Positions 1 through 64,000 of a stretch of 64,000 bases of DNA are shown in pieces (within the stretch, counting starts at the first letter, position 1; every line of letters starts with the position of its first letter). Made by a program: the position numbers and the translations under genes. Source of the DNA: Candidatus Eiseniibacteriota bacterium (lineage in GTDB: Bacteria > Eisenbacteria > RBG-16-71-46 > SZUA-252); NCBI GenBank assembly GCA_963724515.1, contig CAVRUU010000003.1, positions 386,724 to 450,723 of the forward strand, given 5' to 3'. The notes under the pieces are model-generated. The model was not told where the DNA came from. It ran no database searches and was given only the letters and a program-made list of their open reading frames with translations.

Positions 1-698
1 TCCCACGTGAGATCGCGGATCGCGCCGAACACGGCCGCGGGAGCGCGGAACGGCACGTGGAGGACGGTCTTCGCTTTCCTGCCGCGGAACACCGGTTCGA
101 GCGCCGCCGTCACGAGCGGGCCCTCCGAGGCGGCAGCGCGGCCGAGCCACGGCTCCTCGAAGTGGATCCACTTAGCGCCGGCCTCCTCGAGCGCCGAGGC
201 CTCCCGGGCAAGCGCCTCACCCACCGCGCGGAGCGAATCGAGTGGATTGCGGTAATGGCGGTCGCGGGAGAAACGGTAGAGGGAATAAGGACCGGGGAGC
301 ACCGCCTTGAGGGGCCGGTGCGCCATCCCCTGAGCGCTCCGGAAATCCTCCACGGTAACCGGGCGGGTCCAGGAGACGGGACCGGTGATCTCGGGCTGGC
401 GGTAATACGTGTTCGTGTCGAGGTAGCGGATCAGCCCCGCGATCGTGAATCCCGAAAGCCCGCGCGCGAAATAGGTCTGCTCGTCGTCCCAGGCCACCTG
501 CCCGTCCACGGGAATGTCGACGCCCGCGGACTCCTGGAGCGCGACGATCCGCCGGGTCGTCTCGCGGGTAGCCTCGGCGAGATCCTTCGCGGTCGCCTTT
601 CCTTGATCCATCCGATTCCGAATCACCCGGACGTTTGGCGCGCCCGGCTCGAGCGGGAGCTTGGGAAAGCTCCCGGACAGCGTCGTTTCGATCTTCAT
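1..698 (-). CDS. Cobalamin-independent methionine synthase-like methyltransferase (short MetE-like), N-terminal part; the gene runs off the left edge
   Basis: Absent from the ORF track because there is no stop in the window. Hand translation of the minus strand from the ATG at 696-698 gives MKIETTLSGSFPKLPLEPGAPNVRVIRNRMDQGKATAKDLAEATRETTRRIVALQESAGVDIPVDGQVAWDDEQTYF...WIHFEEPWL. This resembles short MetE-type enzymes. The ATG forms an ATGA overlap with the upstream stop at 695-697. Confidence 0.6.
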   Translation of the reverse strand, partial: MKIETTLSGSFPKLPLEPGAPNVRVIRNRMDQGKATAKDLAEATRETTRRIVALQESAGVDIPVDGQVAWDDEQTYFARGLSGFTIAGLIRYLDTNTYYRQPEITGPVSWTRPVTVEDFRSAQGMAHRPLKAVLPGPYSLYRFSRDRHYRNPLDSLRAVGEALAREASALEEAGAKWIHFEEPWLGRAAASEGPLVTAALEPVFRGRKAKTVLHVPFRAPAAVFGAIRDLTW

Positions 699-1021
699 GC
701 ACAGGCCTCGCAGGGACAGATCCGTCTCAGGTATTCGAAGCTGTAGATTCCGGTGGTGTGGCCTTCGCTGAATGAAAAATGGAGCGCGTAGTTCCCGACC
801 GTTCGCGCTGCCTCGATCGAGACCTCGGGGGCGATGTGCTCCTCGAAGATGAGCCTCTTCCCCGTGGTCTCGCTCACGCACTGGGCGCAGGGGCAGCGTC
901 CCCTGAGGTAGCGCGCGCCGAAGGTGCTCGCGTGCCCGTCCGCCCAGCGGATCACGATCCCCTCGCCGCCCTTCTTTCGGATCTCCGCGGGGGTGGCCCG
1001 CTCTTCGGGGGTGGTGAGCAT
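695..1021 (-). CDS. DUF971 family protein (gamma-butyrobetaine hydroxylase-like N-terminal domain)
   Basis: Track ORF 695..1111, trimmed to internal Met 31 (MLTTPEERATPAEIRKK...). It has the CPCAQC...CPCEAC cysteine pairs typical of DUF971. This start lies 1 nt after the mrp stop, and DUF971 commonly follows mrp/apbC. Confidence 0.75.
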   Translation of the reverse strand: MLTTPEERATPAEIRKKGGEGIVIRWADGHASTFGARYLRGRCPCAQCVSETTGKRLIFEEHIAPEVSIEAARTVGNYALHFSFSEGHTTGIYSFEYLRRICPCEACA

Positions 1022-1022
1022 G

Positions 1023-2102
1023 CTACTCCTCGATGATCCTGAGTGGAATGCTGCGGAACGCCTGGATGCTGATCTGCTGGGCCAGCTTTCCCGTAACCTC
1101 GCCCAACGCACGCGCCGAGACCGACTCGGGCTCGGCGAGCACGACGGGCATTCCGCTGTCGCTGTGCTTCCGGATCGCGGGGTCGAGCGGGATCTCGCCG
1201 AGGAAGGCGATCCCCAGCGTCTCCGACGCCTTCCGGGCGCCCCCGTGCCCGAAGATCTCGTCGCGCCCCCCGCAGTGCGGACAGATGTAGTAGCTCATGT
1301 TCTCGACGATGCCGAGCACCGGCACCTTGGTCTGCTGGAACATCCGTAACGTCTTCATGGAGATCTGGAGTCCGACGTCCTGGGGCGTGGAGACGATCAC
1401 AGCCCCGGTCACGGGCACCGTCTGGACGAGGGTCAGGTGCACGTCCCCCGTTCCGGGAGGCAGATCCACGACCAGGTAGTCCAGCTCCCCCCAGTTCACG
1501 CCGAGCAGGCTCTGCTGAAGCGCCTTGTGTGCCATCGGGCCGCGCCAGATGAGCGGCATCTCGCCGCTCAGGTATCCCATCGACATGAGCTTGACCCCGT
1601 GCGCCACGACCGGCTGGATGACCTGGTCTTTGACTTCGGGCTCGTTCGGGGAGCGCATCATGATGGGGATGCTCGGCCCGTAGATGTCGGCGTCGAGGAG
1701 CCCCACGTTGGCGCCGCTCCGAGCCAGCGACGCCGCGATGTTCGAAGCCACGGTCGATTTGCCGACGCCCCCCTTGCCGCTCCCCACCGCGATGATGTTC
1801 TTCACGCCGCGGATGCGGTTCGTCTCCAGGGCGGGCGGCCGGCGCACTTCGGCGGTCATGTTCACGCGAACGTCCCGGACGCCCGGAACTCCGGACAGGA
1901 CCGCCTGGCGGGACTGCTCCCTCAGGCGCTCTTTCACCGGGCAGGCCGGCGTGGTGAGATTCACGTCGAAAGACACGTCCGCCCCCTCGATCCGCATGTT
2001 GCGGATGAAGTTGAGCGATACGATGTCCTTGCCCAGATCAGGATCCATCACCGAGCGCAAGGCGTCCAACACTCTTGACTCCGACACGACCACTTCCGTC
2101 AT
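1023..2102 (-). CDS. mrp: Mrp/ApbC/NBP35-type Fe-S cluster carrier ATPase
   Basis: 359 aa. N-terminal DUF59-like region, deviant Walker A GKGGVGKST, and CPHC motif (YYICPHCGG). Confidence 0.93.
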   Translation of the reverse strand: MTEVVVSESRVLDALRSVMDPDLGKDIVSLNFIRNMRIEGADVSFDVNLTTPACPVKERLREQSRQAVLSGVPGVRDVRVNMTAEVRRPPALETNRIRGVKNIIAVGSGKGGVGKSTVASNIAASLARSGANVGLLDADIYGPSIPIMMRSPNEPEVKDQVIQPVVAHGVKLMSMGYLSGEMPLIWRGPMAHKALQQSLLGVNWGELDYLVVDLPPGTGDVHLTLVQTVPVTGAVIVSTPQDVGLQISMKTLRMFQQTKVPVLGIVENMSYYICPHCGGRDEIFGHGGARKASETLGIAFLGEIPLDPAIRKHSDSGMPVVLAEPESVSARALGEVTGKLAQQISIQAFRSIPLRIIEE

Positions 2103-2338
2103 CTAAAGCTCCATGGGGTGGGTCGAGAACGAACGACCCTTGTAGGGCGCAAGATCATAGCAGCCTAGAGCCTCAATCGGAATGAGAATAGGCACCTTAC
2201 CTCCCCTTACGATGCCTCGTGAGGGGGGCTGGATGCCCATTGGATGGGAAACCGTCGTGTGTTACCGTAACCGGCTGGTGTTCGGCGCTTTCGCGGAACT
2301 GAAACGCGATGGCGCCAGGGACTGCTCTGGGAGGATGC

Positions 2339-3304
2339 ATGCCGGTATCGAACGATGAGCTGAAGGGACTGTACTACTACCTAAACCTCGTCCGCACAGC
2401 CGACGAGCGCTGCCGCCGGCTCTTCAAGCAGGGCCGCTTCCACGGAACCTACTTCAGCGCCGTCGGGCAGGAAGCCACCGTTGTGGGCGCCTGCTACGGC
2501 CTCCGGCCGGAAGATACGATCGGTATCCAGCATCGCGAGCTGGGCGCGGTCATCACGAAGGGGATGCCGCTCAAGTACATCATCGCGGAGCTCTTCGCGC
2601 GCAAGGACAGCCCGGATCGCGGAAAGTCCCATCCGTGCCACTACGGCTGGAAGCCGCTGAGCATCATCACGCCGGCGTCCACGATCGCGGCTCAGACCGT
2701 GATCGCCACCGGCTGCGCGCTCGCCTACAAGATCCAGAAGAAAGACCACGTGGCGGTGTGCTTCGTCGGCGAAGGGGCCACGTCGAACGGCGTCTGGCAC
2801 GAGGCCCTGAACTTCGCGGCCATCCACAAGCTGAACTGCGTGTTCGTGGTCCAGAACAATCTCTGGGCGGAGTCGGTGCCCGCGGTGCTGGGCGTCCCGG
2901 TGGAGGACGTCTCGGAGCGCGCGAAAGCCTACGGATTCCCCGGAGTCACCATCGACGGAAACGACCTCTTCGCGACCTACGAGACGTCGCAGGAGGCGAT
3001 CCGCCGCGCGCGCCGGGGCGAGGGCCCGACCCTGATCGAGATGAAGACCTACCGCTGGTACGGCCACTCCGAGATCGATCCCGCCAACTACCGGACCAAG
3101 GAAGAGCTCGAGTACTGGAAGAAGCGTGATCCGATCCCGCGGTTCGAGAAAATTCTGATGGAGCGCGGCGTCATCGACGAGCCATACAAGCAGGCGACGC
3201 TCCAGCGGATCGAGCGGGAGATCGAGGAGGCCATCGATTTCGCGGAGAAGAGCCCGCATCCGGAGCCGCACGAGATCCTGGAGGACGTGTACGCCCCGCT
3301 CTGA
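2339..3304 (+). CDS. 2-oxoacid (pyruvate/acetoin/branched-chain) dehydrogenase E1 alpha subunit, TPP-dependent
   Basis: Track ORF 2309..3304. I prefer Met 11 at 2339 because GGAGG lies just upstream. Motifs include GQEA, VCFVGEGATSNG and YRWYGHSEIDP. Confidence 0.88.
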   Translation: MPVSNDELKGLYYYLNLVRTADERCRRLFKQGRFHGTYFSAVGQEATVVGACYGLRPEDTIGIQHRELGAVITKGMPLKYIIAELFARKDSPDRGKSHPCHYGWKPLSIITPASTIAAQTVIATGCALAYKIQKKDHVAVCFVGEGATSNGVWHEALNFAAIHKLNCVFVVQNNLWAESVPAVLGVPVEDVSERAKAYGFPGVTIDGNDLFATYETSQEAIRRARRGEGPTLIEMKTYRWYGHSEIDPANYRTKEELEYWKKRDPIPRFEKILMERGVIDEPYKQATLQRIEREIEEAIDFAEKSPHPEPHEILEDVYAPL

Positions 3305-3338
3305 TGAGCCGCGGGGCAAGAGCCCCCGGGAGACGCGG

Positions 3339-3803
3339 GTGGAGATGGTCGAGCTCGTCCTGCCGAACGACGCGAACACGATGGGGAACGTGCTCGGCGG
3401 AAGGGTGCTTCACTGGATCGATCTGGCGGCCGCCATCGTGGCGCACCGCCATTGCCGCACCGAGGCCGTGACGGCGTCGATGGACGAGGTCTCGTTCCTG
3501 GCGCCGATACGCGTCGGGCAGCTGGCCTTGATCGCCGCCCGCATGACCTACGTCGGCCGGAGCTCGATGGAGATCCGGGTCGACGTCCAGAGCGAGGATC
3601 TGATGTCGGGAGAGCGCCGGCAGACGAGCACCGCATATCTCACGTTCGTGGCGGTCGACAAGGGCGGCCTTCCCACGACGGTGCCGCCGCTCCTGTACGA
3701 AACCGAAGATGAGAAGCGCGAGGCGCGCGCCGCCGAAGCGCGGCGTGCGAAGAGGCTTCAGGGCCGGCTTCTCGAGACACCAAGGGAGATCAAGCAGCGA
3801 TGA
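3339..3803 (+). CDS. Acyl-CoA thioesterase, hotdog fold (YciA/Acot-like)
   Basis: 154 aa. ELVLPNDANTMGNVLGGRVLHWIDLAAAIVA is typical of YciA-type thioesterases. GTG start. The stop overlaps the E1 beta ATG (ATGA). Confidence 0.85.
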   Translation: MEMVELVLPNDANTMGNVLGGRVLHWIDLAAAIVAHRHCRTEAVTASMDEVSFLAPIRVGQLALIAARMTYVGRSSMEIRVDVQSEDLMSGERRQTSTAYLTFVAVDKGGLPTTVPPLLYETEDEKREARAAEARRAKRLQGRLLETPREIKQR

Positions 3804-4831
3804 AGATGGACGTGGCGCAATCCGCTCCGGGGGCCATTGCCTCCGACGTGAAGACGATGACGTACATCGAGGCCATCACCGAGGGTCTCAGGGAGGAAAT
3901 GGAGCGCGACGAGCGCATCTTCCTGATCGGCGAGGACATCGCGGCCTACGGCGGCGTGTTCAAGGCGACGAGGGGGCTCTACGAGAAATTCGGGGCGATG
4001 CGGGTGATCGACAGCCCGATCTCCGAGAACTTCCTCGTCCAGGGCGCCGTCGGCGCCGCGATCGCCGGCCTGATCCCGTCGCCGGAGATCCAGTTCGACG
4101 ACTTCATCTCGCTCGCGGTGGACGGGATCGTGGAGCACGCCGCCAAGATGCGCTACCGCTCGGGCGGAATGTTCTCCTGCCCCATGGTAATCCGGTGTTG
4201 CTACGGCGCGGCCGTGGGCGGGGGGCTCTTCCACTCGCAGGCGAATCAAGCATGGTTCATGCACTGCCCGGGGCTCGTCGTGGTCACGCCCGCGACGCCT
4301 TACGACGCGAAAGGGCTCTTGAAATCCGCGTTCCGCGGGCAGAACCCCGTGCTCTACTACGAGCACAAGCGTCTCTACCGCACGATCAAGGGTCCGGTCC
4401 CGACGCACGACTACACGGTGCCGCTCGGCAAGGCGGCCGTCGTGCGCGAGGGGAAGCACGCCACCGTGATCTCCTACGCCCTCATGCTGCACCGCTCGCT
4501 CGAGGCCGCCGAGAAGCTCGCGGCGGAGGGGATCGACGTGGAGGTGATCGACCTGCGCACACTTCTTCCCTACGACAAGGAGACGATCCTGAACTCCGTG
4601 GAGAAGACGGCGCGCGCGGTCGTGGTCTACGAAAGCTCGAAGACGATGGGCGTGGGCGCCGAGATCGGCGCGATGATCGCCGAGGACGGATTCTCGTTCC
4701 TCGACGCACCGGTGAGGCGTGTCTCGCCGCCGGACGCGCCGCAAGAGCCGTTCGCTCCAACGCTCGCGGAGGCTTATCTCCCCGACGCGAACCGGATCGC
4801 CCAGGCGATCCGCGAAACGGTCGCTTACTAG
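3800..4831 (+). CDS. 2-oxoacid dehydrogenase E1 beta subunit (transketolase-like)
   Basis: 343 aa. MTYIEAITEGLREEMERDERIFLIGEDIA...GGVFKAT and a C-terminal transketolase domain. Confidence 0.92.
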   Translation: MKMDVAQSAPGAIASDVKTMTYIEAITEGLREEMERDERIFLIGEDIAAYGGVFKATRGLYEKFGAMRVIDSPISENFLVQGAVGAAIAGLIPSPEIQFDDFISLAVDGIVEHAAKMRYRSGGMFSCPMVIRCCYGAAVGGGLFHSQANQAWFMHCPGLVVVTPATPYDAKGLLKSAFRGQNPVLYYEHKRLYRTIKGPVPTHDYTVPLGKAAVVREGKHATVISYALMLHRSLEAAEKLAAEGIDVEVIDLRTLLPYDKETILNSVEKTARAVVVYESSKTMGVGAEIGAMIAEDGFSFLDAPVRRVSPPDAPQEPFAPTLAEAYLPDANRIAQAIRETVAY

Positions 4832-4864
4832 CCCGGTTACCCGGGGCCTGAGCCGGAGGAAGGG

Positions 4865-6214
4865 ATGCCCGTCACCATCGTAGTGCCGCAGCTGGGCGAG
4901 AGCGTCGTCGAGGGGACGGTCGGCAAGTGGCTCAAGAAGGAAGGCGAGCCGATCGCCAAAGACGAGCCGATCGTCGAGATCATCACCGACAAGATCAATA
5001 TCGAGCTGCCCGCCCCAGCCGCGGGAACGCTCGGAAAGATCACGGTGCCCGAGGGGACGGTCGCTCAGGTGGGACAGCAGCTGGGCGTGATCTTGCAGAA
5101 GGGCGAGTCGTTGCCCGCGGGCGGCTCGGGCGCGCAGGCTTCGGCCGGCGCTGCTCCGGCGCCTCCGGCCGGCGGTTCCGGCGCGGGCGCGGGCGCCCCC
5201 TCGCGCGAGCCGGCCCCGGCGCGCTCGGGCGCGGCGGTCGCCGAGGCGCCCTACGGCGACGATCAGCGCGTCTCTCCGGCGGTCCGGAAACTGGTGAAGG
5301 AGCACAACGTCGACCTGTCCGGCATTCGGGGCAGCGGCACGGGCGGCCGCGTGACGCGCGAGGACGTGCTGAACGCGATCGAGGCCGGCAAGGTCGCGGC
5401 ATCCGCCGGAGCGCGTGCGCCGGCGGCGCAGCAAGGGAGGGCTCCCGCGACGGCGACGGCGCAGCCCACCAAGCCCATCATGGCGCCCGCCTTCACGGCC
5501 CCCGGATCGCGCGAGGAAGAGGTCGTGCAGGCGACCAACGTCAGGAAGAAGATCGCCGAGAACATGCTTCGCTCCCGGCACGCGGCGGCGCACTGCGCCA
5601 CCTGGGACGATGTGGACATGACAGGGCTCGTCACGCTCCGGTCCCGGGTCAAGGACCGGGTGAAGGAGACGTACGGCGTCAACCTCACGTACATGCCGTT
5701 CATCGTGAAGGCGGTCGTGCGCGCGCTCCGAGAGTTCCCGGTCCTGAACGCGTCCATGACCGAGGGCGGCGAGATCCACTTCAAGAAGTACTACAACATC
5801 GGCATCGCGGTGCACCGCGACTCGGGGCTCATCGTGCCGGTCCTGCACGACGCCGACCGGAAGACCCTCCTCCAGATCGCGAAGGAGATCGAGGACCTGG
5901 GCAGCCGCGCGCGCGCCGACAAGCTCCAGCTGAGCGACATCCAGGGCGGGACCTTCACGATCACGAACGCGGGGATGTTCGGCGCGACCGCTTCGACGCC
6001 GATCATCAACCACCCCGAAGTCGGCGTCCTCGGCGTCCATCTCATCCAGGAGCGCCCGGTCGTGCGGGATCACAGGATCGTCATTCGACACATGGTGACG
6101 CTCGTCCTGAGCTTCGATCACCGGCTCGTGGACGGGACCCCGGCGGTCCAGTTCCTCCACCGCGTGAAGGAGCTGCTGGAAGACCCAGAGAGCTGGCTCC
6201 TCGATTCCATCTGA
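4865..6214 (+). CDS. Dihydrolipoamide acyltransferase E2 component
   Basis: 449 aa. N-terminal lipoyl domain (EIITDKINIELPAP), Ala/Pro-rich linker, E3-binding domain (SPAVRKLVKEHNVDL), and catalytic DHRLVDG. Confidence 0.93.
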   Translation: MPVTIVVPQLGESVVEGTVGKWLKKEGEPIAKDEPIVEIITDKINIELPAPAAGTLGKITVPEGTVAQVGQQLGVILQKGESLPAGGSGAQASAGAAPAPPAGGSGAGAGAPSREPAPARSGAAVAEAPYGDDQRVSPAVRKLVKEHNVDLSGIRGSGTGGRVTREDVLNAIEAGKVAASAGARAPAAQQGRAPATATAQPTKPIMAPAFTAPGSREEEVVQATNVRKKIAENMLRSRHAAAHCATWDDVDMTGLVTLRSRVKDRVKETYGVNLTYMPFIVKAVVRALREFPVLNASMTEGGEIHFKKYYNIGIAVHRDSGLIVPVLHDADRKTLLQIAKEIEDLGSRARADKLQLSDIQGGTFTITNAGMFGATASTPIINHPEVGVLGVHLIQERPVVRDHRIVIRHMVTLVLSFDHRLVDGTPAVQFLHRVKELLEDPESWLLDSI

Positions 6215-6221
6215 GGTACGC

Positions 6222-6932
6222 ATGACCTCGCCGATCGCGGCGTACGACCTGGGTCGGATCCCCTACCGGGAAGCGCTCGAGTTCCAGCGCCGCGCCGTCT
6301 CCGCGCGGTCCGCCGACGCGTGCGGGGACGCGATCTACTTCGTCGAGCACGAACCGGTCCTGACCTTCGGCCGCGCGGGCCGCGTGGAGAGCCTCAAGGC
6401 CTCCGAGTCGTGGCTCAGCACTCGCGGCATCGAGGTGGTTCCGGTCGAGCGGGGCGGCGACGTCACCTACCATGGCCCCGGCCAGATCGTCGCGTATCCG
6501 ATACTGGCATTGACCGGCCTTCCCTCGGGGCGCGACCTCCACCGATATCTGCGCGATCTCGAGGAAGTGCTGATCCAGGCGCTTTCCTCATACGGGATCG
6601 GCGCCGTGAGAAGGCCGCCTCACACGGGCGTGTGGGTGGGCGACCGCAAGGTGGCGGCGATCGGGGTCGCGGTCCGGCGCTGGATCACCTTCCATGGATT
6701 CGCCCTCAACGTAGATCCGGATCTCGGCCATTTCGAATGGATCCACCCCTGCGGCATCCGGGAGCTGGGCGTCACGTCGATTCGCGCCCTCCTCGGGAAT
6801 GCGCCTCCGCGGGCGGAAGTCCTCGCGCGCCTGCGCGAGAGCTTCGCCCGTGTGTGGGGCCGGCCCGTGGCGGAGACGCCGTGGCTCCCGGGCCCCGCGG
6901 AATTCCGCTCCCCGGAGACGCTCCATGCCTGA
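6222..6932 (+). CDS. lipB: Octanoyltransferase LipB
   Basis: 236 aa. RGGDVTYHGPGQIV, KVAAIGV and the PCG motif typical of LipB. Confidence 0.9.
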   Translation: MTSPIAAYDLGRIPYREALEFQRRAVSARSADACGDAIYFVEHEPVLTFGRAGRVESLKASESWLSTRGIEVVPVERGGDVTYHGPGQIVAYPILALTGLPSGRDLHRYLRDLEEVLIQALSSYGIGAVRRPPHTGVWVGDRKVAAIGVAVRRWITFHGFALNVDPDLGHFEWIHPCGIRELGVTSIRALLGNAPPRAEVLARLRESFARVWGRPVAETPWLPGPAEFRSPETLHA

Positions 6933-8337
6933 CGTGACCGTGAAGCCCAAGACCCGGATCGAGCGCGATTCGCTGGGCACGCTCGAGGTGCCCGCCGACG
7001 CCTACTACGGCGTCCAGACGGCGCGCGCGGTGGCGAACTTCCCCATCAGCGGCGAGCGGCTCCACGTCGAGATGGTGCGCGCCGTTGCCCGCATCAAGAT
7101 CGCGGCCGCGCGCGCCAACATGGAAGTCGGGGCCCTGGATCGCAAGAAGGGCGAGGCGATCGTCCAGGCGGCCGAGGAGGTCCTGGCCGGCAAACACGAC
7201 CAGGATTTCGTGATCGATGCATACCAGGCCGGCGCCGGGACCTCGTTTCATATGAACGCGAACGAGGTGATCGCGAACCGGGCCTGCGAGCTGCTGGGCG
7301 GGAAGCGCGGCGACCAGACCCTGGTCAGCTCGAACGACCACGTGAACATGGCGCAGTCCACGAACGACGTGATCCCGACAGCGATACGCCTCGCGGCGCA
7401 CGCGCTGAGCGGCCCCGTCCTGGACGAGATGAAGTCCCTCGCCCGCTCCCTCGGAGGGCGCGCGAAAGCGTTCTCGCTCGTGCTGAAATCGGGGCGCACC
7501 CACCTGCAGGACGCGGTGCCGATCACGCTGGGACAGGAGTTCTCCGGTTACGAGGACTGCGTCACCGGATGGGTGTCATCACTGGCTCGGAGCCGGGACG
7601 GGCTCCTGGAGCTGGGGCTCGGCGGGAATGCCGTGGGCACGGGCATCAACGCCCACCCCGAGTATCGCGCGCGGGCGGTGAAACATCTCGCCGCCCTCAC
7701 CGGGGTACCCTACTCCCCCGCGGAGAATCTCTTCGGGGCCATGCAGAGCATGGCTCCCTTCGTCCGCCTCTCGTCCGATCTCCGGGGATTCGCCCTGGAC
7801 CTGACCCGGATCGCGAATGACCTCAGGCTCCTCGCGAGCGGCCCGACGACGGGGTTCTACGAGATCCTGCTCCCCACCGTTCAGCCCGGCTCCTCGATCA
7901 TGCCCGGCAAGGTGAACCCGGTCATGCTCGAGATGACGAACATGGTCTGCTTCCAGGTGATCGGCTACGACACGACGGTGGCCTACGCATCGCAGGCGGG
8001 GCAGCTCGAGCTCAACGTGATGATGCCGGTCATCGCGCACGACCTGACGCGGGCGCTCGCCATCCTGGCCCCGACGCTTCGCGTGCTGCGCGAGAAGTGC
8101 ATCGACGGGATCACGGCCAACGAGGACGTGTGTCGCCGGAATTTCGAACGCTCCGTAGCACTCGCGACGGCGCTCAACCCCTATATCGGCTATCTCGCGG
8201 CCGCGGAGGTCGCGAAGGAAGCGGTCCGGACGGGAAAGACCGTCGTGGAGCTGGTGCGGGAGAAGAAGCTGCTCACCGAGGAGCAGATCGCGAAGGTGTT
8301 CTCGCCGGAGGGGATGACCCACCCGGGCGGGGCTTGA
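6925..8337 (+). CDS. aspA: Aspartate ammonia-lyase (class II fumarase/aspartase superfamily)
   Basis: Track ORF 6799..8337, trimmed to Met 43 (MPDVTVKPKTRIERDSLGTLEVPADAYYG). Signature GSSIMPGKVNPV. DAYQAGAGTS and KVNPV look more aspartase-like than FumC-like. Overlaps lipB by 8 nt. Confidence 0.82.
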   Translation: MPDVTVKPKTRIERDSLGTLEVPADAYYGVQTARAVANFPISGERLHVEMVRAVARIKIAAARANMEVGALDRKKGEAIVQAAEEVLAGKHDQDFVIDAYQAGAGTSFHMNANEVIANRACELLGGKRGDQTLVSSNDHVNMAQSTNDVIPTAIRLAAHALSGPVLDEMKSLARSLGGRAKAFSLVLKSGRTHLQDAVPITLGQEFSGYEDCVTGWVSSLARSRDGLLELGLGGNAVGTGINAHPEYRARAVKHLAALTGVPYSPAENLFGAMQSMAPFVRLSSDLRGFALDLTRIANDLRLLASGPTTGFYEILLPTVQPGSSIMPGKVNPVMLEMTNMVCFQVIGYDTTVAYASQAGQLELNVMMPVIAHDLTRALAILAPTLRVLREKCIDGITANEDVCRRNFERSVALATALNPYIGYLAAAEVAKEAVRTGKTVVELVREKKLLTEEQIAKVFSPEGMTHPGGA

Positions 8338-8349
8338 ACTCCGCGACCT

Positions 8350-8952
8350 CTAGCGGTCCGCTTTCGGCCAACCCCATCCCAGGATGAGCCCGAACGTCCC
8401 GCCTCCGGCGTTCGCGTCGACTCCGGCGATACTCACTTTCGCCGAGGTGCCGCGCAGGGACATCCCGAGATTGAATCGGGAGCCAAGCCGCCAGAAGATT
8501 CCGCCGCCGATCCATGCTCCCACCCCCGAATCGTCGTTCTTCGTCGTCACTCCTGCCGTCGTCACTTCCGCCGTCCCGCTGGCGAACGCAAGGCCGCCTC
8601 CGATGTACGGATGAACGCGCCCCTGGGTACCGCTGTTCCAGACCTTCCGCACACCCAGACCCATCTCGCCGGTGCTCGACTTGTAGTCGGATCCCCCCTG
8701 AGACTTGCTCTTCCTGGATCCGAGGAGATCGGTGGCGATCATCACGGGCCAATTCGGTCCCCCCCAGCTCGCCTCCATCCCCAACGCCGGTTGATTGTCG
8801 GCGGGAGCCCAGTCCGCTTCCTCGAGAACCTTGCTGCCGAGGAGAAAGTTCACATGTCCCGCCTGCGCGCTGGACGGTGCCGAGGCGATCGCCAGGAGCG
8901 AGCACGCGAGGAGGGAGAACGGGAGCGACACGCGGATCCCATGGTTCATCAT
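8350..8952 (-). CDS. Small outer-membrane beta-barrel protein (OmpA-like/OMP_b-brl type) with signal peptide
   Basis: Track ORF 8350..8967. I prefer Met 6, with GGAGGG 7 nt upstream. Signal peptide ...LLAIASAPSSAQA, alternating Gly/aromatic beta-strand pattern, and a C-terminal aromatic-rich strand. Confidence 0.7.
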   Translation of the reverse strand: MMNHGIRVSLPFSLLACSLLAIASAPSSAQAGHVNFLLGSKVLEEADWAPADNQPALGMEASWGGPNWPVMIATDLLGSRKSKSQGGSDYKSSTGEMGLGVRKVWNSGTQGRVHPYIGGGLAFASGTAEVTTAGVTTKNDDSGVGAWIGGGIFWRLGSRFNLGMSLRGTSAKVSIAGVDANAGGGTFGLILGWGWPKADR

Positions 8953-8985
8953 GGCGAAACCCTCCATGGTCAGGTGATGCGAGTC

Positions 8986-9011
8986 GGGGGGCCGCCTGAA
9001 GGCGTCCCCCC
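8986..9011 (-). terminator. GC-rich hairpin between the two OMP genes (candidate terminator/attenuator)
   Basis: GGGGGGCCGCC-TGAA-GGCGTCCCCCC: an 11-bp stem with one mismatch and a 4-nt loop, directly after the stop of the upstream OMP gene. No clear U-tract. Coordinates are hand-indexed. Confidence 0.35.
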
Positions 9012-9040
9012 GCTCGTTACTTCGAGAAAGAAACCGAGAA

Positions 9041-9637
9041 CTACATGCTCAGCGCGAGACCGCAACGCACGCCCATGTAGTTCGTGCTCGTACCCTCGGT
9101 GGAGACGGAGTGGTAATTGCCCATGATATTGAGCTTCGTCTTCGGGCCGACCGGGAATCCGACGCCGGCGCCGAAGTTGAAACCGAACTTCCCATCGCTG
9201 GCCGACAGGTTCGTCGACTGGGTCGTGTTCTCATCCTTCATCGAGACGCCGTAGTAGCCCCCGCCAACCTGAGCGCAGAAGCTCGGGCCGACCGGCGCGC
9301 CGAAGTTCATCCGGAATTCCGGCGTGACGCGGATCATGTGCATCGTGGTGGTGTGATCGTCCGCACCGTCGTTGTAGTCCATGGAGCCGAGGTTGTCGTA
9401 CGAAGCCTCGATGCCCCAGGACGTCTTCGGAGCCATGCTGCGGAAGTAGCCGGCGCCGAACGTCATTCCGCCGCCCGGTGAATCGGTCGAGAACGGCGAT
9501 GCCGCTTCGAGACTGGACTTCGCGTAACCGCCGCAGATCTCCATTGTGCCGGCACTCGGCATGGCCGAAGCCGCCGCGGCAAACGCCGTGACCAACGCGA
9601 ACGTGAAAAGCACCGTGGCAAACCGAGTCCGATTCAT
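9041..9637 (-). CDS. Small outer-membrane beta-barrel protein with signal peptide, paralogous in type to 8350..8952
   Basis: 198 aa. Signal peptide MNRTRFATVLFTFALVTAFAAAASA, Gly/Tyr/Phe-rich alternating strands, and a C-terminal ...GLALSM strand. Confidence 0.72.
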   Translation of the reverse strand: MNRTRFATVLFTFALVTAFAAAASAMPSAGTMEICGGYAKSSLEAASPFSTDSPGGGMTFGAGYFRSMAPKTSWGIEASYDNLGSMDYNDGADDHTTTMHMIRVTPEFRMNFGAPVGPSFCAQVGGGYYGVSMKDENTTQSTNLSASDGKFGFNFGAGVGFPVGPKTKLNIMGNYHSVSTEGTSTNYMGVRCGLALSM

Positions 9638-9783
9638 TGCTGGTTCCCCCTTACATGAGCAAAGCGACCCTATCCGCCCAACCCGCGACTACGCGGCGAC
9701 GAGACGCAGCGCAGTCACCCTGGCCTTGACGCAACAAGATATCGGCACCCCAGGGAGGAACCTTGAGCGGGGCAAGGAAGGGG

Positions 9784-11040
9784 TCAGGCGTCGGGCAGCT
9801 CGACCTCGGAGCGAGGAACCTTACCCTCCGGAACTCTATGAAAGAAGGCACCATACAGGACCGAGGCCGCGACGTAGAGAAGGGCCGCGAGGAGGAGGGG
9901 CTCGGTGTATCCGCGCCGCTCGATCAGGGCGCCTCCGATGTCGGCGCTGATGCTCCAGGACACGAACCAGCTGAGCGAGAGGATGCTGTTCGTGATCGCG
10001 TGCTCGCGCTCGGGCACGACTTCCATCGCGAAGTGGGTCGTGAGCGGCTGGTTCATGTTCATGAGGCCGGCGCGGAACAGGAATGCCCCGACCACCACCG
10101 GGAACGAGTGGGAGAGAGCGAGCGCGACCATGAACGGCACCGAGAGAAGCTGCGTCACGACGACCCCGCGCACGAGCCCGAGTCGGCGCGATACCGCCGG
10201 GCCGAACAGGTTCCCCAGGACCATGAACGCCTGCATGAGCGCGAAGAGCGCGCCGAGCGCGCCCGGCGTGAGGCCGAACCGGTCGCGGAAGTAGAGGTTC
10301 AGGAACGGGATGATGAGCCCGGCGCCGAGCCCGATCAGCGTGGCGGGGAGCGCGAGCTTGAGCTGAAGCCCCCAGTCGACCTCTGCCAGCTCGCGGATCT
10401 GCTCCCACGCTCCGGGCGCCTCGCCCTCGGACTTGGGGCCCTCGGTCCTCATCCGGTGGAACGGGATCGACGCGAGCAGGGTCAGACCGCTGGCCGCCCA
10501 GAGGGACCATCGGAGCGAGAGTCGCGCGCTGTCGGTCAGCGCGTGGAAGGCGTGGGGCATGGCGCCCCCCAGCGCCGAGCCCAGGATCGAGGCGAGGAAG
10601 AGCACCGTGAACGCGGCGCTGAAGAGGTACGGTCGGAGCTCGGGGCTCACCTCGCGCATCACCACGGGCGCGATCGAGAGGCGGAAGGTGGTCACGACCA
10701 TCCCCGAGAGAAATGCCGCGAGGAGCAGGAGCTCGGGAGAGACGACCGTTCCCTGTAAGAGGTAGGTGGCCGCCGTGAGCGCTCCCGCGACCACGAGGAT
10801 CCGGCCCGCGGAGACGCGCCGGAAGAGAAACGCTACCGGGAGGGCCGCGACGGCGGCGCCCAGTGAGATCTTGGAGAGAATCTGTCCGATGCCCGCGTCG
10901 CCGAGGCCCAGCTCGCGCAGGTAGAGATTGAAGAGGAGCGAGAAGATCGACTGCCCGAGCCCGCAGAGAAAGAGCCCGTAAAGAAAGAAGCGCGCGTTCC
11001 GGCCCGAGCCCAGGACCGAGCGGACGTACTCTCCGATCAC
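9784..11040 (-). CDS. MFS transporter
   Basis: Only the C-terminal ~418 aa of track ORF 9784..11619 looks real: 12 hydrophobic segments and loop motifs such as FLFRRVSAGR. The proposed GTG start at 11040 is in frame and has GGTGGAGG upstream. The upstream part of the ORF overlaps the phosphoesterase gene. Confidence 0.8.
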   Translation of the reverse strand: MIGEYVRSVLGSGRNARFFLYGLFLCGLGQSIFSLLFNLYLRELGLGDAGIGQILSKISLGAAVAALPVAFLFRRVSAGRILVVAGALTAATYLLQGTVVSPELLLLAAFLSGMVVTTFRLSIAPVVMREVSPELRPYLFSAAFTVLFLASILGSALGGAMPHAFHALTDSARLSLRWSLWAASGLTLLASIPFHRMRTEGPKSEGEAPGAWEQIRELAEVDWGLQLKLALPATLIGLGAGLIIPFLNLYFRDRFGLTPGALGALFALMQAFMVLGNLFGPAVSRRLGLVRGVVVTQLLSVPFMVALALSHSFPVVVGAFLFRAGLMNMNQPLTTHFAMEVVPEREHAITNSILSLSWFVSWSISADIGGALIERRGYTEPLLLAALLYVAASVLYGAFFHRVPEGKVPRSEVELPDA

Positions 11041-11063
11041 GCGGCGCGGCAGGGGGCCTCCAC

Positions 11064-11672
11064 CTAGAATCTTCCCCTCGCGCGCTCCTTCGCCGGCAGG
11101 ATCTCGAGGCAGGTCGTCCACCAGCCGGTCCGGATCGTCTCGACGAATTCGGGCGGAAGCGCTTCCTCCTCCATCTCCCGGGCGAGGGACCCGACATCGT
11201 AGGCCACCGGGGCGAACTCGGCCTCGTCGCTTCCGGCGCCGAGGAGCGCGTACCAGACATCGGGGCGTCCGTCGTTCGCCGGCCTGCCCACCGCACCCGC
11301 GTTCACGATCACCCCGCCGTCGGGGAGCCTCCGCTGCCAGTGGATCCCGGTGTGGGCGCAGAGGACCGTGTCCGCTTCGGCCTCGCGGAGGAGCCTCATG
11401 AGAAACGCGTCCGAGGATGCCGATTCCCAGAGGAACTCGTTGATCCGTCGCGGGGAGCCGTGGCAGAGGAGAAACCGCCTCCCCCCGCGCGTGAAGCGGA
11501 TCGAGCCCGGGAGCAAGGCGAGCCGGCTTCGCTCCTCGTCCCCCGTGCGCCGATTCGTGTAGTCGTAGGAGAGCTGTGCGAAGTAATTGTCGGACGGGTG
11601 CGTGTAACCGCAGCCGCAATCGGGGAGTCTCATCGCGAGCGCCTCATCGTAGTTTCCCGCGATCGTGGTCAC
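11064..11672 (-). CDS. Metallophosphoesterase family protein (YfcE/MJ0936-like); homology continues upstream of the only available start
   Basis: The track ORF starts at GTG 11672 (MTTIAGNYDEA...DCGCGY...CHGSP...CAHTGIH). Hand translation shows in-frame homology further upstream (TVAFLGGLYANHVAL...RRIFCLGDLGGFGPNP), but there is no ATG/GTG/TTG there. See findings. Confidence 0.7.
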   Translation of the reverse strand: MTTIAGNYDEALAMRLPDCGCGYTHPSDNYFAQLSYDYTNRRTGDEERSRLALLPGSIRFTRGGRRFLLCHGSPRRINEFLWESASSDAFLMRLLREAEADTVLCAHTGIHWQRRLPDGGVIVNAGAVGRPANDGRPDVWYALLGAGSDEAEFAPVAYDVGSLAREMEEEALPPEFVETIRTGWWTTCLEILPAKERARGRF

Positions 11673-12026
11673 CTGGAACTCGTCCAGGATCGGGAAGACC
11701 TTCCCCGGGTTCGGGCCGAACCCTCCGAGATCGCCGAGGCAGAAGATGCGGCGCGCCCCGCGCCGGCGCGCGTCCGACGCCGCGGCGCGAAGCGCGACGT
11801 GGTTTGCGTAGAGGCCGCCGAGGAAAGCGACCGTCCCTTCGAGGTCGGGATCGCGAAGCGGGAGCGTCGTGGCGTTAACGGGCGCGCATCCTCGAGAGTG
11901 AACGTGTGGGGCGAAGCCTGACGCGCGCAGCGTAGCACGCGGCCGTGCCTGCGTCCAACGGCTCCCCTGTGATATGCTCCCGTGCCTTTCACGCGACGCT
12001 GTTCAATCGGAGAGAATGAAGCGGTC

Positions 12027-13043
12027 GTGATCTGGGACATCCTCATCATCGGAGCAGGCCCCGCCGGACTTTCCGCGGCGCTCTTCACGCGGATGCGCCG
12101 GATGTCGACCCTTCTCCTCGACACGGCCGTGGCCGGCGGGCAGCTCGCCTCCCTCTACCCCAAGAAGCCGGTCCACGACTACCCCTCCTACACCTATGTG
12201 ATGGGCGAGGACCTCGGGAAGAACTTCGTCGATCAGGCGAACCACATGGGCGCCGAGATCCGCGAGCGCGAGCACGTGACGATGATCGCCCGGGACGACG
12301 AGCAGAACCTGATCCGGGTCACCTCCACCAAGGGGCAGTACGAGGCCCGGAGCGTGATCGTGGCGACGGGCGGGGGCGCCTTCGAGCCCCGGAAAATCAA
12401 CAAGCCCGGCGAAGCCGAGCTCAAGGGCAAGGGACTCTTCTATGGCATGCCGGACGTCGAGGCGAGCAAGGGGAAGAGGATCCTGATCATCGGCGGCGGG
12501 GACAGCGCGCTCGAATCGGCGCTCTCGGTCAAGGACGTGGCGGACGTGACCATGATCCACATGCTCGACAAGTGGCAGGGCATGGACACCTACGTCGAGG
12601 AGATCAAGGAGTCGAAGATCCGCACCATGCTCGAGACCGAGACCGTGGAGATCCGCGGCGATGGGAAGGTCGAGACCGTGGTCGTGAAGAACAAGAAGAC
12701 GGAGGAGACCCAGGAGCTGCCGATCGATTTCGTCTCGATCAACATCGGATTTCTCATGGACACGAAGGTGATCCGCTCGTGGGGGCTCGAGCTCGAGGGC
12801 AACCAGATCAAGGTCGACAACATCATGAACACGAACATCAAGGGCGTGTTCAGCTGCGGCGACATCGCGACCTACCCGGGGAAGTACAAGCTCCTGATCA
12901 CGGCCTGCAGCGAGGGCGCGGCAGCGGCCAACACGGCATATATCTACGTGAAGCAGCCGAAGAAGTTCACGGTCGGAGAGCTGTACGCGGCGCCGAAGGA
13001 AGCGGGCGACACCCAGCCCAAGACGTCCGAATCCCCCGCCTAG
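12027..13043 (+). CDS. Thioredoxin-reductase-like ferredoxin/flavodoxin-NADP+ reductase (YumC-type)
   Basis: Track ORF 11982..13043, trimmed to the in-frame GTG at 12027 (GGAGAG upstream). DILIIGAGPAGLSAA, GGQLASLYPKKPVHDYP and GGGDSALE are present. The redox-active CxxC of true TrxB is absent. Confidence 0.82.
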   Translation: MIWDILIIGAGPAGLSAALFTRMRRMSTLLLDTAVAGGQLASLYPKKPVHDYPSYTYVMGEDLGKNFVDQANHMGAEIREREHVTMIARDDEQNLIRVTSTKGQYEARSVIVATGGGAFEPRKINKPGEAELKGKGLFYGMPDVEASKGKRILIIGGGDSALESALSVKDVADVTMIHMLDKWQGMDTYVEEIKESKIRTMLETETVEIRGDGKVETVVVKNKKTEETQELPIDFVSINIGFLMDTKVIRSWGLELEGNQIKVDNIMNTNIKGVFSCGDIATYPGKYKLLITACSEGAAAANTAYIYVKQPKKFTVGELYAAPKEAGDTQPKTSESPA

Positions 13044-14386
13044 GCGCCTCCGCCCACCGTGAGCTCCTTGAACCGGAGCGAGGGGGACGCCACGTTGGAG
13101 CGGAACTCGAGATCCCTCCCGACCGCGTCGATCCCGAGCAGCATCTCATCGAGCCTCCCCGCCACGGTCACGCCCTCGACCGGTTTCGTAAGCACGCCCT
13201 TCTCGATCCACCGCCCGTCGACCTGCTGCGAGTATTCTCCGGAGACCGTGTCCACGCCGAACCCCGCGAGCCCGGTCACGTAGAGGCCGCTGCTCAAATC
13301 CTCCACCAGAGGGCGGGTCTTGGAAACGGCATCGATGTAGAAGTTCGTCGGGCCGATCGCGGGAAGCGAATCGTAGGAACGGACCCCGTTGCCCGTGGGC
13401 GTCGCGTTCGTGCGGCGCGCGGTCGCGGAGGAGTGCAGATACTGGCGTAGAATTCCCCGGTCGACGACCACGGTGCGGTGTGTCTGGACGCCTTCCCCGT
13501 CGAAGTAGCGCGTGCCGAGGCCGCGGCGCATCGTTCCGTCGTCGACGATCGTGATCGCGGAGCTCGCGATCTGTTGCCCGATCTTCCCCGTCAGGAAGGA
13601 GCGCTGCTCGATCGCGTTGAGCGCGCTGAACGCAGGGAAGAGCCCCCCGAGGAACACCCCGGCGGCTTCGGCGGCGAAGACCACCGGCACCCTGGCGGAC
13701 GGGACCGCGGCCGCCCCCAGCCTCGCGAGCGCGCGCTCCACGGCGCGCTGCCCGATCTGCTCCGGCCTCGCGAGATCCGCCAGGAGGCGCTTGCGATCGG
13801 TGTAGTTCCCCTCCCGCTTCCGCGCGCCGTCGGTCGCGATCGGGCTCGCGGAGAGCCAGATCGTCGAGGCGCGGTACGTCTGGCGCGGGAGGAAGGTGTT
13901 CGAGTAGAAGATCTCGACGACCGCCGTGCCGCACCGCGCGTCGCGCGTGGTCTGGATCCGTTTGTCTTGAGCGAAGGCGCTCTCCTCCGCGGCCCGCGCG
14001 AACCGGACCAGCTCCTCCGGCCGGAGCTGCGCGACGGCGGGATCGTAGATCTCGAGGTCGCTCTGGGAAACCGCCAGGAATTCCGAAAGCTTGTTCTCGT
14101 CGCGCGGGGTCGCCTGATTGGTGAGGCTCAGCGTGCGGTTGACCAGCTCGGTCAGGACCGTCTCGCGGAGGTCGGTCGTGAAGAGAAACCCCATGCGGCG
14201 ATCGCGGAACACGCGAAGGCCCAGGCCCTGCACCACGGACTGCTGCAGGAGCTCGATCTGCCCCTGGCGCAGCCGCACCTCGGTGGTCGTGCTCAACTCG
14301 AGGTAGGACTCCGCTTCCTGTGCGCCGGAGCGCTCCGCCTGGATCCGGACCTTCTCCGCCAGCTCGACCGCGGTCTGTCTCGCCAT
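13040..14386 (-). CDS. pmbA: PmbA/TldE family metalloprotease partner subunit
   Basis: 448 aa of the TldD/PmbA family with no HExxxH motif. It lies immediately downstream of tldD with zero gap. I see no signal peptide. Confidence 0.88.
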   Translation of the reverse strand: MARQTAVELAEKVRIQAERSGAQEAESYLELSTTTEVRLRQGQIELLQQSVVQGLGLRVFRDRRMGFLFTTDLRETVLTELVNRTLSLTNQATPRDENKLSEFLAVSQSDLEIYDPAVAQLRPEELVRFARAAEESAFAQDKRIQTTRDARCGTAVVEIFYSNTFLPRQTYRASTIWLSASPIATDGARKREGNYTDRKRLLADLARPEQIGQRAVERALARLGAAAVPSARVPVVFAAEAAGVFLGGLFPAFSALNAIEQRSFLTGKIGQQIASSAITIVDDGTMRRGLGTRYFDGEGVQTHRTVVVDRGILRQYLHSSATARRTNATPTGNGVRSYDSLPAIGPTNFYIDAVSKTRPLVEDLSSGLYVTGLAGFGVDTVSGEYSQQVDGRWIEKGVLTKPVEGVTVAGRLDEMLLGIDAVGRDLEFRSNVASPSLRFKELTVGGGA

Positions 14387-15934
14387 CTAGATCGACGACC
14401 CTCCGACAGTGATCGAGGAAAACCGGACCGTGGGCTGGCCGACGCCGACCGGCACCTGCTGCCCGTCCTTCCCGCACGTCCCGCGCGTCTGCTCCACCGC
14501 GAGATCGTTCCCGATGCCCTCGATCCGCTGCATGGTCTCGAGTGAGTTTCCGACGAGCACCGCGCCGCGGACGGGCCTCGTGAGCTTGCCGTCCTCGATC
14601 CAGTACCCCTCGCGGACGGCGAAGTTGAAGTTCCCGCTCGTGGTCTCGACCGAGCCTCCGCCCATCTCGGCCGCGTAGAAGCCCTTCGTGATGCCGTTCA
14701 ATAGCGATCCGGGATTGCTCGCGCCCCGGTCGATGTAGGTGTTGCTCATGCGCGGAATGGGCCAGTTGCGATAGGACATCCGCCTCCCGTTGCCGGTGGA
14801 CCGCAGCCCCAGGAGCGCCGCGTTCTGCTTGTCCAGGAGATAGGACTGGAGAATGCCCCCTTCGACCGCGATGGTTCGCTGCCCGGGAGTCCCCTCGTCG
14901 TCCACCGCGTAGGAGCCGCGGCCGTTCGGCCAGCGGGCGTCGTCCACGACGCGGACCAGGGGCGACGCGACGCGCGTGCCCTGAAGACCGGAAAGAAGCG
15001 ACGTGCCGCGGCGGATTCCGTCCCCTTCGAGCGCATGGCCGAGCGATTCGTGGATGAGCACGCCCCCCCAGCCGGGAGCGACGACCACCGGCATCGGGCC
15101 GGCTGGAGCGGGGCCCGCTTCGAGGAGCCGCGCTGCCTGGAGGCCGGCCTTGCGCCCCGCGTCCTCCGGGCTCACGCGCGCGAAGTAGTCCGCGTCGATA
15201 CGGCCTCCCAGGGTCGCGAAGCCGCTCGCGCGCTTGGCGCCGGATTGCGCGGTCGGCGTGCAGGAGAGGGTCGTCATGTACTGGCGGTCGATCACATAGG
15301 CGCCGTCGGATGTGCCGATCAGGACGTCGCGCACCTCGTCCACGTATTCGACCCGGACCGAGACGACGCGAGGGTCGGCCGCGCGCGCCGCGGCATCCAT
15401 GCGCCGGAGCAGATCCAGCTTCGAGGGCTCCTGCATGAGCGGCTCCGGATTCACGAGCCGGAAGGGCGGCTCGAGATTCCGGCGGGTCACGTCGATCGGG
15501 TTCGTGCGGCTCTGCGTCTCCACGATGGTGGACGCGACGCGGGCGGCGTCGAGCAGCGAGGAGAAGGTGAGCTCGTCGGAAAACGCATAGCCCGTCTGGT
15601 TGCGCCGGACGACGCGCACTCCGGCGCCGCGGGGGTATCCGTACGTGACCGAATCGATCTTCCCCGCGTCGAGAACGATCGCGGTGCGGAAGCGCTGCTC
15701 CGCGAAGAGATCGGCGAAGTCTCCCCCGCGGGCGAGCGATTCTTGGAGGATCCGGTTCACCGTCTCTTCGTTCAGGACGTCCCGCAGCTCCTGGCCGATG
15801 CCCATGAGGGCGGCCCCGGCGGCTTTCGGGTGGAGCAGCGAAACCGCTTCCGGAAGGCCCGCGGCCAGGGCGGTCGTGAGGAGAGCGCCTCGCCTGAGAA
15901 AGTCCCGGCGGGACATCGATCGTTCAGGGGACAT
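14387..15934 (-). CDS. tldD: TldD family zinc metalloprotease with twin-arginine signal peptide
   Basis: 515 aa. N-terminus MSPERSMSRRDFLRRGALLTTALAAGLPEAV carries the Tat motif SRRDFLR. Catalytic HESLGHALEGD. Confidence 0.9.
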   Translation of the reverse strand: MSPERSMSRRDFLRRGALLTTALAAGLPEAVSLLHPKAAGAALMGIGQELRDVLNEETVNRILQESLARGGDFADLFAEQRFRTAIVLDAGKIDSVTYGYPRGAGVRVVRRNQTGYAFSDELTFSSLLDAARVASTIVETQSRTNPIDVTRRNLEPPFRLVNPEPLMQEPSKLDLLRRMDAAARAADPRVVSVRVEYVDEVRDVLIGTSDGAYVIDRQYMTTLSCTPTAQSGAKRASGFATLGGRIDADYFARVSPEDAGRKAGLQAARLLEAGPAPAGPMPVVVAPGWGGVLIHESLGHALEGDGIRRGTSLLSGLQGTRVASPLVRVVDDARWPNGRGSYAVDDEGTPGQRTIAVEGGILQSYLLDKQNAALLGLRSTGNGRRMSYRNWPIPRMSNTYIDRGASNPGSLLNGITKGFYAAEMGGGSVETTSGNFNFAVREGYWIEDGKLTRPVRGAVLVGNSLETMQRIEGIGNDLAVEQTRGTCGKDGQQVPVGVGQPTVRFSSITVGGSSI

Positions 15935-16038
15935 TGGCTGAAGCCTTGCAGATTCTCACGCCCGTTGCAAGGGCTCGGGAGGCTCTGATAACGTGTGCGC
16001 GCGTTTGGACCCACCGCACGAGACACCGCGAGGAACAC

Positions 16039-16464
16039 ATGGAACGAATCCGGAACAAGATCTTCTCGGTGGAAGAAGCGAACGGAATGATCCCCTTCCT
16101 CACGCAGGCCATGGGCTCGCTCACCTCGATGGAGCGCGAGATCGCGGCGCTTCAGAAGGAGGTGCAGGTGCTGGCGGCGATCGAATCTTCGGGCGCCACG
16201 AGCCGGAACACGGACGTCCGCGCGCTGCGCGAGGGAGAGGCGCGCTGCGCCCGATTGATCGAGGAATTCCGCTCGGCATTGCAAGACTTCGCCTCGCGCG
16301 GCTGCATCCTTCGCGACCTCGACCTGGGCCTGGTCGACTTCTACACGATGGCGCGCGATCGGGTGGTGTGCCTCTGCTGGCGGCTCGGCGAGCCGAGGGT
16401 CATGCACTGGCATCCCACCGACGAAGGCTTTTCCGGCCGGAGACCTCTGGCCGAGCTTCCCTAG
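16039..16464 (+). CDS. DUF2203 family protein
   Basis: Track ORF 15934..16464, trimmed to Met 36 (MERIRNKIFSVEEANGMIPFL...). The C-terminal GLVDFY...VCLCWRLGEPRVMHWHPTDEGFSGRRPL matches my memory of DUF2203. Confidence 0.7.
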   Translation: MERIRNKIFSVEEANGMIPFLTQAMGSLTSMEREIAALQKEVQVLAAIESSGATSRNTDVRALREGEARCARLIEEFRSALQDFASRGCILRDLDLGLVDFYTMARDRVVCLCWRLGEPRVMHWHPTDEGFSGRRPLAELP

Positions 16465-16501
16465 ACCACCCCGGGCGCTGAGTCCCTGGAACGGAGCCGC
16501 C

Positions 16502-18217
16502 GTGGACGCGCGCGATGTCGCCCGCATTCTGGATGAGATCGCCGCCCTCCTCGAGCTCAAGGGCGAGAATCCGTTCAAGATCCGCGCTTACGAGAACGCG
16601 GCCCGCGCGGTGGAAGGGCTGACCGAGGATCTGGGACAGCTCATCGAGGCCGGCAGGCTCACCGAGGTGCGCGGGATCGGCGAGAAGATCGCGCTCCGCA
16701 TCACGGAGCTGTGGAAGACGGGCCACATGAAGTTCTACGAATCCCTCGTGGACGCGATTCCTCCGGGTTACCTCGACATGGTCCGCGTGCCCGGGCTGGG
16801 CGCCAAGCGCGTGCGCCTCCTCGGCGAAAAGCTCCAGATCACCACCCTCGCGGAGCTCAAGGCGGCGGCCGAGAAAGGCCGGATCCGCGAGCTCAAGGGA
16901 TTCGGAGAGCAGTCGGAGAAGAAGATCCTCACGGGAATCGCCCTGCTGGAGAAGGGCGCGGGCCGCTACCTCGCGAGCGAGGCGCGGATCGTCGCCGAGG
17001 AGATCCTGGGCGCGCTCGCCAAGATGGCCTCCGTCGAAGCCTCCGAGGTCGGCGGGAGCTTGAGGCGCTGGCTCGAGACCGTGAAGGACGTGGACCTTCT
17101 GGTGGCGACGAAGAAGCCCGAGAAGGTCACGAAGGAGTTCCTGAAGCTCCTTCCGGATGCCACCCTCATCGGAAGCGGTGACACGAAGACGTCGGTCCGC
17201 CTGCGCACGGGACTCGCCGTGGACCTGAGGCTCGTCCTTCCCGAGCAGTTCCCCTTCGCCCTCCACTACTTCACCGGCAACGTCGCGCACAACGTGCGCG
17301 TGCGCGGCCGCGCGCTGGAGCGCGGGATGAGCCTGAACGAGTACGAGCTCTCGGGAAAGCGCCACGCGCCCATCCGGAGCGAGGCGGATCTCTTCAAGGC
17401 GCTGGACCTGGCCTACATCGAGCCGGAGCTGCGCGAGAACCGCGGAGAGATCGAGGCGGCGGAAGCGAACACGCTTCCGAAGCTCGTCACGATGAAGGAC
17501 ATCCTCGGAATCCTCCACTGTCACACCACGTACAGCGACGGCCGCTCCACGCTCTCCGAGATGGCCGAGGCCGCGGTGGCCTGGGGTGCTAACTACCTCG
17601 GCATCTCCGACCACAGCGCCTCCGCCGGCTACGCCGGGGGATTGACCGAGGAGAAGCTCGAGCAGCAGTGGACCGAGATCGACGCCTGGAACGCGGAATC
17701 GAAGAAGCTCAAGATCCTGAAGGGCGCCGAGGTGGATGTCCTGCCCGATGGGTCGCTCGACTACCCCGACCGCGTCCTCAAGAAGCTCGACTTCGTCGTG
17801 GCTTCGGTGCACACGAACTTCACGATGAGCGAGAAGGACATGACGAAGCGCATGACACAGGCGCTCCGGAACCGCTATGTCACGATCCTGGCGCACCCGA
17901 CGGGCCGCCTCCTCCTCGAGCGGGACGGATACAAGGTGACCCTGGAGGAGATCTATCGCGTCGCGGCCGATGAAGGCGTGATCATCGAGATCAACTCCAA
18001 CCCGCACCGCCTCGATCTGGATTGGCGGGAGGTCATCCACGCCAAGTCGCGCGGAGTCCGCTTCGCGGTCAATCCCGACGCCCACAACAAGGCGGGCTAC
18101 GCGGATCTTCGATACGGGATCGGCGTCGCGCGAAAGGCCTGGCTCACGAAGGAAGACGTCGTGAACACGCTGCCGGTCGCGAAGGCGCTGGCGCTTTTCC
18201 GAAGCCGCCGCGCGTGA
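16502..18217 (+). CDS. polX: DNA polymerase X family protein with C-terminal PHP phosphoesterase domain
   Basis: 571 aa. N-terminal IAALLELKGENPFKIRAYENAARAV, HhH motifs, and a PHP domain (LHCHTTYSDG...HTNF). Confidence 0.92.
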   Translation: MDARDVARILDEIAALLELKGENPFKIRAYENAARAVEGLTEDLGQLIEAGRLTEVRGIGEKIALRITELWKTGHMKFYESLVDAIPPGYLDMVRVPGLGAKRVRLLGEKLQITTLAELKAAAEKGRIRELKGFGEQSEKKILTGIALLEKGAGRYLASEARIVAEEILGALAKMASVEASEVGGSLRRWLETVKDVDLLVATKKPEKVTKEFLKLLPDATLIGSGDTKTSVRLRTGLAVDLRLVLPEQFPFALHYFTGNVAHNVRVRGRALERGMSLNEYELSGKRHAPIRSEADLFKALDLAYIEPELRENRGEIEAAEANTLPKLVTMKDILGILHCHTTYSDGRSTLSEMAEAAVAWGANYLGISDHSASAGYAGGLTEEKLEQQWTEIDAWNAESKKLKILKGAEVDVLPDGSLDYPDRVLKKLDFVVASVHTNFTMSEKDMTKRMTQALRNRYVTILAHPTGRLLLERDGYKVTLEEIYRVAADEGVIIEINSNPHRLDLDWREVIHAKSRGVRFAVNPDAHNKAGYADLRYGIGVARKAWLTKEDVVNTLPVAKALALFRSRRA

Positions 18218-19761
18218 CCCCGAGAAAGACACGCCGCAAGGGTGCGCCACCCGCGATTCGCTTCTATCCGAACGATCCGGACGCGCCGGTCGGGCTCCAG
18301 CCCGCGACGCCGGTCGAGCCCGGGGTCGACGAACCCTCCTTCACCATCCAGGGCCGGCGCTACGCGCCCGCTCCCTACGACCCGGGCACGCTGGAATTCC
18401 AGTACTGGCAGGGCGAGGTCGCGCTGGCCCGCACCATCCGCGTCTGGGAGGACCTCTTCGAGCGTGATTTCACGCGGTGGCACGAGGACCGTCCCCTGGT
18501 CGTGAAGCTCCGCGCCGGAAAGGATCTCAACGCCTTCTACGACCGGAAGAGCCTTCAGTTCTTCTACGACGTGGACAAGGAGTCGGGGCGCACCGTGTAC
18601 GCGGCGGAGAGCCTCGACATCGTGGCGCACGAGGCGGGGCACGCCGTGCTCGATTGCTACCAGCCGGGATTCTGGTCGACGCCGGATCTCGAGACCGCCT
18701 CCTTCCACGAGGCGTTCGCCGACTGCTCGGCCCTCCTGGTCACGCTCACCGATTCCGCCGTGCGCCGCGCGGTGCTCGCGGAGGCGGAGGGATCCTGGGA
18801 CAAGAGCAACCAGGTATCCCGCCTGGCCGAGGCGCTCGGGCGCGCGATCTACGACAACTACGGTCCTGGCGCCCTGGACGATCCGACCCGCCTTCGCGAC
18901 GCGCGAAACCGATTCCGCTACGCCGACCCCCAGACCCTCCCGCCCGGAGCCGGCGACTCCGAGCTTGCCCCCGAGCCGCATTCCTTCTCCCGCGTGTTCA
19001 CCGGGATGTTCTACGACGCGCTGGTCGGGGAGATTGCCCGCGCCGTGAAGGGAGAGTCGGGGGAGGATGCGATCGAGCGAGCGCGGCGTCACATCGGCCG
19101 CCTGCTGGCGGGTGCGATCGAGAAGCTCCCGCCCGGGAACGCGCGCTACGCCGGCGTGGCGGCGCTCATGCGTGCGACGGACCAGACCGAGGAGGGAGGC
19201 GTCGCGACCCCGGGGATCGAGGCGGCGTGCGCGAGGCATGGAATCGACCTTCCGCCGGCCACAGGCGCGCGGAAAGGACAGCGAAAAGGGGGCGCCGGGT
19301 CACGCGCCCCGACGAGGCTGAGCCCGCTCCGCGCGCTCGATCCGGAACGCCCGGGCGGGCTCGCGGCGTTGCGGGCCGCGCTCCACTTGCCTCCGGGCGC
19401 AAGACTCGAGAGGCGATCCGGGCCGCTCGCGCGAGGCGCCGGATGGCGCGAGCAGCTGGTTCACATCCATGAGCTTCGAGTCCGGCAGCGCTCGCTGGGC
19501 GCGTTGAGCGGCATCATCGTCCGGATACCCTGCGGCTGCACCATCACGCGCGGAGCCTCCGGAGGCGTCGAGAACCTGTCCCTTGCCCCGCACCCCCACC
19601 CGTCGCAGGCAGAGGTGGCCCGCACGCTCCGCCCGTGGATCCGCCTCCGCGCGATTCATCCCGATCGGGGGCTGCGTGCGGCTCCGCGTGAGTTCTTCCG
19701 AGGGCGAACGCCCTTCCGCCTCACGGCCGACGGGCTCCTGACGCGCGTGTACTTCGACTAG
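18214..19761 (+). CDS. Hypothetical thermolysin-like (gluzincin) zinc metallopeptidase, no signal peptide
   Basis: Track ORF 18022..19761, trimmed to the in-frame GTG at 18214, which overlaps the polX stop (GTGA). AHEAGHAVLD is followed 23 residues after the second His by FHEAFAD, the HExxH...E gluzincin pattern. EPHSFS lies further downstream. Confidence 0.6.
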   Translation: MTPRKTRRKGAPPAIRFYPNDPDAPVGLQPATPVEPGVDEPSFTIQGRRYAPAPYDPGTLEFQYWQGEVALARTIRVWEDLFERDFTRWHEDRPLVVKLRAGKDLNAFYDRKSLQFFYDVDKESGRTVYAAESLDIVAHEAGHAVLDCYQPGFWSTPDLETASFHEAFADCSALLVTLTDSAVRRAVLAEAEGSWDKSNQVSRLAEALGRAIYDNYGPGALDDPTRLRDARNRFRYADPQTLPPGAGDSELAPEPHSFSRVFTGMFYDALVGEIARAVKGESGEDAIERARRHIGRLLAGAIEKLPPGNARYAGVAALMRATDQTEEGGVATPGIEAACARHGIDLPPATGARKGQRKGGAGSRAPTRLSPLRALDPERPGGLAALRAALHLPPGARLERRSGPLARGAGWREQLVHIHELRVRQRSLGALSGIIVRIPCGCTITRGASGGVENLSLAPHPHPSQAEVARTLRPWIRLRAIHPDRGLRAAPREFFRGRTPFRLTADGLLTRVYFD

Positions 19762-20465
19762 GCGGATTCGCCAGGCTGTAACGCCAGGACTTCGATCCCC
19801 GATCCCTTGAGGTGCCCGCGGAGCGCGTCCGGCGTGCCGGTCAGTGCCGGAAACGTGGAGTGGTGGATGGGGAGGACCGTCTTCACCCCGAGCAACTTCG
19901 CCGCGACCGCGGCCTCGACCGGCGACATTGTGTAGAGATCCCCGATCGGGAGGGCCGCGATGGACGGGCGGTAGATCTCTCCGATCAGCTTCATGTCCGA
20001 GAAAACCGCGGTGTCCCCCGCGTGATAGACGCGGGTCCCGTTCTCGAACTCGATCACGAAGCCCGCGGCCTCTCCCGCCGGAATGATGCGGTCCCCATCC
20101 GCGATCGTGCTCGAGTGGATCGCGTGGACCATGGTCACCCGAAGGCCGTGCAGCGCCTGGGTGCCTCCCTTGTTCATGCCGTGGACCTTCGCGACGCCCT
20201 TCGAGCCCAGGTACTGCGCGATCTCGTGGATGCAGACGATGTCCGGGCTGTGCTTCTTCGCAATCGCGAGCAGGTCCCCGACATGATCGGAGTGTCCGTG
20301 CGTGATGAGCACGAGATCGAGAGTGGGGAGCGCTTTCGCCGCGGGAGGGCAGGCCGGGTTTCCGTCCACCCAAGCGTCCGCGAGCACGGTCTTCCCCTTT
20401 GCCGAACGGTAGAGCACCGTGCCGTGCCCCAGCCAGGTGATCGAAACACCCAGTTCTTTTTTCAT
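19758..20465 (-). CDS. Metal-dependent hydrolase, metallo-beta-lactamase fold (UPF0173-like)
   Basis: Track ORF 19758..20483, trimmed to Met 7 (MKKELGVSITWLGHG). Contains ITHGHSDHVGD. Confidence 0.85.
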   Translation of the reverse strand: MKKELGVSITWLGHGTVLYRSAKGKTVLADAWVDGNPACPPAAKALPTLDLVLITHGHSDHVGDLLAIAKKHSPDIVCIHEIAQYLGSKGVAKVHGMNKGGTQALHGLRVTMVHAIHSSTIADGDRIIPAGEAAGFVIEFENGTRVYHAGDTAVFSDMKLIGEIYRPSIAALPIGDLYTMSPVEAAVAAKLLGVKTVLPIHHSTFPALTGTPDALRGHLKGSGIEVLALQPGESA

Positions 20466-20503
20466 CGTCCCCCCAGCCGTCACCCGGCGGCCGCGCGCGA
20501 CAT

Positions 20504-21004
20504 TCAGCCGGGTTTCATGACAGGCAGTTCCTCGGGTCGCTCCAAGACGGGAGGAGCCGACCCGAGCGCGAGCGCTTGCTCGATTCCGGCGCCGAGTGCC
20601 AAGTACTCCGATTTCATGAAACCTTCAACGCGCTCCGCGATGATGCCCGTGCCGTCGATGACGAAGAGGACCGGGACCGTGCCGAGGGCGTAGGCGGTCG
20701 ACGCCGGATACGGAGCCGCCTCCCACGCGACGGAAAAACGGATGCCATGGCGGTCGCGAAACGCCCGCGCCGTCTCCTCGGGGTCCTGGGCGATCGCGAG
20801 GAAGAAGCGCTCCTCGCGCTCGAGCGCGATCGCGAGGGGACCGAGGCGCGGAACGACGAGCTCGCTGGCGGGGCAATCCTCCTTGAAGAAAACGAGCACG
20901 CCGCCGCCGGGATCGAGCAGATCGCGCAATCCTCGGTAGCCTCCCCCGACGAGCGGAAGGTTGAAGTCCGGCGCGCGGGTGCCGGGAACCGCGAGGCGGC
21001 TCAT
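20504..21004 (-). CDS. Thioredoxin-fold redoxin/AhpC-TSA-like protein with monothiol CPAS motif
   Basis: C-terminal 166 aa of track ORF 20504..21664, starting at MSRLAVPGTRAPDFNLPL. FFKEDCPASE lies where CxxC normally sits. ATGA overlap with the nth stop. Confidence 0.72.
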   Translation of the reverse strand: MSRLAVPGTRAPDFNLPLVGGGYRGLRDLLDPGGGVLVFFKEDCPASELVVPRLGPLAIALEREERFFLAIAQDPEETARAFRDRHGIRFSVAWEAAPYPASTAYALGTVPVLFVIDGTGIIAERVEGFMKSEYLALGAGIEQALALGSAPPVLERPEELPVMKPG

Positions 21005-21759
21005 CGGCGCCCTGCCTTCCGGCGCGCGGGCTTCTTCGCCTTCTTCGGCGCCGCCCTCTTCCGCGGGCGCTCCGGCGGGGGGACCTTTCCGTTCAGAAAG
21101 TACGGCGCGCTCGGGCAGAGGTCCCGGACAGGGCAGACCGCGCAGCGGGGTTTCCGCGCGACGCAGATCCGCCTCCCATGGAAGATCAGCAGGTGCGCGA
21201 AGAGTATCCAGTCCTCGCGCGGCACGATCCTCGTGAGGTCCTGCTCGACCTGAACGGGATTCTTCCCCCGCGTCAATCCCAGCCGGTGCGCCAGCCGGTA
21301 GACGTGCGTGTCCACAACGACACCCTCCGCGACGCCGTAGCCCGAGCCCAGCACCACGTTCGCGGTCTTGCGCGCGACGCCGGGAAGCGTCAGGAGTTCC
21401 TCCATTGTGGACGGCACCTTCCCCTCGTACGCCTCCGCGATCCGCCGCGCGGCGCCGCGAATCGACTTGGTCTTGTTGTGGTAGAAGCCGGTCGTCCGGA
21501 TGATCTCCTCCAGCGATTCCGTGTCGGCATCCTTCATCGAAGCGGGATCGGGATAGCGGGAGAAGAGCACGGGGGTCACCTTGTTTACGCGTTCGTCGGT
21601 GCACTGCGCCGAGAGGATGGTCGCGACGAGGAGCTGGAACGGATCCTCGTGACGGAGCGCGCAAGCCGCGTCGGGATGCGCGGCCTTGAGACGCTCGATC
21701 AGCGCGAGGACGCGCGCTTCAGTTGGTTCGCTTGTCGCGCGGGTAGAGATGGCGCACAC
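21001..21759 (-). CDS. nth: Endonuclease III (DNA glycosylase/AP lyase) with basic C-terminal tail
   Basis: 252 aa. FQLLVATILSAQCTDERVN, an HhH-GPD region, and the 4Fe-4S loop CVARKPRCAVCPVRDLC. It has an extra tail, PPPERPRKRAAPKKAKKPARRKAGRR. Confidence 0.92.
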   Translation of the reverse strand: MCAISTRATSEPTEARVLALIERLKAAHPDAACALRHEDPFQLLVATILSAQCTDERVNKVTPVLFSRYPDPASMKDADTESLEEIIRTTGFYHNKTKSIRGAARRIAEAYEGKVPSTMEELLTLPGVARKTANVVLGSGYGVAEGVVVDTHVYRLAHRLGLTRGKNPVQVEQDLTRIVPREDWILFAHLLIFHGRRICVARKPRCAVCPVRDLCPSAPYFLNGKVPPPERPRKRAAPKKAKKPARRKAGRR

Positions 21760-22390
21760 GTTCGATCCGCTCCTGGGTCTTCGTGGCGTTGCGTAGGATC
21801 TGGAGCACCGACTGGTAGCGTTGGTCCAGGCTGTCCATCTCGAGGAGCTGCTCCTTCAGCTCCGGCTCGGCGTTCAAGTGAAGCGCCACCGTGTTGAGGA
21901 TCGACTCGGGCGTCATGCTCTGGGCGAACATCTCGGCGAGCAGGAGCGAGGGCCCCTGCCCCTCGTGAACCTGGCGAAAGAGGCGCACCAGCTCCTCCGC
22001 CTCCTCGGCCGCGTGCTCTCCCTTCGCCCAAGCGGCGTCATCCTCCACCGGGGTGACGTGCACGAGCCGGTAGGGAGTGAGCTGGACCGAGGACTCGATC
22101 CGAACTTTCGTCAACCCGTCGAGGGTGATGTTGTAACGGCCGTCCGGGAGCTTCTTGTGGTCCACGATTCTCCCGACGCACCCGACAGGGTACACTTCCG
22201 GCGAACCGTAGTAGTCGGCTTCCCAGCCTGGCTTCAAGAGCGCGGTGCAGATCGGCCGATCCTTCTCGAGCGCGTCGGAAGCCAGCGCGCGGTAGCGAGG
22301 CTCGTGGACGTGAAGCGGCAAGATTGTCTTCGGGAAAAAGACCACGTCGGGCAGCGGAAAAAGAGGCGTCACCTCGGATGATTCCGTCAC
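21719..22390 (-). CDS. LON N-terminal (substrate-binding) domain protein
   Basis: 223 aa. LFPLPDVVFFPKTILPLHVHEPRYRAL is typical of stand-alone Lon N-domain proteins. Confidence 0.82.
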   Translation of the reverse strand: MTESSEVTPLFPLPDVVFFPKTILPLHVHEPRYRALASDALEKDRPICTALLKPGWEADYYGSPEVYPVGCVGRIVDHKKLPDGRYNITLDGLTKVRIESSVQLTPYRLVHVTPVEDDAAWAKGEHAAEEAEELVRLFRQVHEGQGPSLLLAEMFAQSMTPESILNTVALHLNAEPELKEQLLEMDSLDQRYQSVLQILRNATKTQERIERVRHLYPRDKRTN

Positions 22391-23565
22391 AGGCGAATGC
22401 TAGCACAAAGGGGCGCATCCGTGAGGCGGCGCGCGGGCTCGGCTTCGGCTCGGTCGGATTCGCGGAAGCGGGCGAATCCCCCCACGCCGAACGGCTGCGC
22501 GAATGGCTCCGGACCGGACGCCACGGAACGATGCACTGGATCGCGCGCGATCCCGCCCGCCGCGCCGATCCTCGCCTGGCGCTCGCGGGAGCGAGGACGG
22601 TGATCTCGGTCAGCGTACCGTACTATCGCGGCGACTGGCCCGCGGACCCGGGAGACGCCGCGCCGCCGCGCGGGCGCATCGCGCGCTACGCCTGGGGAAA
22701 GGACTACCACAAGAGGATCCGGAAGCGGCTCGGGCTCCTGGCGCGGACGATCTCGACCCTCTGTCCGGAAGCGCGGTGGCTCGCGTACGTCGACACGGGC
22801 CCCATGCTCGACCGCTCGTGGGCCGAGCGGGCCGGCGTCGGCTGGATCGGCAAGAACACGAACGTGATCCTCCAGGGACAGGGCTCGTGGTCCTTCCTGG
22901 GTGAGATCGTGACTGATTTGGCGCTCGAGCCGGACGCCCCCGCGAGGAACCACTGCGGCACCTGCGCGCGATGCATCGCGGCCTGCCCGACCGGAGCGAT
23001 TCTTGGCCCCTACCAGCTCGATGCGCGACGCTGCATCAGCTATCTCACGATCGAGCACCGGGGGTCGATCCCGCTCGAGCTTCGTCCCCTGATCGGGACG
23101 AGGATCTTCGGATGCGACGACTGCCAGGAGGTGTGCCCCTGGAACCGGTTCGCCGTGAAGTCCTCCGATCCTGATTTCGCCGAGCGGCCGGACCAGCAGA
23201 CGCCGGAGCTGATCCCCCTCCTCGACCTGGACGAGCCCGCGTTTCGCGCGCGGTTTCAGGGCACGGCGATCCTCCGCGCCAAACGCGCCGGCTTCGTGCG
23301 GAACGTCGCGGTGGCGCTCGGAAATCTGCGCGATCGCCGCTCGGTGGCGCCGCTTGGCAGGGCGCTCACGCGCGACCCCGATCCCCTCGTCCGCGGCCAC
23401 GCGGCGTGGGCCCTGGGAAGGATCGGAGGAGATGCACCCCGCGCCGCGCTCGAGGAGGCGGCCGCGAACGAAACGACACAGGAGGTTCTCGTGGAAATTC
23501 ACGCGGCGCTCACATCTGTGGGAACCGCCATGCACTCCGCCATGGAAGGAGATCGAACATCATGA
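22378..23565 (+). CDS. queG: Epoxyqueuosine reductase QueG
   Basis: Track ORF 22324..23565, with the start taken at Met 19. Ferredoxin motifs CGTCARCIAACPTGAI and CDDCQEVCPWN, and C-terminal HEAT-like DPLVRGHAAWALGRIG. The start is uncertain and overlaps the divergent gene start. Confidence 0.85.
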   Translation: MIPSQANASTKGRIREAARGLGFGSVGFAEAGESPHAERLREWLRTGRHGTMHWIARDPARRADPRLALAGARTVISVSVPYYRGDWPADPGDAAPPRGRIARYAWGKDYHKRIRKRLGLLARTISTLCPEARWLAYVDTGPMLDRSWAERAGVGWIGKNTNVILQGQGSWSFLGEIVTDLALEPDAPARNHCGTCARCIAACPTGAILGPYQLDARRCISYLTIEHRGSIPLELRPLIGTRIFGCDDCQEVCPWNRFAVKSSDPDFAERPDQQTPELIPLLDLDEPAFRARFQGTAILRAKRAGFVRNVAVALGNLRDRRSVAPLGRALTRDPDPLVRGHAAWALGRIGGDAPRAALEEAAANETTQEVLVEIHAALTSVGTAMHSAMEGDRTS

Positions 23566-24386
23566 TTCGGTACACCCGCGCTTACGCCGCGCGCAGTCTC
23601 GCGGCGCTCCTCCTCGCTTGCGCCCTCTCGCCGGCCGGGGCGTTCGGAGCCACCCTGCCCCACGCCTACGCGGGCAACGGCGGCATGATCCAGAGTCGGG
23701 AGGGAAAGACCAAGCTCTTGGGATATCTTTCGCTGCCCAAGGGAGCGGGCACGCATCCCGGCATCGTCGTGATCCAGGAGTGGTGGGGGCTCAACGACTG
23801 GGTGAAGCAGCAGACGGACAGCCTCGCCGCTCACGGGTACGTCGCGCTGGCACCCGACCTCTACAACGGGAAGGTGGCCTACAACGAGGAAACCGCGCAT
23901 CAGCTCATGAGCGGCCTCGTCGAGGAGGAGGCGATGGGAACGCTCCGCGCCGCGGCTGATTTCCTGCGCAGCCGCGACGACGTGCGCGCGAACGGGGTCG
24001 GCGTCATCGGGTGGTGCCTCGGCGGAAGGTACGCGATCCGCCTGGCGGCCGCGGACCCGGGAATCCGCGCCGCGGCCATCTACTACGGCGCCCCGATCAC
24101 CGACCCCGTCGCGATTCGCGGGATCCAGGCTGCGTTCCTCGGCAACTTCGGCGCCGAGGACAAGGGACCGTCCCCCGAGCAGGTGAAGCAGTTCGAGATC
24201 GCGCTGCGCAAGGCGGGCAAGAACGTGGACTTCAAGATCTATCCGGGCGCGGGCCACGGGTTCGCGAACGAGAACAATCCCTGGGGAGGCTACCGTCCCG
24301 TCGCGGCCAAGGACGCATGGAAGCGCACGCTCGCGTTTCTGGACCGCGACCTGAAGCGCGCGTCCCTGCCCGGGAGAAAGGGCTGA
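23562..24386 (+). CDS. Dienelactone hydrolase family protein with signal peptide
   Basis: Track ORF 23406..24386, trimmed to Met 53 (MIRYTRAYAARSLAALLLACALSPAGAFG). Contains IVVIQEWWGLN and the nucleophile elbow GVIGWCLGG. ATGA overlap with the queG stop. Confidence 0.85.
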   Translation: MIRYTRAYAARSLAALLLACALSPAGAFGATLPHAYAGNGGMIQSREGKTKLLGYLSLPKGAGTHPGIVVIQEWWGLNDWVKQQTDSLAAHGYVALAPDLYNGKVAYNEETAHQLMSGLVEEEAMGTLRAAADFLRSRDDVRANGVGVIGWCLGGRYAIRLAAADPGIRAAAIYYGAPITDPVAIRGIQAAFLGNFGAEDKGPSPEQVKQFEIALRKAGKNVDFKIYPGAGHGFANENNPWGGYRPVAAKDAWKRTLAFLDRDLKRASLPGRKG

Positions 24387-24388
24387 CC

Positions 24389-24883
24389 GTGGCGGTGCGC
24401 CTCTACGAGGTCGCCGCCGGTATTCTCTGGAACGGCTCCGAGGTGCTGATCGCGAGGAGGCAGAGCGGCGATCATCAAGGAGGACGATGGGAATTCCCCG
24501 GGGGAAAGCGCCACCGGGGGGAGAGCATCGCCGCGTGCCTGAGGCGCGAGATGCTCGAGGAGGTCGGAATCCAGATCGAAGTGGGACCTCTCTGGCGCGC
24601 CCTGACCCACGTCTATCCCGACCGCCGCGTCAGCCTCTACTTCCACTTCTGCGACCTGGTGAGTGGAACGCCGACGCCCATTCAATGCGACGAGCTGCGC
24701 TGGATCGCTCCGGCGCAGCTCGGGGATCATCCCTTCGTGGAGGGGGACCTGCCCGTGCTTCCCGACCTCGCCCGGGATCTCATCGCCCGGGTGAGCTTGA
24801 AGGGCCGCGGGGTTACTACTTCTTCTTTGTATCGGCCTTCTCGCCCTCCGGCTTGGGTTCGGCTGCCTCGATCTGAATGTTGA
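24389..24883 (+). CDS. mutT: NUDIX hydrolase, MutT-like 8-oxo-dGTP diphosphatase
   Basis: In-frame GTG at 24389, 2 nt after the preceding stop. Nudix box GGKRHRGESIAACLRREMLEEVGI. The 3' end overlaps the convergent yceI-like gene by ~68 nt. Confidence 0.85.
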   Translation: MAVRLYEVAAGILWNGSEVLIARRQSGDHQGGRWEFPGGKRHRGESIAACLRREMLEEVGIQIEVGPLWRALTHVYPDRRVSLYFHFCDLVSGTPTPIQCDELRWIAPAQLGDHPFVEGDLPVLPDLARDLIARVSLKGRGVTTSSLYRPSRPPAWVRLPRSEC

Positions 24884-25451
24884 TCTGGACGTCGTCTCCG
24901 AGCAGCGTGCCGCCCTGATCCAGCGTCTTGTTCCACACAATCCCGAAGTCCTTGCGATCGATCTTGGTCGTGCCCTCGAATCCCGCGCGCACCGCGCCGT
25001 CCATGCCCGGACCCGAGCCCAGGAACGCCGCGTCCAGGACGACCGTCTTCGTGATGCCGTGCATCGTCAGCGTCCCTTCGACCTTGACCCTGCCGTCGGC
25101 GCCGGGCACCACCTTCGTGCTCGTGAAGGTGATGGTGGGATATTTCGCGACCTCGAAGAAATTGGGGCTCCTGAGATCTTTGTCGCGCCACTCGTTGTTC
25201 GTGTCGATGGTGCTCGCGTCGATCTCGGCGCTCACGGAGGAGGCTGCCGGGTTCGCCAGGTCGTAGCGGACCGTTCCATGGAACGCGCTGAAGCCGCCGG
25301 TCACCTTGCTGAACATGTGCCGTATCGTGAAGTCGACGCGGGAATGCACGGGATCGATCTCGTAGGCTTGCGGGGCCGCGAACGCTTGCGTCGCGGAGAG
25401 AAGTGCCAAAAGAGCCAGGATCGAAAGGGAGAGGCGGAAGCGTTTCATCAA
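24816..25451 (-). CDS. yceI: YceI family periplasmic polyisoprenoid-binding protein
   Basis: 211 aa. Signal peptide, then YEIDPVHSRVDFTIRHMFSKVTGGF, which is typical of YceI. Confidence 0.9.
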   Translation of the reverse strand: MMKRFRLSLSILALLALLSATQAFAAPQAYEIDPVHSRVDFTIRHMFSKVTGGFSAFHGTVRYDLANPAASSVSAEIDASTIDTNNEWRDKDLRSPNFFEVAKYPTITFTSTKVVPGADGRVKVEGTLTMHGITKTVVLDAAFLGSGPGMDGAVRAGFEGTTKIDRKDFGIVWNKTLDQGGTLLGDDVQINIQIEAAEPKPEGEKADTKKK

Positions 25452-25651
25452 GTCTCATCCTCCGGTGCGGGTTGAGGACTCTATCACACGATCCCTTTGG
25501 GCCGCTCGGCGCGTCCAAGTAGTACATTGAACGGGCCGCGCCCATTTCCTATAGTCCGGTAACTTACCGTTGGATGCGGCGTTCCCGGCCGCGATTCCGG
25601 CGCCCACCGGACGCGATAACACTCCTAACCCGGAAGGGGAGCTCAGGTTCC

Positions 25652-26641
25652 ATGGACAAGACGCGCCAGGTCATCATCGTGGGCTCGGGAGCCGCGGGGC
25701 TGACGGCGGCGATCTATGCCGCGCGCGCCAACCTGTCCCCGCTCCTCTTCGAGGGGACGCAGCCGGGCGGCCAGCTCACGATCACGACCGAAGTCGAAAA
25801 CTATCCCGGGTTCGAGGACGCGATCATGGGGCCGGCGCTCATGACGAGCATGCGCGCGCAGGCGGCCCGGTTCGGGACCGAGATCATCGCGGCCGCGGTC
25901 GAGTCCGTGAATCTCAAGGCCAAGCCGATCGAAGTGGTTGCGGACGCCGTGCGGTACACCACGCGCACCTTGATCATCGCCACGGGCGCGGAGGCGAAGC
26001 TCCTCGGAATCCCGAGCGAGGCGAAGCTCATGGGGCACGGTGTTTCGGCCTGCGCCACCTGCGACGGCTACTTCTTCAAGAACCAGCGGGTTCTCGTCGT
26101 CGGGGGCGGCGACACCGCGATGGAAGAGGCCGGTTTCCTGACGAAGTTCGCGAGCCACGTGACGGTGGTGCACCGCCGTGACGAGTTGCGCGCATCGAAG
26201 ATCATGCAGGAACGCGCCAAGGCGAACCCCAAGATCTCCTTCATGTGGGACTCGACGGTCGAGGAGATCATGGACGTGGCGCAGGGGAAAGTCACCGGCG
26301 TGAAGCTCAAGAATCTGAAGACCGGGAAGAGCAGCGTGCTGGCCACGGACGGTCTCTTCATCGGCATCGGGCACCAGCCCAATACGAAACTCTTCCAATC
26401 GCAGCTCGAGCTCGAGCCGAACGGCTACATCCGGACATTCGTCGGAACGCGCACGAGCGTCCCGGGCGTGTTCGCCGCGGGAGACGTGCAGGATGCGGCC
26501 TACCGCCAAGCGGTCACCGCGGCGGGCAGCGGCTGCATGGCCGCGCTCGAAGCCGAGCGCTACCTCGAGGACCTGAAGCACGCCGCGCACACGCTTCCTC
26601 CCCCCGTTCGCGCACGGCGGGAGAAAGCGCCTTCGAAATGA
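25652..26641 (+). CDS. trxB: Thioredoxin-disulfide reductase
   Basis: Track ORF 25574..26641, trimmed to Met 27 with GGAAGGGGA upstream. Contains VIIVGSGAAGLTAAIYAAR, redox-active CATCDG and GGGDTAMEEA. Confidence 0.93.
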   Translation: MDKTRQVIIVGSGAAGLTAAIYAARANLSPLLFEGTQPGGQLTITTEVENYPGFEDAIMGPALMTSMRAQAARFGTEIIAAAVESVNLKAKPIEVVADAVRYTTRTLIIATGAEAKLLGIPSEAKLMGHGVSACATCDGYFFKNQRVLVVGGGDTAMEEAGFLTKFASHVTVVHRRDELRASKIMQERAKANPKISFMWDSTVEEIMDVAQGKVTGVKLKNLKTGKSSVLATDGLFIGIGHQPNTKLFQSQLELEPNGYIRTFVGTRTSVPGVFAAGDVQDAAYRQAVTAAGSGCMAALEAERYLEDLKHAAHTLPPPVRARREKAPSK

Positions 26642-28329
26642 GCGAGCAGCGTGACGTCCTCGAAGTCGACGTCCTGTTCGTCGGCGGCGGGCCCGCGGGG
26701 CTCGCCGGCGCGCTCCGCCTGACCCACCTTCTCGAGCGCCACAAGCAGGACGCGGCCGCCGGCGGAGGGGCGCCGCTCGGCGACGTGTCGATCGCGGTTC
26801 TCGAAAAGGCTTCCGAGATCGGCGCGCACGGGATCTCGGGCTGCGTTCTCGATCCCCGCGCGCTCGCGGAGCTTCTTCCCGACTTCCTCGCCAAGGGCGC
26901 CCCCGTCGAGAGCGCGGTCACGAGCGACGATCTCTTCTTCTTCACGAAGAGCGGCAAGGTCCGCTTCCCCATCATGCCCCCGCCGCTTCAGAACCACGGA
27001 AACTACGTCGTCTCGCTCGGCAACCTCGAGAAGTGGATGGCCGGGCTCCTCGAGCCGACGGGCGCCTACGTGCTCCCGAACATGCCCGCGGTCGAGGCGC
27101 TCTTCGAGGGGGAACAGATGGTGGGCGTGCGCACCGGGGACAAGGGAATCGACCGCCACGGGGCCCGCAAACCCAATTTCGAGCCCGGCGCCGACATCCG
27201 GGCGAAGGTGACCGTGTTGTGCGAGGGCGCGCGCGGCTCGCTCGCGAAGCGCCTGGCGCCGCGGCTGCGACTGCAAGAGGGGCGGCCGCCGCAGATCTAC
27301 GCCACGGGAATCAAGGAAGTCTGGAAGATGCCGGAAGGACGTGTCCCCAAGGGGCGCGTGATCCACACCATGGGTTCCCCGCTCGATTCGAAGACGTTCG
27401 GCGGCGGGTTCATCTACGGGATGGGGCGCGACCTCTGGTCGGTGGGCTTCGTGGTGGGACTGGACTACCGGAACCCCACGACCGACCCACACGGGCTGAT
27501 GCAGGAGTTCAAGCGGCATCCCTTCGTCGCGGAGCTGCTCGAGGGAGGCACCATCCACTCATACGGCGCGAAGGCGATCTCCGAAGGCGGCTACTACTCG
27601 GTGCCCCGGTTGTCGTGGCCCGGCGGGCTGCACTGCGGGGAGAGCGCGGCGCTCCTGAACTCCGAGCGCCTGAAGGGCGTCCACCTCGCGATGAAATCGG
27701 GGATGCTCGCCGCGGAGACCGCGTTCGACGCGCTCCTGCGCGGAGATTACGGCGCGGAGACGATGGCGGCGTACGACCGGCGCGTGAAGGACTCTTGGAT
27801 CTGGTCTGAGCTGTACAAGGTCCGGAACTTCCACCAGGGTTTCGAGCACGGGCTCTGGATGGGAATGGCGGACGCGGGGCTCCAGATCGCGACGAACGGC
27901 CTGGGGTTCGGGAATCGTCCGACGTGGAAGCAGGGGCATACGAGGATGGAGAAGGTGGCGGAGGCCGGCGTCCGCCCCGTCACGCTCGAGGAAACGCAGC
28001 GGCGGTACGACAACGAGCGCACGTTCACGAAGGTGAACGACGTCTTTCACTCGGGCACGAAGCACGACGAGGATCAGCCGAGCCACCTGCTCGTCGCCGA
28101 CACCAGCATCTGCGCCACACGCTGCAAGGAGGAGTACGGGAACCCCTGCCAGCACTTCTGCCCCGCCAACGTCTACGAGATGGTTCCGGACGGTCCCGGC
28201 GCCGTGAAGCTCAAGCTCAACCCTTCGAACTGCGTCCACTGCAAGACCTGCGACATCGCCGATCCCTACGAGATCATCACGTGGGTGCCGCCGGAAGGCG
28301 GGGGCGGCCCGAACTATCTGGATTTGTGA
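26638..28329 (+). CDS. Electron-transfer flavoprotein:ubiquinone oxidoreductase (ETF-QO)
   Basis: Track ORF 26245..28329, trimmed to MSEQRDVLEVDVLFVGGGPAGLAGA, whose ATG overlaps the trxB stop (ATGA). C-terminal 4Fe-4S motif CVHCKTCDIADP. Confidence 0.9.
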   Translation: MSEQRDVLEVDVLFVGGGPAGLAGALRLTHLLERHKQDAAAGGGAPLGDVSIAVLEKASEIGAHGISGCVLDPRALAELLPDFLAKGAPVESAVTSDDLFFFTKSGKVRFPIMPPPLQNHGNYVVSLGNLEKWMAGLLEPTGAYVLPNMPAVEALFEGEQMVGVRTGDKGIDRHGARKPNFEPGADIRAKVTVLCEGARGSLAKRLAPRLRLQEGRPPQIYATGIKEVWKMPEGRVPKGRVIHTMGSPLDSKTFGGGFIYGMGRDLWSVGFVVGLDYRNPTTDPHGLMQEFKRHPFVAELLEGGTIHSYGAKAISEGGYYSVPRLSWPGGLHCGESAALLNSERLKGVHLAMKSGMLAAETAFDALLRGDYGAETMAAYDRRVKDSWIWSELYKVRNFHQGFEHGLWMGMADAGLQIATNGLGFGNRPTWKQGHTRMEKVAEAGVRPVTLEETQRRYDNERTFTKVNDVFHSGTKHDEDQPSHLLVADTSICATRCKEEYGNPCQHFCPANVYEMVPDGPGAVKLKLNPSNCVHCKTCDIADPYEIITWVPPEGGGGPNYLDL

Positions 28330-28340
28330 GGGGGCCGGCC

Positions 28341-28679
28341 TCAGTACTTCGGGACCTCGGGGTCGATGACCTCGGACCAGAGGTCGATGCCGCCGGAGAG
28401 GCTGCGCACCTTTCGGAATCCCAGGTCCCAGAGGATGAGGCAGCCGTCCACGCTACGGTCGCCGATGTGGCAGTAGATGACGGTCCAGTGTTCCTGCTCC
28501 AGCTCCGATTCGGCGCGGTCGCGGAGCTGCGAGAGCGGGATGTGGATCGCGCCCTCGATGTGCGCCTTCTCCCACTCCCAGTCCTCGCGGACGTCCACCA
28601 TCACGACCTCTTCCCCCGAATCCATCATCTCGTTCACGATCTCCGGGGAGATCTCGAACTCCTGGAAGTGATCCCTCAC
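28341..28679 (-). CDS. Single-domain rhodanese-like sulfurtransferase
   Basis: 112 aa. Active-site loop CHIGDRS. No signal peptide. The GTG start overlaps the stop of the hand-found ccmD (GTGA). Confidence 0.85.
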   Translation of the reverse strand: MRDHFQEFEISPEIVNEMMDSGEEVVMVDVREDWEWEKAHIEGAIHIPLSQLRDRAESELEQEHWTVIYCHIGDRSVDGCLILWDLGFRKVRSLSGGIDLWSEVIDPEVPKY

Positions 28680-28792
28680 GGGCGCGTCTCCGTCTTGTGC
28701 TGCGCGAGCCGCGCGGCGCGAGCCCGAAGGGAGAGCAGGTAGAGGATCCAGATCACGGCCGCCAGGATGTAAGCAGCCACCGCGTAGGTCAT
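28676..28792 (-). CDS. ccmD: Heme exporter protein CcmD-like small membrane protein (38 aa)
   Basis: Below the track length cut-off and found by hand: MTYAVAAYILAAVIWILYLLSLRARAARLAQHKTETRP. One TM helix followed by a basic tail. The ATG overlaps the ccmC stop (ATGA), and the stop overlaps the rhodanese GTG. Confidence 0.65.
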   Translation of the reverse strand: MTYAVAAYILAAVIWILYLLSLRARAARLAQHKTETRP

Positions 28793-29490
28793 CGCGGTGC
28801 TCCCGCGCGATCCACCGCGCCGCCTCGGTCAGCCGACTCCGCCGCGTTTCGCAGCGCCTCGAGCCTCAGCCGCTCCTGAAACACGGCCACGAAGAAAACC
28901 AGCCACGCGACCATCGATAGGAGCAGCGTCTGGCGCATCTCGCCGGTCATCGTGACGGAGCGGGGATGGAGCGAGCCGCGCCACCACTCGACCGATTTCC
29001 ACACGATGGGGAGATTCACGAAGAGGATGATCCCGAGCACCGCGGAGATCGTCCGCTTCGAGCCCTCCCCCACCGACGCCCGCACGACGTGGTACCCGCC
29101 GTAGAGGATCCAGAGAATGAGAAAGGTCGTGAGCCTGGGCTCCCACGTCCACCAAGTGTTCCAGGCAGAGCGCGCCCACAGGGGGCCTGTCACGAGCACG
29201 ATCGTGGCGAACACCATCCCGACCTCGCAGGCCGAGGCCGCGACCGCGTCCCAGACCCAGGAGCGCGTGGCGAGGTAGGCGATGCCGGCCGCGAACGTGA
29301 GGCCGAACGCGATGAGCGTGACGATGGCGCTCGGGACGTGGATGTACACGATCTTCTGCACGATCCCCATCTGCGCCTCCACGGGGGCCTTCGCCACGAC
29401 CGCCCACAGGGAGTGCGCCACCAGATAGACCGCCACGGCCCAGAGAATCACCCGGGCCTTCTTCCACCAAGCCGGTAACGCCGACGTCAT
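28789..29490 (-). CDS. ccmC: Heme exporter protein CcmC
   Basis: Track ORF 28789..29820, trimmed to Met 111 (MTSALPAWWKK...). WWD-type motif WNTWWTWEPRLT. ATGA overlap with the ccmB stop. Confidence 0.9.
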   Translation of the reverse strand: MTSALPAWWKKARVILWAVAVYLVAHSLWAVVAKAPVEAQMGIVQKIVYIHVPSAIVTLIAFGLTFAAGIAYLATRSWVWDAVAASACEVGMVFATIVLVTGPLWARSAWNTWWTWEPRLTTFLILWILYGGYHVVRASVGEGSKRTISAVLGIILFVNLPIVWKSVEWWRGSLHPRSVTMTGEMRQTLLLSMVAWLVFFVAVFQERLRLEALRNAAESADRGGAVDRAGAPR

Positions 29491-30158
29491 TCTCCAGCCT
29501 CCTGAATCGCCTCGTAGAGCCACGCCGCCAGCGCCACTCCCACGACATCCACCACGATCATGATCTTCACCCAATCCCGGACCGCGTCGATCGAGCCGTC
29601 CGCCCAGAGCGAGCGGGTCAATTTGACGGCGCCGATCCAGAGTGGAATCAATGTGGGAAAAAGCAGGATCGAGAGCAGAAGCTCGCGGGCCTTGAGTCCC
29701 CGCGCGAGCGCGGCGAACAGCGTGCCCCACGCAGCATACCCGATGAGGGCCAGTGCGGCAACGCCGGCCACCTGGGGCAGCACGCGGAGGTTCCCCACGT
29801 CGAAGAAGACCGCCGCACACGGGAGGAGGAGCGCGAAGAGCGCCGCCATCAGGAGAAAGTTGGCCGCCGCCTTCCCGGAATACACGGAGAAAGGATCCGC
29901 GCCGGTCAGCCGGAGCGCCTCCCCTCCTCCCGATTCGGTCTCGAGGTCGAGGGCGCGCGTGAGGCCCAGCATCCCCGCGAAGAAGAGCGCCGCCCAGAGC
30001 GTGGCGCTCGCCTCGCGCGCCGGATCGCGGAACATGGGCCCGAACGCGACGCTCAGGATCAGGACGAGCGAGAGGCTGAAGAGCGCGAGCGTGGCCAGGA
30101 AGCGCGCGTCGCGGGCGTGGAGTCTTAGATCCTTGGCGAAGACGCTCAGGGCGGTCAT
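29487..30158 (-). CDS. ccmB: Heme exporter protein CcmB
   Basis: Track ORF 29487..30194, trimmed to Met 13 (MTALSVFAKDLRLH...). Polytopic membrane protein. ATGA overlap with the ccmA stop. Confidence 0.85.
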   Translation of the reverse strand: MTALSVFAKDLRLHARDARFLATLALFSLSLVLILSVAFGPMFRDPAREASATLWAALFFAGMLGLTRALDLETESGGGEALRLTGADPFSVYSGKAAANFLLMAALFALLLPCAAVFFDVGNLRVLPQVAGVAALALIGYAAWGTLFAALARGLKARELLLSILLFPTLIPLWIGAVKLTRSLWADGSIDAVRDWVKIMIVVDVVGVALAAWLYEAIQEAGE

Positions 30159-30796
30159 GGGAGCGCCTCGATCCGGCCGTCGCGGATCACGCACTCGCGC
30201 GTGATTCCCGGCACGAGCCGCTCCCGGTCGTGCGAGACGAGGAGCGCGCCCGTGCCTCGCCCGCGCGCTTCCGCCAGGAGCGAGTTCAGCGTGGCGGTCC
30301 CTTCCTCGTCGAGCCCCGCGTAGGGCTCGTCGAGGATGAGAAAGCGCGGCTCGGGAAGGAGCGCCCGGCCCAGCACGACGCGCTGGAGCATCCCGCGCGA
30401 GAACCGCTCCACGGGAGTTTTCGCGAATCCCTCGAGCCCGAAGCGCGCGAGCAGGCGCTCCGCGCGCCGGCGAGCGTCGGAAACGCCGGCGAGCCTGCCG
30501 AAGAACTCCAGATTCTCCAGGGGCGTCAAGCCGAGGTAGAGGAGCGGGCGGTGGGTCGTGAATCCGATCGATCTGCGGGCTGGGCCGAGCTTGTTCCTGA
30601 CGGCGTCGCCGTCGAGCGTCACCGTGCCCGAGTCGGCGGCCAGCGCGGTGGCGAGGATCCTCGCGAACGTGGTCTTACCGGAGCCGTTGGTACCCCGAAG
30701 CAGGACGATCTCCCCGGGATGGAGCTCGAGTGAGGCCTTGCGGAGGACGACGCGGCGCTCGAAACGTTTCCCGATGTCGCGCGCGGCGAGCGTCAC
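30155..30796 (-). CDS. ccmA: Heme exporter ATP-binding protein CcmA
   Basis: 213 aa. Walker A GTNGSGKTT, Walker B LLILDEP, and operon context. Confidence 0.88.
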   Translation of the reverse strand: MTLAARDIGKRFERRVVLRKASLELHPGEIVLLRGTNGSGKTTFARILATALAADSGTVTLDGDAVRNKLGPARRSIGFTTHRPLLYLGLTPLENLEFFGRLAGVSDARRRAERLLARFGLEGFAKTPVERFSRGMLQRVVLGRALLPEPRFLILDEPYAGLDEEGTATLNSLLAEARGRGTGALLVSHDRERLVPGITRECVIRDGRIEALP

Positions 30797-30804
30797 CGCC
30801 GGCG

Positions 30805-32028
30805 TCAGCGAACTCGGCTCGCCGGTTCCTCGGCGAGCAGTGCCTGGAGCCGCCGCTTGAGATTCTGACGTATCAGCGCATGCGTCTCGCGGGTGTATTC
30901 ACCTCGCTCGAGCCCCTCGTCGAGCGCCGCGATCAGATGAAGATAGGCTTTGCGGAAATCCCCGTCGCTCGTGGGGCCGCTTGGCGGGTGTGCGAGCGGC
31001 AGCGTGCCCGCCGGCGCCGATTTGCGCGGTGCGGGCTCAGCCGCGGGCGCAACCCTGCGGGCGCGGGCCGCGTCGCGCACGCGCCGGCCGCCTCGAGCGG
31101 CGAACCAGAGCGCGGCGGTGATCGCGAACGGCGCGATCAGCCAAGGATAGATTTTCGGATTCGACCAGAAACCGGCGCCACCGATCCGGATCGCGATCTC
31201 CTGGCCGACACCGAGGGAGGCGCCGCTGTAGACGGCGTATTGTTTCCCGCCCTGGTCCCGCGTGCCGCCGAACTCGAGCCCCGTCGACTCGATCCGGAGC
31301 TTCGGGTCATCCAGGAGCACCACGAAGGATGCCGTCGGAAAATAGAGCCGGTGGCTCAGATCGACGCGCCCGGAGAGCGGGATCCGGTACGTGAAGCTGA
31401 ACGGACGGACACCCGGGGGAATGGGACGATCGCTCGAAAGCTCCCGCCCTCTCACGCGCGTGGTCTGCGCGTCGCCCCCCATCCCTGGCTTGAAGTCGTC
31501 GATCGAGGCGGGGAGCCCGACCCGCACGCCGGCGTTCTCCGCATGGTCCGGGCCGGTGCCCAGGTAGGCCGTGTGCGCCCTGTTCTCGAAGATCAGGATC
31601 TCGGTGATGTGGAACGCATCCGGCTTCCGCTCGATGATGATGTGGTGGTTTTTCACCTGCACGGCCGAGATGTCGCGGCCGACGTCGTAGACGGTGAAGC
31701 CGTGGGTCACGGTCGGGGCCTGGTCTCCGGAGAACGGCCCCTCGGTGTAGAACGCGTCTTCGTATTCGGTCGAGACGTAGTACTGAAGCGAAGGATCGCT
31801 CGTCATTCCCGTGAATTCGTACTCGCCGCGATCGTTGGTCACCGCGGACGACCCCTTGATCTCTTCCTCGCCGCGGACCAGGTGGAGCTGCACCGTCTGG
31901 CCCGCGACCGGCTTCCGCTCCTCCCCCTTCACGACGGAGCCGCGGATCGTGATCGCCGACGCGTCGCGCGCGGCGCCCGCCGCCACGAGCACGAGCGCCC
32001 CCACAATCGCCATTCGGGCGGCCCTCAT
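30805..32028 (-). CDS. Hypothetical secreted/membrane-anchored protein embedded in the ccm operon (carboxypeptidase-regulatory-like Ig domain, unknown domain, TM helix, cytoplasmic helical tail)
   Basis: Track ORF 30805..32325, trimmed to Met 100 (MRAARMAIVGALVLVAAGAARDASA). ITIRGSVVKGEERKPVAGQTVQLHLV...NDRGEYEF resembles the CarboxypepD_reg fold. TM helix IYPWLIAPFAITAALWFAA. ATGA overlap with the upstream stop. Confidence 0.6.
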   Translation of the reverse strand: MRAARMAIVGALVLVAAGAARDASAITIRGSVVKGEERKPVAGQTVQLHLVRGEEEIKGSSAVTNDRGEYEFTGMTSDPSLQYYVSTEYEDAFYTEGPFSGDQAPTVTHGFTVYDVGRDISAVQVKNHHIIIERKPDAFHITEILIFENRAHTAYLGTGPDHAENAGVRVGLPASIDDFKPGMGGDAQTTRVRGRELSSDRPIPPGVRPFSFTYRIPLSGRVDLSHRLYFPTASFVVLLDDPKLRIESTGLEFGGTRDQGGKQYAVYSGASLGVGQEIAIRIGGAGFWSNPKIYPWLIAPFAITAALWFAARGGRRVRDAARARRVAPAAEPAPRKSAPAGTLPLAHPPSGPTSDGDFRKAYLHLIAALDEGLERGEYTRETHALIRQNLKRRLQALLAEEPASRVR

Positions 32029-32426
32029 GGTTTGAACGCCCCCGAGTCCCTCCGGCGCGCGCGTTTGTAGTCTTCGATCATGCGCTCGAGGGAATCCCCG
32101 CCTTCGATTACGGCCGGACGTGGCCCGCGCCCCTTCTCGAGCGCTTCCTCCTCGCGCAGGACTTGCAAGACCTCGTTCATGGCCTCGGTCCGCATGCGCC
32201 CGTGGTCCTCCGCCGAGATCTTTCCCGAGTCGCGGTCGAAATCCAGCTCCACGATGCCGGAATAGAGCCGCGCCTTGCGCTCGCCGATCGACCGCCGTTT
32301 CGCCTCGTCGCTGGACTCCGACCACGCGCGCTCGCCGCGCCGCAGCACGATCGGGGAAACCACGAACCAGACGACCCCCCCGACGAGGAGGATCTGGGCG
32401 GCCAGGACGAGCGCGCCTTCGCTCAT
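32025..32426 (-). CDS. CcmI-like N-terminal module (one TM helix plus cytoplasmic helical region), no TPR domain
   Basis: 133 aa. TM helix LVLAAQILLVGGVVWFVVSPIVL, then LYSGIVELDFDRDSGKISAEDHGRMRTEAMNEVLQVL, which resembles the CcmI N-terminal segment. ATGA overlaps on both sides. Confidence 0.5.
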   Translation of the reverse strand: MSEGALVLAAQILLVGGVVWFVVSPIVLRRGERAWSESSDEAKRRSIGERKARLYSGIVELDFDRDSGKISAEDHGRMRTEAMNEVLQVLREEEALEKGRGPRPAVIEGGDSLERMIEDYKRARRRDSGAFKP

Positions 32427-32935
32427 CGCTTCATCTGCCGAAGCTCAGCCTCGGCCCGCGCGCGGAGCGCATCCAGCTCGTCTTCCAGCTGCCTGCCGGA
32501 CGGGAACGGGACTGTTCCGCGGCTCCCCGCTCCGGCGGTGACGAGGTCGCCCCGGCGCCTCACCCATCGGCGGAGGACCAGGAACGCGATCGCGAAACCG
32601 AGGAGGGTGGCCGCGAACGGCGCGACCCACACGATGAGATTGAATCCCTCCGCCTTCGGCGCCCCGCGGATGACCTCGCCGTACTGGGACACGAGCGCGC
32701 CCACGATCTGGTTCTTGCTCTTCCCCTGCTTGATTCCGTTCTCGACGGTGGCCTGCATGGACTTACCCGTCTCGCACGTGCACCCGCTCAGCACCTCCCC
32801 GCAGCTGCAGGGGCAGATGAGCTGGCTCGTGATGGCGTGCGCGGGGTCGCGCGGCTTCGCGGTGGAAGTCGCGGGCCAGGCGCCGAGCGTGAGGAAGAGG
32901 GAGATCGCGAACGCGGAAGCGGGAATCCGACTCAC
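32423..32935 (-). CDS. ccmH: CcmH/NrfF-like cytochrome c biogenesis protein with atypical cysteine motif
   Basis: C-terminal 170 aa of track ORF 32423..34822, from the in-frame GTG at 32935, which overlaps the ccmF stop (GTGA). Signal peptide, then SQLICPCSCGEVLSGCTCETG...IVGALVSQYGEVI...NLIVWVAPF. This is collinear with CcmH, but the canonical LRCxxC is replaced. Confidence 0.7.
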   Translation of the reverse strand: MSRIPASAFAISLFLTLGAWPATSTAKPRDPAHAITSQLICPCSCGEVLSGCTCETGKSMQATVENGIKQGKSKNQIVGALVSQYGEVIRGAPKAEGFNLIVWVAPFAATLLGFAIAFLVLRRWVRRRGDLVTAGAGSRGTVPFPSGRQLEDELDALRARAEAELRQMKR

Positions 32936-34893
32936 GAAGCGGACTTCTCCTCGCGGCGGAGCCTCATCTTGTCGCTGAGGGCGATGAGCGTCCCGAACAC
33001 CATGACGAGACCGCCCCCCCAGACGAGGCTCACGAGCGGGTTGATGTAGGCCTGGATCGAGGTCGAGCCGTCCTCGTTCACGCCGCCCAGGATCATGTAG
33101 AGATCCTCCATCGGCGTCGAGCGCAGCGCGATCTCGGTCATGGGCTGCTGGGACTTGGAGTAGAACGCCTTCGAGGGCCGCTCCGTGCCCATGAATTTCG
33201 AGCCCCGCTTGACGTCCAGAATCGCCGTCGTATGCATGGCATTCTGCTTCTGGTTCTCGGTGACCCCGCGAAGCGTCAGCGTGTAGGGTCCGATGTGGAG
33301 CGCTTCGCCGTTCTTGAGCGGCCCGTGGGCCTCCTTCTGGAACACCGAGGATCCCAGCACACCCACGAAGAGGAGCACCATGCCCGCGTGGACGATGTAC
33401 CCGCCGTAGCGGCGCTTGTTCTTCTGCACGAGGTGCACTACCTGGCCCGGGAGCGCCGACGTCTCCGAGGCCCTCCGCGCCTGAATCCCGCGCGCGAACT
33501 CCATGACGATCGTGGTGGTGACGAACGCCGCGCCGAAGATGCACACGATGGTGTAGATCCCCGTTCCGCCGAAGGGGAGCCCGATCAACACCGCCAGAAC
33601 CCCCATGAACGCGGGCAGGATGAAGTTCCGCTTCAGCACCGAGGCCGTGGCGCGCTTCCAGGAGAGCACGGGACCCGCGCCGGTCAAGAGCAGCAGGGTG
33701 AGCGCGATCGGAACGTTCACGCGGTTGAAGAAGGGCGCCGAGACCGAGATCTTCGTTCCGGTCACCGCCTCGCTCACCACCGGGAACGTGGTTCCCAGGA
33801 AGGTGGCGAACGTGAGGGCGATGAAGAGCACGTTGTTGAAGAGGAACGACCCCTCGCGCGAGACGATGGCCTCGATCCGGTTCTCGCTCTCGAGGAGCGC
33901 CTTCCGGTAGAGGATGAGCGCGGTGGCGGCCGTGGCGGTTATGAGGATGAACGCGAGGAACCAGGGACCGATGTCCGATTCGGCGAAGGAGTGCACGGAT
34001 GTGAGCACCCCCGAGCGCGTGAGGAACGTGCCGAACATGCTCAGCAAGAACGTGAGCGAGATGAGGGTGATGTTCCAGGTCTTGAGCATTCCCATGCGCT
34101 GCTCGATCATCACCGAGTGCAAGAACCCGGTTCCCACGAGCCAGGGCATGAGCGAGGCGTTCTCGACCGGGTCCCACCCCCAGTACCCGCCCCAACCCAG
34201 CTCCACATAGGCCCAGCGCGCGCCGAGCAGAACCCCGACCCCGAGAAATCCCCAGCAGAAGAGCGTCCAGCGGCGCACCTCCTCGATCCACCTCGTGCCC
34301 GACCGGTTCAGGAGCAGCACCGCCATGGCGAAACCGAAGGGGATGATGAACCCGACGTACCCCGTGTAGAGGATCGGCGGGTGGATCATCATGCCGGGAT
34401 CTTGCAGCAGCGGATTCAATCCCATGCCGTCGGGCGGCGGCGTCGCGAGAATCCGGAACGGGGAGCACACAAAGGTCAGGAGCCCCGTGAAGAAGATCAT
34501 CACCCCGGCGACCACCATCGCGACCGCGTCGTAGAAGGGATCGAGCCGTTTCCGGTACGCGAAGAGGAAGGCCGCGCCGTAGGCACTCAGGATCAGGAGC
34601 CAGAGGAGGAGCGATCCCTCCTGGCCGGCCCAGAGCGAGCTGAAGGCGTAGTAGGCTGGGAGATCCTTGCTCGTGTGCTCCGCGACGTAGCGATAGCTCA
34701 TGTCGCGGGCGAGGAGTGCGCGCTCGAGGAGGATCACCGCGAGGAGTGCCAGACCGCACACCGTCCACACGGCGCGCCGGCCCGCGCGCAGCGGCCCCGA
34801 AAGCCCGGTGCGGAGGCCCCACGCGATGCTCCCGACGGCGAATATGGAGCAGGCGAACCCGAGGAGGAGCGAGAGTCTGCCGAGCTCGCTCAC
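32932..34893 (-). CDS. ccmF: Cytochrome c-type biogenesis protein CcmF (heme lyase subunit)
   Basis: 653 aa, polytopic. WWD motif WGGYWGWDPVEN. Confidence 0.93.
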   Translation of the reverse strand: MSELGRLSLLLGFACSIFAVGSIAWGLRTGLSGPLRAGRRAVWTVCGLALLAVILLERALLARDMSYRYVAEHTSKDLPAYYAFSSLWAGQEGSLLLWLLILSAYGAAFLFAYRKRLDPFYDAVAMVVAGVMIFFTGLLTFVCSPFRILATPPPDGMGLNPLLQDPGMMIHPPILYTGYVGFIIPFGFAMAVLLLNRSGTRWIEEVRRWTLFCWGFLGVGVLLGARWAYVELGWGGYWGWDPVENASLMPWLVGTGFLHSVMIEQRMGMLKTWNITLISLTFLLSMFGTFLTRSGVLTSVHSFAESDIGPWFLAFILITATAATALILYRKALLESENRIEAIVSREGSFLFNNVLFIALTFATFLGTTFPVVSEAVTGTKISVSAPFFNRVNVPIALTLLLLTGAGPVLSWKRATASVLKRNFILPAFMGVLAVLIGLPFGGTGIYTIVCIFGAAFVTTTIVMEFARGIQARRASETSALPGQVVHLVQKNKRRYGGYIVHAGMVLLFVGVLGSSVFQKEAHGPLKNGEALHIGPYTLTLRGVTENQKQNAMHTTAILDVKRGSKFMGTERPSKAFYSKSQQPMTEIALRSTPMEDLYMILGGVNEDGSTSIQAYINPLVSLVWGGGLVMVFGTLIALSDKMRLRREEKSAS

Positions 34894-34909
34894 GAGTGAG
34901 CGCCCCCCC

Positions 34910-35320
34910 TCACGACTTGTCCTTCCCCAGCCCCTGCGTCTCGTACTTGGATGGGCACTTCGTGACCAGCTTGGTGGCGTGCAACGCCCGGTCGGCGTGC
35001 TTGTAGGAACCCTCGACCACGACCTCGCGGCCGTCGGCGAAAGCGTCGGGCATGAGCCCCTCGTAGATCACCGCGATGTTCTCCTTGCCGTCGGTCATCT
35101 TGAATTGGAGCTTCGGGACGCGCTGGTCGTAAACCACGCTCCCCGCGGCAACCACCCCGTCCAGACGGAATCCCTCCGACTTGGGAGCGCGGTCGAGACC
35201 GGCCAGCTCTGTAACGGTCATGTATTGCATGCCGGTCTGCTTTACCCCGGTGAGGATCAGGTATCCCACCGCGGCGACGACGACCAGGGACAAGAGGGCG
35301 AGTCGAATTGGGTTACCCAT
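34910..35320 (-). CDS. ccmE: Heme chaperone CcmE, Cys-variant (CxxxY instead of HxxxY)
   Basis: 136 aa. N-terminal TM anchor and OB-fold region. The C-terminal LVTKCPSKYE aligns with canonical LAKHDENY. Confidence 0.88.
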   Translation of the reverse strand: MGNPIRLALLSLVVVAAVGYLILTGVKQTGMQYMTVTELAGLDRAPKSEGFRLDGVVAAGSVVYDQRVPKLQFKMTDGKENIAVIYEGLMPDAFADGREVVVEGSYKHADRALHATKLVTKCPSKYETQGLGKDKS

Positions 35321-35422
35321 CTGGATACCTTCTACTTAGAGAGTTTGGGAGGTGCTTCGGCGGCCCAATTGTCGCAGAGCCCTCTTGGGAGTACAAGGCG
35401 GAAGCTCTCCGGTTCGAGGTAT

Positions 35423-36100
35423 CTAAACGGATACCTTTCGGGGCTTCATGAGGAGGATGAGGACCATCCCGGCGAGGAACCCCCCGATGTGGGCCCACCA
35501 GGCAACGCCTCCCCGCATCGGGCTCACGGCCTCGATCGAGCCGCTCAGGATCTGGAGTATGAACCAGAACCCGAGGAGAATGATCGCGGGCAGCTCGATG
35601 ATCTGCAAGAAAAAGAATATGGGCACGAGGGTGAGCACGCGCGCGCCCGGGAAGAGGACGGCATAGGCGCCGAGGACGCCCGCGATCGCGCCGCTCGCGC
35701 CGAGCACGGGCAGGGTCGACCCGGGCTGGATCACGAAGTGCGTGAGCGCCGCGCCGAAACCGCAGAGAAAGTAGAAGAGGATGTATCGGATCGGGCCCAG
35801 CGTGTCCTCCACGTTGTCGCCGAAGATCCAGAGGAACCACATGTTCGAGATCAGGTGGAGCCACCCGCCGTGGAGGAACATCGACGTGAAAAAGGGAGCC
35901 ACCGTGTCGGAGAGGTTCACCGTGCCGTAGCGGAAGCTTCCGGTGACCTCGGCCGGAATCAGGGCGTAGCGCTTCAGGAACGAGGCCGTCGCGGGCCCGA
36001 GCTGGACTTCGTAGATGAAGACGAAGACGTTGACCAGAATCAGCGCGAGCGTGACGAACGGGAAACTGCCCGATGGATTTCGATCGCGAAGCGGAAACAT
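35423..36100 (-). CDS. Rhomboid family intramembrane serine protease
   Basis: 225 aa, 6 TM. Contains HLISNMWFLWIFG, catalytic GASGAIAG and AHIGGFLAG. Confidence 0.9.
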   Translation of the reverse strand: MFPLRDRNPSGSFPFVTLALILVNVFVFIYEVQLGPATASFLKRYALIPAEVTGSFRYGTVNLSDTVAPFFTSMFLHGGWLHLISNMWFLWIFGDNVEDTLGPIRYILFYFLCGFGAALTHFVIQPGSTLPVLGASGAIAGVLGAYAVLFPGARVLTLVPIFFFLQIIELPAIILLGFWFILQILSGSIEAVSPMRGGVAWWAHIGGFLAGMVLILLMKPRKVSV

Positions 36101-36161
36101 GGCAGGGAGCCTAGAGAGACGGCGGGTCCTTTGGCGAGCGAAATCCGCTATCCTGCCGTCG

Positions 36162-37277
36162 ATGCCACGCGCAGCCGCACGTCCGGCTTCCGTCTCCCCC
36201 GCCTTCGAGCCGCTTCGCGACTATCTGGAAGCGCGCGCCGAGGAGGGGCTCGTGCCGGGCGCGGTCGTCGCGATCGGACGAGGCGGCGGCCCCGTGCATC
36301 GATCGGCGGTGGGCCGGCGCGCGCTCGCGCCGCGCGCCGAGCCGATGGCCCTTCGCACGATCTTCGATCTCGCCTCCCTCACGAAGCCCATGGTGACGGC
36401 GCCCCTGTTGCTGGAGCTCGCCTCGGCTGGGAAGCTGGGCCTCGACGATCCCGTGGAGCGCCACTTGGAGGAGCTGCGCGGAAGCGGGACGGGTGCGATC
36501 CCCTTGAGGTCGCTCCTCACGCACACGAGCGGGCTGCCCGCGATGAACCCGCTCGCCGATTACCGGGGCGGGAAGCCGAGGCTCATCGCGGCGCTCGCGA
36601 AGGAGCCGCTCGACGCCAGGCCCGGGGAGCGCTTCATCTATAGCGATGTCGGATACATGCTCGTGCAGTGTGTGGTCGAGAGGGTGACACGCAAGAGACT
36701 CGACCGCGTGGCGAGCGAGCGGATCTTCGCGCCGCTCCGCTTCCGCGACACCCGATTCGGCACGCGGGTCAAGGACCGCTCGCGCGTGGCGCCCACGGAG
36801 CGCGAGCAGGGGAATCGCGGACCGTGGCTTCGCGGCCGCGTGCACGATCCACGCGCGAGGTCGCGCGCCATGGCCGGCGTCGCCGGGAACGCGGGCGTGT
36901 TCGGGACGGCCGAGGAAACGGGGCGCTTCTGCGAGATGCTCCTGCGAGGAGGCGTGTCGGGTGGCGGGAGCGGCCGCCGGGTTCTGGCGGCGGACACGGT
37001 GAGGCTGATGACGACGAACCAGCTTCCCGCCTCGCTCGGCGTGCGGCGGGGATTCGGCTTCGACATCGAGAGCCCGTACGACTCGCCGCGCGGCTCGCTC
37101 TTCTCGAGCGAGTCCTACGGACACTCCGGGTACACGGGTACGTCGATCTGGATCGATCCCAGGAACGACGCGTACTTCGTGCTTCTCACGAACTCGCTAC
37201 ACGCCGGCGGCCACAAAGATCTGAAAGCGTTCCGCTCGCAAGCGGCGACGCTCGCGGCGCGAGGGCTGGGGCTCTAG
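36162..37277 (+). CDS. Serine hydrolase, class C beta-lactamase/PBP-like family
   Basis: Track ORF 36015..37277. I prefer Met 50. SxxK motif ASLTKP and YxN-like YSDVGY. The start is uncertain (alternative at 36099). Confidence 0.82.
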   Translation: MPRAAARPASVSPAFEPLRDYLEARAEEGLVPGAVVAIGRGGGPVHRSAVGRRALAPRAEPMALRTIFDLASLTKPMVTAPLLLELASAGKLGLDDPVERHLEELRGSGTGAIPLRSLLTHTSGLPAMNPLADYRGGKPRLIAALAKEPLDARPGERFIYSDVGYMLVQCVVERVTRKRLDRVASERIFAPLRFRDTRFGTRVKDRSRVAPTEREQGNRGPWLRGRVHDPRARSRAMAGVAGNAGVFGTAEETGRFCEMLLRGGVSGGGSGRRVLAADTVRLMTTNQLPASLGVRRGFGFDIESPYDSPRGSLFSSESYGHSGYTGTSIWIDPRNDAYFVLLTNSLHAGGHKDLKAFRSQAATLAARGLGL

Positions 37278-37846
37278 TACGTGTACTTCGGGTGCCAGTC
37301 TCCGGCGCCATCATGTAAAAGGGCGAGCAGATGCCACACGCCGCAGAAGGGATCGCCCGGCCCGAACGGCGCCTTGGCGATGCGCGTGATCTTTCCCTTC
37401 TCGAGACGGAACGTCGACACGCCGGGCATCCAGCCCTTCTCACCCTTGAATCCCATGTCCTCGATGAAGCTCGAGCCCTGGCCTGTGGCCATGCGGAATT
37501 TCCAGCCGCGGCTCTCGGCGAATTCCCGCTGAATCTCGAGGGGGTCGGGCGAGACAACCACGAAACCGGCGCGGTTCTCGAGATGCTGGTGCACGCCGTT
37601 GAAGCCGTCCGCCCAGAGCGTGCAGTACGTGCAGCCCCTGCCCATGTTGTGGATCACGATCAGGTCGGGCTTTCCGCTGAAGAGCTCGGAGAGCTTCACG
37701 GGGCCCTTCTGCGTCTGCAGCGTGTAGTCCTGGATCGCTTCGGGGGGAAGCTCGCGCTTCATCTCGGCGAGCCGTTCCTGCTTCTCGACGAGATCCTGCT
37801 CCAGCAGCTCGATCTCGCGGATCCGTTCCTCGGTCGCGGTTGCCAT
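37274..37846 (-). CDS. DUF899 thioredoxin-like family protein
   Basis: 190 aa. N-terminal coiled segment, then LIVIHNMGRGCTYCTLWADGFNG, which is typical of DUF899. Confidence 0.8.
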   Translation of the reverse strand: MATATEERIREIELLEQDLVEKQERLAEMKRELPPEAIQDYTLQTQKGPVKLSELFSGKPDLIVIHNMGRGCTYCTLWADGFNGVHQHLENRAGFVVVSPDPLEIQREFAESRGWKFRMATGQGSSFIEDMGFKGEKGWMPGVSTFRLEKGKITRIAKAPFGPGDPFCGVWHLLALLHDGAGDWHPKYTY

Positions 37847-37945
37847 GACGCCTCCTTCGCTTCGTATCCGGGCGAGCGAGATCCCGGCCGTTCTCGGACT
37901 CGAAGGAATGAGTCTAGACCCGCGGCGCGTGGGGCGACAGTCGAA

Positions 37946-39339
37946 TCAGAACTGGGCTTTTTCGGTCGATCCCTGGAGCGCCACGGTCGAGGCCGCGCCG
38001 CCGGTGATCGTCTGGATCACCTGGTCGAAGTATCCCGTACCGACTTCGCGCTGGTGGCGCGTGGCGGAGTAGCCGTGCGCTTCCGAGGCGAATTCGGCCT
38101 CCTGCAGCTCGGAATAGGCGGCCATGCCCCGCTCGCGGTACGCGCGGGCCAGCTCGAACATGCTGTGGTTCAGGGCGTGGAAACCGGCAAGCGTCACGAA
38201 CTGGAACTTGTATCCCATCGCCGCCAGCTCCCGCTGGAACTTCGCGATCGTCGCCTGGTCGAGCTTCGCCTTCCAGTTGAACGAGGGAGAGCAGTTGTAG
38301 GCGAGCATCTTCCCCGGGAACCGTGCGTGCACGCCCTCGGCGAATTCGCGCGCCTCATCGAGATCGGGGGTCGAGGTTTCGCACCAGAGGAGATCGGCGT
38401 AGGGAGCGTAGGCAAGAGCGCGCGCGATCGCGCAGGGAAGGCCGCCCGTGATGCGGAAGAAGCCTTCGGGCGTGCGCTGGCCGGTCAGGAACTCGCGGTC
38501 GCGCTCGTCCACGTCGCTGGTCAGGAGCTTCGCGCTGTCGGCGTCGGTCCGCGCGACGATGATCGTCGGAACATCCATCACGTCGGCCGCGAGCCGCGCG
38601 GCGACGAGCGTACGGATGAAGGCGCCGGTCGGGATGAGCACCTTCCCGCCCAGGTGGCCGCACTTCTTCTCCGAGGAGAGCTGGTCCTCGAAGTGGACCC
38701 CGGCCGCGCCCGCCTCGATCATGCCCTTCATCAGCTCGAAGGCGTTGAGCGGTCCCCCGAAGCCCGCCTCGGCGTCGGCGAGGATCGGCGCCAGCCAACG
38801 GCGCTCCGCGTCACCGTTCTGCTTGCCGTTCGTTCCCCGCCCCATCGCTTCCGCGTGCTCGATCTGGTCCGCGCGGAGGAGCGCCTGGTTGATGCGTCGC
38901 ACGACGCTCGGGACGCTGTTCGCGGGATAGAGGCTCTGGTCGGGATAGGTCTGCCCCGAGAGGTTCGCGTCGGCCGCCACCTGCCAGCCGCTGAGATAGA
39001 TCGCCTGGAGCCCGGCCTTTACTTGCTGCACTGCCTGGTTCCCCGTGACGGCGCCCAGGGCCGCCACGTAGTCCTGCCTCGTCATCAGTTCCCACAGGCG
39101 CATCGCGCCCATCCGCGCGAGGGTATGCTCCACCCGAACGGTTCCGCGGAGCCGCGCGACGTCCTCGTCGGAATAGGGGCGCACGATCCCCTCCCAACGG
39201 CCGGCGGCCGGAACGGGTTTCGGCGCATGGCCGTTCATGTTTCCGTTCGTGTGAGCGGGTACCTTCTTCACCGTGTGTCGGCCTTCGCGCGTTGTCGGCA
39301 TGCGAGCTTCTCCTCTGGCTGGGGCACTCTGTTTGGTGT

Positions 39340-39343
<4 letters not shown>
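37946..39343 (-). CDS. aceA: Isocitrate lyase
   Basis: 465 aa. Signature KKCGHLGGK. It has a ~35-aa N-terminal extension relative to typical ICL. The ATG overlaps the aceB stop (ATGA). Confidence 0.93.
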
Positions 39344-40983
<1,640 letters not shown>

Positions 40984-40989
40984 GAGACA

Positions 40990-41018
40990 ATATTAACAAC
41001 CAACTCAGTACATGGCAA
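40990..41018 (-). promoter_or_regulatory. Sigma-70-like promoter for aceBA (TTGCCA-17 nt-TAATAT)
   Basis: Read on the minus strand inside the AT-rich 118-bp intergenic region. The -10 box ends only ~6 nt before the GTG at 40983. Hand-indexed. Confidence 0.4.
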
Positions 41019-41047
41019 TAACTATTTGATAAATAATCGGTTAACAT

Positions 41048-41061
41048 GACAATGAATTGTC
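41048..41061. promoter_or_regulatory. Perfect palindrome GACAAT-GA-ATTGTC, candidate operator; further ACAAT/ATTGT copies lie nearby
   Basis: Seen directly between the two divergent promoter candidates. Related half-sites occur at GACAATATT (~40986), GGCAATAAC (~41014) and CAATCATTG (~41061). Confidence 0.4.
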
Positions 41062-41066
41062 AATCA

Positions 41067-41095
41067 TTGTTGTAAAAAGTGAAATCTGGTAAAAT
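41067..41095 (+). promoter_or_regulatory. Sigma-70-like promoter for the RamB-like regulator (TTGTTG-17 nt-TAAAAT, TG-extended -10)
   Basis: Seen directly. The -10 box ends 6 nt before the GTG at 41102, which conflicts with use of the GGAGG at 41096-41100 as a ribosome-binding site. Hand-indexed. Confidence 0.35.
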
Positions 41096-41101
41096 GGAGG
41101 C

Positions 41102-42538
41102 GTGAAACCGATCCGGCACCTGGGCAAGCGCATACGGGCGTTGCGCCTGCGTGATGGAATGTCGCAGACCGCGATGGCCGAGCGGCTCGGCGTTTCCGTG
41201 AGCTACCTCAATCTGGTCGAGCACGATCGCCGACCCCTCAGCGCGAATCTCCTGATCCGCCTCGCCCAGTTCACCGACCTCGACGTGAAATCCTTCGCCG
41301 AAGGCGAGGACACCAAGCTCGCCGCCGTTCTCATGGAGGTTTTCGGGGATCCCGTCTTCGAAGGCAACATCCCCTCGGAGGCGGAGACCCGTGAGTTCGT
41401 GGCCGCGAACCCCGAGATCGCCCGCGCGGTTGCCCACCTCCATCACGCGTTCATCGAGACGCGAGGCTCGGCGGCGACGCTCGCGGCCCAGGTTCTCGAC
41501 AGACAGGACTTGACCGGGATCGACCGGGGCGGACTGGCGTCGGAGCAGGTCACGGACTTGATCCAGCGCCACCGAAACCATTTCCCCGAGCTCGAGGCGG
41601 AGGCGGAGCGGCTCTGGAAGGACGCGAAGCTCGAGGGGGAAGATGCCTTCGGCTCCCTGGCCGGGTATCTCGAAAGGAAGCACAGGGTCCACGTGCAGGT
41701 GCTCAAGGTCGGCGAGATGGGCTCGGCGGTGCGCAACTTCAATCCGGAGCGCCGGGTGCTTCAGATCTCCGAGGGGCTCCGCCGCGGCTCGAGGAATTTC
41801 CAGCTCGCCTACCAGATCGGGCTGCTCGACTGCTCGGAGGTGATCGACCGCATCGCGCGCGAGCTCACGTCCGACGAAGCGCGCTCTCTCTGTCGCATCA
41901 CGCTCGCGAACTACTTCTCCGGGGCGGTGCTCATGCCCTACGAGGAGTTCCTGCGCGCGGCCCAGGAGGAGCGCTACGACCTGGATCTCCTGCAACACCG
42001 CTTCCGCGTGAACTACGAGCAGGTCTGCCACCGCCTCACGTCGCTGCAGCGGAAGGGCGCCGAGGGGGTTCCCTTTCACATGGTGCGGATCGACATCGCG
42101 GGGAACATCTCGAAGAAGTTCAGCGCCACCGGCGTCAACTTCCCGCGCTTCGGCGGATTGTGCCCGCTCTGGAACGTGCACGCCTCGTTCCTGAGCCCCA
42201 ACGTCATCCGCGTCCAGATCGCGCGCCTCCCCGACGGGCGGACGTTCTTCTCCGTGGGGCGCACGATCCGGAAGCACCGGGGAGGGTTCCACGCGCCCGA
42301 GATCCTCTACGCGATCGAGCTGGGGTGCGACATCGAGTCGGCCCGCCACCTCGTCTACGCGGACGGGATGGACCTCTCGAATCCCGGCGGCGTCGTCCCG
42401 GTGGGAATCACCTGCCGCCTCTGCGAGCGGCTCGACTGTGGAGCGCGGGCGTTCCCCTCGATGCACAACCCGCTCAGGATCGACGAGAACGTGCGAGGGA
42501 TCTCCTTCTTCGCCCCCGCGCGAAAGGAGCCTTCATGA
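41102..42538 (+). CDS. XRE-family HTH regulator with ImmA/IrrE-like peptidase and DUF2083-type C-terminal domain (RamB/short-chain acyl-CoA regulator type)
   Basis: 478 aa. HTH segment LGKRIRALRLRDGMSQTAMAERLGVSVSYLNLVEHDRRPLS and a long C-terminal domain with the cysteine cluster CRLCERLDC. It is divergent from aceBA, as ramB is in actinobacteria. Confidence 0.8.
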   Translation: MKPIRHLGKRIRALRLRDGMSQTAMAERLGVSVSYLNLVEHDRRPLSANLLIRLAQFTDLDVKSFAEGEDTKLAAVLMEVFGDPVFEGNIPSEAETREFVAANPEIARAVAHLHHAFIETRGSAATLAAQVLDRQDLTGIDRGGLASEQVTDLIQRHRNHFPELEAEAERLWKDAKLEGEDAFGSLAGYLERKHRVHVQVLKVGEMGSAVRNFNPERRVLQISEGLRRGSRNFQLAYQIGLLDCSEVIDRIARELTSDEARSLCRITLANYFSGAVLMPYEEFLRAAQEERYDLDLLQHRFRVNYEQVCHRLTSLQRKGAEGVPFHMVRIDIAGNISKKFSATGVNFPRFGGLCPLWNVHASFLSPNVIRVQIARLPDGRTFFSVGRTIRKHRGGFHAPEILYAIELGCDIESARHLVYADGMDLSNPGGVVPVGITCRLCERLDCGARAFPSMHNPLRIDENVRGISFFAPARKEPS

Positions 42539-43548
42539 GAGCACCGACCGCAGGGGTCCTGCTCGCGGTGGCCCTCGCGCTGGTTCCCGCTCCCTCGCCG
42601 CCGCTGCGCTCGACGCCCGACCACGCGGTTCCAGCTCCACGCCTCGCTCCCGCCGCTCCCGATCCCGCCTTCGGCGCCTACTGGCACGACGGGAAGGCCG
42701 AGCTCGACGGCTACCGCTACACGGTGATCCGTTACGGTCAGCGGCGCCGGGGACAGTGCGTGGCGGTCTACGTCACCGAACCATTCAGCCGCACGAAGCG
42801 CGTCAAGGTCGACGACGCATCCAAGAAGCCCGAGGACACCTTCGACGTCTTGAAGCTGAACCTCGTGCGCGACTTTCAGACCGGGATCTACGACTACAAC
42901 ACGATGACCTCGCTCTTCGTGAGGAGCGAGGACTTCGAGCCGGTCAAGGTCTCCTTCGCGAGCACCGAGTGGTGTGGGAACGTGTACGAAGAGCTTCTCA
43001 TCAACCCCGGACGCGTGAGCCAGCGGCTCTCGAGCTACTTCGAGGACGAGTCCGCGGCGCGGGAAGAGCGGCGCCCGAAGGGCGGCTTGTTGGAAGAGGA
43101 GCTGTTCGTGAAGCTGCGCGGGCTCCGCGGGGACTACCTGCCCGCGGGCGCGAGCCGGACCGTTCCCTTCCTGCCAGGCGCCTTCCGAAGAAGGCTGACG
43201 CACCGCCCGCTCGGCTGGACCGAGGCGCGCATCGAGCGTCTTGCTGCGCCCCGAACGGTCTCGGTCCCGGCCGGCGCGTTCCGGACGACGGTCTACACGG
43301 TGAGCACAGGGAACGGGCACGAAGGTGTTTTTTTCATCGAGGCGGCCTATCCACATCGAATCGTCCGGTGGGAATGGAAGCAAGCGCCGCGGCAGAAGGG
43401 TGGAGCGGGCGGCCCACTTGCCTTGCGAGCGGAAGGCAACGACTCCGGCGAGCTGACGGGATCGGCGCGGCTGCGCTACTGGGAGCTCCACCGCGAGGGA
43501 GACGATCGGTACCTCGCGCGGCTGGGACTCAAGCCGACGGCGCGCTAG
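42535..43548 (+). CDS. Hypothetical secreted protein, translationally coupled to the regulator
   Basis: Track ORF 42160..43548, trimmed to Met 126 (MRAPTAGVLLAVALALVPAPSPP, a signal peptide). ATGA overlap with the regulator stop. I do not recognise a family. Confidence 0.6.
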   Translation: MRAPTAGVLLAVALALVPAPSPPLRSTPDHAVPAPRLAPAAPDPAFGAYWHDGKAELDGYRYTVIRYGQRRRGQCVAVYVTEPFSRTKRVKVDDASKKPEDTFDVLKLNLVRDFQTGIYDYNTMTSLFVRSEDFEPVKVSFASTEWCGNVYEELLINPGRVSQRLSSYFEDESAAREERRPKGGLLEEELFVKLRGLRGDYLPAGASRTVPFLPGAFRRRLTHRPLGWTEARIERLAAPRTVSVPAGAFRTTVYTVSTGNGHEGVFFIEAAYPHRIVRWEWKQAPRQKGGAGGPLALRAEGNDSGELTGSARLRYWELHREGDDRYLARLGLKPTAR

Positions 43549-43558
43549 GCGCGCTAGG

Positions 43559-45328
43559 CTACTGCGTCGGCGCCGTGCGATCCACGACGACGGCGCCACC
43601 CTTCATGACCCACTTCACGCCCCCGATCACAGCCCCGATATCCGTCGCGGGATCTCCCTCCACCGCGACCAGGTCCGCGTAGTACCCGGGGGCCACGGCG
43701 CCCAGGTCTCTCTCCATGCCGAGCAACGCGGCGGCGTTTCCCGTCGCGGTCGCGAGCGCCTGCGCGGGAGTCATTCCCGCCTTCACGAACCAGCCCAGCT
43801 CGCGGGTGTTCTCCCCGAACATCGTGAACACGGCGTCAGATCCCATCGCGATCGGCACGTGGGCCTTGATGGCCCTCCGCAGCGTCTCGAAGTTACGGGC
43901 GCGGTAGGCGTCGAGATGCGCCACGGCGGAGTCGCCGTAGCCGAATTCGGCCGCGTGCTCGGCGTAGTAGCGGTTGTGATCGATCGTCGGCACGTAGTAC
44001 ACGCCGCGCTTCGCCATCTCGCGCATGGTCCCGTCGTCCATGTCGATCGCGTGCTCCACGGAATTCGCGCCCGCCCGGACCGCGTCCCGCGCGCCATCGG
44101 GCCCGTACGAGTGGATCGCGACGCGCTTGCCGCGCTGGTGAGCGACTTCGGCGGCGGCCTTCATCTCCTCGAACGAATAGGTCTGGTAGCCGGTCACATC
44201 GTCGGCGCTGCCGGTCGATCCGTACACCTTGATGACGTCGGCGCCCGCCGAGAGCTGCTGTCTCGCCGCGCGCAGCACCTGCTCCACCCCGTCGGCGAGC
44301 CCCCCCGACGGGGGCTGGGGCGCGTCCCGGTAGGGGGTGATCGTGGGATAGAGCCCGTAGCCCGCGACGAACATGCGCGGTCCGACCATGGCTCCCCGGT
44401 TGATCAGGTCGCGCATTGCGATGTCCATGTACTGGAAGGAGCCCAGGTCCCGCACCGTGGTCACGCCGGTCTCGAGCGTCTTCCTCGCGTTCTCCTCGGC
44501 GAGATACATCGTCTGCATCGGGGGCCGCGCATCCAGCTGCTGCCAGGGGCGCGAGCCCGGCGCGCGATCCCACCAGTAGGACATGTGGGTGTGCACGTCG
44601 ATCAGCCCGGGGATTCCGGTCAGGCGGGTGAGATCGTGGCGCTCGGCGTCGTCGGGTATCCGCGATTTCGAGAACTCGCCGACCGAGACGATGCGATCGC
44701 CGTCGACCAGGACGAGAGCGTCCGGAATCGTGCGCCCCTTGCCGTCGACGAGCTTTCCGAAGTGGATCGCCTTGACGCGGGCGCCGTGCTCCGTCTCCGC
44801 GCGGCGCGACGGCGGGCTCGCGGGCATTCCCGGAGCGGAACCGCGGGGCACGCCGATGTCGCGCCACATCTTCCAGGCGCCCGCGGCGTCGCGCTTCCAG
44901 ATCTCGATGTAGCTCCCCGAATCGGGCTCGGAGGTGGTGGATCCGATCGGGCCGATCGTGAAATTCCACGCGCCCGTCTCGTACGCGGTGTCGCCGATCA
45001 GGAAGACGTCCGTGGGAACGATCGTCCCGTCGGTCATCCGGACTTGCTTGAAGACATCGCGCATCCGGGAGCGGATGTTGCCGCGTCCCACGGTGAGGTC
45101 GCCGCCGGGGCGGAGCATCGCCCCGTCCTCGGCGAACAGCGATGCGAAGAGATCCGCGTCGCCGGTCTGCCACGCGCGGATGAAGGCGGCGTTCCCCGCG
45201 TCGATGGCCGCCCGCACCGCGGCGGAATCGGCCGGCGCTCCCCGCGCCGGCGCGGCGACACCCGGGATCGAAGACAAGACCAGACCTAACGCGAGCGCGA
45301 GAAGCCCCGACCAACCTCCGCGCCTCAC
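43559..45328 (-). CDS. Secreted fusion protein: NTF2-like (SnoaL/DUF4440) domain plus amidohydrolase (metal-dependent hydrolase) domain
   Basis: C-terminal 589 aa of track ORF 43559..46030, from the in-frame GTG at 45328, which overlaps the acs stop (GTGA). Signal peptide, then [32 protein letters not shown]...GAWKMWRDI (NTF2-like). This is followed by GLIDVHTHM..., an amidohydrolase TIM-barrel. Confidence 0.75.
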
Positions 45329-47282
45329 GACTCCTGCTCTTCGTACTTGACCTTGAGCCGCGCGATCACGGCCGGATCGGCGAGCGTGGTCGTGTCGCCG
45401 ACCGCCTTCCCATCGGCGATGTCGCGGAGCAGGCGACGCATGATCTTCCCGGAGCGGGTCTTCGGAAGATCCGCGGTGAAGAGGATCTCGTCGGGGCGCG
45501 CGATCCTCCCGATCTTCTTCACGACGTGCTCCTTCAGCTCCTCCATGAGCTCGGGGCTCGGTTGTCGCCCCTCTTTCACCGTCACGAACGCCGCGATGGC
45601 CGTGCCCTTGAGCTCGTGATGGCGTCCCACGACCGCGGCCTCCGCCACGGCCGGATGGTCCACGAGCGCGCTCTCCACCTCCATGGTGCTGATCCGATGC
45701 CCCGCGACGTTCATGACGTCGTCCACGCGTCCGAGGAGCCAGAGGTACCCGTCCTCGTCGCGCTTCGCGCCGTCCCCCGTGAAGTACACGCCGGGGAAGC
45801 GCGACCAGTACTGCTGGCGGTAGCGCTCGGGGTCGCCGTAGATGCCGCGAAGCATCGCGGGCCAGGGCCGCTTCAGCACGAGGTAGCCGCCCCCCACCGG
45901 CACGGACTCCCCCTTCTCGTTCACGACGTCGGCGACGATCCCGGGGAGCGGTTTCGTCGCCGAGCCGGGCTTCAACGCCGTGATTCCAGGCAGCGGCGAG
46001 ATCAGGATCATGCCGGTCTCGGTCTGCCACCAGGTGTCCACGACCGGGCAGCTCCCTCCCCGATGTTCTCGTGGTACCAGATCCACGCCTCCGGATTGAT
46101 CGGCTCCCCGACCGAGCCGAGGAGTCTGAGCGAGGTGAGCTTGTGTTTCTTGGGCCACTCCGTTCCCCACTTCATGAAGGCCCGGATCGCGGTCGGAGCG
46201 GTGTAGAAGACGGTCACCGCCAGCTCCTCGCAGATCTGCCAGAAGCGGTCCTTGTCCGGCCAGTCGGGCGAGCCCTCGTACATCACGACCGTCGCCCCGT
46301 TCGCGAGCGGGCCGTAGACGACGTACGAGTGCCCGGTGACCCACCCGATGTCGGCGGTGCACCAGAACACGTCCTCTTCCTTGAGATCGAAAACCCACTT
46401 GGTCGTCGCGTAGACGCCGGTGAGATAGCCGCCTGTCGTGTGCACGATCCCCTTGGGCTTTCCCGTCGTCCCGGAGGTGTAGAGCGTGTAGAGCATGTCC
46501 TCGGAATCCATCGGCTCGGGCCAGCAGTGGTCCTCGATCCCGTCCGTGAGCCGGTGCCACCAGTGGTCGCGCCCCTCGCGCATGTGGACCTGAAAATCGC
46601 CCCGCTTCACGACCACCACGTGCTCGATCGTGGGCGTGCCCTGGATCGCCTCGTCGGCGTCCTTCTTGAGCGGCACGATCTGCCCGCGGCGCCAGCCGCC
46701 GTCGGCCGTGATGAGCACCTTGGCCTGCGCGTCGTTGATCCGGTCGCGGAGCGCCTCTGCGCTGAAGCCCCCGAACACGACGCTGTGCACCGCCCCGATC
46801 CGCGCGCACGCGAGCATCGCGATCGGGAGCTCGGGGATCATCGGCATGTAGATCGCGACGCGGTCCCCCTTGGCGACGCCCAGCTTCTTGAGCGCGTTCG
46901 CGAATCGGTTCACTTCTCGATAGAGGTCCCAGTAGGTGAGCGTGCGGCGGTCCCCGGGCTCCCCGACCCAGATCAGGGCCGCCTTGTTCCGTCGCGCTCC
47001 GCGGATGTGCCGGTCGAGGCAGTTGTACGAGGCGTTGAGCTTGCCTCCCAGAAACCACTTCGCGTCCGGGACGTTCCACTCGAGGACGCGGTTCCAGGCC
47101 ACGAACCAGTCCAGCTCGCCCGCGATCTTCGCCCAGAATCCCTCGAAATCGGCCGCGGCCTGCGCGTAGATCGACTCGTCCCGGATGAGGGCCTTGGCTC
47201 GGAACTCGGGGGAAGGAAGAAAGGTGCGTCTCTCGTCGAGGAGCGCATCGATCGCGGCCGCTGCGGGATGTTTCGTGGGCAT
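45325..47282 (-). pseudogene. acs: Acetyl-CoA synthetase interrupted by one frameshift near 46055-46061
   Basis: Track ORF 46008..47282 carries the N-terminal 408 aa ([11 protein letters not shown]...[17 protein letters not shown]). Track ORF 45325..47079, in another frame, carries the rest ([16 protein letters not shown]...[10 protein letters not shown]). The junction sits in a G-run. Confidence 0.88.
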
Positions 47283-47312
47283 CGATGGCTCCCCAGTTGG
47301 ACCAAGACGCAG

Positions 47313-47344
47313 GCGCGCCGCGGAGCCGGAAACCCGCGGCGCGC
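47313..47344 (-). terminator. Perfect 11-bp GC hairpin between the ArsR-like gene and acs (candidate terminator/attenuator)
   Basis: GCGCGCCGCGG-10 nt loop-CCGCGGCGCGC seen directly. No U-tract. Hand-indexed. Confidence 0.35.
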
Positions 47345-47372
47345 GGAGTATACGGACGGCGATGTTACGGAA

Positions 47373-47975
47373 TCAAGGAGCGGGGGCGTTGTTGGGGTAA
47401 CAAGCGAGGATCAATCGGAACGAGTCGGCGGAACCCCCTCCCGGGAACCGCGCGGCACCCGCGGCGCCCGCGGCGCCGTACTTCTTCGCGACGGATTGGA
47501 CGGCGTCCTGAACGTCGCGAAGAAAGGCGGCGCGCTCGGCGGGCCTGGCGAGCACCACATGCGCGGAGAATCCCATCGAAGGCATGCTCTCCTGGTCCTT
47601 CGCCGCGAGACGCCCCACTTCCGTCTGCAACTCTTCCGCGAGGGCCAGGAGGAACCCGAGGCTCATGGGGTCGCGCGCGCGGCGCGCGCCGCCGATGCGA
47701 CCGACGAGACTCGGCGAGAGCCAGTAGGAGCGGGCGGTGGCGCGGTAGTACCCCTCGGCGATCGCGCGCACGCGCCGTTCCTCCACCTTCTCGATCGCCC
47801 CGGCGCGCTCGAGGACCTTCACGTGGTAGTAGATTTTCTGCGGCGTCTCACCGAGCGCTTCGGCCAGCTCCGTGCAGGTCCTCGGCTCGCCGGCACTGCG
47901 CAGAAGCTCCAGCCGGAGCGGGTTCAGGAGCGCACCCGCCTGTTCCGGTTTCTCGATCAGCATCACGTCGCGCAT
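47373..47975 (-). CDS. ArsR-family winged-helix transcriptional regulator with C-terminal extension
   Basis: Track ORF 47373..48035, trimmed to Met 21 (GAGAGAGG upstream; the longer ORF would begin inside the promoter). LNPLRLELLRSAGEPRTCTELAEALGETPQKIYYHVKVLERAGAI. Confidence 0.78.
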   Translation of the reverse strand: MRDVMLIEKPEQAGALLNPLRLELLRSAGEPRTCTELAEALGETPQKIYYHVKVLERAGAIEKVEERRVRAIAEGYYRATARSYWLSPSLVGRIGGARRARDPMSLGFLLALAEELQTEVGRLAAKDQESMPSMGFSAHVVLARPAERAAFLRDVQDAVQSVAKKYGAAGAAGAARFPGGGSADSFRLILACYPNNAPAP

Positions 47976-48013
47976 CGAGACCTCTCTCGGTACGAATGAC
48001 CAGCTATGTTTTA

Positions 48014-48043
48014 TTATACAAATACAGTTGTACAAAATTCAAG
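48014..48043 (-). promoter_or_regulatory. Sigma-70-like promoter TTGAAT-18 nt-TATAAT, with palindrome TTGTACAA in the spacer
   Basis: Read on the minus strand in an AT-rich stretch, ~35 nt upstream of the ArsR-like start. The 8-bp palindrome is at ~48029-48036. Hand-indexed. Confidence 0.5.
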
Positions 48044-48409
48044 AAAGACCACGGTCCCGGTGTTCGCGCCCCCAGGCTGGAACGCCGGAGGGGTGACCGA
48101 GAGGGCCAATGGAGACGCCAAAAAATGCGCCGAAATGGCCGGGAATCCGCATCAGTGCCCGCTTTTCAACATCTATACATTGAGGTACAATCTGTCTGTG
48201 CCCCAACATCTTGTGTTTTTTCTTGACGACCTTCTCACCCCGTGCGCTAGTGTGCGTCCCCGGCTCCTGAGGGAGCCGCCGACCATTCTGGGGGGTCGGG
48301 CCGGAGGGGCCGCGAAAGCGGCATTGGGAGGGCATCTCAAGGAGAGGGGCAAGCGATGGAGAGGGAACTCGCCAGCAGCGGGATGGCAATCTTGGAAGGC
48401 AGCACGGCA

Positions 48410-51157
48410 ATGAGCGCCCAGGGAAAGCAGGAATTCGGCGTGGAGAAGAAGGGCGGTCTCCGCTTCCCCCGGGTGTTCACCCGCGCCGGCTCGGACCCTT
48501 TCGACGAGGTCGAATGGGAACTCCGAACCGCCGCCATATCCAACGAGAGCGGTCAGGCCGTATTCGAGCAGCGCGACGTGGAATTCCCCAAGTTCTGGTC
48601 GCAGATGGCGACCAACGTCGTCGCCTCTAAGTACTTTCGCGGACAAATCGGGACCCCGCAGCGGGAGCGTTCGGTCAAGCAGCTCATCGGACGCGTGGTC
48701 CATTCGATCGCGGGCTGGGGACGGAAGCAGGGCTACTTCGCGTCGGACCTGGACGCCCAGTCCTTCTCCGACGAGCTCACCTACCTGCTCCTCCATCAGA
48801 AGGCCTCCTTCAACAGCCCGGTGTGGTTCAACTGCGGCGTGGAAACGAAGCCGCAGTGCTCGGCGTGCTTCATCAATTCGGTGTCCGACACGATGGAGGG
48901 GATCCTGACCCTGGCGAAGACCGAGGGTCTCCTCTTCAAGTGGGGCTCGGGAACGGGCACGAACTTCTCGTCGCTCCGCTCCTCGAAGGAGCACATCCAC
49001 GGGGGCGGCACCGCCTCCGGGCCGGTCTCCTTCATGAAGGGGTTCGACGCGTTCGCCGGCGTCATCAAGTCCGGCGGCCGCACGCGCCGCGCCGCGAAGA
49101 TGGTGATCCTGAACATCGATCACCCCGACATCGTCGAGTACATCAAGTGCAAGGCCGAGGAGGAGAAGAAGGCGTGGACGCTGATCGACGCGGGCTACAA
49201 CCCCTCGCTCAACGGGCCCGCCTATGCCTCGATCTTCTTCCAGAACTCGAACAATTCGGTCCGCGTGACCGACGAATACATGAAGGCGCTCGAGAAGGAC
49301 GATTCGTGGTCCACCAAGGCGGTCGTGACCGGAGACGTCGTCGACACGTACAAGGCGCGCGATCTCATGAACATGATCGCCGAGGCCGCGCACCAGTGCG
49401 GCGACCCCGGAATCCAGTTCGATACCACGGTGAACGACTGGCACACGTGCCCGAACACGGCGCGGATCAATGCGTCGAACCCGTGCAGCGAATACATGTT
49501 CCTCGACGACTCCGCCTGCAATCTCTCGTCGTTGAACCTCATGCAGTTCCTCCGCCCGGACAAGACCTTCGACGCCGACGCGTACAAGCACGGCGTCGAG
49601 ACCATGATCCTGGCGCAGGAGATCATCGTCGACAACGCGTCCTATCCCACGCCGGCGATCGAGAAGAACAGCCACGACTACCGTCCGCTCGGCCTCGGCT
49701 ACGCGAACCTGGGCGCGCTCCTGATGTCCTGGGGAATTCCCTACGACAGCGACGAGGGCCGCTCCGTCGCAGCGGCGCTGACGGCGCTCATGCACGGACA
49801 TGCCTACGCAACGAGCGCGCGCATCGCCGCGGTGCAGGGACCCTTCCCCGGCTACCAGAAGAACCGCGAGCCGATGCTCCGCGTGATCGCCAAGCACCGC
49901 TCGCACGTCGACCGGATCGACACGAAGAACCTCCCGCGCAACATGCGCGACCTGATGGACGGTATCCGCACCACGTGGGAGGAGTGCTACACGCTGGGAG
50001 CCGAGTACGGCTACCGGAACTCGCAGGTAACCGTGATCGCGCCCACGGGCACGATCGCTTTCATGATGGACTGTGACACCACAGGCATCGAACCCGACAT
50101 AGCACTCGTGAAGTACAAGAAGCTCGCGGGCGGCGGGATGCTCAAGATCGTGAACAACACGGTGCCCGAGGCGCTGCGTCGCCTCGGCTATGGGGAGGAG
50201 GCGGTGGATCGGATCGTGCGGTTCGTGGACGAGCACGAGACGATCGAGGGAGCACCCGAGCTCAAGGATGAGCACCTCCCTGTTTTCGATTGCGCGTTCA
50301 AGGCGAAGAACGGCACCCGCACCATCCAGCACATGGGCCATATCCGGATGATGGAAGCCGTGCAGCCGTTCATCTCCGGCGCGATCTCGAAGACCGTGAA
50401 CATGCCCGAGGCGGCGACAGCCCAGGACATCGCCGCCGCCTACGTGGCGGCGTGGAAGGCCGGTCTCAAGGCGATCGCGATCTACCGCGACGGCTCGAAG
50501 CGGAGCCAGCCGCTCTCGACGGGGAAAGAGGACCGGGGCGCCACGATGCCGGCCGCGCAGCCACGCCGGCGCAGGCTCCCCGACGAGCGGAAGTCGGTCA
50601 CGCACAAGTTTTCGGTCGGGGGGCACGACGGGTACTTGACCGTCGGGATGTACGAGGACGGCACCGCCGGCGAGATCTTCATCGTGATGGCGAAGGCCGG
50701 GAGCACGCTCTCCGGCGTGATGGATTCATTCGCGACCGCCGTCTCGCTGGGGCTCCAGCACGGCGTGCCGCTCAAGCTGTTCGTCAACAAGTTCAGCCAC
50801 GTGCGCTTCGAGCCGCACGGGTTCACCAAGAATTCCGACATCCCGATCGCGAAATCGATCGTGGATTACATCTTCCGCTGGCTCGGCATCAAGTTCCTGG
50901 GCTACGCGCCGGCGTCGGTGGCGCACGAGGCCGCGAAGGACGATCCGCTCGAGGCGGGCGGGGTCCAGCCGGTCGCCGAGTCCCAGCTCACGCTCATCAA
51001 CGGCGGGAACGGACACGGCCAGGAGGCGCTCGAGGACGATCGTTCGTTCGTCTCGCAGGCGGACGCGCCCCCCTGCTCCGACTGCGGCGCGATCATGGTG
51101 CGGCGCGGCGCGTGCTACTCGTGCTTGAACTGCGGCGCATCCAGCGGGTGCGCGTGA
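48410..51157 (+). CDS. nrdJ: Adenosylcobalamin-dependent ribonucleoside-diphosphate reductase (class II)
   Basis: Track ORF 48356..51157. I prefer Met 19 (GGAAGG upstream). PRVFTRAGSDPFDEVEWELRTA...FEQRDVEFPKFWSQMATNVVASKYF, the NPCSEY active-site region, and a C-terminal CxxC...CxxC tail. The start is uncertain. Confidence 0.92.
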   Translation: MSAQGKQEFGVEKKGGLRFPRVFTRAGSDPFDEVEWELRTAAISNESGQAVFEQRDVEFPKFWSQMATNVVASKYFRGQIGTPQRERSVKQLIGRVVHSIAGWGRKQGYFASDLDAQSFSDELTYLLLHQKASFNSPVWFNCGVETKPQCSACFINSVSDTMEGILTLAKTEGLLFKWGSGTGTNFSSLRSSKEHIHGGGTASGPVSFMKGFDAFAGVIKSGGRTRRAAKMVILNIDHPDIVEYIKCKAEEEKKAWTLIDAGYNPSLNGPAYASIFFQNSNNSVRVTDEYMKALEKDDSWSTKAVVTGDVVDTYKARDLMNMIAEAAHQCGDPGIQFDTTVNDWHTCPNTARINASNPCSEYMFLDDSACNLSSLNLMQFLRPDKTFDADAYKHGVETMILAQEIIVDNASYPTPAIEKNSHDYRPLGLGYANLGALLMSWGIPYDSDEGRSVAAALTALMHGHAYATSARIAAVQGPFPGYQKNREPMLRVIAKHRSHVDRIDTKNLPRNMRDLMDGIRTTWEECYTLGAEYGYRNSQVTVIAPTGTIAFMMDCDTTGIEPDIALVKYKKLAGGGMLKIVNNTVPEALRRLGYGEEAVDRIVRFVDEHETIEGAPELKDEHLPVFDCAFKAKNGTRTIQHMGHIRMMEAVQPFISGAISKTVNMPEAATAQDIAAAYVAAWKAGLKAIAIYRDGSKRSQPLSTGKEDRGATMPAAQPRRRRLPDERKSVTHKFSVGGHDGYLTVGMYEDGTAGEIFIVMAKAGSTLSGVMDSFATAVSLGLQHGVPLKLFVNKFSHVRFEPHGFTKNSDIPIAKSIVDYIFRWLGIKFLGYAPASVAHEAAKDDPLEAGGVQPVAESQLTLINGGNGHGQEALEDDRSFVSQADAPPCSDCGAIMVRRGACYSCLNCGASSGCA

Positions 51158-51185
51158 CGGGCTGAAGAGAGAAACAGGAATCGAA

Positions 51186-51218
51186 ACGGCCCCGGAGGGG
51201 AGCCCCCTCCGGGGCCGT
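51186..51218. terminator. Bidirectional intrinsic terminator hairpin between nrdJ and the convergent membrane-protein gene
   Basis: ACGGCCCCGGAGGGG-AGC-CCCCTCCGGGGCCGT: a perfect 15-bp stem followed by TCTCTATTC. Hand-indexed. Confidence 0.7.
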
Positions 51219-51241
51219 TCTCTATTCGATCGACGGGGCGA

Positions 51242-52342
51242 TTACCCCGGGAAGATCTGGGGCGGCGGCGGGCGCTTGGGGCCCTCGGGCGCGCGCCCGG
51301 GGGTCGGCCGCTGCTGCTGCTGAGGTTCCGGATCCGGCGCGAACGCGGGGTGCGGGATCTTGGGCGCCGCGGGCCGCGAGGGATCGAGCCCGCCCCCAGG
51401 ACTCGGCCGCTGCTGAGGTTCCGGATCCGGCGCGAACGCGGGGTGCGGGATCTTGGGCGCCGGGGGCCGCGAGGGATCGAGCCCGCCCTGGTGTGAGCCG
51501 CCGGCAGGCGCCGCGGGCGTGTAGGCGGGCGCCGGCGGCGCAGGCGCATGTGTCACCTGGCGTCCCGCGGGCTCGGTGTGTCTCCGCGGCACCTCTCCCG
51601 CCGTCCGCGAGTGCGTGATGCGCACCGGGACGCGCGAGAAGTATCGCTGGAGGAAGGTCACTCCGACCCCGAGCATCCAGAGTTGGAGCGGCAGCCCCAC
51701 GCCGTAGCGCATCGCGGGCCACTGCATCGGCTGGCTCGCTCTTCCGGTCGCGGTCGAGCTCCAGAAGTCCATGACGTAGACGAGCGCGCCCACGATCGCG
51801 ACAAGCGCTCCTCCCCACCCGAGCCAGACCGGGAGCAGGTCGCGCTTCACGGCGGCGGCGCCGCCGAAGATGACGGCCCCGAAGAGCAAGAGCGCCCCCG
51901 CGTAGAGCGCCCCCAGTTTCCAGAACCACACCACCGAGAAGAGCATCGTGGCGCCGCCGGCGTCGACGCCGTACAGGTTCGCGAAGAACCGATAGGCGTA
52001 GAGCTCGGCGCAAAGAAAGACGACCCAGATGCCGCCGCCGAGCAGCGCGCAGGTCGTTACGATCGCGGCCGACCCCGAGGAGCCTTTCAGGTGCAGCAGA
52101 AACGCGAACGCGCAGAACGCGATCGCGGCGATCGCGAAGCCGGCCGCCATCAGCGCGTGAATCTGCATCCAGGCCTCGCCCTTGGCGCCCGTGATCGACT
52201 GGAGCACGAGCCCCGTCTTGTTCACGTCGGGAAAGGTCGGGTGGACCAGCATCGTCGAGCCCACGAGGACGGAGGCGATCACGAAAGCGAACCCCGCGGT
52301 GCGCTCGATCGAACGGATCCGTTCTTCCATCACGTCGGCCAT
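51242..52342 (-). CDS. Hypothetical polytopic membrane protein with Pro-rich repeated C-terminal tail
   Basis: 366 aa with ~6-7 hydrophobic helices. The last ~110 aa are Pro/Ala/Gln-rich and contain a 31-aa tandem repeat. Confidence 0.65.
   Translation of the reverse strand: MADVMEERIRSIERTAGFAFVIASVLVGSTMLVHPTFPDVNKTGLVLQSITGAKGEAWMQIHALMAAGFAIAAIAFCAFAFLLHLKGSSGSAAIVTTCALLGGGIWVVFLCAELYAYRFFANLYGVDAGGATMLFSVVWFWKLGALYAGALLLFGAVIFGGAAAVKRDLLPVWLGWGGALVAIVGALVYVMDFWSSTATGRASQPMQWPAMRYGVGLPLQLWMLGVGVTFLQRYFSRVPVRITHSRTAGEVPRRHTEPAGRQVTHAPAPPAPAYTPAAPAGGSHQGGLDPSRPPAPKIPHPAFAPDPEPQQRPSPGGGLDPSRPAAPKIPHPAFAPDPEPQQQQRPTPGRAPEGPKRPPPPQIFPG
51306..51490. repeat. Tandem direct repeat, two ~93-bp units, inside the coding region
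   Basis: The TGAGGTTCCGGATCCGGCGCGAACGCGGGGTGCGGGATCTTGGGCGCC... unit recurs 93 bp later with few differences. It encodes GGLDPSRP(P/A)APKIPHPAFAPDPEPQQ twice. Hand-indexed. Confidence 0.8.
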
Positions 52343-52405
52343 TCGGGGCCTCCTTCCTTGGGTCCTCGACTCCTCAACGACTTGTCGGCAACTCCCGGAC
52401 GTTCC

Positions 52406-52972
52406 TTACTTCGCGGCGGGTGGCGTCTGTGGAGCGTCCCAGGCGGGCGGCGGCGGGAAGGCGATGATGGCGCCCTTGCCCGGAGCGCCCGGCGGCAGCC
52501 GATCCGGCACCTGGTGCATCACCGGGGTCAGGCTCTTCAAGTACTTGGCTATCGCCGCGGCGTCTTCATCGGTCAGAAAAGCCAGGTCGGGCCATGGCAT
52601 CGGTGGCAGGATCGTCGCCCCATCCGGGCGTTTCCCCATCCGGATCGCGTTCACGATGTCGGTCTCACTCCAGGCGCCGATTCCGGTCTGGGGCTCGGGG
52701 GTGAGGTTCCGCGCGTAGGTGACGCCCCACGGACCCTTCCAGCCGAGCTCGCTTCCGGAAAGCGTCCGAGTGGTATCCGGCACCGCCCAGAACGTGCCCG
52801 GCGTGTGGCAGTCGTTGCACCCGGTGATGGTGACCAGGTACCGGCCGCGCGCGACCACCTCGGCTTCGGACATCGGCGCCGGCACGGGTGTTTTCGGGAC
52901 GCAGGAAAGCAGGACGGCGGATACGATCGTCACCAGGGAGAAAGTGAGCACGACCGAGGGAATCCGACACAT
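52406..52972 (-). CDS. Monoheme c-type cytochrome, probable lipoprotein
   Basis: C-terminal 188 aa of track ORF 52406..53950. MCRIPSVVLTFSLVTIVSAVLLSC has a lipobox-like LLSC. Heme motif CNDCH and a distal PPMPW. Confidence 0.8.
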   Translation of the reverse strand: MCRIPSVVLTFSLVTIVSAVLLSCVPKTPVPAPMSEAEVVARGRYLVTITGCNDCHTPGTFWAVPDTTRTLSGSELGWKGPWGVTYARNLTPEPQTGIGAWSETDIVNAIRMGKRPDGATILPPMPWPDLAFLTDEDAAAIAKYLKSLTPVMHQVPDRLPPGAPGKGAIIAFPPPPAWDAPQTPPAAK

Positions 52973-53095
52973 GGTTCGATCTCCTTGAGGTTGGAACTCC
53001 GAGTGTCTCGAACCGACCGCGCGACGATACAGGAGCGGGCGCGGCCCGCGCAAGGGCGCTACCCTTTCCCTCGCCCGCGTGATACGGTCCGTTTC

Positions 53096-53890
53096 GTGGA
53101 TCAACCGCTCGACACGCGTTGGTTCGACCCCGCCCGCTGGAACGTCCTCATCGGGATCCTCTCCTTCACCTCGTTTCTCGTCATCAACATCTTCCGAGCG
53201 AAGTCGAAAGGCTCCCTCTACGTCCGGCCGATCGCGGGATTGAAGGCGCTCGACGAGGCGATCGGGCGCGCGACCGAGATGGGCCGCGCCGTGCTCTACG
53301 TGCCGGGCCTGAGCGACATGAGCGAGGTCGGAACGTTCGCCGCGATCACGATCCTCTACCGCATGGCGCAGCGCGTCGCGGAGATGGGATGCGACCTCGA
53401 GGTCCCCTGCTACGACCCGGTCGTGATGACGGTCCTGGACGGAGCCGTGCGGGACGCCTACTCGAAGGTGGGACGGCCCGACGCCTTCCGCCCCGGATGC
53501 GTGCACTACGTGAGCGCGCAACAGATGGCGTACGTGGGGGCCGTGAACGGCTACATGCTGCGGGAGCGCCCGGCCGCCAACATCTACATGGGCTCCTTCT
53601 ACGCGGAATCCCTGCTCCTCGCCGAAACCGGCGCCTCGACGGGCGCGATCCAGATCGCCGGCACCGACAAGGTGACCCAGCTTCCCTTCTTCGTGTGCGC
53701 GTGCGATTACACGCTGCTCGGGGAGGAGCTCTTCGCGGCGAGCGCCTATCTGGGCAAGGAGCCGGTCCAGCTCGCGACCATCATCGCGCAGGACTGGGCC
53801 AAGGCGCTCGCGGCCGCGGCGGTGATCGTGGCGCTCGCGCTTTCCGCGCTGGGCCACCCCTTCCTCACGACGTGGCTCAAGGTCGCGTGA
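53096..53890 (+). CDS. Unknown-function membrane protein A (N-terminal TM, ~200-aa soluble domain, C-terminal TM)
   Basis: C-terminal 264 aa of track ORF 51548..53890, from an in-frame GTG. The upstream part of that ORF is antisense to real genes. TM helices WNVLIGILSFTSFLVINIF and ALAAAAVIVALALSALG. I do not recognise a family. Confidence 0.65.
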   Translation: MDQPLDTRWFDPARWNVLIGILSFTSFLVINIFRAKSKGSLYVRPIAGLKALDEAIGRATEMGRAVLYVPGLSDMSEVGTFAAITILYRMAQRVAEMGCDLEVPCYDPVVMTVLDGAVRDAYSKVGRPDAFRPGCVHYVSAQQMAYVGAVNGYMLRERPAANIYMGSFYAESLLLAETGASTGAIQIAGTDKVTQLPFFVCACDYTLLGEELFAASAYLGKEPVQLATIIAQDWAKALAAAAVIVALALSALGHPFLTTWLKVA

Positions 53891-53909
53891 CGACGGGTCC
53901 GATTCCCTG

Positions 53910-54527
53910 ATGCGGCAAGGCCCGCTCCTCGTCACGTTCCTCTCCGGCACGATCGTCGCCGCGCTCTTCTTCGTCCCGCACTACAAGGCGCAGGCGGTGA
54001 ACAACAAGCTCCTCGAGTGGACGCTCGTCGTCTACGCCTTCGCGCTCATCCTGGGGTCCTTCTCCCTCTGGAACAGCCACGCCAAGAAAGTGAAGGCCCG
54101 CGCGGAAGGTTGGGGTTTCAGCATGGTCACGATGGGCGCGCTCGTGGCCATCACGGCCCTCGGCATCTGGAAAGGGGTCGGCGAGGGAACGCCGGTCGGG
54201 AAGATCTACGACACCGTGAATTCGCCGCTCGCGTCCACGATGTTCTCGCTCCTGGCCTTCGTCATCGCTTCCGCCGCGTTTCGGGCCTTTCGCGCCCGGA
54301 GCGTGGAGGCCACGCTCCTCCTGATCACGGCGATCGTGATGATGATCGGCCGCGTGTCGATCGGCCCGCTCATCTCCCCCCACCTGCCCGGCGTCACCGA
54401 ATGGCTGCTCGACGTGCCGAATCTCGCGGCCAAGCGGGCGATCGCGCTGGGTGTGGGCCTGGGCGCCGTCTCCATCGCGCTCAAGATCATTCTCGGGATC
54501 GAGCGGAGCTACCTTGGTAAATCCTGA
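53910..54527 (+). CDS. Unknown-function polytopic membrane protein B
   Basis: 205 aa with ~5-6 hydrophobic helices. 19 nt after gene A. I do not recognise a family. Confidence 0.65.
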   Translation: MRQGPLLVTFLSGTIVAALFFVPHYKAQAVNNKLLEWTLVVYAFALILGSFSLWNSHAKKVKARAEGWGFSMVTMGALVAITALGIWKGVGEGTPVGKIYDTVNSPLASTMFSLLAFVIASAAFRAFRARSVEATLLLITAIVMMIGRVSIGPLISPHLPGVTEWLLDVPNLAAKRAIALGVGLGAVSIALKIILGIERSYLGKS

Positions 54528-54530
54528 GCC

Positions 54531-55388
54531 ATGACGTGGGCCCGAAAGCTCCTCTCGATCGACCGGCGGATCATCTTCCTTCTGGTCGGAGCCGGCGTAA
54601 TCGTGCCGCTCCTTCTCCCCGTGAACCTTCCGATCACCGTGACGCCTCGCGTCCAGGCCGCGTTCGATGCCATCGACGCGCTGCCGCCCGGCTCGAAGGT
54701 GCTGATCTCGATGGACTACGAGCCCGACATCATGGCGGAGCTCTTTCCGATGTCGGTCGCCGTTCTGCGCCACTGTTTCAGGAAGCACATCCAGGTCATC
54801 GCGATGACGCTCTACCCGGCCGGCACCGGGCTCGGGGAACGGGCGCTCCGGACCGCGGCGGCGGCCGAGGGCGCCACGCTCAACAAGGACTACGCGTGGC
54901 TCGGGTACAAGTCGGGCTTCCAGGTGGTGATGATCGGCATCGGTGAGAACCTGCGCGGCATGTACCCGGTCGATTTCTACGGCACGCCGCTCGACTCCAT
55001 TCCGGTGACGCGCGGCGTGAACTCGTACCGGCAGATGGCGATGGTCGTCAACCTGAGCGGGTCCTCGGGGACCGACTACTGGATCCAGTTCGCCCAGGGG
55101 CGCTTCCACGCCCCGCTGGTCATCGGCTGCACCGCGGTCATGGCGACCGACTACTACCCGTACCTCTCGTCGAGGCAGATCCTGGGGCTCGTGGGAGGCA
55201 TGAAGGGCGCCGCGGAATACGAGCGCCTGATCGACGTGGTCGGCGACGCCCGCCGCGGGATGGACGCGCAGAGCGTGGTCCACCTGATCGTCGCGCTGCT
55301 CGTGATCGTCGGAAACCTGGCGCTCTTCATCAGCAGGCGCGCCGGCGAGGATCTGGGCGGCCGGGCCGCGGGGAGCATGACGCGATGA
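54531..55388 (+). CDS. Unknown-function membrane protein C (same architecture as A; probable paralogue)
   Basis: 285 aa. N-terminal TM IIFLLVGAGVIVPLLL, a soluble domain, and C-terminal TM VVHLIVALLVIVGNLALFI. It aligns collinearly with A by eye. 3 nt after gene B. Confidence 0.65.
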   Translation: MTWARKLLSIDRRIIFLLVGAGVIVPLLLPVNLPITVTPRVQAAFDAIDALPPGSKVLISMDYEPDIMAELFPMSVAVLRHCFRKHIQVIAMTLYPAGTGLGERALRTAAAAEGATLNKDYAWLGYKSGFQVVMIGIGENLRGMYPVDFYGTPLDSIPVTRGVNSYRQMAMVVNLSGSSGTDYWIQFAQGRFHAPLVIGCTAVMATDYYPYLSSRQILGLVGGMKGAAEYERLIDVVGDARRGMDAQSVVHLIVALLVIVGNLALFISRRAGEDLGGRAAGSMTR

Positions 55389-55993
55389 TCGAGACCTGGG
55401 TCGCGGCCTTCCTCACGCTCTGCGTCTTCTCGTTCCTCTACAAGGAGAATCCGTTCTACCGCTTCGCCGAGCACCTCTTCGTGGGAGCGGCCGCGGGCTA
55501 TCTGCTCGCCGTGCAGTGGCACAACGTGCTCCTTCCGAACGTATGGACGCCGCTGCGCGGCGGCGACCTGGTCGTGCTGGTCCCGCTCGTGCTCGGGCTC
55601 ATGATGCTCGCCCGCGCGTGGGAAAAGGGGGCGGGAATCGCGCGCTGGTCGATCGCCTTCTACGTGGGCATCTACTCGGGGGTCGCGATTCCGGGATACA
55701 TGCAGGCGCAGATCTTCGCCCAGCTCGCCGACGCCGCGAAGCCCTGGCCGGCCGGGTGGGGAGCGGTGAACTCCGCCCTCATCTTCGTGGGGTTCCTCAC
55801 GGTGCTCGCCTATTTCTTCTTCTCGGCGCCGCATCAGGGATGGCACGGTGTGAACGCCCGGATCGGCGTCTACTTCCTGATGGTGGCCTTCGGCGCGAGC
55901 TTCGGCTACACGGTGATGGCGCGCGTCTCGCTTCTCATCTCGCGGATTCAGTTTCTGCTCCGGGACTGGCTCCACGTGCTGCCGAACGTCTAG
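55385..55993 (+). CDS. Unknown-function polytopic membrane protein D
   Basis: 202 aa with ~6 hydrophobic helices. ATGA overlap with gene C. Confidence 0.65.
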   Translation: MIETWVAAFLTLCVFSFLYKENPFYRFAEHLFVGAAAGYLLAVQWHNVLLPNVWTPLRGGDLVVLVPLVLGLMMLARAWEKGAGIARWSIAFYVGIYSGVAIPGYMQAQIFAQLADAAKPWPAGWGAVNSALIFVGFLTVLAYFFFSAPHQGWHGVNARIGVYFLMVAFGASFGYTVMARVSLLISRIQFLLRDWLHVLPNV

Positions 55994-56304
55994 GTCTCGA
56001 CGCCGAGGCAGACGTCGTCCCCCTCGACGCGCACTTCGTACGTGCGCACGCCCACCACGTCCGCCTCTGGGTTCTTCCCGGTCTTCACGTTGAATCGCCA
56101 TCCGTGCCAGGGGCAGGTCACGATGTCGCCCGCGAGATAGCCCTCTCCCAGATCGCCCCCCATGTGCGGGCAGGTGTTCCGGATCGCGAAGAAGGTCCCG
56201 TCGCAGTTGAAGAGGGCGATGCGGGTTCCGTTGGCCACGACCACCAGTCCCTTGCCGGGCTCGAGGTCCTGCACCTTGGCCACCTTCATGAATTCAGTCG
56301 CCAA
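55990..56304 (-). CDS. Rieske [2Fe-2S] ferredoxin (NirD-like small Rieske protein)
   Basis: 104 aa. CPHMGG...CPWHGWRF. Confidence 0.9.
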   Translation of the reverse strand: MATEFMKVAKVQDLEPGKGLVVVANGTRIALFNCDGTFFAIRNTCPHMGGDLGEGYLAGDIVTCPWHGWRFNVKTGKNPEADVVGVRTYEVRVEGDDVCLGVET

Positions 56305-56385
56305 ACGGGATTCCCTCCGGAAACGAAAAATCCGGCGCCCTGGATGGGACGCCGGACCGATGGTCGTTGAGCGTGAGCCCTGCTC

Positions 56386-56784
56386 CTAGTGGCTGCCGCA
56401 GCCTCCGCCGCCGCACCCGCAACCTCCGCCGGAGGGAGTTTCCTGCTCCTGCCCTTCGGTCGTCGCGAACGAGTTGCCGCAGCCACAGCTCTTCACGGCG
56501 TTCGGGTTGTTGATCTTGAATCCCTTGCCGCCGAGCGAATCATCGAAATCGATGGAGGCGCCCTTCAGGTGTTCGTAGCTCGCGAGATCCACGATCACCT
56601 TGACGCCGAGGCTCTCGAAGATCTGGTCTTCGGCCGTGGCGGGCTCGTCGCAGATCTCCATGCCGTAGGAAAGGCCCGAACAGCCGCCTCCCGCGACGAA
56701 AACACGCACGCCCTGATACGTGCCTCCGTTCTGCTCCATGATCGCCCGGATCTCGGACGCCGCTTTTTCGGTCAGATTCACCAT
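56386..56784 (-). CDS. IscA/HesB-type Fe-S cluster insertion protein with Cys/Gly-rich C-terminal extension
   Basis: Track ORF 56386..56805 (TTG start), trimmed to Met 8, which is preceded by AAGGAGGA. Contains GGGCSG and CGCGNSF, with the extra tail TTEGQEQETPSGGGCGCGGGGCGSH. Confidence 0.85.
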   Translation of the reverse strand: MVNLTEKAASEIRAIMEQNGGTYQGVRVFVAGGGCSGLSYGMEICDEPATAEDQIFESLGVKVIVDLASYEHLKGASIDFDDSLGGKGFKINNPNAVKSCGCGNSFATTEGQEQETPSGGGCGCGGGGCGSH

Positions 56785-56843
56785 GTTCGGGAGTTCCTCC
56801 TTCAATCGAGTCTAGGGGGCGCTTGTCCCTGTGTCAATTTGGA

Positions 56844-58316
56844 TTACCCGCGGGCTCGGGAGATTCGCCTTGAATTCAACCCGGCCGGGCGATCGGGGCC
56901 CCGCCCCACTTGCAAAATGCGAAGCAGGTTGGTCCCGCCGGCCCGCGTCGTCGTCCCCGCGACCGCGACGACCCACTCCCCTCTCCGGATCATCTTCTTT
57001 TCAAGCAGGAGGCGGATTCCCAGATCCACCATCCTGTCGGCCGTCCGCCAGTGGGGCACCTGGACCGCGGTGACCCCCCACGCCAGCGTGAGCCGGCGGC
57101 ATGTGGACTCGAGCGGCGTCAGCGCGAAGATCCGGGCCGCCGGGCGCGCCTTGCTGGCGAGACGGGCCGAGTAGCCGGTATGGGTGAAGACCGCGAGCGC
57201 CTTGGCGCGCAGCTCGTACGCCGCCTGATACGCGGTGTGAGCCAGCGCGTGGGTCGGCGACGAGAGCGCGCTTGTGTAATCGGTCCCCCGGCGTCGTAGC
57301 AAGGGGATCGTAACCTCTTCCGCCTCCGAGGCGATCCGCCCCATGGTCCGGACCGCCCGGTCGGGATATCTCCCGACCGCGGTCTCGGCGCTCAGCATGA
57401 GCGCGTCCGTCCCGTCGAAGATCGCGTTCGCCACGTCCGAAGCCTCCGCCCGCGTCGGGCGCGGCGAGGTCACCATGGATTCGAGCATCTGGGTGGCCGT
57501 GATGACCAGCACCTCGCGCGCGTTCGCGCGCTGGATGATCCGCTTCTGCAAGATGGGCACCCGCTCGGGGGGATACTCCACTCCGAGATCTCCCCGGGCC
57601 ACCATGACGCCGTCCGCTTCGCCGAGGATCGATTCCAGATTCTCGATCGCCTCCCGCCGCTCGATCTTCGCGATCACCATGGGCGGGTGCTTCGCGCCTC
57701 TCAGGAGGCGCTTCAGTTTCAAGATGTCTTCCGCGCTCCGCACGAAGGAAAGAGCGACGAAATCGATCCCCATCTTGAGCCCGAACGCGAGATCGCCTCG
57801 ATCCTTCGCGGTGAGGGAATCGGCGCTCAGCCGTACCCCGGGGAAGTTGAGCCCCTTGTGGTCGCCGAGCTTCCCGCCGACCACCACCCGGCAGCGGAGC
57901 CCTCGCCGCTCCTTCCTGATGACCCGGAGCTCGATCTTGCCGTCGTCGAGGAGCACCCTGTCTCCGACCTTCACGTCCCGCATGAGCCCGGAGTAGACCG
58001 CCGGGATGAGAGCCGCCGTGCCCTTCACGCGTCGGTTCGTGACCAGGGTCTCGGACCCTTGTCGCAGGTATACGTCCCCGCCCTGGAACTCGCCGACGCG
58101 GAGCTTGGGCCCCTGGAGATCGAGGAGAAGGCCCACCGACCGCCCGACGTGGGAGGCCGCGGCGTGGATGCGGCGGATGGCGCGGGCGTGCGAAGACCGG
58201 CTACCGTGGGAGAAATTGAGGCGCGCGACGTCCATCCCGGCGCGCATCATGCGTACGAGGACGACTTCCTCGACGCAGCTCGGGCCGACCGTCGCGATGA
58301 TCTTGGTGCGGCGCAC
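56844..58316 (-). CDS. pyk: Pyruvate kinase
   Basis: 490 aa. MRRTKIIATVGPS...ARLNFSHGS and MVARGDLGVE. Confidence 0.93.
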   Translation of the reverse strand: MRRTKIIATVGPSCVEEVVLVRMMRAGMDVARLNFSHGSRSSHARAIRRIHAAASHVGRSVGLLLDLQGPKLRVGEFQGGDVYLRQGSETLVTNRRVKGTAALIPAVYSGLMRDVKVGDRVLLDDGKIELRVIRKERRGLRCRVVVGGKLGDHKGLNFPGVRLSADSLTAKDRGDLAFGLKMGIDFVALSFVRSAEDILKLKRLLRGAKHPPMVIAKIERREAIENLESILGEADGVMVARGDLGVEYPPERVPILQKRIIQRANAREVLVITATQMLESMVTSPRPTRAEASDVANAIFDGTDALMLSAETAVGRYPDRAVRTMGRIASEAEEVTIPLLRRRGTDYTSALSSPTHALAHTAYQAAYELRAKALAVFTHTGYSARLASKARPAARIFALTPLESTCRRLTLAWGVTAVQVPHWRTADRMVDLGIRLLLEKKMIRRGEWVVAVAGTTTRAGGTNLLRILQVGRGPDRPAGLNSRRISRARG

Positions 58317-59290
58317 TAGAGGGCCAGTGTAGCCATCACCTCTTCGGCATGACCCTCCACCTTCACGCGGCGGAACACGTGCTCGACCTTGCCCTCACGA
58401 TCGATGACGAACGTCGTGCGCTCGACCCCCCAGAAGCTCCTGCCGTAGAGATTCTTCTCCTTGTAGGTCCCGTACTGGCGCGAGACGGCCGCGTCCTTGT
58501 CGGAGAGAAGCGGAAACGGGAGGTTGTACTTCTGCGCGAACCGCTCGTGGCTCAGCTCGTCGTCGAGGCTGACCCCCAGAACGATCGCGTCTTTCGACTC
58601 GATGCGCGGAAAGGAGTCACGGAATCCGCACGCTTCCATCGTGCAGCCGGGCGTGTCGTCCTTGGGATAGAAGTACAGGATGACGCGCCTGCCGCGGAAT
58701 TCGTTCAGGGTCACGCGGCGGCCGAGAGTGCTGGGGAGCGAGAATTCCGGCGCCGGCATGCCTACCGTCAGGCTCTCGCCGGGATAATCGAGGAGGTTGA
58801 TCTGGCCGCCCTTGCCGCGTCTTTTTTTCGGCATTGGCGGCGGTCCGAGGGCCGGATCGCGCGGCAGCTCGGTGGGGGGCGGACCCTCGTCCAGCTCGAG
58901 GAGCCCTTGCGCGACCCCGCGGTCAGAGGATCCTCCAGCCGAAAGCCTCGCCTTTACCCTCGAACCGGCCTTCGCGTTCATGGCCAGCCCGCTCCGGCCG
59001 GGGGCTCTCGAAATCGCGGCGCTCTTAGCACCCGATTTCGGCGCGGTCGGACGCCGCGCCTTGGTCGCGCGAACCACTCGCTTCGCCTTCGGCTTGGCCG
59101 CTCGCCTCGCCTTCGGCCTGGCCGCTCGCTTCGACGGCCTGCTGGATTTCGGCCTCGACTTGGCGCGGGATTTCGCCCGCGATTTTGGACGCGATTTCGG
59201 TCTCGACTTCCGCCTGGCTGAAGCGGCCCGACGCTTTATCTTCTTTGGTTTCCGCGACTTAGCCCGTTTGCTCGATCGCTTCCCAGCCAT
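58316..59290 (-). CDS. bcp: Bcp-type peroxiredoxin with ~150-aa highly basic (histone H1-like) N-terminal extension
   Basis: 324 aa. The C-terminal part, APEFSLPS...ILYFYPKDDTPGCTMEAC, is Bcp. The N-terminal part is Lys/Arg/Ala/Pro/Ser-rich with KSR(P/A) x5. AGGGAG lies 7 nt before the ATG at 59290. Confidence 0.75.
   Translation of the reverse strand: MAGKRSSKRAKSRKPKKIKRRAASARRKSRPKSRPKSRAKSRAKSRPKSSRPSKRAARPKARRAAKPKAKRVVRATKARRPTAPKSGAKSAAISRAPGRSGLAMNAKAGSRVKARLSAGGSSDRGVAQGLLELDEGPPPTELPRDPALGPPPMPKKRRGKGGQINLLDYPGESLTVGMPAPEFSLPSTLGRRVTLNEFRGRRVILYFYPKDDTPGCTMEACGFRDSFPRIESKDAIVLGVSLDDELSHERFAQKYNLPFPLLSDKDAAVSRQYGTYKEKNLYGRSFWGVERTTFVIDREGKVEHVFRRVKVEGHAEEVMATLAL
59155..59226. repeat. 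12-nt tandem repeats (~6 units) encoding KSR(P/A) tetrapeptides
   Basis: GATTTCGGCCTC GACTTGGCGCGG GATTTCGCCCGC GATTTTGGACGC GATTTCGGTCTC GACTTCCGCCTG seen on the plus strand. Hand-indexed. Confidence 0.7.
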
Positions 59291-59406
59291 GTATTTCTCC
59301 CTCTGTGGAGAAAGCGGGACCGAAACTCCAATGCGGCATAGTAATTCGGCGGGACGAGAGGTTCAAGATTGCAGAAAGACGAGGGTTTGGCGCTTCGGAG
59401 TGGTCT

Positions 59407-60267
59407 TCAGTACTTCGGACGGGCGTCCGCGAAAATCGACTCGTCCATCGAGGCGGGGAGGGAGACGTTCTCGAAGCGAAGCATCGTCGGCTTCCCCTCG
59501 AATCGGTGAAGGGTGGAGATGCGCACCGGACCGAATTTCGTCCACTCTTCCCAGGTCGCCGATTGCGCCGGAGGTTTCATGTCTTGGAGCAGGTACTCCC
59601 ACTTGTCCATGAGATGGGTCTTCCGATTCACGTACAGCCAGTAGTGATCCTCTGGCGTGAGCCCCACGCCGGGATCGAAGGTGAGCTCGAGCAGGTCCCA
59701 CTCGACACCCGCGCCCGTCTTGACACCGTCGTACTTGAGATTCGTCCCCGGGTCGCGAAGCTTGAACGGCATCATGAGCCAGTACGAGTCGTTCACCCAC
59801 CGCTCGTATCCGTTCTGCACGTTGGCCGCGATGTTGGCGGAATCCCTGTCGGCGAATCCCGCCGTGAAGGACTTCCCCTTTCGGTCGGAGAGATTCACGA
59901 CGGCCGCGATCACGCGTCCGCTCTCGTCGGGACCTTCCACCCGGTCGCGCCCGTGGCGCTTGTCCCACCAGTGGCGGAACCGCGCCAGCTCCTTCCCCTC
60001 CTTGACCACGACGAAATCGAAGCGGACGTACGGGACCGATTCCCACGCGGACTGCCCGCCCATCGCGTTTTCGAACGAGCGCGCGACTTCGGCGGCTTTC
60101 GCGTCGGCCTTCCCCATGGGCTTCTCGAGCGCCGCGGCCGTGACGTGGGCGCAGGCGAGCGCGCCGGACACAGCGAGGGCGGCGGCAATCGCCGCCGCCC
60201 TTCGTCCGCGCGGTCCTGACGGACCTTTTTGGGTTGCCCAACCCATCCGCGCCATCGCGTCGGTCAC
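59407..60267 (-). CDS. Hypothetical secreted protein
   Basis: 286 aa. Signal peptide [23 protein letters not shown] overlap with the upstream peroxiredoxin stop. I do not recognise a family. Confidence 0.6.
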
Positions 60268-60752
60268 TTCACCGTTTTCAGGATTTCGAGCAGCTTCGCC
60301 CGATCCGGGACCTTTCCGAACTCGTGGACCTCAATGTGGCGGAGGATTCCCTTCTTGTCGATCACAAACGTGGCTCGCTCGGAGTAGCCCTCGTCGCGGA
60401 GGATTCCGTACTTCTTCGCCACCTCGCCGTGGGGCCAGAAATCGGCCAGGAGCGGATAGTCGATCCCGCCGATTTGCTCCGCCCACGCCTTGTGCGCGGG
60501 CGCCGAATCCACGCTCAGCCCGAGCACCTGCGTGTCGAGACCCTCGAAGGTCTGCCGCTCCTTGCTGTACCCGGGCATCTGCACGGTGCAGACCGAGGTG
60601 AACGCGAGCGGATGGAACACGAGCACCACGTTCTTCTTTCCCCGAAACGAGGAGAGGGTGACCTTGCTTCCGTTCTGATCGGGCAGCGTGAAGTCCGGCG
60701 CCATGTCACCGACCCGGAGCGTCGCCGTGCGATCCATCGCGCTCGTCTCCAT
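60264..60752 (-). CDS. Peroxiredoxin, AhpE-like 1-Cys/atypical Prx
   Basis: 162 aa. [11 protein letters not shown]...[14 protein letters not shown]. Confidence 0.88.
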
Positions 60753-60777
60753 CGTTCGTCCTCCTCCGGCTATCGCG

Positions 60778-62077
60778 TCAGGAATGGTGGGTCGGGACGT
60801 CGATCACGCTCGCCGTCTCTTCCGCGAGCCGCTTCGCGTCCTCCGCGAGCCGCTTCAAGGTCTCAGGATCGTTGACACCCTGCTGGATCTCCTTCGGGAT
60901 GAAGTCGAGCAGGTGCTTCAGGCCGAGCGACTCCTTGATCAGGGTGCGCGCGACGACCATGCGCTGCACCTGGTTCGTGCCCTCGTAGATCTGGGTGATC
61001 TTGGCGTCGCGCATGTACTTCTCGATCGGGTAGTCGCGCATGTAGCCGTAGCCGCCGAAGATCTGCACCGCGTCGGTCGTGACCTCCATCGCGACGTCGG
61101 TGGCGAAGAGCTTGCCATCGCCGCGAGCTTCGTGACGTTGGGGGCGCCGCTGTCGACGGCCCTCGCGGCCGCGTAGACCAGCTGGCGCGCGGCCTCGATC
61201 TTCGTCGCCATGTCGGCCAGCATCTGCTGGATCATCTGGAAGGAGGAGATCGGCGCGCCGAACTGCTCGCGCTCGGTCGCGTAGACGATCGCGTAGCTCG
61301 AGCGCGCCCTGCGCCAGCCCCACGCGCCTGCGCCGCGACGCCGGGACGCGCGCGGTCGAGCGTCATCATCGCGTGCTTGAAGCCCATGCCGGGCGACCCC
61401 GCCGAGCAGGTTCTCGGCGGGCACGCGGCAATTCTCGAAGTGGATCTCGACGACCGGCACGCAGCGGATGCCCATCTTGTCCTCGACTTCCCGATCCCGA
61501 AGCCGGGGGTGCCCTTCTCGACCATGATCGCGCGGATGCGGCGCGACTTCGAGTCGGGATCGGTGACGGCGAAGACCGTGTAGATGTCGGCGGCGCCGCC
61601 GTTCGTGGTCCACTTCTTCTCGCCGTTCAGAACGTAGTGGTCGCCGTCCTTCACGGCGCGTCGCGTGCAGGCCGCCGGCGTCGCTGCCCGCGAACTTCTC
61701 CGAGAGGCCGAAGGCGATGAGCTTCTCGCCCCTGGCGATGGCGGCAGGTAGCGGCGCTTCTGCTCCTCGGTGCCGCCGAGGAGGATCGGGAAGGAGCCGA
61801 GCGCGTTGACCGCGTAGAGGACGCCCACGCCGCCGCAGGCGCGCGAGAGCTCCTCGACGCACAGGCAGAGGTCGAGGACGCGCCGCCGCCGGGCCCGCCG
61901 TACTCCTCGGGGATCCAGACGCCCATGAGGCCCGCCTCGGCGAGCGCTTCCTTGATCTCCCAGGGGTACTCCTGGACCCGGTCGTACTTCGCGGCGAGCG
62001 GGACGCACCACCTTCTCGGCGACGTCCCGCGCCTTGGCGCGCCACTCCAGATTCCTTGCGGTGAGAAGTCCCGACAA
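60778..62077 (-). pseudogene. Acyl-CoA dehydrogenase, reading frame broken by ~9 frameshifts
   Basis: Conserved ACAD segments are spread over all three minus frames (track ORFs 61232..62140, 61651..61926, 60939..62045, 60778..61323). Examples: [103 protein letters not shown] and [30 protein letters not shown]. Confidence 0.85.
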
Positions 62078-62087
62078 TGAAATCCCC

Positions 62088-62783
62088 TCAGCGGCTGGGT
62101 CTGCTGCGGATGCGCCGCGTGGGCGCGACGACTGAGGCACGATTATTCCCGATCCGGCTCGCCCTTGTCACCAGGAGATTCCGGCCGGCCCGGCCCGGGG
62201 TGACGTGCGGGGATCCGGCCACGTAGAAGCGCCAGCGAATGGTGGCCCAGGGCTCGGGGACGTTCTGGCAGCCGATCCGGGGTGATGTCGCTACCTCCTG
62301 CTTCGCAACCGCGGAGCCGGGCTCGATCCAGAGGTCGCCCCGCGTGAGGTCGCTCCGGTTCCAGGCGAGATCCAGTCCGAACGCCTGGCAGAGGCGCGCC
62401 GGTCCCGACGAGATGAGATGCCGCTTCGCGATGCCCCGGGCCTTCTCCATCCATTCGACCCCCTCGATCGGCTCCAGGGCGCGGATCAGAGCCGCGGCGG
62501 GCTTCCCTTCGGGCTCGGTCACCGCGTTGAGGAGGTGGTGCATGCCGTAGGTGAGGTAGACGTACGCCAGCCCGGGCGGCCCGTAGAGGGGTGCTGTGCG
62601 CGGCGTGCGCCCGGCGCGCGCGTGGCACGCGAGGTCCACTTCCCCCACGTAGGCTTCGGTCTCGACGATGCGTCCGCGGAGCGTGATCCCGTCCACGCGC
62701 CGGCACAGGACCCGGCCCAGAAGGTCGCGCGCGACCTCGAGGGTCGGGCGCGAATAGAAGGATCGGGGAAGCGGAGGGGCCAC
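62088..62783 (-). CDS. mpg: DNA-3-methyladenine glycosylase (Mpg/AAG family)
   Basis: Track ORF 62088..62855. I prefer the in-frame GTG at residue 25, which avoids overlapping the divergent MFS start. FYSRPTLEVARDLLG...IVETEAYVG...AYVYLTYGMHHLLN. Confidence 0.85.
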   Translation of the reverse strand: MAPPLPRSFYSRPTLEVARDLLGRVLCRRVDGITLRGRIVETEAYVGEVDLACHARAGRTPRTAPLYGPPGLAYVYLTYGMHHLLNAVTEPEGKPAAALIRALEPIEGVEWMEKARGIAKRHLISSGPARLCQAFGLDLAWNRSDLTRGDLWIEPGSAVAKQEVATSPRIGCQNVPEPWATIRWRFYVAGSPHVTPGRAGRNLLVTRASRIGNNRASVVAPTRRIRSRPSR

Positions 62784-62827
62784 GGGCGGAGTATACAGCC
62801 GCGGACCCCGGGCGCTAGACTCCCGCG

Positions 62828-64000
62828 GTGCCGCGCCACTCCGCCGAGCCTCCATCGATCTCTCCGGAATCGCGCGCGATTCTGTTTGTCACCGTATTCA
62901 TCCATCTCCTCGGCTTCGGCATCATCATCCCGCTCCTTCCCTACTACGCGGAGACGTACGGCGCGACCGGGCTCACCGTGGGCCTTCTCACGACGTCCTT
63001 TTCCTTCTGCCAGTTTCTCTTCGCGCCGCTCTGGGGAAGATTGAGCGACCGCATCGGCAGGAGGCCGGTCCTGATCGTGAGCCTCTTCGTGACGGGTGTG
63101 TCGTATCTCATCTACGCCGCGGCCGATTCGCTCGCGCTGCTCTTCCTGTCACGGATGCTGGCGGGAGTCGCGGGCGCCGTCCTCTCCACCGCGCAGGCCT
63201 ACGTGGCGGACACGACCACGCCCGAGAACCGGACCAAGGGCATGGGGCTGATCGGGGCCGCGTTCGGGATGGGGTTCATCTTCGGTCCCGCGCTGGGAGG
63301 GGTTCTCAGCCGCTGGGGATTCGCGGTCCCCGCCTACGCCTCGGCGGCGCTCGCTCTGACGGCCGCGGTGTTCGCCTTCTTCCGCCTGCCCGAATCGTTG
63401 CCGCCGGAAGTCCGCGCGGAGACAGCGGCGAGGCGCCGGCCGGTGGCGACGCTGCGCGAGGCGCTCGCGCGCCCCGTGGTGGGGACGGTGCTCGGGCTCT
63501 TCTTCACCGCGACGATCTGCTTCGCGGGGATGGAAGCGATCCTGGCGTTGTTCTCCCAGCGGTATTTCGGCTGGGGACCGCACCAGATCGGATATCTCTT
63601 CGCGTACGTCGGGGTGGTCGCGGCCGTGATGCAGGCGGGAATCGTCGGCAGGCTGGTGCGTCGGTTCGGAGAGCGAGCGCTGGTGCGCGCGGGACTAGGG
63701 CTCATGGGCCTGGCGTTCGTGGGCGCGGGTCTCGTCCCGCCGCTCGCGCTCTTCCTGCTCGCGATGGGGATGATCGCCGTGGCGAGCGGGATGCTATCGC
63801 CCTCGCTGTCGGGGCTCATCTCGTTGGCGACCCCGGCCGACGAGCAGGGGGGAATCCTCGGGATCTACCAGTCGCTCGGCAGCCTCGCGCGCGCCGTGGG
63901 GCCGTTTCTGGGCGGGCTCGTGTTCGACGTCGTGAGCCCCGGCGCTCCGCTCTGGATGGCGGGCATCGTCCTGGGACTCGCCGCCCTCGCCGCGGCGCGA
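62828..64000 (+). CDS. MFS transporter (TetA/TCR-like), partial; runs off the right edge
   Basis: Absent from the track because there is no stop in the window. Hand translation from the GTG at 62828 gives VPRHSAEPP...ILFVTVFIHLLGFGIIIPLLPYYAETYG...APLWGRLSDRIGRRPVLI, which contains MFS motif A. The frame stays open to 64000. Confidence 0.8.
   Translation, partial: MPRHSAEPPSISPESRAILFVTVFIHLLGFGIIIPLLPYYAETYGATGLTVGLLTTSFSFCQFLFAPLWGRLSDRIGRRPVLIVSLFVTGVSYLIYAAADSLALLFLSRMLAGVAGAVLSTAQAYVADTTTPENRTKGMGLIGAAFGMGFIFGPALGGVLSRWGFAVPAYASAALALTAAVFAFFRLPESLPPEVRAETAARRRPVATLREALARPVVGTVLGLFFTATICFAGMEAILALFSQRYFGWGPHQIGYLFAYVGVVAAVMQAGIVGRLVRRFGERALVRAGLGLMGLAFVGAGLVPPLALFLLAMGMIAVASGMLSPSLSGLISLATPADEQGGILGIYQSLGSLARAVGPFLGGLVFDVVSPGAPLWMAGIVLGLAALAAAR

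Follow-up and report, generated by a model that had tools for sequence, protein, structure and literature searches.

The ccm operon of a Candidatus Eisenbacteria genome

A complete cytochrome c maturation (ccm) operon lies in the window, the whole 64-kb stretch of DNA analysed, which comes from the MAG (69% complete) of an uncultured soil bacterium of Candidatus Eisenbacteria. All genes of the operon are on the minus strand. As the first-pass annotation had read it, the order is ccmE, ccmF, a CcmH-fold gene, a CcmI-N-terminal-like gene, a gene for a 407-aa exported protein, ccmA, ccmB, ccmC, ccmD and a rhodanese gene; ORF coordinates and HMM matches bear this order out, the family assignments in the operon all being above or near the curated cut-offs. 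ATGA/GTGA overlaps were read at seven junctions (ccmF to the CcmH-fold gene, this gene to the 133-aa CcmI-like gene, the latter to the 407-aa gene, ccmA to ccmB, ccmB to ccmC, ccmC to ccmD, and ccmD to the rhodanese gene), consistent with the earlier description of such overlaps at nearly every junction from ccmF onward. The junctions without overlap are that between ccmE and ccmF (gap of 16 nt) and that between the 407-aa gene and ccmA (gap of 8 nt). In a survey of the MAG, the ccm set was observed to be single copy, and no CcmF/CcsA paralogue was found. The MAG also encodes ORFs with 17, 13, 10 and 9 CxxCH motifs.

The ccmE gene (34910..35320) encodes a Cys-type haem chaperone of 136 aa (PF03100, 89.7 bits against a cut-off of 24.6, 1.7e-25). 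A membrane anchor at the N-terminus and an OB domain were identified, and the motif is K-C122-PSK-Y126. The hydrophobic N-terminus of the protein reads LALLSLVVVAAVGYLIL and the C-terminal end LVTKCPSKYETQGLGKDKS. In canonical CcmE, the haem-binding His (H130 in E. coli) lies four residues ahead of a conserved Tyr. KCPSKY was aligned by HMMER to Shewanella KHDENY and D. vulgaris KCP, and the Cys was aligned by MAFFT to the His of an HSNEY CcmE. Cys122 falls in the column of the haem-binding His of Shewanella and E. coli CcmE, and Tyr126 is conserved; in both alignments the window's CcmE lacks the canonical HxxxY, with no His at the haem-binding position. The earlier proposal that Cys replaces this His is upheld by both alignments. 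Judged by them, CcmE is of the Cys (CxxxY) type, the criterion for System I*. PDB matches were 2KCT, 1SR3, 8CE8_E and 1J6Q, the best being 2KCT, and KCPSKY was invariant in 27/27 Eisenbacteria loci that include ccmE.

The single-copy ccmF (32932..34893) encodes the haem lyase or haem b membrane subunit, a protein of 653 aa (CcmF_C, 7.7e-65; Cytochrom_C_asm, 1.1e-39; TIGR00353, 5e-135) whose WWD region reads GWGGYWGWDPVENASLMPWL. The ABC ATPase gene ccmA lies at 30155..30796 (TIGR01189, 1.1e-36; PF00005, 1.5e-28), and ccmB at 29487..30194 (PF03379, 1.4e-26) or with its start at 30158; the ATG at the latter position overlaps the ccmA stop as ATGA and is the probable true start. The start of ccmC (28789..29490; TIGR01191, 1.3e-33) is set by an ATGA overlap, and its 233-aa product contains the WWD-type motif WWTWEPRLTT and two conserved His (YIHVP, SLHP). 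A ccmD-like ORF of 38 aa (28676..28792), which overlaps both flanking genes (ATGA and GTGA), gave no HMM match. Its product has a single TM helix and, after it, a basic tail; small ORFs of similar make-up likewise lie 3' of ccmC elsewhere in this operon type.

A CcmH-fold protein with a five-cysteine cluster

The next gene, here called ccmH* (32423..32935), starts in a GTGA overlap with the ccmF stop and encodes 170 aa that match PF03918 with 76.9 bits (cut-off 25). CcmH* has a signal peptide and a periplasmic helical domain, anchored by a TM helix (about 98-121); a helix on the cytoplasmic side (147-169) is conserved. Its AF2 model (pLDDT 83.8) had 2HL7 and 2KW0 as top Foldseek matches, and agreed with 2HL7 (P. 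aeruginosa CcmH) with an rmsd of 1.9 A over 59 columns (TM(target) 0.65, probability 1.0). On the strength of the HMM score and this predicted structure, CcmH* is a member of the CcmH family and fold, as the earlier label of CcmH-like had implied, and membership of an unrelated family is contradicted.

The cluster in the periplasmic domain is C41-P-C43-S-C45-x6-C52-T-C54, the cysteine region being ICPCSCGEVLSGCTC, also read as QLICPCSCGEVLSGCTCETG. Aligned without gaps to CcmH of E. coli and P. aeruginosa, the protein keeps the first Cys of LRCPxC but has Ser44 in place of the second, and additional Cys were observed at +2, +4, +11 and +13 (positions 43, 45, 52 and 54). In this alignment CcmH* lacks the redox-active LRCxxC, and the non-canonical motif (CPCSC...CTC) noted previously is thereby confirmed. 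CcmH* shares with canonical CcmH (2HL7; E. coli N-terminal domain 2KW0; PF03918) the family, the helical periplasmic fold, the first Cys, the C-terminal TM anchor and the position directly after ccmF. Unlike in canonical CcmH, LRCxxC is replaced by [LIM]xCxCxC with Ser or Gly as the second active-site residue, the conserved SxADSN segment by a second Cys pair, the conserved cytoplasmic helix is longer, and the partner ccmG is not nearby.

This cluster motif is invariant across the Eisenbacteria loci with a CcmH-like ORF (L003-L036). CcmH* was found in 14/14 genomes of the window MAG's family, and its relatives there are 54-88% identical to the window's protein. The CxCxC-x6-C type of CcmH constitutes a large subfamily, 299 sequences of which were checked. 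Whereas the search pattern that selected these sequences fixes the Cys at 0, +2 and +4 by definition, a Cys at +11, or at +12 with a one-residue insertion, was also observed in nearly all (278 at +11), and position +13 is occupied by C (166), H (70) or M (15). The residue at the canonical second-Cys position is Ser in the window's protein and Gly in most of the subfamily.

Two CcmI-N-like membrane proteins

The gene at 32025..32426, found directly 3' of ccmH* in nearly all loci, encodes a CcmI-N-terminal-like protein of 133 aa, in which a single TM helix at the N-terminus precedes a cytoplasmic helix with the motif VELDFDRDSGKISAEDH. The match of this protein to TIGR03142 (CcmI N-terminal domain) reached 18.1 bits (E 0.0025; cut-off 29.3); 17/24 members of its family matched the same model, with a best value of 1.2e-8. 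The next gene (30805..32028) encodes a bitopic exported protein of 407 aa, characterized by an AF2 model (pLDDT 83.5) and by hhalign. After a signal peptide come tandem beta-sandwich domains in the periplasm (about 25-283), then a TM helix (about 291-323) and, beyond a disordered linker, a cytoplasmic helical hairpin (354-399) that shares homology with the 133-aa protein; in hhalign, its TM-plus-cytoplasmic tail matched the 133-aa family with a probability of 97.2% (E 2.9e-11). Foldseek with the model returned only generic beta-sandwich and TM architectures, such as Ost1/ribophorin I and aminopeptidase N domain I. The gene is syntenic 3' of the CcmI-like gene in Eisenbacteria, Chloroflexota and many metagenome loci. 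Both products are encoded 3' of ccmH, like CcmI/CycH, and probably resemble it in a TM-plus-cytoplasmic-helix module, which in CcmI is leucine-zipper-like (TIGR03142). They differ from it in that the module is present in two separate proteins, the periplasmic part is modelled as a tandem beta-sandwich, and an HMM scan of the two proteins gave no match to the periplasmic, apocytochrome-binding TPR domain of CcmI. Overall, the CxCxC CcmH travels with two CcmI-N-like membrane proteins.

Comparison with System I* and distribution of the operon type

System I* is known from Desulfovibrio desulfuricans/vulgaris and archaea (Allen 2006; Goddard 2010; PMC3601427; M. acetivorans PMC9084895), and CPSKY is the commonest variant CcmE motif (2011 review, PMC3601427). 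The window's operon is similar to this system in having CPSKY for HxxxY in CcmE, in the presence of ccmABCD, ccmE and ccmF without ccmG, and in that the closest structural relative of its CcmE is that of D. vulgaris (2KCT). However, the Desulfovibrio System I* cluster has been described as lacking CcmH, and the archaeal systems as lacking CcmD, CcmH and CcmI, whereas the operon here has retained a CcmH-fold protein, with five Cys in its cluster, alongside two additional CcmI-N-like membrane proteins and a rhodanese specific to this lineage. The absence of CcmH given in the 2006/2010 description of System I* does not hold here, the CcmH-fold gene lying directly after ccmF. The premise that CxxxY systems lack CcmH, on which the first-pass annotation relied, is in any case outdated: about one third of variant-CcmE bacteria contain CcmH, and its absence "is not a characteristic feature" (Stevens et al. 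2011, PMC3601427).

The same operon was found in about 34 loci of Eisenbacteria and in a diverse set of 80 metagenome loci, the latter retrieved with CxCGC-type CcmH queries. The CcmE sequences in 26 of these metagenome loci comprised 22 with C[PA]S[KR]Y, none with HxxxY, and 4 with a different Cys-rich tail. Cys-CcmE and CxCxC CcmH are paired in all 27 Eisenbacteria loci with ccmE and in 22 metagenome loci, counts that are phylogenetically non-independent because the operon may be inherited as a unit. Every classifiable CcmE neighbouring a CxCxC CcmH is of the Cys type, and none has the His. Thus, the combination, previously taken to be unusual, is the rule of a large operon family and not a local oddity. 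In Chloroflexota loci, Cys-CcmE and both CcmI-like genes were observed together with a CxxC CcmH and an in-operon thioredoxin, indicating that Cys-CcmE does not itself require the CxCxC cluster. In a sample of the phylum (n = 61 genomes), CcmE was present in 56/61 and CcmH in only 22/61. The design ccmE(Cys)-ccmF-ccmH*-ccmI'-ccmI''-ccmABCD is widespread; no description of it or of the CxCxC-x6-C type of CcmH was found in the literature searched, which included few subscription-journal papers, and a prior description may exist.

Where is the thioredoxin partner?

No thioredoxin-fold CcmG (CcmG/DsbE, TIGR00385) was found in the operon or the 64-kb window, and the only thioredoxin-like matches were a Bcp peroxiredoxin (58316-59290) and, on another contig, a cytoplasmic TrxA. 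In contrast, 4/4 related genomes contain a conserved locus of glnA, a ResA-TlpA-like thioredoxin (WATWC[GP]PC) and CcdA, and CcdA is present in 13/13 high-quality genomes of the window MAG's family. This whole region, glnA included, is missing from the window's MAG; since the MAG is only partly complete and the entire glnA-CcdA region is unrecovered, no conclusion follows from the absence of ccmG here. The earlier statement that CcmG is lacking therefore stands for the operon but not beyond it, as relatives carry a ResA/TlpA-like thioredoxin by CcdA elsewhere. The arrangement in the sister genomes, with a ResA/TlpA/DsbE-like lipoprotein (WCxPC) directly upstream of a short CcdA, is similar to ResA-CcdA of System II and CcmG-DsbD of System I. 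Unlike those, the pair lies far from the ccm operon, beside glnA, and its link to cytochrome maturation is putative. A thioredoxin-like ORF was observed near ccmH in 7/7 CxxC-CcmH loci, which represent few lineages only (Chloroflexota and one deltaproteobacterium), versus 0/111 CxCxC-CcmH loci (827 kb, 22 with the full operon).

What is the role of the cysteine cluster?

A mechanism can be proposed on the basis of the observed gene identities, motifs, fold, synteny and co-occurrence. By homology, CcmABCD would load haem onto CcmE, CcmE would hold it through Cys122 and Tyr126, and CcmF together with the CcmH-fold protein would pass it to the CxxCH of the MAG's many multihaem apocytochromes. The CxxC pair of CcmH is replaced in CcmH* by the periplasmic C-x-C-x-C-x6-C-x-(C/H/M) cluster, and the TPR-containing CcmI apparently by two bitopic proteins sharing the CcmI-N-like TM-plus-cytoplasmic-helix module, with the periplasmic beta-sandwich domains of the 407-aa protein perhaps handling the apocytochrome in place of the TPR domain. 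Reduction of the apocytochrome thiols may be carried out by the separately encoded pair of CcdA and ResA/TlpA-like lipoprotein seen in sister genomes, which in the window's organism would lie in the unrecovered part of the MAG. The preferred reading takes the CcmH* cluster to be something other than a simple CcmG-dependent dithiol. A metal- or haem-liganding site is the likelier assignment, a self-contained multi-thiol site a possible one, and the site may position or protect the apocytochrome and CcmE thiols at CcmF. The interchange of C, H and M at +13 is ligand-like, as expected of a metal or haem site, and supports the liganding reading. The explanation as a whole, namely a single complete System I* operon of the CcmH*/split-CcmI design with a thioredoxin in trans and a cluster that is not a simple CcmG-dependent dithiol, is assigned a probability of roughly 0.8.

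The most serious alternative is that CcmH* is an ordinary thiol-disulfide oxidoreductase, in which Cys41 and either Cys43 or Cys45 (a CPC/CxC or C-x3-C pair) reduce the apocytochrome CxxCH or enter mixed disulfides with it and are re-reduced by the trans-encoded ResA/TlpA-like thioredoxin and CcdA, in the manner of CcmG and DsbD in E. coli; the extra Cys would be joined in a structural disulfide, and where the thioredoxin gene lies would be a mere matter of genome organisation. Consistent with this, the canonical first Cys is invariant and aligned exactly, the CcmH fold is kept, and every close relative examined encodes a ResA/TlpA/DsbE-like periplasmic thioredoxin with CcdA. A CxC or C-x3-C pair inside the cluster could still act as an ordinary redox dithiol that the ResA-like protein maintains in trans; in Mia40 and Erv2, CPC and CGC motifs have redox activity. 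However, the second canonical Cys is lost to Ser or, in most of the subfamily, Gly, the fifth cluster position swaps C, H and M, which disulfide partners do not do, and linkage to a thioredoxin gene, found at all of the CxxC-type loci, was seen at none of the CxCxC loci. This alternative is credible but somewhat doubtful.

The preferred reading of a cluster that is not a simple CcmG-dependent dithiol can also be taken further: a liganding cluster that has replaced the CxxC chemistry would, with the Cys-CcmE thiol, constitute a CcmG-free Cys haem hand-off at CcmF, and the CcmI-N-like pair a split beta-sandwich apocytochrome receptor. This extension is speculative and rather unlikely to hold in full. 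If true, it would make the operon a mechanistically distinct third flavour of System I, occurring in Eisenbacteria, many Chloroflexota, some Firmicutes and other uncultured lineages.

It is highly improbable that the CcmH-like protein and CcmF form a dedicated lyase of the NrfEF type that acts on a non-standard haem motif, e.g., CxxCK, instead of being the general lyase. Although NrfF (TIGR03147, 1.6e-10) is the best NCBIfam match of the CcmH-like protein and CcmF also matches NrfE models, the scores are 40.7 bits against a cut-off of 159.2 for NrfF and 425 against 927 for NrfE, the genome has a single CcmF/CcmC set, and the genes lie inside the core ccmE...ccmABCD operon with nrfA not adjacent. 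Least probable is that the CcmH-like protein is a decaying relic that serves no function, by comparison with the Desulfovibrio-type System I*, which works without CcmH: in E. coli, cytochromes are matured by the D. desulfuricans system with no CcmH present (PMC3601427), and CcmH is far scarcer than CcmE in the phylum sample, but the intact reading frame, the PF03918 score above cut-off, the confident AF2 model, the identity and invariant cluster of CcmH* in same-family relatives, and the four Cys essentially invariant in 299 diverse sequences (three of them fixed by the search pattern) all speak against it, and by these conservation data it is already contradicted.

Lineage-specific neighbours

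The last gene of the operon (28341..28679) encodes a single-domain cytoplasmic rhodanese of 112 aa (PF00581, 7.5e-18) with the active-site loop YC70HIGDRS. A rhodanese gene was observed 3' of ccmC/D in 21/21 Eisenbacteria loci versus 0/10 other loci of the same operon type; it is a lineage-specific last gene with a putative part in the system. At the other end, a gene for a rhomboid-like membrane protein (35423..36100, minus strand; family named from the sequence rather than by HMM scan) lies about 100 bp upstream of ccmE. Such a gene precedes ccmE in 20/24 Eisenbacteria loci versus 0/21 other loci, and is probably a lineage-specific neighbour outside the system.

Operon organization

The window is part of contig 3 of a 1.96-Mb metagenome-assembled genome (MAG) that is 69% complete. 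Its assignment to Candidatus Eisenbacteria is supported by named homologues and by related loci. The families of the operon genes were assigned by Pfam and NCBIfam scans, and start codons were set by gene overlaps. The order on the minus strand is ccmE (34910-35320), ccmF (32932-34893), a CcmH-family gene (32423-32935; PF03918), a gene for a 133-aa protein (32025-32426), a gene for a 407-aa bitopic protein (30805-32028), ccmA (30155-30796), ccmB (29487-30158/30194), ccmC (28789-29490), a ccmD-like open reading frame (ORF) of 38 codons (28676-28792) and a rhodanese gene (28341-28679). ATGA or GTGA overlaps join the genes at seven junctions; ccmE and ccmF are instead separated by 16 nt, and the 407-aa gene and ccmA by 8 nt. 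Identification of the operon genes is secure; the gene order, coordinates and nearly universal overlaps described in the first-pass annotation were reproduced, and its interpretation is partly supported. In the Trp-rich motif of CcmC, WWTWEPRLTT, a Glu takes the place of the Asp found in the WxWD of E. coli CcmC.

The C-terminal end of CcmE is LVTKCPSKYETQGLGKDKS, in which Cys had been proposed to replace the haem-binding His. This replacement was borne out by two alignments: HMMER aligned KCPSKY with Shewanella KHDENY, and in a MAFFT alignment the Cys shares a column with the His of a deltaproteobacterial HSNEY CcmE. Wherever the related Eisenbacteria loci include ccmE (27 loci), KCPSKY is unchanged, and among solved structures the best relative is 2KCT, a Cys-type CcmE from Desulfovibrio vulgaris. 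CPSKY is the commonest CcmE motif of System I*, the Cys-CcmE variant of System I cytochrome c maturation (PMC3601427), and the equivalent Cys of an archaeal CcmE was shown to be required for haem binding (PMC9084895). Judged by its sequence, the CcmE of the window is of the System I* type.

A CcmH with a multi-cysteine cluster

The CcmH-like protein, designated CcmH*, scored 76.9 bits on PF03918 (cut-off 25). The only confident structural matches of its AlphaFold model (51-row alignment, mean pLDDT 83.8) were the CcmH proteins of P. aeruginosa (2HL7) and E. coli (2KW0). The score and the matches together therefore indicate a true CcmH-fold protein, so that membership of an unrelated family, the outcome that would have undone the original assignment, was not found. 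Readings of the protein as NrfF or as a relic were rejected. Behind its signal peptide, CcmH* has a periplasmic domain, a single transmembrane (TM) helix and a cytoplasmic helix that is conserved. Aligned by profile with these two solved structures without any gap, CcmH* has Cys41 where LRCPxC has its first Cys, Ser44 where it has its second, and extra Cys residues at positions 43, 45, 52 and 54; the motif had thus been described correctly as CPCSC...CTC. Whereas canonical CcmH has a conserved ADSN segment, CcmH* has Cys52 and Cys54 there. The cluster may serve as a liganding site or as a dithiol.

When 1.84 billion cluster representatives were searched with HMMER, only six fell below 1e-30, forming an Eisenbacteria clade, and 1405 fell below 1e-10. 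Most of the best 150 of these 1405 matches carried C-x-C-G-C...C-x-C or C-x-C-G-C...C-x-H-x2-C rather than CxxC. Among 299 CxCxC CcmH sequences checked, in which Cys at 0, +2 and +4 is invariant by construction, this being the selection pattern, Cys was found at +11 in 278, and nearly all others carry an inserted residue that shifts it to +12. At +13 there is Cys in 166 sequences, His in 70, Met in 15 and Gly in 13. Named holders include Chloroflexota, Dehalococcoidales and a Syntrophothermus, and databases label these proteins plainly as CcmH. Given this wide occurrence, the atypical CcmH of the window is one member of a large subfamily. Two retrieved loci (L067:7573-8480 and L090:424-1331) each encode, within one operon, two tandem CxCxC paralogues, pairing a protein of the C-x-C type with another of the C-x-H-x2-C type. 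A further active-site variant, with two adjacent Cys residues instead of CxxC, was observed in a CcmH-family protein, LIAPCCWTTSVADH, of another family of the phylum (locus L141, genome G048).

Distribution of the operon type

The first-pass annotation had regarded the combination of a Cys-CcmE with a CcmH as unusual, on the premise that CxxxY systems lack CcmH. That premise, as relayed by reviews, originates with Allen 2006 and Goddard 2010, and System I* was earlier taken as an argument that CcmH and CcmG are dispensable. The premise is outdated, CcmH being present in about one third of bacteria with variant CcmE (Stevens et al. 2011, PMC3601427). Of 61 genomes sampled from the phylum, 56 have CcmE and 22 have CcmH (PF03918), the latter including all 14 of the window's family; CcmH-less and CcmH-containing Cys-CcmE systems therefore both occur in the phylum. 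ResB was found in 15 of the 61 genomes, and the CPCSC form of CcmH is specific to one family of the phylum.

Using a CxCGC-type CcmH alignment as the query, 80 metagenome loci were retrieved with the order ccmE, ccmF, ccmH*, 133-aa homologue, 407-aa homologue, ccmA, ccmB and ccmC, a set biased towards the patterns CGCTM[VI][VL]xxC and GFNLxAW because the query was a 12-sequence subgroup, the 46-sequence CxCGC alignment being too diverse. A ccmD-like small ORF usually follows ccmC. In the 26 loci with a CcmE, the motif is C[PA]S[KR]Y in 22 and HxxxY in none, and the remaining four carry a CcmE-like protein ending in CKACH. The operon of the window is a normal member of this widespread System I* design, and with a CcmH* type that forms a large subfamily, the supposed rarity of the combination was not upheld.

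At L048:2303-2707, L052:3474-3878, L054:920-1324 and L122:8956-9360, the CcmE-like OB protein ends in ...SSPLCKACHQ, so that CxxxY or HxxxY is replaced by CxxCH, a haem-attachment motif. The genes at these loci follow the CcmI-N-like gene instead of preceding ccmF, and belong to one metagenomic branch of the operon type, probably Chloroflexota.

Thioredoxin linkage and reductant supply

When a sister genome's ResA-like thioredoxin was used as the query, a thioredoxin ORF was found near ccmH in all seven loci with a CxxC CcmH (six Chloroflexota and one deltaproteobacterium) versus none of 111 CxCxC loci (827 kb; 55 loci of at least 6 kb, 22 with the full operon), a complete contrast in counts that are not phylogenetically independent. 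Two Chloroflexota loci, L042 and L043, combine a Cys-CcmE (KCPTRY), a CxxC-type CcmH (CPVC plus two more Cys residues) and an in-operon thioredoxin.

No CcmG is encoded in the operon or the window, as had been noted, and a search of the MAG, 69% complete, returned no match to DsbD or CcdA. Beyond the window the statement does not hold for relatives: each of four related genomes has one CcdA, encoded at a conserved locus that runs glnA, ResA/TlpA/DsbE-like lipoprotein (WATWC[GP]PC), CcdA, HD-domain protein. DsbD_TM was found in 59 of 61 genomes of the phylum sample, and every one of the 13 high-quality genomes from the window's family is among them. Since glnA has no match anywhere in the MAG either, the glnA/ResA-like/CcdA region was not recovered in it. 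The Ccm system of the window most likely receives its reductant in trans.

A weak dsbE match lies within a 1119-aa ORF at C3:502364 on the window's contig. Two candidates for CcmG were rejected, namely a cytoplasmic TrxA adjoining TrxB on another contig of the MAG (C6:310703) and a Bcp peroxiredoxin in the window (58316-59290, minus strand). The latter, PKDDTPGCTMEAC, has an N-terminal extension of about 170 aa in which Lys, Arg, Ser and Pro abound and the unit KSRPKSR recurs.

The CcmI-N-like pair

Members of the 133-aa family carry a single TM helix plus a cytoplasmic helix bearing the motif ELEFD..GK[LI]S.EDY. The CcmI N-terminal model TIGR03142 was matched by 17 of 24 members (best 1.2e-8), the protein of the window itself scoring below the cut-off (0.0025). 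The model of the 407-aa protein (pLDDT 83.5) starts with a signal peptide and tandem beta-sandwich domains, and a TM helix connects these to a helical hairpin in the cytoplasm. From the TM helix onward, the protein is homologous to the 133-aa family (hhalign probability 97.2%, E 2.9e-11). By the TIGR03142 matches and this homology, there are two CcmI-N-like modules in the operon; a TPR domain is absent. Where canonical systems have a CcmI with TPR, the CxCxC operon group has these two proteins, and the pair may substitute for CcmI. Foldseek returned only generic beta-sandwich-plus-TM architectures for the 407-aa model (TM scores of about 0.3), from which a specific function is therefore not derivable; the beta-sandwich part might handle apocytochrome.

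In 407-aa homologues from outside Eisenbacteria, GLMECC[IV], with two adjacent Cys residues, is conserved in the periplasmic part (family alignment A5, e.g., L057:1048-2211 and L060:4650-5813); the protein of the window has GMGGDAQ at this position. The Chloroflexota homologues at L042:11606-13492 and L043:11642-13498 carry an extra N-terminal cytochrome c domain (CANCH). The 133-aa family outside Eisenbacteria usually ends with one or two zinc-ribbon motifs, FCPQCG...FCxxCG (alignment A6, e.g., L059:5958-6383 and L075:8489-9076), which fit a cytoplasmic C-terminus and are lacking in the protein of the window.

Significance

Cytochrome c biogenesis still poses the questions of how haem is released from a cysteine-linked CcmE and of what CcmH truly does. 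Here, a large natural Cys-CcmE group was found to retain CcmH, with its active site rebuilt as a conserved multi-cysteine cluster, and the operon offers a defined, compact set of 10 genes in about 7 kb for asking whether CcmH is a reductase, a metal/haem site or an adaptor. No description of this operon design, of the CxCxC cluster, of its tie to the missing operon thioredoxin or of the two CcmI-N-like proteins was found in the searchable literature, which covers few subscription-journal papers, so that this silence is weak evidence of novelty.

Multihaem substrates and neighbouring genes

The genome has a single ccm set, with no CcmF/CcsA paralogue found in it, and contains ORFs with 17, 13, 10 and 9 CxxCH motifs; the operon must therefore mature multihaem cytochromes, and these ORFs are its likely substrates. 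Because the hosts, uncultured bacteria of soil and sediment, have abundant multihaem cytochromes, the system bears on the maturation of extracellular electron-transfer proteins in these lineages.

The rhodanese gene adjoins the ccm operon in 21 of 21 family loci versus 0 of 10 comparable loci elsewhere, and an upstream rhomboid gene (35423-36100, minus strand) is present in 20 of 24 family loci versus 0 of 21 elsewhere. Both are neighbours specific to the window's Eisenbacteria family, and the rhodanese, by this synteny and not by its junction overlap, is a candidate for a role in the Ccm system. The ORFs with 13 and 17 CxxCH motifs are adjacent and lie outside the window, on another contig of the MAG (C9:103866-106471, minus strand), and those with 10 and 9 motifs are located at C3:701027-707602.

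Follow-up and report, generated by a model that had tools for sequence, protein, structure and literature searches.

A four-gene membrane-protein cassette that is conserved across bacterial phyla and has no match to characterised transporters, enzymes or secretion systems

Several membrane systems combine a tethered binding domain with small polytopic subunits, i.e. the TRAP transporters (DctPQM), the TTT transporters (TctABC), and GldF/GldG. In GldG-type proteins, an alpha/beta ectodomain lies between TM helices at the two termini. SMR proteins of the EmrE/EbrAB type and Fluc/CrcB are known as pairs of homologues with inverted topology. We analysed a four-gene operon, A-B-C-D, that lies within a stretch of 64,000 nt of an Eisenbacteria genome (hereafter the window). 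By analogy, it resembles TRAP, TTT, and GldF/GldG in that an extracytoplasmic alpha/beta domain and small polytopic subunits appear to be encoded in a single operon, whereas the cytoplasmic alpha/beta domain of A has no counterpart in these systems. An assignment to TRAP or TTT was rejected, as DctQ/DctM, TctA/TctB, or DctP/TctC-type matches were found neither for A-D nor for 27–47 diverse orthologues of B, C, and D. A GldG-type auxiliary protein (ABC_transp_aux) was rejected because there was no match to PF09822 or to ABC-2 families, and the cassette has no ATPase gene. The four genes are widely conserved and unstudied, and they match none of the transporters, enzymes, or secretion systems that have been characterised.

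All four genes are located on the plus strand, i.e. A at positions 53096–53890 (264 aa, GTG start), B at 53910–54527 (205 aa), C at 54531–55388 (285 aa), and D at 55385–55993 (202 aa). The gaps are 19 nt between A and B, 3 nt between B and C, and −4 nt between C and D, so that the stop codon of C is overlapped by the start codon of D (ATGA). The GC3 values of the four genes are between 0.91 and 0.93, which is what genuine genes should show in a genome with a GC content of 67%. Reading frames and spacing were exactly as given in a first-pass annotation of this DNA. The divergent upstream intergenic region (52973–53095, plus strand), which is bordered by a cytochrome c gene (52406–52972, minus strand) and by the start codon of A, presumably contains the operon promoter; no sigma-70 consensus was present in it. 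Neither promoter-like nor terminator-like sites were found inside the operon, and this absence of internal signals, together with the short gaps, is indicative of translational coupling of the four genes.

The order A-B-C-D was found in nearly all complete loci among the 139 related loci that were fetched, and is thus conserved across phyla. The operon is tightly coupled, in agreement with the earlier description, and self-contained. The loci belong to Eisenbacteria, Zixibacteria, Sumerlaeota, Armatimonadota, Planctomycetota, and unclassified lineages. Among the first 132 loci, 66 with a single cassette and at least 15 with several cassettes showed this order, and it recurred in additional loci of the Armatimonadota type. 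Cassettes often stand in tandem, as arrays of two or three copies that are ancient paralogues. The flanking genes vary by lineage, e.g. RNR and cytochrome c, MetRS, PurF, PPDK, or a Wza-like gene. Those of the window (RNR, cytochrome c, Rieske, IscA, pyruvate kinase, and Bcp) retain synteny only in close relatives, and therefore they were not regarded as members of the system. No homologues were detected in the phage or plasmid collections.

The cassette is not a lineage-specific oddity, as C alone forms a family of 4,393 clusters at 50% identity, and A has thousands of family members (more than 7,900 homologues, every listed one with PF20539). At least five to six phyla retain it intact, and these are dominant in soils and sediments. 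This commonness and conservation suggest that it probably has a basic function in the envelope or in transport, one that model bacteria perform otherwise or lack. Cluster look-ups returned no function names, and defining the complex would lead to the annotation of thousands of “hypothetical” genes.

Two deviations from the fixed order are compatible with A-B and C-D being independent modules that are co-transcribed and do not form one complex. Some Armatimonadota (Fimbriimonadales-type genomes) contain A-B without C-D, with a large ectodomain insert in B, and one locus (L056) has an extra solitary copy of C. We nevertheless consider such independence distinctly unlikely, because C and D always occur within the fixed A-B-C-D order, tandem arrays included, and the genes overlap or nearly abut. 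Among the fetched loci, none with complete flanks had C-D alone, and the ectodomain insert of B may replace C in the genomes that have only A-B.

Protein A matches Pfam DUF6754 (PF20539) with E=3.4e-103 and 344.7 bits (cut-off 27), i.e. above the gathering threshold and over essentially the full model (positions 3–252 of 257). The first-pass annotation had stated that none of the four proteins could be assigned to a family, which has to be amended for A and holds for B, C, and D. DUF6754 is a catalogue entry without assigned function, which covers A alone and not B, C, D, or the operon; a literature search for it found no mention.

Both A and C have a single N-terminal and a single C-terminal hydrophobic helix flanking a domain of about 200 aa, as the first-pass annotation had described and as hydropathy and AF2 confirmed. 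In A, these parts are TM1 (residues 15–33, 53138–53194), an alpha/beta domain recognised from its invariant columns (residues ~44–225, 53225–53770), and TM2 (residues 237–255, 53804–53860, from the hydropathy of the orthologue alignment), all on the plus strand. The charge bias around TM1 indicates that the N-terminus is outside, with K+R values of 4.4 directly after and 1.6 before TM1. In addition, 74 of the 82 long orthologues start with a signal-peptide-like N-terminus, which is followed by an ectodomain of about 100–130 aa and then by TM1; in one of them (L096), the ectodomain is of the FN3 type (Pfam fn3). From the charge bias and these exported extensions, we infer that the alpha/beta domain faces the cytoplasm. 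The motifs GRATE-G, AETG, QxPFF, and GEE are invariant across phyla. The AF2 model of A reached a pLDDT of only 60 with a shallow alignment (67–95% identity) and showed alternating helix and strand elements; a Rossmann-like fold is presumed for this domain. Foldseek searches with this low-confidence model yielded no matches.

The model of C was considerably better (pLDDT 90.3, pTM 0.85), and shows a six-stranded alpha/beta domain of the Rossmann-like type between two TM helices. On the plus strand, TM1 comprises residues 12–31 (54564–54623; AF2 helix 12–28), the alpha/beta domain residues 39–233 (54645–55229; AF2 secondary structure and invariant columns), and TM2 residues 239–270 (55245–55340; AF2 helix 239–270), followed by a basic cytoplasmic tail. 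Both termini are basic, i.e. K+R is 3.5–4.0 for the N-terminal ~15 residues and 3.7–3.8 for the tail, where D+E is 0.4. The termini are thus predicted to be inside and the domain to be periplasmic. The strands have the conserved residues at their C-terminal ends, namely D62/E64/D66, GYKSG, SGSS, G-T, and GG-KGAAEYE. Among 150 representatives of C, there were no fusions between cassette members, only insertions and one C-C tandem; one relative carries a CARDB domain (Pfam).

A Foldseek comparison of the C model with 350,542 PDB chains gave halves of GT-B glycosyltransferases and UDP-sugar epimerases as top matches, the best being OtsA (1gz5), the C-terminal domain of LpcC (5i45), TreT (6zjh), and PimA (4nc9). 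With E-values of 2.8e-4 to 6e-3, probabilities of at most 0.99, TM-scores of 0.2–0.4, and identities of 9–15%, the modelled structure has weak and generic similarity to a Rossmann or GT-B half-domain. A six-stranded parallel alpha/beta sandwich is common to C and to the Rossmann-like domains of GT-B enzymes and UDP-GlcNAc 2-epimerase. Unlike GT-B enzymes, C has one domain instead of two; TM helices lie on either side of it, and its predicted location is the periplasm. GT sequence motifs were not recognised. The weak similarity, with a TM-score of at most 0.34, the single domain, its predicted location, and the absence of glycosyltransferase Pfam matches led us to reject a GT-B glycosyltransferase.

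Searches of the four proteins against Pfam, NCBIfam, PADLOC, and PDB sequences revealed DUF6754 of A as the sole match, and none of them matches a characterised complex or transporter. For B and D, single sequences were used throughout and diverse orthologues against Pfam; for C, the Pfam search included the window protein and 46 diverse relatives. These Pfam scans of B, C, and D covered 27–47 diverse members. Neither Pfam nor NCBIfam includes B, C, or D, and solved relatives exist for none of A-D. A motif check found neither Walker A nor CxxCH in the four proteins, in line with the earlier statement. An ABC transporter was rejected (no Walker A in A-D, no match to ABC_tran, ABC2_membrane, or BPD_transp), as were a stator of the MotAB / ExbBD / TolQR type (no MotA_ExbB, ExbD, or MotB match in Pfam and NCBIfam), an RND / SecDF-type protein (no Pfam match, and the domain of A is predicted to be cytoplasmic, not periplasmic), and an anti-phage defence system (no match of A-D to PADLOC-DB models). 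That A-D are a highly divergent member of a characterised transporter or complex appears highly improbable. A reliable structure model is available for C only, which leaves some room for this explanation, but the profile searches were negative even with the diverse members, and the high-confidence model of C had no close match among the PDB chains.

To characterise the relation between A and C, several comparisons were made. The two proteins have a common TM / alpha-beta / TM layout with the secondary-structure elements in the same order. BLASTP of A versus C found nothing. With growing alignments, hhalign gave E-values of 0.23, 0.066, and 0.057, the latter two with alignments of 120–270 sequences, and the alignments were always collinear. 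The best scores of the cross-HMM searches were 6.7 and 7.7 bits, compared with 3.1 and 1.7 bits for reversed controls. The A model (pLDDT 60) was too poor for a comparison of the folds. The first-pass proposal that A and C are paralogues therefore retains the shared architecture, and its alignment made by eye mostly equals the collinear hhalign result, but statistical demonstration did not follow (E=0.057–0.066, BLASTP negative).

The sequence-based predictions place the two domains on opposite faces of the membrane, cytoplasmic for A and periplasmic for C, and any duplication that relates A and C would accordingly have to be an inverted one. Because of these opposite locations and the lack of motif, profile, or fold support, vWA/BatA-like, LOG/SLOG-like, and RND-like proteins as well as a GT-B enzyme split between A and C were rejected. 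In having the same layout, opposite orientations, and a common operon, A and C would be analogous to the SMR and Fluc/CrcB pairs, in a comparison for which homology of A and C is itself undemonstrated (E=0.057–0.066). Unlike those pairs, A and C each contain a domain of ~200 aa, the B gene lies between them, and neither is related in sequence to SMR or Fluc proteins.

B and D had been described as polytopic with about five to six helices each. B has six TM segments with both termini inside, as judged from the orthologue alignment and the loop charge (summed K+R of 10.6 inside versus 4.5 outside). Its orthologues share the invariant motifs SAA-RAFR and PN-A--R, and relatives have an insert of about 300 aa in the first outside loop, which is without Pfam match. 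For D, the orthologue alignment and hydropathy revealed about six hydrophobic segments, four of them strong and two weaker, and the motifs FSFLYKDNPFYRFAE, YFFFS, and FGYTVM-R. The loop charge bias of D (5.6 versus 4.8) favours neither orientation, and an antiparallel arrangement of B and D, which had been considered, was therefore abandoned. A duplicated polytopic half was not recovered either: hhalign of B and D gave E=0.12–0.14 with non-collinear alignments, and HMM cross-hits had only about 5 bits. Of the duplicated (bitopic + polytopic) module that had been suggested, the modular build persists, as exemplified by A-B without C-D in some Armatimonadota, but simple duplication does not.

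Taken together, the fixed gene order and the membrane topologies are consistent with A-D being subunits of one hetero-oligomeric inner-membrane complex, which may be a translocase, a reading that we favour tentatively. We infer the physical assembly as well as the whole transport mechanism, which could be as follows. B (six TM) and D (about six TM) would form the membrane core. A would contribute two TM helices and, at the cytoplasmic face, a Rossmann-like domain of high conservation, and C two TM helices and a Rossmann-like domain at the periplasmic face. Conserved acidic and glycine-rich residues of C are grouped along the C-terminal edge of the parallel sheet, which is the usual ligand site of such folds. 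A might engage a substrate inside, B and D might provide the path, and C might receive it outside. The cargo that is moved across the cytoplasmic membrane would most likely be hydrophilic or lipid-linked, a plausible candidate being a precursor of the envelope or of a glycan. As the core cassette has no nucleotide-hydrolysing motif, the drive would be an ion gradient or, in lineages having one, an operon-linked ATPase with an actin fold (PF13941). The additional extracytoplasmic domains, i.e. FN3 in A, CARDB in one C relative, and the insert in B, all fall on the predicted outside. Such a complex could represent a transporter architecture of a new kind, in which ligands are bound by domains on either side of the membrane. 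A bolder version, which we regard as speculative and rather unlikely, is that A and C are ancient inverted-topology paralogues, that the cassette founds a translocase superfamily with the same Rossmann-like ligand-binding fold on both faces, handing substrate from cis to trans through B and D, and that the conserved tandem arrays of three cassettes form, or specialise as, a larger envelope machine, powered by the actin-fold ATPase in some phyla.

In several lineages, the cassette has envelope-related neighbours, i.e. PMT_2, polyprenyl synthase, MurJ/YkuD, Wza-like, polysaccharide deacetylase, and sugar-nucleotide enzyme genes, and a PAP2 gene that overlaps the stop codon of D. These associations are lineage-restricted and could be coincidental, and in the window itself neither an envelope nor an ATPase gene lies beside the operon. 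Together with the ectodomains on A, B, and C and with GT-B half-domains and UDP-sugar epimerases as the closest folds of C, such neighbours point to a machine for the assembly or anchoring of an envelope or surface polymer, in which the complex would act as a scaffold, or the C domain as a transferase or modifying enzyme in the periplasm that works on glycans or proteins of the cell surface and is regulated by A from the cytoplasm. We regard this function as unlikely, since the fold matches are weak, the periplasm has no nucleotide-sugar donors, an anchor needs fewer than two conserved polytopic subunits, and a consistent association with polysaccharide loci is missing, with the neighbours being mostly housekeeping genes. 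A translocase, possibly for precursors of such polymers, remains our preferred reading, which the envelope-related neighbours, the added ectodomains, and the top fold matches of C would fit as well.

About 12 loci contain a gene for a PF13941 ASKHA ATPase-like protein and a gene for a partner of about 375 aa directly upstream of A. A literature search on 8xMP and on PF13941 in connection with membranes found nothing relevant. This gene pair would fit a device for signalling or coupling to the cytoskeleton, in which A docks the actin-fold ATPase and relays information or force to C. Such a device seems very doubtful, because neither gene occurs in the window or in any Eisenbacteria locus, most other loci lack them too, there are no output or sensor domains, and PF13941 proteins are better known as enzyme reactivases. 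At about seven loci, small proteins, E and F, are encoded upstream of A, and in three loci (L056, L108, and L128) the PF13941 gene and its partner are located between the small gene E and A.

Four consecutive plus-strand genes, A (53096-53890, 264 aa, GTG start), B (53910-54527, 205 aa), C (54531-55388, 285 aa) and D (55385-55993, 202 aa, like B and C with an ATG start), are separated by 19, 3 and −4 nt, i.e. exactly as placed by the first-pass annotation. GC3 is 0.91-0.93 for all four alike, a value that marks genuine genes here (window GC 67%). The nearest relatives are Candidatus Eisenbacteria MAGs, and public assemblies hold identical A (P0001) and C (P0121) proteins. No promoter-like or terminator-like sites were found inside the block, and a motif search of A-D for Walker A and CxxCH was negative, in agreement with the initial reading. 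The stop codon of D overlaps that of a convergent Rieske [2Fe-2S] gene (55990-56304, minus strand; overlap 55990-55993), so that there is no room for an intergenic terminator between the two transcription units.

For comparison, loci from one genome per GTDB species (52), a metagenome scan (80) and Armatimonadota-type relatives (7) were scored with one HMM each for A, B, C and D. The order A-B-C-D was found in essentially every locus of sufficient length: 66 loci have a single cassette, and at least 15 carry two or three in tandem (e.g. ABCDABCDABCD); partial patterns are mostly at contig ends. By record, the taxa include Eisenbacteria, Zixibacteria, Sumerlaeota, Planctomycetota, one “Deltaproteobacteria” MAG and Armatimonadota (Fimbriimonadales, Chthonomonadales, Fervidibacterota), so that conservation of the order across phyla, a point raised by the first-pass annotation, is borne out. 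The flanks are shared among close relatives only and vary elsewhere (RNR and cytochrome c, MetRS, PurF, PPDK, Wza-like), showing that A-B-C-D is the conserved unit. The C profile retrieved 4,393 clusters at 50% identity (E≤1e-3), 814 of them with E≤1e-30, and searches with A gave at least 8,000 candidates. One Eisenbacteria MAG has two cassettes on separate contigs (L026, L038). Contigs from bins of Latescibacterota, Binatia, Limnocylindrales, Omnitrophota, Hyphomicrobiales and Acidobacteriota carry cassettes 69-88% identical to those of Eisenbacteria (L004, L006, L014, L018, L021, L027); here mis-binning seems a likelier explanation than recent transfer.

The fixed order and the tight coupling make it well supported that A-D act together as one membrane-embedded unit, probably by physical assembly, as in the heteromeric complex proposed initially. 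The loci with complete cassettes two or three times in tandem include L057, L061, L067, L072, L075, L076, L093, L114 and L029 (whole loci). C copies inside one array are just 30-40% identical to each other, and position-matched copies from different contigs are 63-86% identical, indicating ancient paralogue sets of fixed order. Several Armatimonadota have A-B without C-D, and B carries a large ectodomain there, which shows A-B to be a separable module. B orthologues of 519-565 aa (L049 7779-9383, L133 7768-9327, L137 7825-9522, L139 7795-9366) have ~300 aa inserted into the first outside loop (Fimbriimonadales, Chthonomonadales), and this insert gives no more than a faint hint of GH130; the C and D genes are absent from L049, L133 and L137 and present downstream in L139. 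With the order fixed elsewhere, we consider it quite unlikely that the cassette consists of two independent modules. Locus L088 has a LiaF-like gene between B and C (8786-9373), and in L079 (2767-5911) a lone A lies beside methyltransferase-like and restriction-like genes, as judged by eye from translated sequences, which suggests a disrupted cassette. Three types of variants were seen among the proteins P0362 (630 aa), P0264 (838 aa) and P0486/P0487 (~350 aa): one chain in which two C units are fused in tandem, C proteins in which up to ~550 aa are inserted at two hot spots, and, in Armatimonadota, A proteins that have a zinc-ribbon domain at the N-terminus.

The four proteins had been described as not assignable to any family, which holds for B, C and D, but not for A, a full-length member of DUF6754 (Pfam PF20539, E=3.4e-103). 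This Pfam entry is without known function, and a literature search found no mention of it. B, C and D had no significant match in Pfam, NCBIfam or PADLOC, nor had diverse relatives (30 B, 27 D and 47 C) scanned one by one; profile searches of A-D against every PDB sequence found nothing, and phage and plasmid collections contained no homologue. In these searches, A-D matched no characterised complex or transporter, and we think it highly improbable that the cassette belongs to a known family and is too divergent to be recognised. Judged by Pfam/NCBIfam/PADLOC, PDB-sequence and Foldseek-PDB comparisons and the literature, we rate the cassette as outside every known kind: A alone has been catalogued so far (as a DUF), Pfam and NCBIfam have no entry for B, C or D, and neither solved relatives of A-D nor literature on them were found.

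In the high-confidence AlphaFold2 model of C (pLDDT 90.3, pTM 0.85), a six-stranded alpha/beta (Rossmann-like) domain lies between a TM helix (12-28) and a second, long one (239-270). Foldseek comparison with 350,542 PDB chains gave weak matches only (best E=2.8e-4, TM-scores 0.2-0.4). Most were to one domain of a GT-B glycosyltransferase or UDP-sugar epimerase, and generic dehydrogenase Rossmann folds came next. The conserved residues of C (D62-x-E64-P-D66, G125-Y-K-S-G129, S178, G199-x-T201, G222-G-x-K-G-A-A-E-Y-E231) are located at the C-terminal ends of strands, the usual ligand site in this fold class. The A model, built from close homologues only, is poor (pLDDT 60); at this low confidence, its elements follow the same order as in C (TM, helix, alternating strand/helix, TM).

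Membrane orientation was predicted from the charge bias of 113-149 orthologues. Both termini of C are basic (K+R ~3.5-4.0 and 3.7-3.8), placing its domain outside; insertions in C relatives, one of them a CARDB domain, occupy two hot spots, both on the predicted outside. For A, K+R is 4.4 right after TM1 versus 1.6 before it, and 82 of 138 orthologues have N-terminal extensions of >80 aa, 74 of which start like a signal peptide; that of L096 matches Pfam fn3. These features place the N-terminus of A outside and its domain in the cytoplasm. B has six TM segments, and both its termini are placed inside (K+R 10.6 inside vs 4.5), in agreement with the insert in its first outside loop, and for D the charge bias yields no orientation. 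In total, A-D contribute ~16 TM helices and two conserved alpha/beta domains, of which that of A is predicted to be cytoplasmic and that of C periplasmic.

The proposed paralogy of A and C fared less clearly. BLASTP found nothing, hhalign gave E-values of 0.23, 0.066 and 0.057 with growing alignments, and reciprocal HMM searches reached 6.7 and 7.7 bits versus 3.1 and 1.7 for reversed sequences, so that the sequence evidence is below significance. The hhalign alignment is collinear over the full length and largely recovers the pairs noted by eye, e.g. GEELYAASAY/GLKGAAEYE and, right ahead of TM2, QD/QS. A and C may therefore be remote homologues; with their domains on opposite sides of the membrane, the duplication, if real, would be inverted. 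B and D showed no similarity by hhalign or HMM cross-search.

In ~12 metagenomic loci, a PF13941 protein (~600 aa; “MutL”, an actin-fold ATPase family) and an unannotated ~375-aa protein with a faint biotinyl/lipoyl-like N-terminus are encoded immediately ahead of A in the same orientation, and in places they adjoin or overlap it. Extended operons upstream of A (L056 1775-6591, L108 2583-6416, L128 193-3488, L070 3-3429, L114 1-2512) comprise this pair, the small accessory proteins E (~105 aa) and F (~150 aa, membrane-anchored) and sometimes a small membrane protein (sub-threshold 8xMP). In loci of Armatimonadota type and of Planctomycetota, E is the gene just before A, including four loci without the ATPase pair (L134 6245-7004, L135 6676-6987, L138 5981-6783, L050 ~6666-6881), some with translational coupling of E and A, and F is also present in L134 and L138. 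As E instead precedes the PF13941 gene in L056, L108 and L128, the ATPase pair is tied to the cassette in those lineages. Alongside this actin-fold protein, a signalling or cytoskeleton-coupling device was considered, and we regard it as very unlikely. Envelope-type neighbours recur loosely (PMT_2, polyprenyl synthase, Dxs, MurJ/YkuD, Wza-like, polysaccharide deacetylase, sugar-nucleotide enzymes), and a PAP2 gene overlaps the D stop codon in some other-lineage loci. The window contains none of PF13941, the ~375-aa protein, E, F or envelope-related neighbours.

We infer that A-B-C-D is a translocase, in which B and D would form the path across the membrane, and A and C would serve as binding or hand-over domains on the cis and trans sides, respectively. 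An envelope precursor may be what is transported, as hinted at by the resemblance of the C fold to glycosyltransferases, by the ectodomains of surface type and by the envelope genes found here and there in the neighbourhood. With the same neighbours in view, a machine for envelope assembly, anchoring or modification is conceivable, but we think it unlikely. The core cassette encodes no ATPase, and the translocase would be powered by an ion gradient or, in loci that have it, by the PF13941 protein.

Upstream of the cassette, a minus-strand gene (51242-52342), syntenic with it in close relatives only, encodes a 366-aa polytopic membrane protein without a Pfam match; a 93-bp tandem repeat (51316-51488; 1.9 copies, 98% identical) codes for a duplicated Pro-rich segment (GGLDPSRP-APKIPHPAFAPDPEPQQ) in its C-terminal tail. 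A class II (B12-dependent) ribonucleotide reductase with a TSCPD domain and a Cys-rich C-terminal tail is encoded at 48356-51157 (plus strand); neither a cobalamin riboswitch nor any other Rfam family reached the gathering score in the 64-kb window. At 58316-59290 (minus strand), an AhpC/TSA (Bcp-type) peroxiredoxin has an N-terminal extension of ~170 aa with an extremely high content of Lys, Arg, Ala and Pro and with KSRPKSRAKSR repeats (24-bp tandem repeats at 59077-59209), a histone-H1-like tail that is unusual for a peroxiredoxin.
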